Positions 1 through 4,305 of a stretch of DNA of 4,305 nucleotides are shown one piece after another; positions within the stretch are counted from its first letter, which is position 1; each line of letters starts with the position of its first letter. The position numbers and the translations under genes were made by a program. Source of the DNA: a virus (Duplodnaviria; Heunggongvirae; Uroviricota; Caudoviricetes); IMG/VR virus record IMGVR_UViG_2531839207_000033. The stretch is one strand, 5' to 3'. The notes beneath the pieces were generated by a model. That model was given only the letters and a program-made list of their open reading frames with translations. It did no database searches and was not told where the DNA came from.

Positions 1-100
1 TATTCTGCCGTTATGGAATACTGACATTGATTCACGGCCTGGCTTAACGATAACCAGACTGAGTTCCGGTACCAGAACAGGTCGAAGTAATACCCGCACG

Positions 101-373
101 TTACCTCCAGATGCGTTGCTGATATGTGCGGGACGGACGCGGCGGGCGTTCGGAATAAGGGAGCCTGACGGAAATTATCCAGCGTCGGAAGTCAGGACTG
201 AGGCCTTTCTGAAACTGGTATCCACGTCTGCGGTAATTCTGAATCAGCCACTCGGCCTGTTCTTCAGTGCATTGGTCATGCTGGTACCAGTCATATTTGA
301 ATGCGTGAGAGCGCCGTCCGTGTCTGCTGGCAGGGTCGGCATCAGAATTGTGGTGTTTGGTATTGTGCGCCAT
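101..373 (-). CDS. Small basic hypothetical protein (about 90 aa from the ATG at 373; the listed 117-aa ORF begins at a TTG at 454 that overlaps the terminator T-tract)
   Basis: Minus-strand ORF 101..454 is open throughout; the first in-frame ATG is at 373..371 (MAHNTKHH...). The composition is protein-like (W/Y/D/E/H/Q rich, e.g. KYDWYQHDQCTEEQAEWLIQNYRRRGYQFQ), whereas the overlapping plus-strand frame (open 2..487) is R/V/G/A/S-rich, typical of an antisense frame. No family recognised. Only a weak Shine-Dalgarno (GAGA) precedes the ATG. Confidence 0.4.
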   Translation of the reverse strand: MAHNTKHHNSDADPASRHGRRSHAFKYDWYQHDQCTEEQAEWLIQNYRRRGYQFQKGLSPDFRRWIISVRLPYSERPPRPSRTYQQRIWR

Positions 374-445
374 CGGTTGTCTCTGCTGGCGCAGCAGGTG
401 CCAGTTGTTCAGGCTGGCGTGTGGATTGTAAACCAGAATGCCAGG

Positions 446-471
446 AAAAAACAAAACCCGCGAAGCGGGTT
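446..471 (-). terminator. Rho-independent terminator of the restriction-modification operon
   Basis: Plus strand 455..471 is AACCCGC-GAA-GCGGGTT, a perfect 7-bp stem with a 3-nt loop. Read on the minus strand the hairpin is followed directly by TTGTTTTTT (454..446). It lies 72 nt downstream of the endonuclease stop at 544. There is no T-run after it on the plus strand, so it is orientation-specific for minus-strand transcripts. Confidence 0.6.
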
Positions 472-543
472 AGTAAAAATGTACTGAAGTCAATGACGTG
501 CCATCACAGTTAAAATATGACAGACTCTATTTACGTAGAGATG

Positions 544-1422
544 TCAGACTGCAAGATCCAAGGGAAGATCAGAAATATCCTTTAATCTTTTACCATTAAC
601 CATCACGGAAAGCATGTCAGCTGCATCGCTGAGCCCCAGTATTTCAACTGCTGATATAAGTTCATAAAGCGCAAAATGATACACGCAATCTATATCACCA
701 GTACCAAGAGCAATAGACGCCAGACGACTTGGAGTAGGCTCAGCAGTAACAACCATTACATGAGGGAGATTTCCCTTACGGTTGCGAATAAGATTTAATG
801 CCTCAGAACGAGCATTCTGGGCCCGGTCGCTTCTTATTGTCCATTTGCAGGAAATACTTGCGTGTAATATTGGTTTCCCACCATTCGAACTCCTGAGAGC
901 TGACATGCGGGTAACAGAATCATCCACCAGTAATTCAGGACTGTTGATAACTTGATCACATTCAGGTTCTCTTTCAACAATAATATCTGGTGAAATCGTA
1001 TAATCACTCCCCAGTGCAGCAGCTAGCTGAGGATTACTTTTTGCAGCACTATCCAATGCTATAAGATGGGCATATTGTTCATATTTAGCTATCTCTAATC
1101 TGTTTCTACCAGAAACCTGATGTACATTCCATTTTCCAGGGCGTAAGTGGCTGAGTTTAAAAAAGGTTTTTTCTATAAACTCTGCGCAGATACTCTCAAA
1201 CTGATTACCAGATGTTTGCCCTGCAACACGTTCACCAATCGTTTCAGCCTGCAAGAAGCGAGCAATTTCTCTTGCTATAGCTTTACTGTTTTTGTTACTG
1301 CTATCTGCGTTACTAACAACTCCGGCAGTATTAATTGTGAGCGTATTCAGTAACAATTGGGCATGAAACTCCTTTCTGGCTTCAGCAAAACCAACTATGC
1401 TGTCAACCAAATCTCCATTCAT
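544..1422 (-). CDS. Type II restriction endonuclease, NgoMIV family (PD-(D/E)XK variant, CCGG-core recognising); 292 aa from the ATG at 1422
   Basis: Contains ...HASISCKWTIRSDRAQNARSE..., i.e. the S-x-K...E catalytic arrangement and the R-x-D-R CCGG-recognition motif of the NgoMIV/Cfr10I/Bse634I family, plus an upstream SPD acidic residue. Numbered from the ATG at 1422, the residues E76, D146, K193, R197, D199, R200, E207, and also D40 and R233, all sit exactly 6 positions after the NgoMIV residues as I recall them from the literature (E70, D140, K187, R191, D193, R194, E201, D34, R227). The ATG at 1422 is preceded by AGGA at 9-nt spacing and sits 13 nt after the methyltransferase stop. The ORF is also open for 45 codons further upstream (to 1557), overlapping the methyltransferase 3' end; that extension is judged non-coding. 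Confidence 0.85.
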   Translation of the reverse strand: MNGDLVDSIVGFAEARKEFHAQLLLNTLTINTAGVVSNADSSNKNSKAIAREIARFLQAETIGERVAGQTSGNQFESICAEFIEKTFFKLSHLRPGKWNVHQVSGRNRLEIAKYEQYAHLIALDSAAKSNPQLAAALGSDYTISPDIIVEREPECDQVINSPELLVDDSVTRMSALRSSNGGKPILHASISCKWTIRSDRAQNARSEALNLIRNRKGNLPHVMVVTAEPTPSRLASIALGTGDIDCVYHFALYELISAVEILGLSDAADMLSVMVNGKRLKDISDLPLDLAV

Positions 1423-1435
1423 TTCTGGATTTCCT

Positions 1436-2560
1436 TCAGGCTGCTTGACTATTCTTACTGATGTTATTCTTATACCGTCCCTGCAAAACTCCATACACAT
1501 ATTGTGCGATTTTTGCCGCAAATAGCGGTGGAACAGCATTCCCGATCTGCTTTGCAATCTCAGTTTTTGAACCGGTAAAAATGAAATTATCAGGAAAAGA
1601 CATTAATCTCGCTGCCTCACGATGAGTTATTGGCCGATCCTCTTCCGGATGTAAATATCGCCCTTTCTCCGGTTTGAAAAACTCAGTACGAATCGTTACT
1701 GAAGGTCTGTCCCACCACAGACGTCCAAACAAATCGGTCCCTCCAGATTTCTTTTTTAGCCAGCACGCCGGGGTTATATCAGGTCTTTTTTTCTGTAAAT
1801 CGAAACGGTTACCTCCTGGTGGAACCGCTTTATATCGCTCCAGAGAAACAGGTGTGGGATTACGCCCAAAATGTAAGTTCAGCGGAGGAAGTTCATTACG
1901 AATATCAGCTCCAACAGGAGCAGGTAAGTCACCAATTGCATCACGCGTACAGACCCATTCAGGCAAAGCGACATCCTTATCAGGGGAACGATGCGTTGGT
2001 GCTGGCGGGAACGCCGGAATACTATGCACATCGAAGAGTTCTCGTTTGATACCGATTGCTATCGTTCGTTTTCTTGTCTGAGGTACTCCATAGTCAGCAG
2101 TATTCAACACCATTGGATTAAGCAGAATAAAGCCCATGGATTTCGCTCTAAACGTAATGTCCGCAAACTCATCGCTTATCAGCAATCCGGGGACATTTTC
2201 CATGACGAACATACAAGCCCTTGAACGCTCAATGACATCCATATAAGGCTCCCACAATGCTCTTCGGTGATCACCATAACGATTCTTATTCAATAAACTG
2301 AATCCCTGACACGGGGGGCCACCTATGACCACATCAGCCTCAGGAACAGTATTGCTGGATGCCCACTCCTCAATATTTGCCTGAACTCCATGCAAACCAA
2401 AATTGGCATTGTAGGTATTTATAGCTGCAGCATTATTATCAATAGCAAGGATACTTTCAAAGTAGTCAGACATCTCTCCATGAAGAAAACCATAAGATAA
2501 TCCACCTGCCCCACAAAAGAGGTCTATCACTCTGAATTTATTTAATTCTTTCATCCGCAT
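1436..2560 (-). CDS. DNA (cytosine-5)-methyltransferase, the modification subunit of the Type II system; 374 aa
   Basis: Canonical m5C methyltransferase motifs in the right order: motif I DLFCGAGGLSYGF (AdoMet binding), motif IV GGPPCQGFS (catalytic Pro-Cys), motif VI FVMENVPGLL, motif VIII GVPQTRKRTIAIG, and C-terminal motif X QIGNAVPPLFA, with a long variable target-recognition region between VIII and X. The ATG at 2560 is preceded by GAGG at about 7-nt spacing. Motif I starts near residue 13, so there is no N-terminal regulatory extension. Confidence 0.9.
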   Translation of the reverse strand: MRMKELNKFRVIDLFCGAGGLSYGFLHGEMSDYFESILAIDNNAAAINTYNANFGLHGVQANIEEWASSNTVPEADVVIGGPPCQGFSLLNKNRYGDHRRALWEPYMDVIERSRACMFVMENVPGLLISDEFADITFRAKSMGFILLNPMVLNTADYGVPQTRKRTIAIGIKRELFDVHSIPAFPPAPTHRSPDKDVALPEWVCTRDAIGDLPAPVGADIRNELPPLNLHFGRNPTPVSLERYKAVPPGGNRFDLQKKRPDITPACWLKKKSGGTDLFGRLWWDRPSVTIRTEFFKPEKGRYLHPEEDRPITHREAARLMSFPDNFIFTGSKTEIAKQIGNAVPPLFAAKIAQYVYGVLQGRYKNNISKNSQAA

Positions 2561-2643
2561 CCATATGCCTCAGATTAATGTTGAGCGTCTTACAGGACGC
2601 GTAATGTTAACTGGGGCTTTCTCTATCTGCCTTTTGGTGTTCA

Positions 2644-2668
2644 TGCCTGAGGCAGACAGCCTCAGGCA
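2644..2668. promoter_or_regulatory. Perfect 10-bp inverted repeat (TGCCTGAGGC-agaca-GCCTCAGGCA): candidate operator or 5'-UTR stem-loop of the restriction-modification transcript
   Basis: Read directly from the sequence: arms 2644..2653 and 2659..2668 are exact reverse complements with a 5-nt spacer. It lies 2-4 nt downstream of the predicted transcription start of the promoter at 2678..2706. No flanking T-tract on either strand, so it is not a canonical intrinsic terminator. Confidence 0.5.
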
Positions 2669-2677
2669 CCCGCAGCA

Positions 2678-2706
2678 ATTCTACTTAACTCACGTCACCT
2701 CGCCAA
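2678..2706 (-). promoter_or_regulatory. Putative sigma70 promoter for the methyltransferase-endonuclease operon
   Basis: On the minus strand: -35 TTGGCG (2706..2701), a 17-nt spacer, then -10 TAGAAT (2683..2678). The predicted transcription start is near 2670, about 110 nt upstream of the methyltransferase ATG. It lies in the 178-bp gap between the queH-like stop (2739) and the methyltransferase start (2560). Predicted by eye only. Confidence 0.4.
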
Positions 2707-2738
2707 TATGAAATCAATCAGAAAGGTGATCCATAAAA

Positions 2739-3425
2739 TCACTCCTTCTCTTCTTTTCCGTAGTGGAGTTGGCCAATTTTGATAAGAGGGCGTCCCTGAG
2801 ATTTGCGGTGTAGATTGGTATCGCGCAGAGAATACACACAGCCACAATATTCCTGCTGATAGAATTTTTCGCGCTTGCTGATTTCAATCATACGGGACGA
2901 GCCGCCCTGCTTGCGCCAGTTATAATCCCAGTACACCATACCCGGATAATGCGCAACAGCTCGCCGCCCACACTCGTTAACCTGCTGCATATTTTTCCAG
3001 CGTGAAATGCCCAGTGAACTGCTGATCACACTGAAACCATTTTCAGCAGCGTACAACGCTGTCCGCTCAAAACGCATGTCAAAACACATGGTACAACGGA
3101 TCCCCCTCTCAGGCTCCCATTCCATTCCTTTGGCACGTTCAAACCAGTTGTCGGTGTCGTAATCAGCATCGATAAACGGCACGCCGTGTTGTTCAGCAAA
3201 GCGAATATTTTCATCCTTACGAATTAAATACTCTTTCTGAGGATGAATGTTCGGGTTGTAGAAAAAGATGGTGTAGTCGATTCCCGAGGCCTGAAGCGCC
3301 TCCATCACTTCACCGGAACATGGAGCACAGCAAGAGTGCAGTAGTAGTTTGTTTGCCCCGTTTGGGAGCTCCAATTTAGGCCGTTTGAAATCAGCAATAG
3401 TCATAAATATTTTTATTGGGGTCAT
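2739..3425 (-). CDS. queH: QueH-family (DUF208) epoxyqueuosine reductase-like iron-sulfur protein; 228 aa from the ATG at 3425 (alternative ATG at 3404 gives 221 aa)
   Basis: N-terminal [12 protein letters not shown] motif followed by FYNPNIHP, then [10 protein letters not shown] and EYCGCVYS. I recognise this Cys-rich pattern as the hallmark of the DUF208/QueH family (the non-cobalamin epoxyqueuosine reductase). The ORF is intact. Neither candidate ATG has a strong Shine-Dalgarno sequence. The assignment is from memory of family motifs, not a search. Confidence 0.65.
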
Positions 3426-3578
3426 GAAAATAGCACAGAGTGTAGCATCAGAGCAGGGCTATCGGGAATATATGTCTAAATCTGGTAATATCTGGTTTTG
3501 ACGCAAAGCGGACAACCACGCTGGCTCTACCCTGCGCCATGAAAATGTCAATTCACATCTGAACTAATGCTCTTTAAT

Positions 3579-4004
3579 CTAGTAACGTCTAAAATACCTA
3601 ACATTTCCTTGATAAAATGCCAGTACACGCTGCATAGCTTCGCTCTTCCGGCACTCGCGACAGATTATATTCAGGCGCCTGTCGTAGCGGCGTATTTCGC
3701 CGTCTGGTAACGACCAGATAAGGTCCGGATCAACCACAACCGGTTTCTTCAGTTTTGCCCTCGATAGTTTTTTGCGGGCATTTTGCCAGTCCTTACGAGC
3801 CTGTTCAGACGGGAATAACCCGTAACCAGAGTTGTATACATCGCCACTGACAACCAGCTCTCTGGTGAGAACGCTCATCAGATATCTTGTCGCACCTGTC
3901 TTGGCTTCCAGTTGCCGCAACGTCTCGCGACCGCTCAGACGTACAAGTTCAACAACCTGCCCTTTAATTTTTTCCCGCTCTTCTTGTGTAAATGCTTTTG
4001 CCAT
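3579..4004 (-). CDS. Hypothetical protein with a probable N-terminal winged-helix DNA-binding fold; 141 aa from the ATG at 4004
   Basis: The listed ORF starts at a TTG at 4019, but the in-frame ATG at 4004 (MAKAFTQEEREKI...) is preceded by GGAGG at about 6-nt spacing. The N-terminal segment KIKGQVVELVRLSGRETLRQLEAKTGATRYLMSVLTRELVVSGDV has a helix-turn-helix-plus-wing pattern. The C-terminal part contains CRECRK. No family confidently recognised. Confidence 0.5.
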   Translation of the reverse strand: MAKAFTQEEREKIKGQVVELVRLSGRETLRQLEAKTGATRYLMSVLTRELVVSGDVYNSGYGLFPSEQARKDWQNARKKLSRAKLKKPVVVDPDLIWSLPDGEIRRYDRRLNIICRECRKSEAMQRVLAFYQGNVRYFRRY

Positions 4005-4019
4005 AAGCGCCTCCGGCAA

Positions 4020-4305
4020 TCACTTTTCCGATACAACACGGCGGGAAGAATCAGTAATCTGTCGAACAATATCCCGGTGCTTGTTCAGCTCCCGCAGCGC
4101 GGCGCAGACTCGCTCCCACTTCTGAACCTGACCTTTTGCCCGGCGCAGCTCGCGGTTAGCCACATGCAGCGATGGTAAAATCAGCCCATCCGGATGCTTT
4201 CTGGTGAACAACGGCTGTGACTGCACTGTGACCGCCACACTTTCAGTTTTTATTTCTTCCTGTGTCGTCGTTTCCTGGACTGGTAACGCAACACCTGTTG
4301 GCTGA
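4020..4305 (-). CDS. 3' part of a hypothetical protein gene that starts beyond the right edge of the window (partial)
   Basis: The listed 72-aa ORF begins at a GTG at 4238, but the same frame stays open with no stop to the window edge (upstream in-frame translation QPTGVALPVQETTTQEEIKTES...). The stop TGA at 4022..4020 lies 15 nt before the ATG of the next gene, suggesting an operon. Function unknown. Confidence 0.4.
   Translation of the reverse strand, partial: QPTGVALPVQETTTQEEIKTESVAVTVQSQPLFTRKHPDGLILPSLHVANRELRRAKGQVQKWERVCAALRELNKHRDIVRQITDSSRRVVSEK

Follow-up and report, generated by a model that had tools for sequence, protein, structure and literature searches.

An NgoMIV-family restriction-modification operon within the remains of a hok/sok locus in a Qin-type lambdoid prophage of Escherichia coli

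Results

The locus and its prophage setting

The window, by which we mean the whole 4,305-nucleotide stretch of viral DNA analysed here, aligns from end to end with 57 complete E. coli genomes, at 98.5-98.7% identity. In the closest of these (L001, whose locus is 98.7% identical) it lies inside a complete lambdoid prophage, in an early-right region that reads cro-O-P-like-DUF1627-DUF977-queH-(hok site)-DUF968-RusA-Q, and the prophage integrase, 13 kb off, adjoins rspB, which is the Qin site. The window is part of a Qin-type lambdoid prophage of E. coli, and its flanks are therefore phage genes, not host chromosome. The idea that they represent host backbone, which was implicit in the earlier note on this DNA, is not borne out: the whole window falls in the early-right region of the prophage. 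Its features are as follows.

1..99, minus strand: DUF968 (YdfU-like) prophage gene, 5' part (RefSeq annotation of the L001 locus)
101..373, minus strand: conserved prophage gene for a small hypothetical protein, 90 aa counted from ATG 373 (GC3 59%, no Pfam match)
455..471, minus strand: intrinsic terminator, AACCCGC-TTC-GCGGGTT then TTTTGTTTTTT (terminator scan)
473..543, minus strand: 71-nt tail past the R stop codon, in cassette-bearing loci only
544..1422, minus strand: R gene, NgoMIV-family type II restriction endonuclease, 292 aa (Pfam PF09015, E = 9.9e-127)
1436..2560, minus strand: M gene, C5 cytosine DNA methyltransferase (Pfam PF00145, E = 4.6e-54, residues 9-353)
2567..2630 (3' limit approximate), plus strand: promoterless remnant of the sok antisense gene (comparison with strain IHE3034)
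2567..2671, minus strand: retained hok mRNA 5' leader, 105 nt (Rfam RF01794)
2678..2706, minus strand: predicted hok promoter (TTGGCG, 17-nt spacer, TAGAAT), upstream of M-R (promoter scan)
2739..3404, minus strand: queH, epoxyqueuosine reductase (Pfam PF02677, E = 1e-65)
3579..4004, minus strand: DUF977 (LygF/Ren-like) prophage gene, right flank
4020..4305, minus strand: DUF1627 (YdaW-like) prophage gene, 3' part, right flank

The R protein covers the PF09015 profile over its full length (positions 1-275 of 275), and its residues 12-292 align to residues 5-286 in the crystal structure of NgoMIV (1FIU; E = 1e-118). The block ISCKWTIRSDRAQNARSE is conserved in this alignment, from which a protein identity of about 70% was counted. 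R.NgoMIV of Neisseria gonorrhoeae (PDB 1FIU) recognises GCCGGC, and R is predicted to cut the same sequence. The M gene lies 13 nt upstream in the same orientation; its translation contains motifs I (FCGAGG), IV (GGPPCQGFS), VI (ENVPGL), VIII (QTRKR) and X (GNAVPP), and it also matches C5-methyltransferases in the PDB. An endonuclease of this family next to a methyltransferase with intact motifs places the pair among the NgoMIV-family type II restriction-modification (R-M) systems, and by homology both proteins would be active with the corresponding specificity. Relative to the cassette of strain A34, the R gene differs at 19 nucleotides but only 5 amino acids and the M gene at 30 nucleotides but 10 amino acids; both genes are under purifying selection. 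The sequence AGGA stands 9 nt before the ATG of R. The start codon of M is uncertain, either ATG 2560 (374 aa) or ATG 2554 (372 aa); RefSeq takes the latter, and A34 has GTG at 2560. The window contains no GCCGGC site, with 0.77 expected. Avoidance of this sequence by the prophage (5 sites, against 8.7 expected from a mononucleotide model or 17.8 from a Markov model) was considered and rejected, the chromosomal flank being similarly low (1 against 2.0-2.8).

The slot in which these genes reside has varied content among relatives: Tritos has ImmA/IrrE genes there, Evi an acetyltransferase and A34 a beta-family plus sce7726-family pair. Together with its prophage location and its predicted promoter and terminator, this variability marks the slot as a lambdoid accessory ('moron') locus. 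The queH gene is phage cargo beside the hok site in both the hok-bearing and the R-M-bearing forms, and lies outside the insert: the same protein accession, WP_000150294.1, is found in L001 and in IHE3034, and phage HannyBb has a 92.9% match. On the other side, the 101..373 gene adjoins DUF968 in IHE3034, HannyBb, Tritos and A34. The DUF968 gene region forms the left flank and is common to hok-bearing prophages; window 10-472 is 85% identical to IHE3034.

Base composition

The earlier note had described the R-M genes as a low-GC cassette between GC-richer flanks. All nine of its hand counts were reproduced exactly, among them 31.7% GC at 2401-2460 and 40.0% at both 661-720 and 961-1020, as against 55.0% at 61-240, 50.0% at 2881-2940 and 51.7% at 3661-3720, and the overall contrast is confirmed at 43.2% for 488-2738 versus 52.2% for 1-487 and 48.8% for 2739-4305. 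By gene, GC is 41.6% in R, 44.3% in M and 48.2% in queH, and for the insert as defined by comparison (473-2566, see below) it is 42.8%, versus 49.5% in the remaining window (chi-square p = 1.2e-5). Third codon positions, a check that had also been proposed, give a sharper contrast than bulk GC: GC3 is 30.0% in R and 36.8% in M, and 52.7% in queH, 49.3% in DUF977, 54.7% in DUF1627 and 59.3% in the 101-373 ORF, a drop of about 20 points that falls exactly at the M and R genes. Two-breakpoint likelihood segmentation on GC alone places the low-GC block at about 425-3625 (log-likelihood ratio 13.9, against a maximum of 9.9 for the base-shuffled null). Bulk GC thus recovers only the left edge; on the right, the intermediate composition of queH and of the 3405-3578 spacer hides the boundary.

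These data alone might be explained by the ordinary heterogeneity of a lambdoid mosaic, with no separate acquisition. In its 44-kb context in L001, the same prophage has three further stretches below 45% GC (near the small terminase, in the cI/cro region and at int/xis), so that 43% GC is unexceptional for this phage, and the miss of the right junction by the GC-only segmentation fits the same explanation. However, the fall in GC3 is confined to just the two genes, the cassette occurs in unrelated contexts in other genera, and the empty-site alignment presented below, a discrete 2094-bp replacement, refutes mosaic heterogeneity as the source of the dip, which we consider very unlikely. Since its GC content is unexceptional, the decisive evidence for the insert is comparative rather than compositional.

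Empty-site comparison and junctions

Alignment against related genomes, as the earlier note had suggested, identified a discrete replacement at the same locus in hok-bearing prophages. Of 5426 complete E. coli genomes, 665 have the same flanks with hokD in the cassette's place (DUF968-hyp-hokD-queH-DUF977), and 60 have the cassette at the hok site. In IHE3034, the best empty-site genome, albeit with a left flank only 85% identical, window 10-472 aligns to positions 1501-1970 of the corresponding locus (L005) and window 2567-4014 to positions 2258-3705. Between these blocks, a 2094-bp segment (473-2566; M gene, R gene and 71-nt tail) stands in place of 287 bp (L005 1971-2257) that contained the mok/hok frames together with fbi and, in the dcb region, the promoter of sok.

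The junctions fall inside the two spacers in which they had been expected, 472..543 and 2561..2738, and are now aligned to 472/473 and approximately 2566/2567. On the left, the junction is the same in at least 37 independent hok loci, all of which cease to match the window exactly at 472; matches beyond that point occur only in L001, L092, L128, L150, L162, L189 and A34. On the right, the end of the leader, AACATTAATCTGAGGC, was found in 120 viral contigs, 116 with readable downstream sequence, and 112 of the 116 run into the mok ATG 6-7 nt on while 4 run into the M gene. The right junction is defined only to about 10 nt, with possibly 0-6 nt of microhomology.

The earlier note's statement that the window has no integrase, transposase or terminal repeats was upheld by a repeat search at the junctions and by the ORFs and Pfam matches of the window. 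Carriage of the cassette by a small hok-targeting mobile element, whether IS, MITE or integron-like, might nevertheless be envisaged, given that the hok locus of the K-12 Qin prophage was also struck, by relBE, which suggests a preferred site (PMC6379469). The features of a transposon, IS or integron cassette are absent, though: the search at 473 and 2566 revealed no flanking repeats, inverted or direct, but only short scattered matches of a size that is often due to chance, and the window has no ORF for a transposase, integrase or other recombinase. Moreover, homology among cassettes covers essentially the two ORFs only, and the relBE junction lies elsewhere in the hok locus, just before the hok Shine-Dalgarno sequence. 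We regard such an element as exceedingly unlikely. One 10-nt repeat, ATGCCTCAGA (798-807 and 2565-2574), does span the right junction, but it was discarded, its partner lying inside R and not at the left junction.

The retained shell of a hok locus

The predicted promoter matches the consensus at 9 of 12 positions and implies a transcript start at 2671, which is position 1 of the Rfam model; A34 keeps TTGGCA-17-TAGAAT with an unrelated spacer sequence. The leader is 97% identical to the hok leader of IHE3034. It scores 61 bits against RF01794 (sok/hok-leader), compared with 120.5 bits in IHE3034, and is truly aligned only over model positions 1-88 of 157, ending exactly at 2567. Two elements, which we name after PMC9841398, lie within it: at 2644-2668 the 5' tac/metastable hairpin, and at 2568-2571 the Shine-Dalgarno sequence of mok, GAGG, 7 nt before the M ATG at 2560. 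The M start codon is one base from the former mok start position. At the other end, the terminator hairpin is the same as that at the end of the IHE3034 hok locus, here downstream of R, and is the terminator of the former hok transcript. The adjoining 71-nt tail shares no homology with the cassettes of Pantoea, Cronobacter or L087, in which homology ends at 539-546. Two further Rfam matches, to RyhB (448-505) and DABA-DC-AT (2370-2495), each with E = 0.31, were dismissed as chance or terminator-driven.

The interior of the hok locus is gone. The mok/hok codons of IHE3034 are absent and the M gene follows the mok Shine-Dalgarno sequence instead; the fbi complement CCTCAACGCACCC, present just before the IHE3034 terminator, is likewise absent. 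IHE3034 has a promoter-like TTGCCT-17-TAACCT in antisense orientation inside the mok codons missing here, and in R1 the Sok promoter lies within the dcb element (PMC9841398). The deleted mok region carried the promoter of sok and the initial bases of Sok, and a consensus scan of 2480-2566 found no promoter-like site on the plus strand, although a weak fortuitous promoter could escape such a scan. The window therefore lacks all three hallmarks of hok/sok (a toxin ORF with mok, a full tac/fbi leader and a promoter-bearing sok); with the toxin gene, mok, dcb with its sok promoter and fbi all gone, it holds only the expression shell of such a system. The proposal of an insertion between flanks can be retained in the sense of a horizontally acquired insert but not of a simple insertion, since 287 bp of hok/sok were lost while its promoter, leader and terminator were kept.

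A single pairwise alignment gives no direction, and the cassette form occurs in several serotypes; one could thus argue that R-M is ancestral at this site, that hok/sok came later in most prophages, and that the leader and terminator are native to R-M. Other observations contradict this ordering. The leader here is the first 88 of 157 model positions, and the full form is found in hok loci. In intact hok loci the 5' tac element pairs with the 3' fbi element, and because fbi is missing the window holds half of a co-adapted unit. None of the homologous cassettes from Pantoea, Cronobacter and phage L087 has a hok leader, and the hok form is the commoner (665 versus 60 genomes), with a hok-type leader in 3603 E. 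coli genomes. An ancestral R-M is barely credible, and indeed already largely refuted.

Relatives, spread and origin of the cassette

Cassettes from 59 genomes of several serotypes are 99.9-100% identical. The junctions recur in strain A34, which is 97.2% identical across 453-2683 and unrelated outside that interval, and since it carries the same fusion at this greater distance, the fusion itself is older than its spread. The earlier suggestion of a recent horizontal acquisition is therefore correct for the spread and incorrect for the fusion. The fusion arose once, and now moves as a module, found between different outer flanks in A34.

The nearest relatives of the cassette, at 84-89% amino acid and 72-79% nucleotide identity, are in Pantoea, Cronobacter, Cedecea and the lambdoid phage L087, where they have 45-48% GC inside surroundings of 51-62% GC. 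Low GC is thus a property of the cassette lineage in any residence. When the R protein was compared with species-representative genomes, relatives of 59-78% identity (Pseudomonas, Burkholderiales, Methylococcaceae and others) were among the matches listed; the closer Pantoea and Cronobacter relatives were not among them and were retrieved by exact protein look-up. Phage, plasmid and genome searches found no donor of the cassette or of the 71-nt tail. In the phage collection, the whole-window search returned no record with the cassette, only flank matches at no more than 38% coverage, and a distant search with the cassette alone gave just two trivial matches; a distant plasmid search yielded no donor, only homologues of about 66% identity in IncP-like/environmental plasmids and Neisseria.

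The earlier note had favoured a direct and recent transfer from a lower-GC donor, perhaps of Neisseria type, such that cassette GC equals donor GC. The R protein family is indeed named after a Neisseria enzyme, and some homologues, in Bacillota and Chitinophagales, are low in GC (37-44% for the R gene). The latter, however, are only 59-64% identical in protein, and N. gonorrhoeae DNA is 66.6% identical over a quarter of the query, with an R protein at about 70%, which does not support a Neisseria-type source. No lower-GC donor was identified, and the closest relatives, in Enterobacterales and a lambdoid phage, are equally low in GC within GC-richer DNA. Because R genes of this family are usually below host GC, low GC identifies no donor, and a transfer of this kind appears improbable.

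Discussion

Overall, we believe it highly probable that an NgoMIV-type M-R operon replaced the interior of a resident hok/sok locus in a Qin-type prophage. As a structural account, illegitimate recombination would have brought in 2094 bp and removed 287 bp while sparing the outer hok shell, which comprises the promoter (2706-2678), the leader's initial 105 nt, where the ribosome-binding site of mok lies, and the terminator (471-455). The fusion would then have spread between lambdoid prophages by homologous recombination in the conserved flanking phage sequence.

Expression of M-R through the hok signals is somewhat less secure, and we consider it only fairly likely. In a lysogen, the M-R operon would be transcribed from the hok promoter, with M translated from the mok ribosome-binding site, R translated from the same mRNA, and transcription ending at the hok terminator. 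Lacking fbi, the leader should take an open, translatable form. At the same time, the fold of the fused leader is more stable than that of shuffled sequence (z = -2.9), and the predicted minimum-free-energy structure places the mok Shine-Dalgarno region within a stem, which counts against free translation of M. The R-M pair would be expected to guard the lysogen against incoming unmethylated DNA and to penalise loss of the prophage, as hok/sok does.

A more speculative proposal, which we think unlikely on present evidence, is that Sok RNAs acting in trans from other hok/sok loci could pair with the M-R leader, lowering expression or triggering RNase III and, more generally, that the Qin-type hok locus (relBE in K-12, R-M here) may be a recurrent exchange point for addiction modules. 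Both the region targeted by Sok and the ribosome-binding site of mok persist in the retained leader, and nearly all of the cassette-bearing genomes listed have 1-6 additional hok-type leaders elsewhere (2-7 places each; only one place in two records). If true, trans-Sok pairing would couple R-M activity to the presence of sibling prophages.

The locus offers a base-level example of a temperate phage trading a selfish or defensive hok/sok module for a type II R-M system, and of the new module apparently re-using the lysogeny-active promoter, ribosome-binding site and terminator of the old one. It is useful as an annotated case because the retained hok leader is unannotated in the RefSeq records examined. 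We found no description of this fusion in the open-access literature, where absence is weak evidence. The cassette could serve to mark a prophage lineage in the STEC serotypes in which it was found (O157:H7, O111 and O103), and it illustrates that a low-GC R-M cassette is not in itself a sign of a low-GC donor. It is nonetheless a tidy but ordinary cargo swap in a phage, and leaves the general view of R-M mobility and prophage mosaicism unchanged.

Comparison with known systems

The cassette resembles the NgoMIV system in that R aligns end to end and its gene follows that of a C5 methyltransferase in one operon. It differs in sequence (about 70% identity in protein and 66% in DNA), in residing in a lambdoid prophage rather than the Neisseria chromosome, and in its upstream control region, which is a hok leader and not native. 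In being a promoter-gene-terminator unit in a variable lambdoid slot it is like phage morons and prophage defence hotspots, but unlike a typical moron the R-M cargo brought neither promoter nor terminator and took over those of the previous one. With hok/sok (parB of plasmid R1; hokD/hokW-type loci of prophages) the window shares a promoter, a 105-nt leader and a terminator homologous at 97%, whereas the toxin gene, mok, fbi and the dcb element with its sok promoter are missing from it.

A further parallel is relBE-hokD (relF) of the K-12 Qin prophage, where recombination brought foreign genes into the hok locus and upset its control by RNA (PMC6379469). The prophage type, the hok locus and the kind of event are the same in both cases, and the halves that survive are opposite: K-12 Qin lost the upstream half (promoter, leader, mok start and sok) and kept hok, fbi and the terminator, whereas the prophage described here lost the downstream half of its hok locus and kept the promoter and leader.

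A hok site underlies the cassette

We joined both flanks of the cassette and searched complete E. coli genomes with them for the empty site that the earlier note had hoped alignment to related genomes would find. It was recovered in 665 genomes, arranged as DUF968, hypothetical gene, hokD, queH, DUF977. Against strain IHE3034, which has an intact hok locus (L005), the left flank (window 10-472) aligns to 1501-1970 at 85% and the right flank (2567-4014) to 2258-3705 at 97.4%, so that 2094 bp (473-2566, 42.8% GC) stand in place of 287 bp (54% GC).

Features of the restriction-modification genes, their cargo neighbour and the hok parts kept
544-1422, minus strand: R, NgoMIV-family endonuclease, full-length, 292 aa (PF09015, E = 1e-126)
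1436-2560, minus strand: M, C5 cytosine methyltransferase (PF00145, E = 5e-54)
2739-3404, minus strand: queH (epoxyqueuosine reductase, DUF208), phage cargo
2706-2678, minus strand: promoter-like site, TTGGCG, 17-nt spacer, TAGAAT
2644-2668, minus strand: 5' tac/metastable hairpin, kept
2568-2571, minus strand: mok Shine-Dalgarno GAGG, kept
455-471, minus strand: hok terminator, kept

The left junction lies directly 5', in the sense of the transcript, of the terminator hairpin AACCCGC-TTC-GCGGGTT and its T-run (455-471), and in at least 37 independent hok-bearing loci homology to the window stops at exactly 472. The right junction falls between the mok Shine-Dalgarno and the start codon of M, where ...AATCTGAGGC is continued by ATATGGATGCGGATGAAAGAA in the window and by TCAATCCATGCTGAAC in IHE3034. 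The leader end AACATTAATCTGAGGC is present in 120 viral contigs, four of them too short to be read further; in the 116 readable downstream, it is followed 6-7 nt on by a mok ATG (112 contigs, several allelic forms) or by this M gene (4 contigs). Because some mok alleles read CATATCTATGCG, this crossover is placed only to within ~10 nt; it could have occurred anywhere in that interval, with a microhomology of 0-6 nt depending on the parental allele. The IHE3034 alignment sets the junctions at 472/473 and ~2566/2567, inside the spacers 472..543 and 2561..2738 where they had been expected. A repeat search and an ORF and Pfam check of the window revealed no terminal repeats or recombinase at either junction, in keeping with the earlier statement that the window has no integrase, transposase or long terminal repeats. 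An exact 10-nt direct repeat, ATGCCTCAGA, at 798-807 (inside R) and 2565-2574 (across the right junction) is probably a matter of chance.

What remains of hok/sok can be read element by element, with names following the R1 literature (PMC9841398). The 157-position Rfam model RF01794, which here corresponds to the beginning of the hok transcript, matches 2671..2491 at 61 bits, against 120.5 bits for the intact locus of IHE3034; the alignment is genuine just for model positions 1-88, which end exactly at 2567. The predicted transcription start of the 2706-2678 site, ~2671, coincides with model position 1. The window retains the predicted hok promoter and upstream leader along with the hairpin, Shine-Dalgarno and terminator, and is without the codons of mok and hok, the dcb region and fbi, whose complement CCTCAACGCACCC stands just ahead of the terminator in IHE3034. 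The dcb region contains the Sok promoter in R1 (PMC9841398), and that of IHE3034 has a TTGCCT-17-TAACCT site on the antisense strand; what persists on the plus strand of the window, from 2567 onward, is a sok remnant without a promoter.

Hok-type leaders, searched for with window 2567-2700, are common: 3603 of 5426 complete E. coli genomes have them, in up to seven copies each (5-7 in O157:H7 cassette carriers), and the RefSeq annotation beneath them is 'none'.

The endonuclease and methyltransferase

Against the NgoMIV crystal structure 1FIU, R aligns over its full extent (E = 1e-118), at ~70% identity counted from that alignment and with the block ISCKWTIRSDRAQNARSE conserved, and canonical C5 methyltransferase motifs are seen in the M translation. 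Homology predicts GCCGGC as the target. Only 13 nt separate M from the downstream R, with AGGA 9 nt ahead of the R start codon. RefSeq annotates the M start at 2554; the first in-frame ATG, at 2560, is GTG in strain A34 (L006 ~6088).

The window has no GCCGGC site, and the prophage of O111:H11 strain 88.0502 (L001 1-34370) has 5, against 8.7 expected from base composition or 17.8 from a Markov model. Adjoining chromosomal DNA is comparably poor in the site, so the shortage gives no clear sign of site avoidance in the prophage.

Prophage setting

Full-length matches to the window, at 98.5-98.7% identity, occur in 57 complete E. coli genomes, chiefly O157:H7, O111 and O103 strains. In the best match, strain 88.0502, it sits within a complete lambdoid prophage with the order Cro, O-like HTH replication protein, DnaC-like ATPase, DUF1627, DUF977, queH, M, R, small hypothetical gene, DUF968 (YdfU-like), RusA, Q antiterminator, every relevant gene being on the minus strand; lysis, head and tail genes follow Q. 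The integrase lies 13 kb off, beside rspB, where Qin is attached in K-12. The window differs from this locus at 57 positions, just one of them in the cassette (1909). Positions 1-3737 are otherwise identical, and the other 56 differences form two clusters within DUF977 and DUF1627, 3738-3873 and 4128-4298, that look like recombination from another prophage allele; this makes the source of the window a mosaic sibling of the 88.0502 prophage. In O157 strain 9000 (L214 8422-12299), the same integrase protein (WP_001206148.1) borders the tail and DUF1076 genes of a second prophage, not rspB, and thus the cassette-bearing prophage there belongs to a tandem array. In the A34 prophage a strong Rfam match to the STnc100 sRNA (120.7 bits) lies downstream of Q (L006 468-660, minus strand).

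The stretch from DUF977 to DUF968 is a hotspot for cargo. Its queH, which gives lambdoid prophages a tRNA-modification enzyme, adjoins the site in hok and restriction-modification forms alike, and the protein accession is identical in strains 88.0502 and IHE3034; phage HannyBb has it at 92.9% identity, annotated hypothetical. For epoxyqueuosine reduction, E. coli has its own enzyme, QueG. The cargo near the hok locus consists of ImmA/IrrE-type genes in Tritos and of an acetyltransferase in Evi.

Base composition and the source of the cassette

The earlier 60-nt hand counts were all reproduced, and the cassette is indeed lower in GC than its flanks: 43.2% (488-2738) against 52.2% (1-487) and 48.8% (2739-4305). 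At third codon positions R has 30.0% GC and M 36.8%, against 52.7% for queH, 49.3% for DUF977, 54.7% for DUF1627 and 59.3% for the ORF at 101-373, and the comparatively defined insert differs from the rest of the window at p = 1.2e-5. The contrast with "GC-richer flanks" stands, with the qualification from the lambdoid context that these flanks are phage genes, not host backbone. Composition by itself would not prove insertion, since likelihood segmentation on bulk GC gives a low block at ~425-3625, missing the right junction, and three further parts of the 88.0502 prophage fall below 45% GC.

A lower-GC donor had been proposed, with a comparison to Neisseria-type donors as one check. The nearest R proteins (84-89% identical) come from another lambdoid-phage contig, Pantoea, Cronobacter dublinensis and Cedecea. 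On that contig (L087) the order is Cro, CII, O, P, small gene, M, R, and its DNA is 78.7% identical over 544-2565. At the DNA level, homology to these relatives is essentially confined to the M and R frames (539/546 to 2542/2565), the hok leader is absent from all of their cassettes examined, and the 71-nt tail at 473-543 matches cassette-bearing prophages alone. Their cassettes have 45-48% GC beside a core-genome-side flank of 51-62%, though in Cronobacter a distinct island of 38% GC lies upstream. There (L088/L089 1-2248) the cassette is beside that stretch, which encodes an AAA_15/AAA_21 ATPase, and next to 62% GC core genes, in what looks like a defence island. Among 31 more distant homologues listed, R genes range from 37 to 63% GC, usually below local context, and the truly low-GC homologues among the matches listed share just 59-64% protein identity. 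N. gonorrhoeae DNA reaches 66.6% identity across a quarter of the query. Neither a lower-GC nor a Neisseria-type donor is borne out, and no donor was found among the matches listed from the phage, plasmid, species-representative and relatives' genomes compared. Low GC belongs to the cassette's own lineage and is not the signature of a donor.

One fusion, exchanged as a module

Sixty genomes carry the cassette, which is 99.9-100% identical in 59 of them; the exact leader allele is confined to carriers, the next-best allele being 97.8% identical. The sixtieth, A34, shares this fusion and both of its junctions, being 97.2% identical over window 453-2683. The DNA differs beyond either end: to the left there is an extra small gene, and to the right (L006 6587-8222) a 'beta family protein' and an 'sce7726 family protein', on opposite strands, replace queH. 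The differences are mostly silent (R, 19 nt/5 aa; M, 30 nt/10 aa). The fusion thus had a single origin, evolves under purifying selection and now passes between lambdoid prophages as a module of 2.2 kb. "Recent" holds for the spread, and not for the fusion itself. A34 also keeps TTGGCA-17-TAGAAT with a spacer sequence unrelated to that of the window, which supports the predicted hok promoter assignment.

Proposed expression and role

In a lysogen the early-right operon of the phage is repressed, so that cargo requires a promoter of its own. The hok promoter probably drives M and R, the mok Shine-Dalgarno serving M (ATG 2560 lies seven nt and ATG 2554 thirteen nt beyond it), R being read from the same mRNA after M, and the hok terminator ending the transcript. 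In the hok model, loss of fbi leaves an open, translatable leader (PMC9841398), and the leader-M fusion would therefore be expected to be constitutively translatable. In the minimum-free-energy fold predicted for the leader, which is more stable than shuffled sequence (z = -2.9), the region of the mok Shine-Dalgarno falls within a stem. Most cassette-bearing genomes have one to six extra hok-type leaders, so Sok RNAs made in trans could act on the leader that was kept and so alter M-R expression, which we consider unlikely. One addiction and exclusion module, hok/sok, would in effect have been swapped for another, a type II restriction-modification system.

Comparison with known systems

Prophage-borne type II restriction-modification with atypical GC is ordinary. 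We found no published account of a hok-shell/restriction-modification fusion in the open-access literature; this precise take-over of the hok expression shell is a neat variant that does not challenge existing ideas. A precedent at this locus is K-12 Qin (L213 4025-4289), which matches the intact hok locus (L005 1944-2207) at 98.9% between the terminator and a point 14 nt short of the hokD ATG, with relE and relB upstream of that point, in agreement with the report that relBE integration truncated an ancestral 70-codon hokD (PMC6379469). Qin lost the upstream half of the locus (promoter, leader, mok and sok) and has relBE in its place, whereas the window prophage lost the downstream half, in a mirror image of the Qin event.

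Follow-up and report, generated by a model that had tools for sequence, protein, structure and literature searches.

The window analysed here, a stretch of 4,305 nucleotides, carries all of its genes on the minus strand, among them a C5-cytosine DNA methyltransferase gene (M) followed by the gene for an NgoMIV-family Type II restriction endonuclease (R) (Table 1). A preliminary description, made from the letters of this DNA, had read the two as a complete NgoMIV-type restriction–modification (R-M) operon with the methyltransferase first and the endonuclease 13 nt behind it. We found both genes to be real and intact at the positions it gave (ORFs 2560–1436 and 1422–544), and in that order. The spacing was read directly from the sequence: M stops with TGA at 1438–1436, exactly 13 nt (1435–1423) lead to the start of R, and an AGGA Shine–Dalgarno sequence at 1435–1432 lies 9 nt upstream of the R ATG.

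Table 1. Features of the R-M cassette and its hok/sok-derived flanks, in order of reading on the minus strand
Feature	Position	Strand	Basis
Sigma-70 promoter-like site, TTGGCG-17 nt-TAGAAT	2678–2706	minus	consensus scan; homologous to the site upstream of the hokD leader
Retained 5' part of the hok mRNA leader, ending in the mok Shine–Dalgarno GAGG (2571–2568)	2567–2671	minus	Rfam RF01794, alignment
M, C5-cytosine DNA methyltransferase gene	1436–2560	minus	374 aa; PF00145, TIGR00675, motifs
M–R spacer, with the AGGA Shine–Dalgarno for R	1423–1435	minus	13 nt; read from sequence
R, NgoMIV-family Type II restriction endonuclease gene	544–1422	minus	292 aa; PF09015, PDB, residue identity
Cassette-specific 3' untranslated stretch	473–543	minus	blastn breakpoints and alignments
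Intrinsic terminator-like hairpin AACCCGCTTCGCGGGTT followed by a T-run, the hok-locus terminator	445–471	minus	terminator scan

Identity and predicted specificity of the endonuclease

R had been assigned to the NgoMIV family, with a Pfam scan proposed as a check. That scan placed residues 19–292 on model positions 1–275 of 275 of PF09015 (NgoMIV_restric), with 423 bits for a cut-off of 23.2, and the PADLOC model REase_II scored 417 bits. At E <= 0.01, NgoMIV (1fiu/4abt) was the sole PDB match (E = 1e-118, 185/281 identical); Cfr10I, Bse634I and SgrAI gave no match at this threshold. Compared with R.NgoMIV of N. gonorrhoeae, R is 65% identical over 282 residues.

Analysing individual positions, we observed that the catalytic set of R (E76, D146, S191-C192-K193 and E207) is identical to NgoMIV E70, D140, S185-C186-K187 and E201, of which E70, D140, K187 and E201 are catalytic (PMC2532715). 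Its R197-S198-D199-R200 corresponds to NgoMIV R191, S192, D193 and R194, the R-x-D-R motif that reads the CCGG core (PMC3413111, PMC4652773). The outer G:C readers D34, Q63, S192 and R227 are likewise matched by identical residues, D40, Q69, S198 and R233; D34 and R227 are additional outer base-pair determinants specific to NgoMIV, beside Q63 and S192 (PMC4652773). The nine residues that the preliminary description had aligned to NgoMIV were thus all identical at an offset of +6, as were S185, C186, S192 and Q63, and the roles it gave them agree with these three papers; NgoMIV is 286 aa long, as it had stated. Its claim of a uniform offset held for the nine residues but not for NgoMIV residues 5–18, where a 1-residue indel near residue 19 shifts the offset to +7.

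Homologues of 292 aa that align over the full length back the R start proposed earlier, the ATG at 1422 (292 aa, stop at 546–544), and so does RefSeq in its annotation of an identical protein, WP_001012717.1, which is the R annotated in a RefSeq sister prophage. A longer ORF from TTG 1557 (337 aa) was rejected: its extension overlaps M and lacks homology, and the homologues are 292 aa long. R is, on its codon differences, under purifying selection (synonymous versus non-synonymous, 131 versus 48 against the Cronobacter gene and 14 versus 5 against the A34 allele of the cassette).

Because the catalytic, CCGG-core and outer G:C residues are all identical to those of NgoMIV, G^CCGGC rather than RCCGGY is the best prediction of R specificity; NgoMIV itself is strictly GCCGGC-specific, unlike Bse634I (PMC3413111). 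GCCGGC does not occur in the window, where 0.44–0.66 sites are expected, so that its absence is not meaningful.

Lineage of the methyltransferase

M scored 184.5 bits with PF00145 and 154.5 bits with TIGR00675. All six scored C5 motifs were present, as the preliminary description had it: I (FCGAGG), IV (PCQ) and VI (ENV) at residues 15, 83 and 121, and VIII (QTRKR), IX (REAAR) and X (GNAV) at residues 161, 314 and 340. Two ATGs, two codons apart, could start M: the one at 2560 (374 aa) lies 7 nt after GAGG and is GTG in the A34 allele, and the one at 2554 (372 aa) is the RefSeq start. M is 99% identical to E. coli cluster P0121 and to RefSeq WP_001427299.1, with the difference T218A, and shows 19 synonymous versus 11 non-synonymous codon differences against A34.

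The label 'NgoMIV-type operon' fits R but not M. Identity to M.NgoMIV is 24% and confined to the common C5 motifs (374 aa versus 312 aa), and among 80 loci seeded with R.NgoMIV, 77 had an M.NgoMIV-type methylase and only two the window type. Judged by sequence, M is therefore not an M.NgoMIV orthologue and belongs to another C5 lineage, which means that its exact target and methylated base are not transferable from M.NgoMIV. The source names of M homologues are all generic, with no characterised methylase among them from which to read a target; NCBIfam likewise has no specific model for R and, for M, only the generic dcm superfamily.

Both Cronobacter and a second, lambdoid phage contig (L088) have the same M lineage 13 nt upstream of an NgoMIV-family R, and in two cyanobacteria it also precedes such an R; elsewhere it is paired with an unrelated HNH nuclease, for example in Edwardsiella tarda (L089 3588–4568). 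C5 methyltransferases carry a variable target-recognition region between motifs VIII and IX, and in the M lineage this region is 62–81% conserved. We infer that M protects GCCGGC against R, because an intact R is stably linked to this lineage in E. coli, Cronobacter, the second phage contig and cyanobacteria. On a rather unlikely reading, an M lineage that partners both PD-(D/E)XK (NgoMIV-type) and HNH nucleases would point to an HNH enzyme, so far uncharacterised, with the same methylation target.

This partnership also bears on specificity. R could belong to the family yet have a different or relaxed specificity, cutting RCCGGY as Cfr10I and Bse634I do or another CCGG-containing site, with M covering a broader site. 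We regard this as improbable: it takes only a few residues to change specificity within the CCGG family (PMC3413111), M is not the NgoMIV methylase and its lineage also serves an HNH nuclease, but NgoMIV's strict outer G:C readers are all kept in R, the 65% identity extends over the full length and only NgoMIV passed the PDB threshold. GCCGGC thus stays the predicted site.

The hok/sok shell

Homology to the prophage hok locus breaks at window positions 472/473 and 2566/2567 (blastn and alignments), the leader homology ending at ...AATCTGAGGC in the alignments. The cassette between these points (approximately 473–2566) puts 2.09 kb of R-M DNA in place of a 287 bp mok/hok segment (within 3541–3827 of the sister prophage L002, whose hokD occupies the same slot). 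What has been exchanged for the cassette is the part of a prophage hok/sok locus that encodes mok and hok. On its 3' side, the stretch 473–543 was homologous neither to the hok locus nor to the cassettes of Cronobacter and L088, whereas the terminator hairpin beyond it has a homologue 3' of hokD in L002 and is conserved in A34. A match of Rfam RyhB at 448–505 (24 bits versus a gathering score of 55) was dismissed as a chance match to this hairpin.

The leader of approximately 105 nt now forms the 5' untranslated region of M. It scored 61 bits with RF01794 (gathering score 59), aligning well only at model positions 1–88, and the remainder of the alignment runs into M coding sequence; the intact hokD locus of L002 scored 120.5 bits over the full model. 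What the window has is thus a remnant of a hok leader rather than the whole element. The region folds with z = -3.6, giving a 5' untranslated region strongly structured around the ribosome-binding site. No Hok-like ORF is in the window ORF list, the mok/hok ORFs being absent; a simple consensus scan found no plus-strand promoter-like site for sok near 2490–2680; and the window lacks the 3' fold-back (fbi) element GCACCC that stands ahead of the terminator in L002. With the fbi element and sok promoter missing, hok-type RNA control is unlikely to survive.

Between the promoter-like site 2706–2678 and the start of the leader at 2671 lie 6 nt. An identical site lies in the hokD locus of L002 (3968 to 3940), and the A34 version reads TTGGCA-17-TAGAAT. 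It matches the consensus at 9/12 positions, and the window holds five promoter-like sites versus 6.5 expected in shuffled sequence; such matches being at chance frequency, we assign the promoter solely by homology to the hok loci. A second site inside M (2460–2432) could in principle drive R separately. The single promoter and shared terminator of the preliminary description hold in that promoter- and terminator-like sites flank the pair, but both come from the hok/sok locus and not from the cassette. A promoter-like block, GGGxATTTATACAGC...TAAATT, is conserved upstream in the Cronobacter chromosome and in L088; upstream of the E. coli cassette this native block is absent, with the hok leader there instead.

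Among 5,426 complete E. coli genomes, the R-M DNA, with one base different, occurs in 60, and 59 of these carry it at an identity of at least 99%. The junction of leader and M was observed in all 60 carriers, which include lambdoid prophages of O157:H7, O111 and O103, and the hok leader and terminator occur in 3,603 of the genomes, in up to seven copies each. In the A34 allele, window 453–2683 stands as a single block in another prophage backbone, with a gene other than queH upstream and the start of the unit close to the promoter. We therefore also discarded queH as part of the module, as it is present in 995 genomes versus 60 for the cassette and is absent beside the A34 copy. In the phage collection, the cassette was found in no phage record and the flanks alone matched. 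The labels 'DNA methyltransferase' and 'HNH endonuclease' in phage HannyBb belong to a 207-nt ORF and a 978-nt HNH gene beside the Q antiterminator, unrelated to the cassette. The annotation of the RefSeq sister prophage shows neither a controller (C) protein nor a vsr gene, whether inside the cassette or in the 15 kb around it.

Proposed role and comparison with known systems

Taken together, the locus is very probably a two-gene Type II R-M cargo of a lambdoid E. coli prophage, with an NgoMIV-like R, set in a hok shell. The M–R mRNA would most likely begin at the hok promoter-like site, because the cassette replaced the mok/hok part of the hok/sok locus; it would carry the hok leader, have M translated from the mok Shine–Dalgarno and stop at the hok terminator. 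M, translated first, would protect host and prophage DNA. R would most likely cut unmethylated G^CCGGC through its E/D/K/E active site, its R-S-D-R motif reading the CCGG core and the counterparts of D34, Q63, S192 and R227 the outer G:C pair. In a lysogen, the system is likely to restrict incoming unmethylated DNA and, as a second role, to stabilise the prophage by post-segregational killing.

Alternatively, M and R may owe their transcription to an internal promoter or to read-through that starts in queH or in the early-right operon of the phage, with the hok leader a functionless recombination scar. This is possible, although we doubt it. All window genes share the minus-strand orientation, the window scan found no terminator-like site between queH and M, and the hok promoter-like site is a 9/12 match of a kind found at chance frequency; however, that site and the leader start are conserved both in the intact hokD locus and in A34, whose backbone differs and whose unit begins near the promoter without queH upstream, and in an O157 prophage hokW-sokW is both expressed and functional (PMC8621323). 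That the hok fusion is itself functional, with the R-M operon domesticated behind the hok promoter, leader and mok ribosome-binding site, strikes us as rather unlikely. If it were, RNA structure or processing of the hok type would govern expression of M, and hence of R, and hok leaders and terminators, highly repeated as they are, would provide the homology arms through which defence or addiction cassettes swap between lambdoid prophages.

R could also be silent or non-functional in the lysogen, unexpressed or made only upon induction, with the locus serving above all to mark phage and host DNA through its methylase. The loss of the native upstream block and the strong structure around the M ribosome-binding site would fit this, as would the two-site requirement of NgoMIV-type (Type IIF) tetramers, which limits cutting of site-poor DNA (Table 1 of PMC3413111). 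Yet R is under purifying selection, keeps all catalytic residues and has a Shine–Dalgarno sequence of its own; it is also intact by annotation wherever inspected, with the R-M DNA nearly invariant across several serotypes. Neither M nor R bears a pseudogene flag in the carrier records inspected, and no listed carrier row names a disrupted gene. A silent R thus seems very unlikely compared with an active R-M cargo.

As an R-M pair, the system is ordinary, intact and of a known kind, and public genomes already name it correctly (RefSeq, 'NgoMIV family type II restriction endonuclease'). In that respect it is of little import: its family is large and well understood, and close relatives number in the thousands. 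Only the hok/sok shell of the cassette and an M unrelated to the classical NgoMIV methylase are unreported points; literature searches in E. coli, prophage, Shiga/O157 and methylome contexts returned nothing on this system, including cleavage or methylation data. Approximately 1% of complete E. coli genomes carry the cassette on a prophage, among them O157:H7 lineages and O111 and O103 Shiga-toxin strains, where it could alter susceptibility to phages, the efficiency of transformation and m5C patterns, which PacBio-based methylomes pick up poorly. Replacement of the hok locus offers a clean, datable case in which one addiction or defence module was swapped for another at a fixed prophage slot via conserved RNA-gene flanks, and is of some interest for the turnover of prophage cargo genes (morons).

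The closest characterised system, NgoMIV of N. gonorrhoeae MS11 (1FIU/4ABT; Type IIF, G^CCGGC), also has its methylase gene upstream on the same strand. It differs in that R is six residues longer at the N terminus with the one indel near residue 19, that R in Neisseria starts directly after the M stop rather than beyond a 13-nt gap, and that the window system is prophage-borne within a hok/sok shell. Cfr10I and Bse634I (R^CCGGY) and SgrAI share the PD...K...E active site and R-x-D-R core motif with R (PMC3413111); they gave no match to R at E <= 0.01 in the PDB search, and R has D34 and R227, reported as additional determinants of NgoMIV, which reads a non-degenerate outer pair (PMC4652773).

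Pairs in Cronobacter dublinensis, Pantoea and Cedecea combine the same two lineages as the window, with R 84–87% and M 72–80% identical, R again 292 aa and M 371–373 aa versus 374 aa here. In the copies checked, the 13-nt spacer is common to the window, Cronobacter and L088, whereas the Cronobacter chromosome and L088 cassettes keep their own upstream block where the E. coli cassette has the hok leader. Unlike the hokD and hokW-sokW loci, the cassette has no mok/hok ORF, detectable sok promoter or fbi element, but it has in common with them the promoter-like site, the first approximately 105 nt of leader, the mok Shine–Dalgarno and the terminator. It also occupies the same prophage slot, between the queH/DUF977 replication side and the DUF968/RusA/Q genes. 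Both hok/sok and R-M systems are able to act as post-segregational killers.

The endonuclease and its predicted site

Every gene in the 4,305-nt window lies on the minus strand, and reading the open reading frames bore out the preliminary description, coordinates included, of an intact restriction–modification (R-M) pair, in which a C5-cytosine methyltransferase gene (M) is followed by an endonuclease gene (R) after a 13-nt spacer with an AGGA Shine–Dalgarno sequence. Pfam scans agreed with the proposed families, with R covering its whole model (see table). In M, motifs I, IV, VI, VIII, IX and X were all found, and NgoMIV (1fiu/4abt) was the sole PDB match to R (E = 1e-118). The proposed R start is backed by the Shine–Dalgarno sequence, by full coverage of 292-aa homologues from Pantoea, Cronobacter and Cedecea and by the RefSeq annotation; a longer frame from TTG 1557 was rejected, its extension being without homology. 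For M, there is a two-codon ambiguity between ATG 2560, 7 nt downstream of GAGG, and ATG 2554, the RefSeq start; the divergent allele of E. coli A34 has GTG at the codon matching 2560.

We rebuilt the NgoMIV alignment and also recovered the full 286-aa gene from N. gonorrhoeae. R was 65% identical over 282 residues, with one 1-residue indel near residue 19. The uniform +6 offset claimed earlier holds from NgoMIV residue 20 to the C terminus and becomes +7 at residues 5–18. All nine residues singled out in that claim (E70, D140, K187, E201, R191, D193, R194, D34 and R227) are identical at +6, as are S185, C186, S192 and Q63 (NgoMIV numbering). The roles assigned to them agree with the literature: E70, D140, K187 and E201 form the NgoMIV active site (PMC2532715), CCGG is read by the R-(D/E)R stretch, and the outer pair is contacted by Q63 and S192, with D34 and R227 as extra determinants in NgoMIV (PMC4652773). 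Given these identities and published roles, G^CCGGC is the best prediction for the site of R.

Features of the cassette, its shell and prophage setting, and of related loci
Feature	Coordinates	Strand	Details
M, C5-cytosine DNA methyltransferase, 374 aa	2560-1436	minus	Pfam PF00145 184.5 bits; TIGR00675 154.5 bits
M stop TGA	1438-1436	minus	
R, 292 aa	ATG 1422, end 544	minus	Pfam PF09015 (NgoMIV_restric) 423 bits, whole model
Promoter-like site TTGGCG-17-TAGAAT	2706-2678	minus	common to L002
mok Shine–Dalgarno GAGG	2571-2568	minus	ends 7 nt before M ATG 2560
Terminator hairpin and T-run	hairpin 471-455	minus	homology to L002 resumes here
queH	2739-3404/3425	minus	epoxyqueuosine reductase, PF02677 221.5 bits
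DUF977	3579-4019	minus	ORF from TTG; shorter start in RefSeq
DUF1627	4020 onward, past window end	minus	
Small ORF (273 nt), then DUF968, RusA, antiterminator Q	beyond R end		
HNH-partner locus L089	3588-4568		
HNH-partner locus L091	1822-2829		
HNH-partner locus L092	3605-4573		

A methyltransferase of another lineage

The label 'NgoMIV-type operon' suits R and fails for M. M.NgoMIV (312 aa; N. gonorrhoeae locus L006, 2050-2985) shares just 24% identity with the window M, a likeness confined to the common C5 motifs, and in Neisseria it directly abuts R, unlike the spaced pair of the window. With R.NgoMIV as probe, an M.NgoMIV-type gene lay upstream in 77 of 80 loci, among them some whose R is 74–76% identical to the window R. 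By contrast, a window-type M (58% identity) appeared in just two of the 80, both cyanobacterial. Because R is so much closer to its NgoMIV counterpart than M is, and because nearly all probed loci carry the M.NgoMIV type, sequence comparison indicates that the methylase partner was swapped in the window lineage.

The window-type M also sits beside an NgoMIV-family R in Cronobacter, with an identical 13-nt gap, and on a second lambdoid contig (L088); in Cedecea, M and R homologues on contigs of equal length suggest the same pairing. In Edwardsiella tarda, Cycloclasticus and Idiomarina, M homologues with 67–73% identity are partnered by an uncharacterised HNH nuclease of about 325 aa, perhaps an unrelated enzyme directed at the same methylation target. 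Since the motif VIII–IX region is 62–81% conserved across the M homologues compared, with long invariant blocks, this lineage probably has a single target; from the linkage of M to an intact R, we infer that it must include GCCGGC.

A hok/sok shell around the cassette

In L002, a sister prophage of E. coli 4/1-1 that has no R-M genes, the same slot is occupied by the type I toxin gene hokD. Comparison by blastn and alignment (window 2567-2706 and 445-472; L002 3520-3970) placed the breakpoints at window 472/473 and 2566/2567, such that 2.09 kb of R-M DNA stands in place of 287 bp with mok/hok. Upstream, the two share queH, the promoter-like site and the first 105 nt or so of the hok leader as far as ...AATCTGAGGC, with the mok Shine–Dalgarno sequence included; the hok 3' fold-back element is lost. 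The Rfam sok/hok-leader model (RF01794) matches 2671-2491 with 61 bits against a gathering score of 59, convincingly only for model positions 1–88, compared with 120.5 bits for the intact L002 locus. No antisense (sok) promoter-like site was detected in the promoter scan of the window.

A single promoter and shared terminator, as originally proposed, are plausible, although the two signals that flank the pair are those of the hok locus, which would lend them to M and R. The promoter-like site matches 9 of 12 consensus positions, and such matches are no commoner in the window than expected by chance. The Cronobacter and L088 cassettes have a common upstream block, GGGxATTTATACAGC-N-AAAATATG-TAAATT (Cronobacter L086/L087 2700-2871; L088 2700-2868), which is probably a native promoter or operator. 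The E. coli cassette lacks this block, and its homology to these loci begins only at 2542-2565. Separately, the window sequence closest to the promoter consensus (TTGAAA-17-AATAAT, 10/12; 2432-2460, minus strand) falls within the 5' part of M and, if active, would yield transcripts without the M start.

The leader–M junction was present in 60 of 60 carrier genomes and the same 3' junction in 59. The A34 allele (97.2% identity) matches window 453-2683 as a single block, from the -10 box and leader through M and R to the terminator, on a different prophage backbone. Thus, with the native block absent, the junctions common to carriers and the A34 block on another backbone, R-M in a hok shell is a stable arrangement. 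The leader sequence occurs in 3,603 of 5,426 genomes, in up to seven copies, providing ample homology for exchanging cassettes. Upstream of R-M in A34 (L004 6016-7651), a 'Beta protein' gene (PF14350, 179 bits) and a 'sce7726 family' gene replace queH, possibly as a further cargo or defence pair.

Distribution and likely role

The window is a piece of an E. coli lambdoid prophage. Among 5,426 complete E. coli genomes, 60 carry the R-M DNA (544-2560), chromosomally in every case and with at least 99% identity in 59; they include O157:H7 (strain 9000, Z-series), O111, O103, O39 and non-STEC strains. As queH is found in 995 of these genomes, this tRNA-modification gene was rejected as a module member and assigned to the prophage backbone, as cargo adjoining the cassette. 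In strain OkiPb01684 (L003 4898-6111), an IS3-family element lies inside queH, with R-M intact next door.

In RefSeq, R already bears the name 'NgoMIV family type II restriction endonuclease' under WP_001012717.1, a protein identical to that of the window, and M is a 'DNA cytosine methyltransferase' (WP_001427299.1). Against the sister-prophage copy, the R-M DNA of the window has one base changed (nt 1909), which gives T218A in M immediately ahead of the conserved target-recognition blocks; tied bit scores among the best records suggest that the other best RefSeq copies are also one base away. R has at least 8,000 homologues at E <= 1e-10, the best 120 of which are 76–100% identical, with Enterobacterales, Burkholderia, Comamonas and Methylomonas among the sources. 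A literature search for a paper on this particular system found none. In the sister prophage with R-M (L001 1-29400), GCCGGC occurs 5 times, where an order-4 Markov model predicts 12.8 occurrences and base composition 6.8, a possible mild depletion on small numbers.

Synonymous to non-synonymous codon differences were 131:48 (versus Cronobacter) and 14:5 (versus A34) for R, and 19:11 (versus A34) for M; both genes are under purifying selection. No pseudogene flag was attached to either in any carrier record inspected, and R retains all its catalytic residues. Purifying selection, intact genes and kept catalytic residues support a functional system. The annotation of the surrounding region lists neither a controller protein nor a vsr gene. 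Type II systems restrict incoming DNA and stabilise the element that carries them, so this pair would likely restrict incoming DNA in lysogens and stabilise the prophage. Such stabilisation would be akin to the task of the displaced hok/sok module, of which an O157 prophage has a functional example (PMC8621323).

The preliminary observation is therefore confirmed and its interpretation essentially right. Beyond existing annotation, the non-orthologous methylase, the HNH partner of its lineage and the precise mok/hok replacement within a hok/sok shell are of modest interest and leave the kind of system unchanged: this is an ordinary representative of a very well-known family, and public genomes already annotate it as such.

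Follow-up and report, generated by a model that had tools for sequence, protein, structure and literature searches.

An NgoMIV-like restriction-modification operon in a prophage, with a hok-type promoter and leader as its probable expression signals

An NgoMIV-like restriction-modification (R-M) operon is, in all likelihood, expressed by means of signals taken over from a prophage hok locus of the hokD/hokW type, namely, the promoter of that locus and its 5' untranslated leader, reused for a different cargo. The operon and its flanking genes were considered within the window, that is, the complete 4,305-nucleotide stretch of viral DNA analyzed. In the arrangement proposed, the hok promoter and terminator would delimit transcription of the operon, with G2671 as the first nucleotide, while translation of the methyltransferase would rely on the mok Shine-Dalgarno sequence and probably begin at the mok ATG at position 2560. 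For a lysogen, this would mean that a defence system is expressed 'moron'-style, from promoter to terminator. As the promoter, the palindrome that follows it and a repeated 7-mer all belong to the known front end of hok mRNA, the region corresponds to a reused known element and not to a new control system. The positions of the features considered are listed in Table 1.

Table 1. Positions of the R-M genes, the hok-derived elements and the junctions between them, numbered along the window.
Feature	Position	Strand	Details
hok-type sigma-70 promoter	2678..2706	-	-35 TTGGCG 2706..2701, 17-nt spacer, -10 TAGAAT 2683..2678
Predicted transcription start	2671	-	G of GGGUGCC...; RF01794 model position 1; 7 nt after the -10 hexamer
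5' terminal 'metastable' hairpin of hok mRNAs	2643..2669	-	tac element and the sequence directly downstream; contains the palindrome 2644-2668
Alternative 'tac-stem'	2613..2671	-	nt 1-8 with AAGCCCC (ucb, 2618..2613); nt 13-22 (2659..2650) with 2632..2623
ucb (anti-SD, GCCCCAG)/mok SD (CUGAGGC) hairpin	2567..2617	-	Rfam alignment; 94% identity to hokD leader
Third 7-mer copy, CUGAGGC, assigned as mok Shine-Dalgarno box	2567..2573	-	GAGG 2571..2568; now serves the methyltransferase
Left graft junction	2555..2566	-	hok homology stops between the SD and the native ATG of the methyltransferase
C-5 cytosine DNA methyltransferase	1436..2560	-	Pfam PF00145, E = 4.6e-54, residues 9-353 of 374
NgoMIV-family type II restriction endonuclease	544..1422	-	Pfam PF09015, E = 1e-126
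Right graft junction (about 477-480) and retained hok terminator	445..480	-	stem AACCCGC/GCGGGTT 471..455, then T-run

The restriction-modification genes and their leader

Homology identifies the two genes as an NgoMIV-type type II R-M system, in which the endonuclease lies beside a C-5 methyltransferase whose translation shows the conserved motifs FCGAGG, PPCQGFS, ENV, QTRKR and GNAVPP. The endonuclease matches NgoMIV (PDB 1FIU) over its full length (E = 9.6e-119) and begins 13 nt past the stop codon of the methyltransferase, preceded by its own AGGA Shine-Dalgarno sequence. As a close NgoMIV homologue, it is expected to have GCCGGC as its site. The CCGG core of that expected site was not found anywhere in 2191-2941, a region that includes the promoter and leader. 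The sequences CCTGAGG and CCTCAGG within the palindrome were also considered as recognition sites (CCTNAGG) but were rejected, given that the endonuclease is a close homologue of NgoMIV with its CCGG-core site, of which there is none in the leader. An earlier note on this DNA had remarked that the system has neither a controller (C) protein gene nor an N-terminal helix-turn-helix on the methyltransferase. Both observations hold, with all open reading frames (ORFs) in the window being accounted for and no C-protein gene found among or beside the R-M genes; since the methyltransferase domain starts from residue 9, there is no N-terminal helix-turn-helix extension. The closest R-M homologues, from Pantoea and Lonsdalea, share 73-74% amino-acid identity and have a different upstream region. 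A literature search for this R-M system in O157 prophages returned no paper joining NgoMIV with Escherichia coli O157 prophages.

By contrast with the homologues, the minus-strand sequence 2671..2567 can be assigned by alignment to the hok family of type I toxins, as the 5' leader of an mRNA of the hokD/hokW prophage type. The Rfam covariance model RF01794 matched 2671..2491 (minus strand) with 61.0 bits (gathering score, 59; E = 2.8e-12), although the genuine alignment comprises only the 5' ~105 nt, with model positions up to about 89. With half of the model having no counterpart at this locus, the score only narrowly clears the cut-off, as compared to 111-120 bits for intact hok loci. Furthermore, the leader is ~94% identical to hokD-adjacent leaders, and, of 5426 complete E. 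coli genomes, 5411 have a match to 2567-2736 (median, two places per genome). Prophage hokW-sokW has been shown to be a functional toxin-antitoxin system (PMC8621323).

Within the leader, the ucb sequence GCCCCAG (2617..2611) and CUGAGGC (2573..2567) both align with the RF01794 model and with hokD leaders, an alignment by which the third copy of the 7-mer is the mok Shine-Dalgarno box, lying opposite the ucb anti-SD box. This copy, reading GCCTCAG on the plus strand, is where the earlier note had seen a third CTGAGGC overlapping the GAGG Shine-Dalgarno sequence of the methyltransferase, with GAGG being spaced 7 nt from the ATG at 2560 and 13 nt from the ATG at 2554. The box is present in eight of ten aligned leaders and formed part of the search pattern with which ~120 further hok leaders were retrieved. 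That the 7-mer recurs more often than chance would allow was likewise confirmed, with six copies in the window against 0.45 expected and none of 200 dinucleotide-preserving shuffles reaching six. What did not stand is the proposal of an undescribed control specific to R-M systems. The element is the known hok/sok leader (RF01794), found beside hokD in thousands of E. coli genomes. At homologous R-M loci, where the same note had suggested that conservation of the repeats be sought, the leader was not found at any of the 16 nearest loci that were sampled in species other than E. coli, those of Pantoea and Lonsdalea included, an outcome that the note itself had named as refuting its proposal.

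The sigma70-like promoter that had been proposed, TTGGCG-17-TAGAAT, is present on the minus strand and matched 9 of 12 consensus positions in a consensus scan. Its -10 hexamer is conserved in a hokD locus (L002) and in a second R-M allele (L005), despite a diverged spacer, while alignment with the same two loci revealed that the -35 hexamer keeps TTGGC, reading TTGGCA in L005. Moreover, GTAGAA is found at the -10 position in most of ~120 viral-contig hok loci. Homology, together with the position of the -10 hexamer, points to G2671 as the transcript start, yielding a GGGUGC 5' end, and homology likewise argues for use of the hok promoter by the R-M operon. The scan also detected a second promoter-like site inside the methyltransferase region (2460..2432; 10 of 12 consensus matches). 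Read-through from upstream phage genes, or this internal site, could add R-M transcripts.

The conserved promoter also bears on the notion that the palindrome is the terminator of the upstream QueH gene or a repeat at the edge of the cassette, a notion that retains hardly any probability. There is, to be sure, a GC-rich hairpin about 70 nt past the QueH stop codon. Still, the palindrome lies downstream of the conserved promoter, no T-run follows the hairpin and a terminator scan gave no call. An inverted repeat or attachment-site scar marking the end of the cassette was likewise rejected, since the palindrome lies within conserved hok sequence, 75-100 bp from the junction, and also occurs in loci without the cassette.

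Exchange of the toxin genes for the cassette

A prophage locus with the same gene order (L002 above), in which QueH has the identical protein accession and hokD occupies the R-M slot, was compared with the window, and both breakpoints of the swap were mapped by alignment. As judged by these alignments, the methyltransferase-endonuclease cassette begins at approximately the mok start codon and ends immediately ahead of the hok terminator, taking the place of all that lay between. Lost with the swap were the mok and hok frames, dcb, fbi, the sok promoter and the target of the Sok 5' tail. At the left junction, mok alleles read GAGGC-CATATCTATGC, as opposed to GAGGC-ATATGGATGC here. The ATG at 2554 is the start common to the closest homologous methyltransferases and is also the RefSeq start, while the ATG at 2560 is probably an in-frame upstream start retained from mok, giving M-R-M-K-E-L. 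At the right junction, intact loci read ...CCTCAACGCACCCGCACTTAACCCGCTTCGGCGGGTTTTG, and their fbi, CCTCAACGCACCC directly before the terminator, is absent here, only the terminator hairpin being retained; dcb was not found at this locus. A hok-like ORF is retained in 108 of 121 comparison loci, whereas there is none here, mok and hok having been replaced by the R-M genes. Separately, a weak Rfam match to RyhB was noted at 448-505; at 24 bits, as compared to a cut-off of 55, it was rejected as only the terminator hairpin.

The cassette was found in 60 of 5426 complete E. coli genomes, and the same junction was alignment-checked in two alleles. The second of these is 97.6% identical and has the same junction with different phage flanks. 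The junction also appears in 25 IMG/VR viral contigs, and the genomes with the chimera belong to several serotypes, among them the lineage of O157:H7 strain 9000. In a set of 120 hok leaders from viral contigs, the R-M junction is the only continuation after the mok Shine-Dalgarno sequence other than a mok start. As such, the possibility that hok leaders serve as a general platform for other cargo was rejected, the R-M genes being the sole case without mok among those viral-contig leaders. A plasmid copy (L087) proved to be just a truncated remnant.

The element itself being known, the novelty of the chimeric arrangement is modest. One addiction module (R-M) stands in place of another (a type I toxin-antitoxin system) within the same promoter-leader-terminator shell, with a replacement that is exact to a few bases at the start codon and terminator. 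This shows prophage accessory slots to swap cargo yet retain expression signals. It also offers a natural test of how a hok leader behaves after loss of fbi, dcb and Sok, and calls for caution in annotation, as a locus may match the Rfam "sok" model and yet contain no toxin-antitoxin system.

RNA pairings and access to the Shine-Dalgarno sequence

The perfect 10-bp inverted repeat described in the earlier note is present, with arms TGCCTGAGGC (2644-2653) and GCCTCAGGCA (2659-2668) that are 100% complementary and 5 nt apart. Its location at the extreme 5' end of the transcript, as had been stated, is correct, but counted from G2671 it spans +4 to +28 rather than +2 to +27. As RNA, one extra G-U pair extends the stem to 11 bp, with a predicted energy of -22.3 kcal/mol (z = -6.0). 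Across ten hok leaders, 99.1% of cells in this hairpin are paired, with G-U substitutions and one compensatory change. On these comparisons, the palindrome is identified as the 5' metastable hairpin of the hok family, a concept described for hok mRNAs together with the tac/fbi/ucb/dcb model (PMC9841398).

The palindrome works as RNA, not as DNA. Of the 40 distinct leader alleles compared, all but the R-M-linked one depart from a perfect DNA palindrome, each by one or two DNA mismatches that nonetheless form G-U pairs in RNA. Indeed, the intact hok leader alleles sampled are all imperfect as DNA palindromes, yet 99% of positions pair as RNA. The proposal that the palindrome and the third copy are operator half-sites, to which the DUF977 protein or one of the two R-M enzymes, for example, would bind as a repressor, is, therefore, a poor fit and very improbable. 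The perfect palindrome of the R-M-linked allele, just downstream of the -10 hexamer, is what such an operator might look like, but the symmetry is broken in other alleles that keep the RNA pairing. Moreover, the element is conserved at hok loci without R-M genes, the DUF977 gene belongs to the phage backbone and is present with or without R-M genes, and the CCGG core of the site expected for the enzyme is missing from the region noted above.

The 5' hairpin is mutually exclusive with the tac-stem, a pairing based on the Rfam consensus structure and on an inverted repeat in the window. The tac-stem has a predicted energy of -21.8 kcal/mol, with 96.5% of cells paired and two compensatory pairs across ten leaders. 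The closed form of the ucb/mok Shine-Dalgarno hairpin, when forced, gave -42.2 kcal/mol. The suggestion that repeated GAGGC/GCCUC words enter mutually exclusive pairings that govern Shine-Dalgarno access was borne out, this being how hok leaders work (PMC9841398). The particular switch put forward fared differently. In that scheme, the 3' arm (GCCUCAG) would have two alternative partners, the 5' arm and the CUGAGGC copy at the Shine-Dalgarno sequence, and the alternation would control translation of the methyltransferase. A 7-nt complementarity of the 3' arm to that copy does exist and, in intact hok mRNAs, dcb, with a similar GCCUC word, pairs with the mok Shine-Dalgarno sequence (PMC9841398). 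However, forcing the pairing in the leader gave -31.7 kcal/mol, as compared to a minimum free energy of -44.3 kcal/mol, a cost of about 12.6 kcal/mol, and the ensemble probability was 0.00. In addition, the 3' arm is already occupied in both conserved structures, by either the 5' arm or nt 40-49. A switch of this type is accordingly scarcely credible.

Having lost fbi, dcb and a cis-encoded Sok, the locus would be unable to exert the classical controls by delayed activation and by antisense RNA. The 5' hairpin and the tac-stem would still compete, and the Shine-Dalgarno sequence and start codons would still be partly occluded. Thermodynamic prediction places the Shine-Dalgarno sequence and both ATGs mostly in paired regions, and the leftover leader structure would most likely dampen, without blocking, methyltransferase translation. 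The degree of such dampening is uncertain, given this predicted pairing on the one hand and the need of the host for enough protective methyltransferase on the other. In the main R-M allele, the hairpin is strengthened (U7 to C) and the tac-stem weakened. As the leader of this allele departs from typical hok leaders while that of the second does not, no consistent adaptive pattern can be claimed.

Antisense control was considered as well. The sok promoter of intact loci (TTGCCT-17-TAACCT) falls in the deleted segment, and a promoter scan detected no comparable plus-strand promoter at 2470-2600. The only candidates for a replacement Sok-like antisense promoter opposite the leader, both with GATAAT at 2501 as their end, matched 7 of 12 positions; their -35 is very poor, and they were rejected as being at chance level. 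Alternatively, Sok RNAs from intact hok/sok loci of other prophages could act in trans by binding the retained ucb/SD hairpin, the region that in intact loci corresponds to the body complementary to Sok. Methyltransferase translation would then be repressed or the RNA cleaved by RNase III, tying the R-M system to the Sok pool of resident prophages. Strain 9000 contains an intact hokD/sok locus (3374175-3374605; H155) and seven matching places in all, and leader positions 2567-2617 are complementary to the body of the strain 9000 Sok RNAs, two to three mismatches aside. In the R1 system, however, pairing is initiated by the Sok 5' tail, and the complement of this single-stranded tail, just downstream of the mok ATG, has been deleted here. 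Repression of the methyltransferase without repression of the endonuclease would, moreover, be harmful. Action of Sok in trans is, as such, considered improbable.

Post-transcriptional control of the R-M operon by the hok leader, be it through Sok in trans or through slow refolding, in which passage from the 5' hairpin to the tac-stem would set the rate of methyltransferase translation, is on the whole unlikely, if somewhat less so than the Sok route taken singly. Were either route real, it would represent a new class of R-M regulation, with one addiction module housed in the regulatory shell of another. With the element being the textbook hok mRNA leader, no new class of R-M control is opened by the reading preferred here, namely, reuse of the hok promoter and leader as expression signals.

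Comparison with known systems

Among R-M systems, those regulated by C proteins, such as PvuII, EcoRV and Esp1396I, face the same need to balance methyltransferase and endonuclease upon entering a new host, but have a C gene and a C-box, neither of which is present here. Systems autoregulated by the methyltransferase include SsoII, EcoRII and MspI, which rely on an N-terminal helix-turn-helix, and those of the CfrBI type, which rely on methylation of a promoter site. These are type II systems with a C-5 methyltransferase, as here. Still, the methyltransferases of SsoII, EcoRII and MspI have the helix-turn-helix extension that the present enzyme lacks, and the CfrBI type has its own site in the promoter, whereas 2191-2941, containing the promoter and leader, is without CCGG, the specificity here being the one expected from homology. 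Control of an R-M operon at the RNA level is an established idea, with EcoRI and Eco29kI being modulated by antisense RNA; in the present case, no antisense promoter was detected opposite the leader, the ancestral sok having been deleted by the swap.

Prophage 'morons' are reportedly self-contained promoter-gene-terminator inserts in lambdoid phages. As in morons, accessory cargo with a promoter and terminator to itself is found here amid genes of the early region; in sister prophages, the same slot contains hokD. Unlike morons, which are inserted as a complete unit, the cargo here was exchanged inside an existing promoter/terminator shell.

The closest likeness is to hok/sok (parB of plasmid R1; hokC, hokD, hokW-sokW; RF01794), with which the locus has in common the promoter, the predicted GGGUGC start, the 5' metastable hairpin, the tac-stem, the ucb anti-SD, the mok GAGG, probably the mok ATG, and the rho-independent terminator. 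Whereas hok/sok loci have the mok and hok frames (the toxin being ~50 amino acids), the sok promoter, the Sok-tail target, dcb and fbi, none of these is found here. In place of the toxin stands a 2.1-kb methyltransferase-endonuclease operon, making this a hok/sok-derived locus rather than a toxin-antitoxin system.

Identity of the leader preceding the restriction-modification genes

An Rfam scan of the window returned a single significant match, namely RF01794 (2671..2491, minus strand; 61 bits, as compared to a gathering score of 59; E = 2.8e-12). Because this 'sok antitoxin' model has the orientation of the hok toxin mRNA, from whose 5' end it extends to the hok AUG, the match marks the toxin-mRNA strand. 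The alignment begins at model position 1 (GGGUGCC, window 2671) and is convincing as far as the GAGGC at 2571..2567, past which it is spurious. A match barely over the cut-off can represent a leader with neither toxin nor antitoxin behind it. The same model was also matched in comparison loci L002-L005 and L086-L090. In BLAST searches using positions 2540-2745 as query, the leader was found in 5,411 of 5,426 complete E. coli genomes, at a median of two places per genome, with identity over 2567-2736 typically being 90-95%.

All genes in the 4,305 bp window lie on the minus strand. A prophage of strain Ecol_656 (L002) offers the same context (Q, RusA, DUF968, a hypothetical gene, QueH, DUF977 and DUF1627), with an annotated hokD occupying the position of the two restriction-modification (R-M) genes. 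QueH (epoxyqueuosine reductase) is prophage cargo directly upstream of this slot, and its product is filed under one RefSeq accession (WP_000150294.1) whether the prophage carries hokD, as in L002, or the R-M genes, as in the window.

Features of the window considered in the analysis
Feature	Coordinates	Strand
DUF1627 fragment		-
DUF977	4019..3579	-
QueH	3404..2739	-
Promoter-like TTGGCG-17-TAGAAT	2706..2678	-
Palindrome arms	2644-2653 / 2659-2668	
Predicted fusion-specific hairpin	2552-2606	-
Third GCCTCAG copy	2567-2573	
C-5 cytosine methyltransferase	2560/2554..1436	-
Promoter-like TTGAAA-17-AATAAT	2432-2460	-
GCCTCAG/CTGAGGC outside the leader	2337-2343	+
GCCTCAG/CTGAGGC outside the leader	800-806	+
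GCCTCAG/CTGAGGC outside the leader	198-204	-
NgoMIV-family endonuclease	1422..544	-
Hairpin terminator	471..455	-
Small hypothetical gene		-

The observations of the earlier note were confirmed, since the promoter-like sequence, the palindrome (100% complementary arms, 5-nt loop) and the third copy of its core 7-mer, overlapping the GAGG just upstream of the methyltransferase start, are all present, and the 7-mer exceeds chance (six copies in the window, three of them in the leader, versus 0.45 expected; 0 of 200 shuffles reached six). Likewise, neither a controller protein nor a helix-turn-helix extension is present. The cis element is the known hok mRNA leader, and the suggestion of an undescribed R-M control is not supported. 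Of the three copies of the 7-mer outside the leader, which are probably due to chance, the two within the methyltransferase and endonuclease genes have the mRNA-sense sequence xCT-GAG-GCx (Pro/Ser-Glu-Ala codons).

Junctions and distribution of the chimera

Alignment revealed the window and L002 to be near-identical through ...AATCTGAGGC and divergent thereafter, with homology resuming at ACT(T)AACCCGCTTCG(G)CGGGTTTTGTTTTTT, corresponding to the hok terminator. What remains of the hok locus is thus its promoter, its terminator and all of the leader as far as the mok Shine-Dalgarno sequence. The reading frames of mok and hok were lost, as were the sok promoter (TTGCCT-17-TAACCT, located within mok on the opposite strand), the dcb box (AGCCUC) and the fbi box (CCTCAACGCACCC, just before the terminator in intact loci). 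These comparisons establish what the elements are and how the swap is laid out. Set against the commonest mok allele, GAGGC-CATATCTATGC, the window reads GAGGC-ATATGGATGC-GGATGAAAG, which suggests ATG 2560 to be the retained start codon of mok. ATG 2554, in frame and two codons further on, is the start common to the nearest homologous methyltransferases.

The R-M cassette was found in 60 of the 5,426 genomes, always in single copy and with 97.6-100% identity, carriers including serotypes O157:H7, O111:H11, O103:H2 and O39:NM, as well as strains listed without serotype. The most divergent allele, that of strain A34, is flanked by different phage genes and has the same leader-methyltransferase and terminator junctions as the window. 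The junction also appears on 25 IMG/VR viral contigs, in all cases with the main leader allele, and among 120 viral contigs picked solely by the leader 3' end, every non-R-M continuation was a mok start. Given the common junctions and this distribution across genomes and viral contigs, the sequences point to one fusion event, the product of which has since moved among lambdoid prophages.

A plasmid locus (L087, 641-815; p95JB1A, NZ_CP021336.1) contains a hok leader and mok start (84.9 bits), beyond which come unrelated sequence and a gene on the other strand but no hok ORF; considered as a cargo swap, it was rejected as a truncated hok remnant.

RNA structure of the leader

While hok mRNA is still being transcribed, its 5' tac element and the stretch directly following form a metastable hairpin; in full-length RNA, the partner of tac is the 3' fbi element, and the mok Shine-Dalgarno sequence is sequestered by ucb (the anti-Shine-Dalgarno box); 3' trimming then yields tac-ucb and Shine-Dalgarno-dcb pairs, this being both the translatable form and the Sok target (PMC9841398). 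In the window, the metastable hairpin is represented by the palindrome (nt +4 to +28; -22.3 kcal/mol) and the mok Shine-Dalgarno box by the third 7-mer, while a competing tac-stem joins nt 1-8 to AAGCCCC and nt 13-22 to 2632..2623 (-21.8 kcal/mol). As such, the repeated GAGGC/GCCUC words are a built-in feature of the family.

Ten hok leaders were compared, namely, two linked to R-M genes, six beside intact hok/mok genes (from prophages, the K-12 chromosome and a plasmid) and two degenerate copies. Standard pairs filled 99.1% of cells in the hairpin and 96.5% in the tac-stem. Because several changes proceed via G-U pairs and a few are compensatory, the comparison indicates that the leader is selected as an RNA structure and not as a DNA palindrome. 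The earlier proposal of operator half-sites, to which the perfect palindrome of the window lends itself, is accordingly disfavored: only one of 40 distinct leader alleles, the main R-M-linked one, forms such a palindrome, the G-U pattern being seen elsewhere, and the element also occurs at loci lacking R-M genes. The alternative proposal, a switch in which the 3' arm of the hairpin pairs with the Shine-Dalgarno region, was not borne out by folding, with the forced pairing giving -31.7 kcal/mol versus a minimum free energy of -44.3 kcal/mol and an ensemble probability of 0.00. Nor was the arrangement conserved at homologous R-M loci, as in Pantoea and Lonsdalea (the nearest, with 73-74% amino-acid identity) and 13 further loci, the hok leader is absent and the upstream region unrelated, an outcome that the earlier note had named as refuting its reading. 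Methylation-dependent control was also excluded, the endonuclease being a close homologue of NgoMIV (E = 9.6e-119) and no CCGG occurring in 2191-2941.

The main R-M leader allele presents U7 to C (window 2665, mRNA position 7) and a 1-nt deletion beside ucb (A missing before GCCCC at 2617). Jointly, these are predicted to result in a stronger 5' hairpin (-22.3 kcal/mol) and a weaker tac-stem (-24.3 kcal/mol), rendering the two nearly isoenergetic (a gap of 2.0 kcal/mol, versus 4.6-13.5 kcal/mol in intact hok leaders). Loci listed with this observation are L124, L142, L152, L175, L199 and L211-L230. This does not amount to an adaptive trend, as the leader of the second R-M allele (strain A34, L005) is an ordinary one.

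Predicted expression of the R-M operon

Transcription would begin at G2671 from the hok promoter and end at the hok terminator. The methyltransferase would be translated from the mok Shine-Dalgarno sequence, with GAGG lying 7 nt before ATG 2560 and 13 nt before ATG 2554, and the endonuclease from its own AGGA, 13 nt past the methyltransferase stop codon. With fbi, dcb and cis-encoded Sok lost, neither delayed activation nor antisense killing control can operate in the manner of hok. Thermodynamic prediction has the Shine-Dalgarno sequence and both ATGs mostly paired (probability 0.6-0.9). As both R-M genes are intact in 60 genomes, the methyltransferase must reach protective amounts, and the leader would thus be expected to dampen rather than block its synthesis. 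In the predicted fusion-specific hairpin, leader nt 66-90 (CAUUACGCGUCCUG...) pair with the Shine-Dalgarno sequence and start codons (...GAGGCAUAUGGAUGCGGAUG); in the A34 allele, two of its positions differ, without compensating changes.

With 10 of 12 matches, TTGAAA-17-AATAAT scores highest among the promoter-like sites of the window; it sits within the 5' part of the methyltransferase gene, such that its transcripts would lack the start of that gene, and may represent an internal endonuclease promoter or a chance occurrence.

Strain 9000, which carries the chimera, also contains intact hokD/sok copies (seven matches to an intact hokD/sok query in all), one of which, at NZ_CP018252.2 3374175-3374605, is identical to the EDL933 copy. 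The orphan leader is therefore accompanied by Sok RNAs, which are complementary to its kept ucb/Shine-Dalgarno hairpin, yet the target of the Sok 5' tail has been deleted. R-M control in trans by Sok, or by refolding, is considered improbable.

A literature search combining NgoMIV with O157 prophages gave no description of the chimera. The chimera is probably what is new here, the R-M operon having been joined on at the mok start codon within the promoter-leader-terminator shell of a type I toxin-antitoxin locus.

Follow-up and report, generated by a model that had tools for sequence, protein, structure and literature searches.

A queH gene of lambdoid Escherichia coli prophages, its variable hok-promoter cargo slot and a probable role in cobalamin-independent queuosine maturation

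How does a gene for a queuosine-pathway enzyme come to lie directly beside a restriction–modification (R-M) operon, and do the two have anything to do with each other? The question is raised by a 4,305-nt stretch of viral DNA (IMG/VR record IMGVR_UViG_2531839207_000033, Caudoviricetes), referred to here in its entirety as the window. The original prediction, made from the sequence, recognised a 228-aa QueH-family (DUF208) protein encoded immediately upstream of methyltransferase and endonuclease genes, and considered both ordinary tRNA-modification housekeeping and a paralog recruited to nucleic-acid modification or defence.

The minus-strand open reading frame at 2739..3425 is uninterrupted and encodes 228 aa. 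In a profile search it matched Pfam QueH (PF02677) over the full length of the model (E = 1.1e-65; score 221.5 bits, curated cut-off 23.5), with residues 27–201 covering profile positions 1–174 of 175, which bears out the predicted QueH/DUF208 assignment; the solved QueH of T. maritima (PDB 7lc5) was matched with E = 8e-22. The HSCCAPC cluster and the downstream Cys pairs (CxxC and CGC) read from the sequence were likewise found, and six of the cysteines, C32, C33, C111, C114, C194 and C196 in the 228-aa numbering, align with the metal-ligand residues C9, C10, C87, C90, C169 and C171 of the T. maritima enzyme, all six being invariant in a seven-sequence alignment that includes the latter. In the T. 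maritima structures 7LC5 and 7LC7, attributed to Li and colleagues in 2021, these six cysteines together with Asp13 reportedly coordinate a [4Fe-4S] cluster plus a neighbouring iron, and the first description of QueH (DUF208, PF02677) as an epoxyqueuosine reductase is said to go back to Zallot and colleagues in 2017. The window protein thus resembles T. maritima QueH both in its full-length Pfam match and in its six ligand-aligned cysteines. Judged by its sequence, the gene is a bona fide queH, encoding a member of the cobalamin-independent epoxyqueuosine reductase family; RefSeq already labels it QueH, and the enzyme family itself is known.

The position of T. maritima Asp13, directly after CCAP, is occupied by Cys36 in the window protein (the PDB holds a D13N variant). 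The CCAP motif is present in 114 of 150 family representatives (37–80% identity), where the next residue is Cys in 110 of the 114 and Asp in 3, and a Cys stands at the Asp13-equivalent position in 120/120 close homologs. Because Cys is in the majority among both representatives and close homologs, HSCCAPC is the norm of the family and no anomaly; at Cys36 the window protein conforms to its family and differs from the one solved enzyme.

The reading frame of 228 codons stood up as an ORF, but its predicted start did not: the gene most likely begins at ATG 3404 instead of ATG 3425, giving the following coding sequence.

2739..3404, minus strand: queH coding sequence, 221 aa (maximal ORF up to ATG 3425, 228 aa), supported by Pfam, PDB and RefSeq

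This placement is favoured since ATG 3404 is invariant among the prophage versions, fits the N-termini of homologs and corresponds to the start of the identical RefSeq protein WP_000150294.1, while ATG 3425 is replaced by ATT in a divergent allele (L011). ATG 3404 lacks a clear Shine–Dalgarno sequence upstream. No NCBIfam model matched the protein, and the PHROGs entry for the family, phrog_3217, is annotated as "unknown function" with a profile that begins at residue 41, so that many phage annotations probably start the gene at an internal Met.

The window as a whole matched E. coli chromosomes at 98.5–98.7% identity among the matches listed. In NZ_CP077567 it lies within a ~34-kb lambdoid prophage integrated beside rspB/ynfA. 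Read along the minus strand, this prophage encodes a repressor, Cro, a YdaT-family gene and replication genes (an HTH protein and an ATP-binding protein), then DUF1627, DUF977, queH, the methyltransferase and the endonuclease; downstream of the endonuclease come a small hypothetical gene, DUF968, RusA, antiterminator Q and the lysis, head and tail genes. The window is the early-right part of a lambdoid prophage of E. coli, with these outer genes:

4020..4305, minus strand: 3′ part of a DUF1627 prophage gene that runs off the window (Pfam PF07789; the full gene is present in locus L001, RefSeq)
3579..4019, minus strand: gene for a DUF977/Ren-like exclusion protein (Pfam PF06163, E = 1.7e-27; PHROG 142; RefSeq start equivalent to 4004)
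101..373, minus strand: small conserved lambdoid hypothetical gene (PHROG 1212; RefSeq), shared with the hokD version of the locus and preceding DUF968, RusA and Q

In all the prophage contexts examined, queH is preceded by the DUF977 gene. An isolated temperate Escherichia phage, HannyBb, carries a 95% identical queH in the same slot, after a Ren-like gene and before a hok-family gene. In IMG/VR, 189 viral contigs encode a QueH relative, the best 80 of these 189 being 100% identical; when T. maritima QueH was added to the query alignment, a scan of this database again yielded those E. coli prophage loci and no added diversity. In the GTDB set of one genome per species, the prophage context was found outside E. 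coli only in E. albertii.

Beyond these two species, the nearest relatives of the window protein were those of Scandinavium (92% identity), Kluyvera (91%) and Enterobacter (88–90%), followed by Erwinia, Providencia, Serratia and Photorhabdus (~80–86%), none of them accompanied by lambdoid markers. Where their contexts were examined, the genes sat in the core chromosome (purL-queH-glrK in Erwinia; near tmcA and purC in Providencia). Between six prophage queH alleles, dN/dS was 0.02–0.09 (~0.05) for pairs with dS above 0.03, with dS reaching 0.45, and the ORF was intact in all contexts sampled. The low dN/dS points to strong purifying selection during a long stay in phages, and we conclude that queH is an accessory gene that has long been resident in the early-right region of lambdoid prophages of E. 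coli and E. albertii. It resembles phage morons and auxiliary metabolic genes in occupying an accessory, mosaic part of the lambdoid genome (the early-right region from replication/ren to nin/Q), in not being needed for phage development and in being absent from some of the related prophages; it may also have a promoter of its own, for which a conserved −10-like element is the candidate, but unlike morons has no terminator of its own. In the literature searched, we came across no account of a prophage or phage queH, or of such a tRNA-modification enzyme as lambdoid cargo.

As predicted, queH, the methyltransferase and the endonuclease are co-oriented, all on the minus strand. The R-M genes themselves form a discrete insertion, and what separates them from queH is more than a plain intergenic spacer:

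2678..2706, minus strand: hok-type sigma-70 promoter-like site (TTGGCG, 17 nt, TAGAAT; promoter scans)
2567..2671, minus strand: retained hok/sok 5′ leader (Rfam RF01794, 61 bits against a gathering threshold of 59, E = 2.8e-12)
473..2566, minus strand: type II R-M cassette, 2094 bp (blastn break points against the hokD-type prophage L002)
1436..2554 (or 2560), minus strand: DNA cytosine-5 methyltransferase gene (Pfam PF00145, E = 4.6e-54; TIGR00675; PADLOC MTase_II)
544..1422, minus strand: gene for an NgoMIV-family type II endonuclease, 292 aa when counted from ATG 1422 (PF09015, E = 9.9e-127; PADLOC REase_II, E = 8e-126; RefSeq coordinates)
455..471, minus strand: intrinsic terminator (AACCCGCTTCGCGGGTT followed by a T-run; terminator scan), 3′ of the endonuclease gene

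In blastn comparison with L002, the window was collinear at 2567–4305 (96% identity) and at 11–472 (86%), and the intervening 473–2566 replaces 287 bp that hold hokD in that prophage. The G+C content of the cassette (~0.39–0.49) is mostly below that of its flanks (0.47–0.54). The promoter-like site lies 33 nt past the queH stop and is shared by the versions of the locus with hokD, Kiwa or Hok/Gef and by that of HannyBb, in all of which it is conserved; the RF01794 match begins at 2671, 7 nt downstream of it. The leader, more than 90% identical to hokD and mokW leaders and folding at −41.6 kcal/mol (z = −2.8), is collinear with the L002 prophage and with HannyBb up to 2567, where homology stops 7–13 nt before the methyltransferase start. 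The 172-nt spacer between queH and the methyltransferase gene is thus the hok/sok promoter plus 104 nt from the beginning of the leader of hok mRNA. In this it is like hok/sok loci such as hokD/relF of the Qin prophage; unlike them, it is a promoter–leader remnant only, as the mok and hok ORFs and the expected sok promoter region are replaced by the R-M genes. No Hok toxin ORF was found in the spacer (2567–2738), the hok body of L002 having given way to the cassette.

The palindrome described ~70 nt past the queH stop, with no terminator in between, is indeed there (at 71 nt, ~2646–2668), and sits within a leader stem-loop at ~2643–2671. A role as terminator or operator of the R-M genes was rejected for it, since this palindrome forms the first stem-loop of the hok leader and is conserved where the R-M genes are absent. 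An Rfam RyhB-like match at 448–505 was also discarded; it is sub-threshold (24 against 55 bits) and corresponds to the terminator hairpin. That terminator lies within the flank common to the window and the hokD version (11–472).

Terminator and promoter scans detected no intrinsic terminator between queH and the methyltransferase gene, so the predicted read-through is possible; with the hok promoter upstream of the R-M genes, however, it is unnecessary for methyltransferase expression. In the version of the locus that carries Kiwa, the same promoter and the first hairpin are kept and the break falls ~30 nt into the leader. The shared hok promoter and terminator make both R-M and Kiwa cargo, placed behind the one and before the other, and queH is the conserved upstream flank of this hok-promoter cargo hotspot.

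The contents of the slot vary widely. Among 5426 complete E. coli genomes, hokD lies directly 3′ of queH in 741, Kiwa in 155 (PADLOC matches: KwaA, E = 1e-101; KwaB, E = 3e-159) and a Hok/Gef gene with a Doc-type toxin in 9; the R-M cassette occurs in 60, or ~6% of the queH-positive genomes, and the whole arrangement of the window in 57. A few genomes have another gene 3′ of queH, e.g. a DUF1971 gene. The viral contigs gave a similar picture, the best 80 of 189 in IMG/VR (100% identical QueH) comprising 55 with hokD, 20 with R-M genes and 5 too short to tell. Whether or not the R-M cassette is present, the QueH protein is the same (100% identity), which excludes a specialisation of the enzyme for the cassette. 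The adjacency of queH to the R-M genes is therefore incidental, the latter having landed in a variable slot just downstream; at the same time, the recurrent adjacency of queH to defence and addiction modules is real, and is explained by that slot being built on the hok promoter. The original prediction had proposed a survey of gene neighbourhoods, holding that a conserved position in relatives without the cassette, and no recurrent linkage to defence genes, would speak against a special association. The position proved largely independent of R-M (hokD 741 and Kiwa 155, against R-M 57–60), while linkage to defence and addiction modules did recur, for the reason given. The link between QueH and R-M is not special, being an accident of what the slot contains.

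If not with defence, with what is the enzyme concerned? QueH was first thought of here as an enzyme chiefly of bacteria that lack QueG, and this expectation failed. Of the 5426 complete E. coli genomes, 995 have the gene, 985 of them at near full length, and queG is present in 5426/5426, including all 995 with queH; the usual pattern, in which QueH replaces a missing QueG (a tendency, and not a strict definition of the family), does not hold in E. coli. Being prophage-borne and redundant with the host queG, the gene is not ordinary housekeeping either, and it is set apart from known QueH by its carriage on a temperate phage and its coexistence with queG. A lambdoid prophage lineage with queH in ~18% of complete E. 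coli genomes, redundant with queG, seems to be unreported in the literature searched.

QueH is predicted to carry out the same reaction on the same four tRNAs as QueG (PMC4646009; PMC5372724), but the folds and cofactor sets of the two are unrelated: QueG (yjeS in E. coli) is a cobalamin-dependent, [4Fe-4S] oQ reductase (PMC4646009) and needs B12, while QueH has been described as its non-orthologous, iron-dependent replacement (PMC5372724; PMC13443448). According to a passage in PMC6850298 that cites Frey 1988, tRNA of E. coli and Salmonella contains oQ instead of Q in glucose-salts medium without B12. The co-occurrence has a parallel in S. aureus, in which QueG and QueH are both present and their differing expression profiles have been attributed to cofactor availability (PMC13443448).

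The region upstream of queH holds a candidate promoter:

3439..3447, minus strand: candidate extended −10 element TGCTACACT, identified by conservation and ending 34 nt before ATG 3404

The most conserved element upstream of queH is TCTGATGCTACACT, which contains TGCTACACT and is found in all prophage versions, including the divergent allele. Upstream of the chromosomal queH genes of Scandinavium, Kluyvera and Enterobacter we found TGCTACAAT, TGCTACACT, CGCTACAAT or TGCTACCCT, within otherwise unrelated flanks and, where the distance to the ATG was measured by hand (three loci), 34–35 nt from it; the prophage copies and the measured chromosomal ones share the consensus TGCTACA(A/C)T. A consensus promoter scan did not call a queH promoter, and the candidate is put forward on its conservation across species. 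As the element is common to chromosomal queH inside unrelated flanks, we infer that the phages acquired queH from an Enterobacteriaceae chromosome along with an extended −10 promoter belonging to the gene, from which it would be expressed independently of pR. There is also no terminator between DUF977 and queH, and the gene could instead be a plain early-operon gene, silent in lysogens.

Taken as a whole, these observations make it likely that the window carries an accessory prophage queH which renders Q maturation B12-independent in lysogens, next to R-M genes with which its association is incidental. The enzyme would reduce epoxyqueuosine (oQ), at position 34 of tRNA-Asn, -Asp, -His and -Tyr, to queuosine (Q), thereby giving the lysogen a B12-independent last step of Q synthesis, and might be active during lytic growth too. 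A B12 bypass is suggested because the host QueG is universal but B12-dependent and oQ accumulates without B12. The hok/sok promoter and leader 3′ of queH serve as a landing pad for variable cargo: here a 2.1-kb NgoMIV-type R-M cassette took the place of the hok toxin ORF, joining the leader after 104 nt, as Kiwa did at ~+30 in other prophages, and the methyltransferase can be transcribed from the hok promoter with or without read-through from queH. More tentatively, and with somewhat less than even confidence, we suggest that the queH prophage brings about a lysogenic conversion of the tRNA epitranscriptome by means of a self-promoted, cobalamin-independent QueH.

Three other readings were weighed against an accessory B12-independent enzyme. 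The idea that QueH is functionally coupled to the defence cassette, or that a paralog has here been recruited for 7-deazaguanine modification of DNA, for defence or for anti-defence, draws on the shared orientation of queH and the R-M genes, on the lack of a terminator separating them and on a neighbouring slot that repeatedly holds R-M, Kiwa, hok or Doc. It is nevertheless the most improbable of the readings, and the caution of the original prediction that a defence role was speculative was justified. The same protein, identical to the last residue, occupies the same prophage position beside hokD as beside the R-M genes and in hundreds of genomes without R-M, so that the comparison supports neither a QueH/R-M functional unit nor a recruited paralog; only ~6% of queH-positive genomes have the cassette, and queH and the methyltransferase/endonuclease genes do not consistently co-occur (995 genomes against 60). 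The cassette has its own upstream promoter, that of hok. QueH matched 0 PADLOC families in a search in which the methyltransferase, the endonuclease, KwaA and KwaB all scored strongly, and it is 75–92% identical to the QueH of many proteobacteria, including the core chromosomal copies of Erwinia and Providencia, with all ligand cysteines kept. oQ is not known to occur outside tRNA. A survey of the window ORFs and of the 58 annotated features of the surrounding 44-kb locus revealed no DpdA/TGT, in agreement with the absence of such a partner noted from the window, and no preQ0-synthesis genes (folE, queC/D/E). Dpd islands and related phage clusters are defined by a DpdA/TGT-like transglycosylase together with preQ0-synthesis genes (Hutinet et al. 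2019, PMC6884629); the prophage is like them in placing a 7-deazaguanine/queuosine enzyme on a mobile element near restriction-related genes, and unlike them in having neither transglycosylase nor preQ0 genes and in encoding an enzyme that acts on a tRNA-specific late intermediate.

If QueH performed the same oQ-to-Q conversion on tRNA but served the lytic cycle, as an early gene transcribed from pR that completes Q modification and tunes NAU/NAC decoding in the synthesis of phage proteins, and not as an agent of lysogenic conversion, its place inside the early-right operon, co-oriented and with no terminator upstream, would be readily understood; moreover, phage infection of Shewanella reportedly raises Q at the cost of oQ through induction of queG (preprint, bioRxiv 10.64898/2026.03.05.709803), and on account of that preprint a lytic-phase role remains a live variant. 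We consider it unlikely, though by no means as improbable as the defence reading, given that the share of NAU among Asn/Asp/His/Tyr codons is 0.556 in the prophage against 0.553 in a host sample (0.534 in the late genes) and that the retention of a native-type extended −10 element argues for pR-independent expression. Within the latent period of a lambdoid phage, tRNA turnover is limited. Loss of function, with queH as a hitch-hiking passenger in E. coli prophages, might be expected from the fact that the host already has queG, and from the PHROGs label of "unknown function", whose members, given a profile starting at residue 41, would lack the CCAPC motif. It is very improbable, hardly less so than recruitment to defence, in view of a dN/dS of ~0.05 over dS values of up to 0.45, of an ORF intact in the contexts sampled and near full length in 985/995 genomes, and of the retention of queH in HannyBb, a viable isolated phage.

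If QueH has the role in B12-independent Q maturation that we consider likely, lysogens would keep matured Q-tRNA when B12 is scarce or when BtuB has been lost in escape from phages or colicins, with possible effects on the translation of NAU/NAC codons, stress tolerance and virulence. A B12-bypassing tRNA-modification enzyme would then be conserved cargo, under purifying selection, of common E. coli prophages, and prophage queH would be a simple and testable example of host tRNA modification being changed by a phage. The segment 3′ of queH is of interest in its own right as a compact hotspot in which one retained hok promoter is followed by interchangeable modules (toxin–antitoxin, Kiwa or R-M), and should help in the discovery of new defence cargo among lambdoid prophages.

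Codon tuning was also considered as an idea by itself and found no support, the NAU share of the prophage matching that of the host gene sample; the AT-rich R-M cassette alone was high in this respect, at 0.79. Hosts of queH prophages include ST131, APEC and EHEC lineages.

The spacer that separates queH from the methyltransferase gene (window 2567-2738, minus strand) consists of the hok/sok promoter and the first 104 nt of the associated mRNA leader, and it matches Rfam RF01794 above the gathering score. The mok/hok ORFs, along with the expected sok promoter region, have been displaced by the restriction-modification (R-M) cassette, with the result that the methyltransferase gene now lies behind a toxin-antitoxin promoter. 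In 155 of 5426 genomes, the same slot directly after queH holds a PADLOC-confirmed Kiwa system (KwaA + KwaB), whose junction with the hok leader falls at about +30, as opposed to +104 for the R-M cassette. This slot behaves as a hotspot for defence cargo. Two E. coli prophage loci serve as examples of Kiwa called by PADLOC:

L007, 3249-4888: Kiwa (KwaA + KwaB), E. coli strain 405
L009, 2653-4292: Kiwa (KwaA + KwaB), E. coli strain 7/2

The R-M cassette itself (473-2566) has a G+C content of about 0.39-0.49 versus 0.47-0.54 in the flanks, being AT-richer than most of them, and NAU codons account for 79% of its Asn/Asp/His/Tyr codons, compared with about 55% both in host genes and in the remainder of the prophage. 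Such a composition is consistent with a recent foreign origin. The mechanical ORF of the endonuclease (544-1557, minus strand, 337 aa) opens with TTG, and its first 122 nt lie within the end of the methyltransferase gene; residue 64 is where the Pfam domain begins. The RefSeq start at ATG 1422 gives a protein of 292 aa, and thus leaves a 13-nt gap from the methyltransferase stop.

Outside the cassette, the following features of the window were identified, the two small genes being RefSeq annotations at equivalent positions of the prophage locus L001, which carries the same arrangement:

101-373, minus strand: small hypothetical gene (L001 20101-20373)
320-487, plus strand: small hypothetical gene (L001 20320-20487)
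455-471, minus strand: clean intrinsic terminator after the endonuclease gene, AACCCGCTTCGCGGGTT then TTGTTTTTT
3579-4019, minus strand: DUF977 gene preceding queH, with a match to PHROG 142 ("Ren-like exclusion protein")

The terminator is not part of the R-M cassette but of the flank held in common with hokD prophages. A RyhB-like Rfam match at 448-505 was rejected, as it scored 24 bits, below threshold, and corresponds to the terminator hairpin. The two small hypothetical genes overlap on opposite strands, and the flank containing them is 86% identical to the hokD-type prophage, versus 96% on the queH side; this difference suggests a recombination junction near the right end of the cassette. 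On the other side, the DUF977 gene is a constant upstream neighbour of queH across prophages with differing immunity, replication and nin modules, with a methyltransferase gene fragment of 186-207 nt lying between the two genes in some alleles (those of prophage locus L010 and of the temperate phage HannyBb).

The PHROG profile of the QueH family, phrog_3217 (188 positions), does not begin to align with the protein encoded at 2739-3425 until residue 41, the internal Met that opens MEALQ. Judging from this alignment, many phage annotations probably start queH internally, without the CCAPC motif, which may lie behind the persisting "unknown function" label of this family.

Elsewhere, a chromosomal queH whose product (P0008) is 85% identical adjoins, in divergent orientation, a dcm-vsr pair (cytosine methylase and Vsr endonuclease) on contig CDRVBI010000002.1, labelled Pseudomonas cerasi (L167, 5436-7663). 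This second adjacency of queH to a C5-methylase is apparently coincidental. Among the representatives in the 50%-identity library, several QueH-domain proteins (P0125, P0129, P0135 and P0138) are long fusions of 719-1398 aa that carry QueH at their C-terminal end.

Follow-up and report, generated by a model that had tools for sequence, protein, structure and literature searches.

DUF1627 and DUF977 genes close the DNA-replication block of a lambdoid Escherichia coli prophage, and DUF977 is a Ren family member by sequence

Two closely spaced genes upstream of queH and a restriction-modification (R-M) cassette raise the question of whether they control this defense cassette or belong to the element that carries it. 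In the initial annotation of the window (the whole 4,305-nt stretch of DNA analyzed here), neither gene could be assigned to a known family, and the second was proposed as a candidate regulator of the cassette, possibly acting at an unexplained operator-like palindrome, or as part of a mobile-element backbone. Based on profile searches and comparisons of related loci, both genes are already known: they are prophage backbone of named families, transcribed from an early-right (pR-type) operon, and the proposed pair of regulator and operator appears not to exist. The features of the window are listed below.

4020..4305, minus strand: DUF1627-family gene (Pfam PF07789), C-terminal 94 codons and stop TGA 4022-4020
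4005..4019, minus strand: 15-nt intergenic spacer (TTGCCGGAGGCGCTT), read directly, with a GGAGG Shine-Dalgarno sequence at 4014-4010, 5 nt before the ATG at 4004-4002
3579..4004, minus strand: DUF977-family (Ren-like) gene (Pfam PF06163), 141 aa, pI 10.1
3750..3986, minus strand: N-terminal winged-helix domain and next helix of DUF977, residues 7-85, as predicted
3612..3686, minus strand: C-terminal Ren motif of DUF977, YDRRLNIICRECRKSEAMQRVLAFY, residues 107-131, a hallmark in common with lambda Ren
3426..3578, minus strand: spacer between DUF977 and queH (consensus scan)
2739..3425, minus strand: queH (epoxyqueuosine reductase), variable cargo (Pfam PF02677, E 1.1e-65)
2566..2738, minus strand: hok promoter and 5' leader remaining from a hok/sok locus (Rfam, alignment to relatives)
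544..2560, minus strand: type II R-M cassette, rare cargo unlinked to DUF977
2560-1436, minus strand: C5 cytosine methyltransferase (Pfam PF00145, E 4.6e-54)
1422-544, minus strand: NgoMIV-family endonuclease (Pfam PF09015, E 1e-126)

The 141-aa ORF matched the DUF977 profile with E 1.5e-27 and 96.8 bits against a cut-off of 22.1, with protein residues 1-135 aligned to profile positions 1-133 of 134. The partial ORF, which is open at the window edge and runs from 4304 downwards, matched DUF1627 with E 3.2e-41 and 141.2 bits against a cut-off of 28.1; its 94-aa fragment corresponds to profile positions 73-155 of 155, the N-terminal part lying outside the window. Genes regarded as unassignable thus carry family names in Pfam. 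Additionally, synonymous codon changes exceed non-synonymous ones between DUF977 alleles (7:4, 7:5, and 19:8), and this excess, together with the Pfam scores, supports both ORFs as real genes. Their arrangement had been described correctly: the stop codon of the partial ORF precedes by 15 nt the ATG of the 141-aa ORF with its GGAGG site, and both genes are co-oriented with queH, the methyltransferase, and the endonuclease.

The window represents the early-right operon of a lambdoid E. coli prophage with the gene order cro, ydaT, O-like initiator, DnaC-like loader, DUF1627, DUF977, queH, M, R, DUF968, rusA, and Q, in which ydaT occupies the cII position. A prophage adjoining rspB in E. coli O111:H11 shows 98.7% identity to the entire window and carries cI/cro followed by the same genes, from ydaT to Q, in identical order. 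In the PHROG search, neighboring genes in the prophage matched O-like replication initiation (E 4e-115) and a DnaC-like helicase loader (E 8e-82). DUF1627 and DUF977 are therefore placed as the final two genes of the lambdoid DNA-replication block, and the suggestion of a mobile-element backbone was apt. Compared with the O111 prophage, the window differs by 1 base in positions 1-3500 and by 56 bases in positions 3501-4305; this imbalance on the two sides of position 3500 points to a recombination joint within or near DUF977. The entire window is present in 57 of 5426 E. coli genomes. Moreover, the consensus scan found no promoter-like or terminator-like site on the coding strand of the spacer 3426..3578, so read-through transcription from DUF977 into queH is likely.

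DUF977 is followed by variable "nin-region" cargo, which in this window consists of queH and an R-M cassette dropped into a hok/sok locus. Among complete E. coli genomes, DUF977/DUF1627 DNA was found in 4234 of 5426 (about 78%), the queH segment in 984, and the R-M cassette, whose genes were also matched by PADLOC (MTase_II and REase_II), in 60. The gene downstream of DUF977 varies among related loci; it is queH in about a third (33 of 90), and R-M genes occur in 7-8 of 97. These distributions bear on the proposal that DUF977 is a controller-type regulator of the adjacent cassette, acting at the palindrome 2644-2668. The proposal draws on the position of DUF977, co-oriented and 1 kb upstream of the cassette, on its DNA-binding-type fold, and on the perfect 9-bp inverted repeat (stem GCCTGAGGC / GCCTCAGGC) upstream of the methyltransferase gene. 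However, the cassette was found in only 60 genomes and DUF977 in 4234, the upstream neighbor of DUF977 in close loci is in every case a replication gene or DUF1627 and the downstream one is variable, queH stands between the gene and the cassette, and the mosaic joint parts the DUF1627/DUF977 alleles from the cargo. Conserved linkage with the R-M genes, the absence of which the initial annotation had itself named as grounds for abandoning its proposal, was not found.

The palindrome points the same way. The Rfam sok family (RF01794) matched 2671..2491 on the minus strand with 61 bits (cut-off 59) and E 2.8e-12, above the gathering score; the match is poor in its 3' half because hokD has been replaced. 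A promoter-like sequence, TTGGCG-17-TAGAAT, lies at 2706-2678. The queH-hokD spacers of L002 and L003 align near-identically with the window up to about 2566. A sharp breakpoint, some 5 nt upstream of the methyltransferase ATG (2560), marks where the R-M cassette took the place of hokD. Furthermore, a 134-bp piece of the hok leader is present in about 3600 genomes without R-M genes. Judged from these alignments, the palindrome corresponds to the 5' hairpin of hok mRNA and not to an R-M operator.

Controller (C) proteins of R-M systems have an Xre-type HTH and about 80 aa, are encoded beside the endonuclease gene, act at C-box operators, and travel with the cassette. In contrast, DUF977 gave no Xre/HTH_3-type match in Pfam, is not encoded beside the endonuclease gene, and shows no conserved R-M linkage. 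Regulation of the cassette by DUF977 is, in our view, extremely improbable.

By sequence, DUF977 is instead a member of the Ren family. It matched PHROG 142 (phrog_142), the "Ren-like exclusion protein," with E 4.5e-45, and lambda Ren (gene ren, 96 aa) matched the same group with E 1.6e-41. An hhalign comparison of the DUF977 alignment with lambda Ren gave a probability of 95% and E 3.5e-8, with the two winged helices aligned. The strongest likeness is at the C-terminus, where 12 of 20 residues are identical between NIICRECRKSEAMQRVLAFY of DUF977 and NLVFKECRQSAAMKRVLAVY of lambda Ren; the CRECRK segment noted earlier in the 141-aa protein lies in this stretch. DUF977 fits the motif consensus N-x-[IV]-[CF]-x-E-C-R-x-S-x-x-M-x-R-[VI]-L, also written NxI/V-C/F-xECRxSxxMxRVLxxY, and Y107, N112, C115, E117, C118, R119, S121, M124, R126, and F130 are invariant across its alignment. 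The motif also occurs in phage proteins of 114 aa and 192 aa. The 192-aa protein acts as a bridge: its single chain combines a DUF977 N-domain (hhalign 98.7%, E 2.4e-16) with both a Ren winged helix and the motif, and its lambda-Ren-like half shows 35% identity over 89 aa (E 7e-12). Since both winged helices are separate domains in this protein, those of DUF977 and lambda Ren are probably not orthologous. What the two proteins clearly have in common would then be only the roughly 25-residue C-terminal motif, and the functional equivalence of DUF977 and Ren is not assured.

In the predicted structure, the N-terminal region of DUF977 adopts a generic winged helix, which bears out the initial annotation. 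Its family-conserved residues are G25, R26, T28, G37, Y57, G62, F64, and W73, whereas conservation is low in the recognition helix (about residues 40-53). In Zalpha domains (ADAR1/ZBP1), Asn and Tyr are conserved in the recognition helix, and Trp in the wing. The C-terminal half of the model is of low confidence, and the motif itself of low to moderate confidence (pLDDT 53-72). A zinc-binding CxxC was considered and rejected: DUF977 lacks His and contains just two Cys residues, the first of which is replaced by Phe in lambda Ren. Alternatively, DUF977 would be a sequence-specific DNA-binding transcription factor for downstream early or nin-region prophage genes or the origin region, with no anti-exclusion role; we regard this alternative as unlikely.

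As for DUF1627, the window holds some of a Pro/Ala/Glu/Thr-rich linker and the long C-terminal helix (LILPSLHVANRELRRAKGQVQKWERVCAALRELNKHRDIVRQI). The full gene encodes 256 aa in relatives, with a full-length homolog at L001 16790..16020. A protein search with the 94-aa fragment returned only partial proteins, and a full-length relative was used as a second query. The AF2 model of a full-length relative, of low confidence (pLDDT 52), has a pair of winged helices, a pair of linkers without ordered structure, and a helix spanning 197-255, and residues 2-62 and 84-137 gave weak winged-helix matches in Pfam, NCBIfam, and PHROG. DUF1627 is thus predicted to be a tandem winged-helix protein with a long C-terminal helix. 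Against PADLOC, it gave only marginal winged-helix matches (E about 1e-3), and neither DUF977 nor lambda Ren matched the PADLOC defense-system models. Paralogy of DUF977 and DUF1627 was not established; MAFFT aligned both, and hhalign gave only 43.6% probability, confined to the winged helix.

The junction of the two genes is itself conserved. The second ORF is in the same frame as the first, and the arrangement AAGTGATTGCCGGAGGCGCTT-ATG (TGA-15 nt-ATG) is kept in 47 of 56 related loci. This conserved 15-nt in-frame junction suggests that DUF1627 plausibly works together with DUF977. Moreover, two database proteins, P0341 (403 aa) and P0343, are DUF1627-DUF977 fusions, and in P0341 the stop is replaced by glycine.

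Related loci place DUF977 consistently next to replication genes. In 85 of 85 close loci, which are mostly near relatives (91-96% identical) and do not amount to 85 independent observations, the upstream gene is DUF1627 (47), O-like (34), or DnaC-like (4), and about half of these prophages have DUF1627 inserted between loader and Ren-like gene. For more distant motif-bearing genes, the 77 distinct upstream proteins comprise 35 P-like loaders, 23 DnaB-like helicases, 14 DnaC-like loaders, 4 DUF1627, and 3 exonucleases, so that a helicase or loader lies upstream in 72 of 77 and in 4 more via DUF1627; in three distant loci, the Ren-like gene follows a RecE-like exonuclease. One Ren-like type was found behind DnaB-, DnaC-, and P-type genes, which argues against tight pairing with one loader. 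The DUF977 family is narrow, with only 99 representatives at 50% identity, many of them fragments, among 1.84 billion proteins. A scan with the single divergent DUF977 protein P0211 found nothing, and a genome-contig scan with a single divergent DUF977 protein yielded only 12 loci, mostly from Escherichia/Shigella together with probably mis-binned MAG contigs.

This neighborhood could also mean that DUF1627 and DUF977 belong to the core replication machinery, for example, as adaptors that bind the origin or recruit the helicase in place of part of O/P, with no role in defense evasion. Both genes are invariably located inside the replication block or at its end, DUF977 directly follows the O-like gene without a separate loader gene in 34 loci, and Ren has been suggested to be "likely involved in DNA replication" (Thomason et al., bioRxiv 10.1101/2021.04.19.439022). 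However, many loader-less prophages may simply be defective, DUF1627 is missing from about half of DUF977 prophages, and Ren-like types are freely exchanged among DnaB-, DnaC-, and P-type modules. In addition, lambda ren is non-essential for growth (PMC10695390), and Ren is not needed for P-lethality or replicative killing (PMC3640518). A core replication role is quite unlikely on this evidence.

The reading that we prefer takes lambda Ren as its guide. In lambda, growth of ren mutants is poor on Rex+ lysogens, and suppressors of this defect lie in O and P (Toothman & Herskowitz 1980, as cited in bioRxiv 10.1101/2021.04.19.439022). Two-hybrid assays showed interactions of RexA and RexB with both Ren and O (Thomason et al., bioRxiv 10.1101/2021.04.19.439022). 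By analogy, DUF977 would probably be, like lambda Ren, a non-essential accessory of the phage replication machinery. It may work by contacting proteins, and possibly also DNA, at the replication complex and would protect replicating phage from Rex-type abortive-infection or exclusion systems. No rexAB is annotated next to cI in the L001 prophage, so a Rex-type target is not evident in cis. For both DUF977 and full-length DUF1627, we infer function by analogy with lambda Ren. Taken whole, this explanation (prophage genes at the end of the replication block, a Ren-like accessory, and no regulation of the R-M cassette) seems to us reasonably likely.

A more far-reaching version is that DUF1627 and DUF977 form a widespread two-gene counter-defense module, carried on the replication genes, that neutralizes abortive-infection systems sensing phage replication complexes. 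It is suggested by the action of Ren against Rex and by the listing of YdaW, a truncated DUF1627, as a blocker of RcaT, the retron-Sen2 toxin (bioRxiv 10.1101/2020.06.22.160242), and we give it a low probability. A DUF1627-DUF977 fusion made when ribosomes occasionally read through the in-frame TGA, which is conserved, is less likely than such a module.

A great many temperate phages of enterobacteria encode a Ren-type protein behind the gene for a helicase or loader, and DUF977 alone is present in about four fifths of E. coli genomes. If Ren-type proteins and DUF1627 truly act against abortive infection, they would be among the commonest counter-defense genes of E. coli. The modular picture of one or two winged helices followed by an invariant C-terminal motif may aid the design of experiments.

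Compared with known systems, DUF977 resembles the C proteins of R-M systems as a small protein with a DNA-binding fold, encoded upstream of and co-oriented with an R-M cassette; in contrast to them, it has a winged-helix fold, lies apart from the cassette with queH and the hok leader in between, and is about 70 times commoner than the cassette. The Pfam family carries the alias "LygF" in Rac-type phages (e.g., Escherichia phage Rac-SA53 KU052037), and literature searches for "DUF977" or "LygF" found no functional study. The protein of the window is 87-95% identical to LygF/Ren-like proteins of Rac-type and Stx phages, and with 96% identity to the nearest database cluster, it is one more allele of a narrow family. 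In the Rac prophage of K-12, YdaW was considered as a DUF977 protein and rejected, its sequence being a truncated DUF1627 homolog (55% identity over 154 aa, the two winged-helix domains). It comes after ydaV (DnaC-like), much as full-length DUF1627 relatives lie between the helicase loader and DUF977. However, YdaW lacks the C-terminal helix and has no DUF977 gene behind it, and the window contains only the part that YdaW is missing.

The closest parallel is lambda Ren, the only one of these proteins with a known anti-Rex phenotype. DUF977 exceeds it in length by 45 residues, has one more helix and a linker of roughly 25 poorly conserved residues, and its Cys-x-x-Cys is Phe-x-x-Cys in lambda Ren. 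In lambda, the genes O, P, and ren have overlapping ends and are co-translated (Thomason et al., bioRxiv 10.1101/2021.04.19.439022), whereas in the window DUF1627 stands between loader and DUF977, and a 15-nt spacing replaces the overlapping stop and start. Nevertheless, both proteins have a winged helix before the motif, a basic domain in DUF977, and both are basic overall (pI 9.9 for lambda Ren and 10.1 for DUF977). A ren gene is described for all initiator/helicase-loader modules (Weigel & Seitz 2006, as cited in bioRxiv 10.1101/2021.04.19.439022). The lambda gene lies directly after P, and DUF977 occupies the equivalent slot of the pR operon, behind the helicase-loader genes.

The initial annotation described a partial ORF, open to the window edge, that stops 15 nt before the ATG of a 141-aa protein with a GGAGG ribosome-binding site, a CRECRK-containing C-terminal segment and the orientation of queH and the restriction-modification (R-M) operon. 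The sequence reads as follows:

4304 downwards to TGA at 4022–4020, minus strand: DUF1627 partial ORF, open at the window edge, C-terminal end ...SRRVVSEK
15 nt between the DUF1627 stop and the DUF977 ATG, minus strand: intergenic spacer TTGCCGGAGGCGCTT, with GGAGG at 4014–4010
ATG at 4004 to TAG at 3581–3579, minus strand: DUF977 ORF of 141 codons, containing ...NIICRECRKSEAMQRVLAFY..., which includes CRECRK

This description is right in every element, since the ORFs, spacer, GGAGG, ATG and NIICRECRKSEAMQRVLAFY all read as described; moreover, all window genes lie on the minus strand. The two ORFs share one frame, and the in-frame TGA-15 nt-ATG junction (window 4002–4022) is kept in 47 of 56 loci. 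Contrary to the statement that neither gene could be assigned to a known family, both match Pfam families above their cut-offs: DUF1627 for the fragment (141 bits, cut-off 28.1) and DUF977 for the 141-aa protein (96.8 bits, cut-off 22.1), the latter covering the full profile. Codon changes between DUF977 alleles are mainly synonymous (synonymous:non-synonymous 7:4, 7:5 and 19:8). On these sequence grounds, namely the Pfam scores and the synonymous excess, both ORFs are real genes. As members of curated families, they are annotated in RefSeq and are already known, ordinary prophage backbone. Two metagenome-derived database proteins, P0341 (403 aa) and P0343, are DUF1627-DUF977 fusions, with Gly replacing the stop in P0341; they could reflect sequencing errors or mutational artefacts, or else hint at functional coupling or read-through.

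The 141-aa protein belongs to phrog_142, 'Ren-like exclusion protein' (PHROG library, E 4.5e-45), which the lambda Ren product also matches (E 1.6e-41); in phage lambda, ren directly follows P. In pairwise BLASTP, NIICRECRKSEAMQRVLAFY and lambda NLVFKECRQSAAMKRVLAVY are identical at 12 of 20 positions. Additionally, 15 diverse DUF977 proteins used as a profile match Ren with a probability of 95% (E 3.5e-8). This kinship is already present in PHROGs and in phage annotations, e.g. those of NC_029120 and PP925841, which name a 'Ren-like exclusion protein'. The nearest database protein to the window DUF977 is 96% identical. In the strict sense the family is narrow: 1.84 billion proteins yield 99 representatives at 50% identity, including many fragments, and its members are essentially from Escherichia/Shigella and other Enterobacteriaceae. 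The DUF977 regions of loci L008 and L009 (Collinsella MAG) and L011 (Veillonella MAG) are near-identical to those of E. coli prophages (88–93% protein identity); mis-binning of E. coli prophage contigs is the probable cause.

Two more Ren-like architectures, the 114-aa and 192-aa forms, came from a motif scan of viral contigs. The contig loci L099–L190 hold at least three, of 114 aa, 192 aa and 131–141 aa (DUF977-like). The 114-aa protein has a single winged helix and the motif. In the 192-aa protein, residues 3–70 correspond to the DUF977 N-domain (hhalign 98.7%, E 2.4e-16), and residues 101–188 match lambda Ren (35% identity, 89 aa, E 7e-12). These architectures indicate that the Ren-motif family is modular, with the C-terminal motif as its invariant common element.

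The 141-aa protein was modelled with AlphaFold2 from a 15-sequence alignment, giving a mean pLDDT of 76. The winged-helix-like N-terminus proposed earlier is confirmed because residues 7–85 are confidently modelled (pLDDT about 90) as three helices, a beta-hairpin wing and one more helix; the C-terminal half is uncertain (pLDDT 53–72). No solved structure was found among DUF977 relatives. Both DUF977 and Ren are basic (pI 10.1 and 9.9), and the predicted fold may accommodate either DNA or protein as ligand. Conservation across the family alignment is weak in the recognition helix and complete in the wing (Y57, G62, F64), at W73 and in the C-terminal motif. That DUF977 is a plain transcription factor is considered unlikely. 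A zinc site is unlikely because there are two Cys and no His, and the first Cys is Phe in Ren.

The window holds only the last 94 residues of DUF1627. Its full-length relatives (256 aa) show weak winged-helix matches at residues 2–62 and 84–137. A low-confidence model of one relative (pLDDT 52) contains two winged helices, disordered Pro/Ala/Glu-rich linkers between and after them, and a long helix at 197–255; the window portion corresponds to a piece of the second linker and the long C-terminal helix. E. coli K-12 YdaW (L191, Rac prophage, 3753–4313), encoded right after ydaV, is a truncated DUF1627 (55% identity over 154 aa), and its reading as a DUF977 protein is wrong. In contrast to the DUF1627 described here, YdaW has the two winged helices only, without the C-terminal helix, and no DUF977 gene follows ydaW. 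In the literature, YdaW appears as a putative transcription factor and retron-toxin blocker, ydaW being listed as one of the prophage genes that block the retron-Sen2 toxin RcaT when overexpressed (bioRxiv 10.1101/2020.06.22.160242).

Over its whole length, the window aligns with E. coli chromosomes, with identity reaching 98.7%; among 5426 complete E. coli genomes, 4755 contain parts of it. In strain 88.0502 of E. coli O111:H11, the matching region belongs to a lambdoid prophage (L001) integrated beside rspB:

First arm: integrase, excisionase, exonuclease, dicB ... cI-type repressor
Divergent arm: cro, ydaT, O-like initiator, DnaC-like helicase loader, DUF1627 (256 aa), DUF977
After DUF977: queH, C5 methyltransferase, NgoMIV-family endonuclease, small ORFs, DUF968, RusA, Q antiterminator
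Beyond Q: lysis and packaging genes

PHROG scans class neighbours as CII-like, O-like replication initiation (E 4e-115) and DnaC-like helicase loader (E 8e-82). Based on this gene order, DUF1627 and DUF977 close the replication block of the early-right operon as its final two genes, ahead of variable 'nin-region' cargo. The alternative that they are part of a mobile-element backbone is thus borne out, and we hold their identity and context as prophage replication-block genes to be very probable. Compared with the O111 prophage, the window differs at 1 position in 1–3500 and at 56 in 3501–4305 (L001 15501–16305), which points to a recombination joint separating the DUF1627/DUF977 alleles from the cargo. 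Of these 56 differences, 44 fall in the DUF1627 C-terminal part, and non-synonymous exceed synonymous changes in its disordered linker (23:10).

Right after the Ren-like gene lies queH (epoxyqueuosine reductase, 2739–3425) as prophage cargo. Downstream of the R-M cassette, a small ORF (101–454, minus strand) matches PHROG 1212 (unknown function, E 9e-36) and is kept ahead of DUF968 in related prophages. Immediately beyond the 3' end of the endonuclease gene comes a hairpin with a U-run (AACCCGCTTCGCGGGTTTTGTTTT; 448–505, minus strand), for which an intrinsic terminator is the simplest reading; its weak Rfam RyhB match is sub-threshold (24 bits, cut-off 55, E 0.31). A 2026 preprint is said to place the prophage sRNAs PasA/PasC near RusA, TerB and DUF1627 genes.

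Segment occurrence among 5426 complete E. coli genomes
DUF977/DUF1627 segment, any match (as many as 9 sites in one genome): 4234 genomes
DUF977/DUF1627 segment, at least 80% covered: 1830 genomes
queH segment (identity mostly at least 99%): 984 genomes
R-M cassette: 60 genomes
Whole window: 57 genomes

The neighbour survey took in 97 loci, drawn from E. coli (5), genome contigs (12) and viral contigs (80). The gene ending at most 150 nt upstream of DUF977 is DUF1627 in 47, an O-like initiator in 34 and a DnaC-like loader in 4, with no other gene class in the 97 loci; downstream lie queH (33), a small hypothetical gene (13) or something else (44). R-M genes occur in 7–8 of these loci. The supposed linkage of DUF977 with the R-M cassette therefore fails in the synteny comparison. 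The 34 initiator loci (e.g. L003 6467–7429, L004 6450–7520) have DUF977 after the O-like gene without a helicase-loader gene or DUF1627, and are either defective prophages or replication modules working without their own loader. Upstream of distant motif-bearing genes, 77 distinct proteins were classed, comprising P-like loaders (35), DnaB-like helicases (23), DnaC-like loaders (14), DUF1627 (4) and RecE-like exonuclease (3, with loci L179–L181 carrying the latter instead). One Ren-like type occurs behind DnaB-like, DnaC-like and P-like genes alike, in agreement with the statement of Weigel & Seitz 2006, as quoted in the supplement of Thomason et al. (bioRxiv 10.1101/2021.04.19.439022), that every initiator/helicase-loader module carries ren.

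The inverted repeat at 2644–2668, suggested as an operator of the cassette, belongs to a hok/sok locus, whose 5' hairpin it forms. The Rfam 'sok' model matches at 2671..2491 (61 bits, cut-off 59, E 2.8e-12). Elsewhere among prophages, the order is queH, this hok/sok leader, hokD; the window aligns near-perfectly with the queH-hokD spacer up to a sharp breakpoint at about 2566, where the R-M cassette begins, 5 nt ahead of the methyltransferase ATG. Furthermore, the 134-bp hok-leader piece is present in about 3600 genomes without any R-M genes. Collectively, these results indicate that the R-M cassette replaced hokD and that the palindrome is older than the cassette. At this one spot, addiction modules were swapped, toxin-antitoxin out and R-M in. 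Because a hok promoter-like site (2706–2678) and the 5' leader hairpin are retained directly upstream, now 5 nt from the methyltransferase start (region 2491–2745, minus strand), the methyltransferase may be driven by the hok promoter and leader. The proposal that DUF977 regulates the defence cassette, for which its position upstream and the palindrome had spoken, is extremely improbable given the missing R-M linkage and the hok/sok origin of the hairpin.

Lambda ren shares its pR transcript with O and P and is co-translated with both; Thomason et al. consider Ren 'likely involved in DNA replication', and ren is non-essential (PMC10695390; PMC3640518). A passage in the supplement of Thomason et al. 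describes ren mutants as plating poorly on Rex+ lysogens, with suppressors mapping to O and P, and in two-hybrid assays RexA and RexB interact with Ren and with O (same supplement). By analogy with these properties, DUF977 would most likely assist the phage replication complex as a non-essential accessory, guarding replication against Rex-type exclusion or abortive infection. The conserved contact would be formed by its invariant C-terminal helix, its variable winged helix would engage a phage-specific partner or DNA, and DUF1627 would probably be a partner or adaptor. A core replication factor would suit the same block; with lambda ren non-essential, we regard it as quite unlikely. Overall, we favour the accessory explanation with some reserve, and the anti-exclusion role is its tentative, if plausible, part. 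Lambda Ren consists of a Ren-type winged helix and the motif, whereas DUF977 has another winged helix, then a helix, a linker and the same motif; the 192-aa form, in contrast to both, combines the two types of winged helix in one protein.
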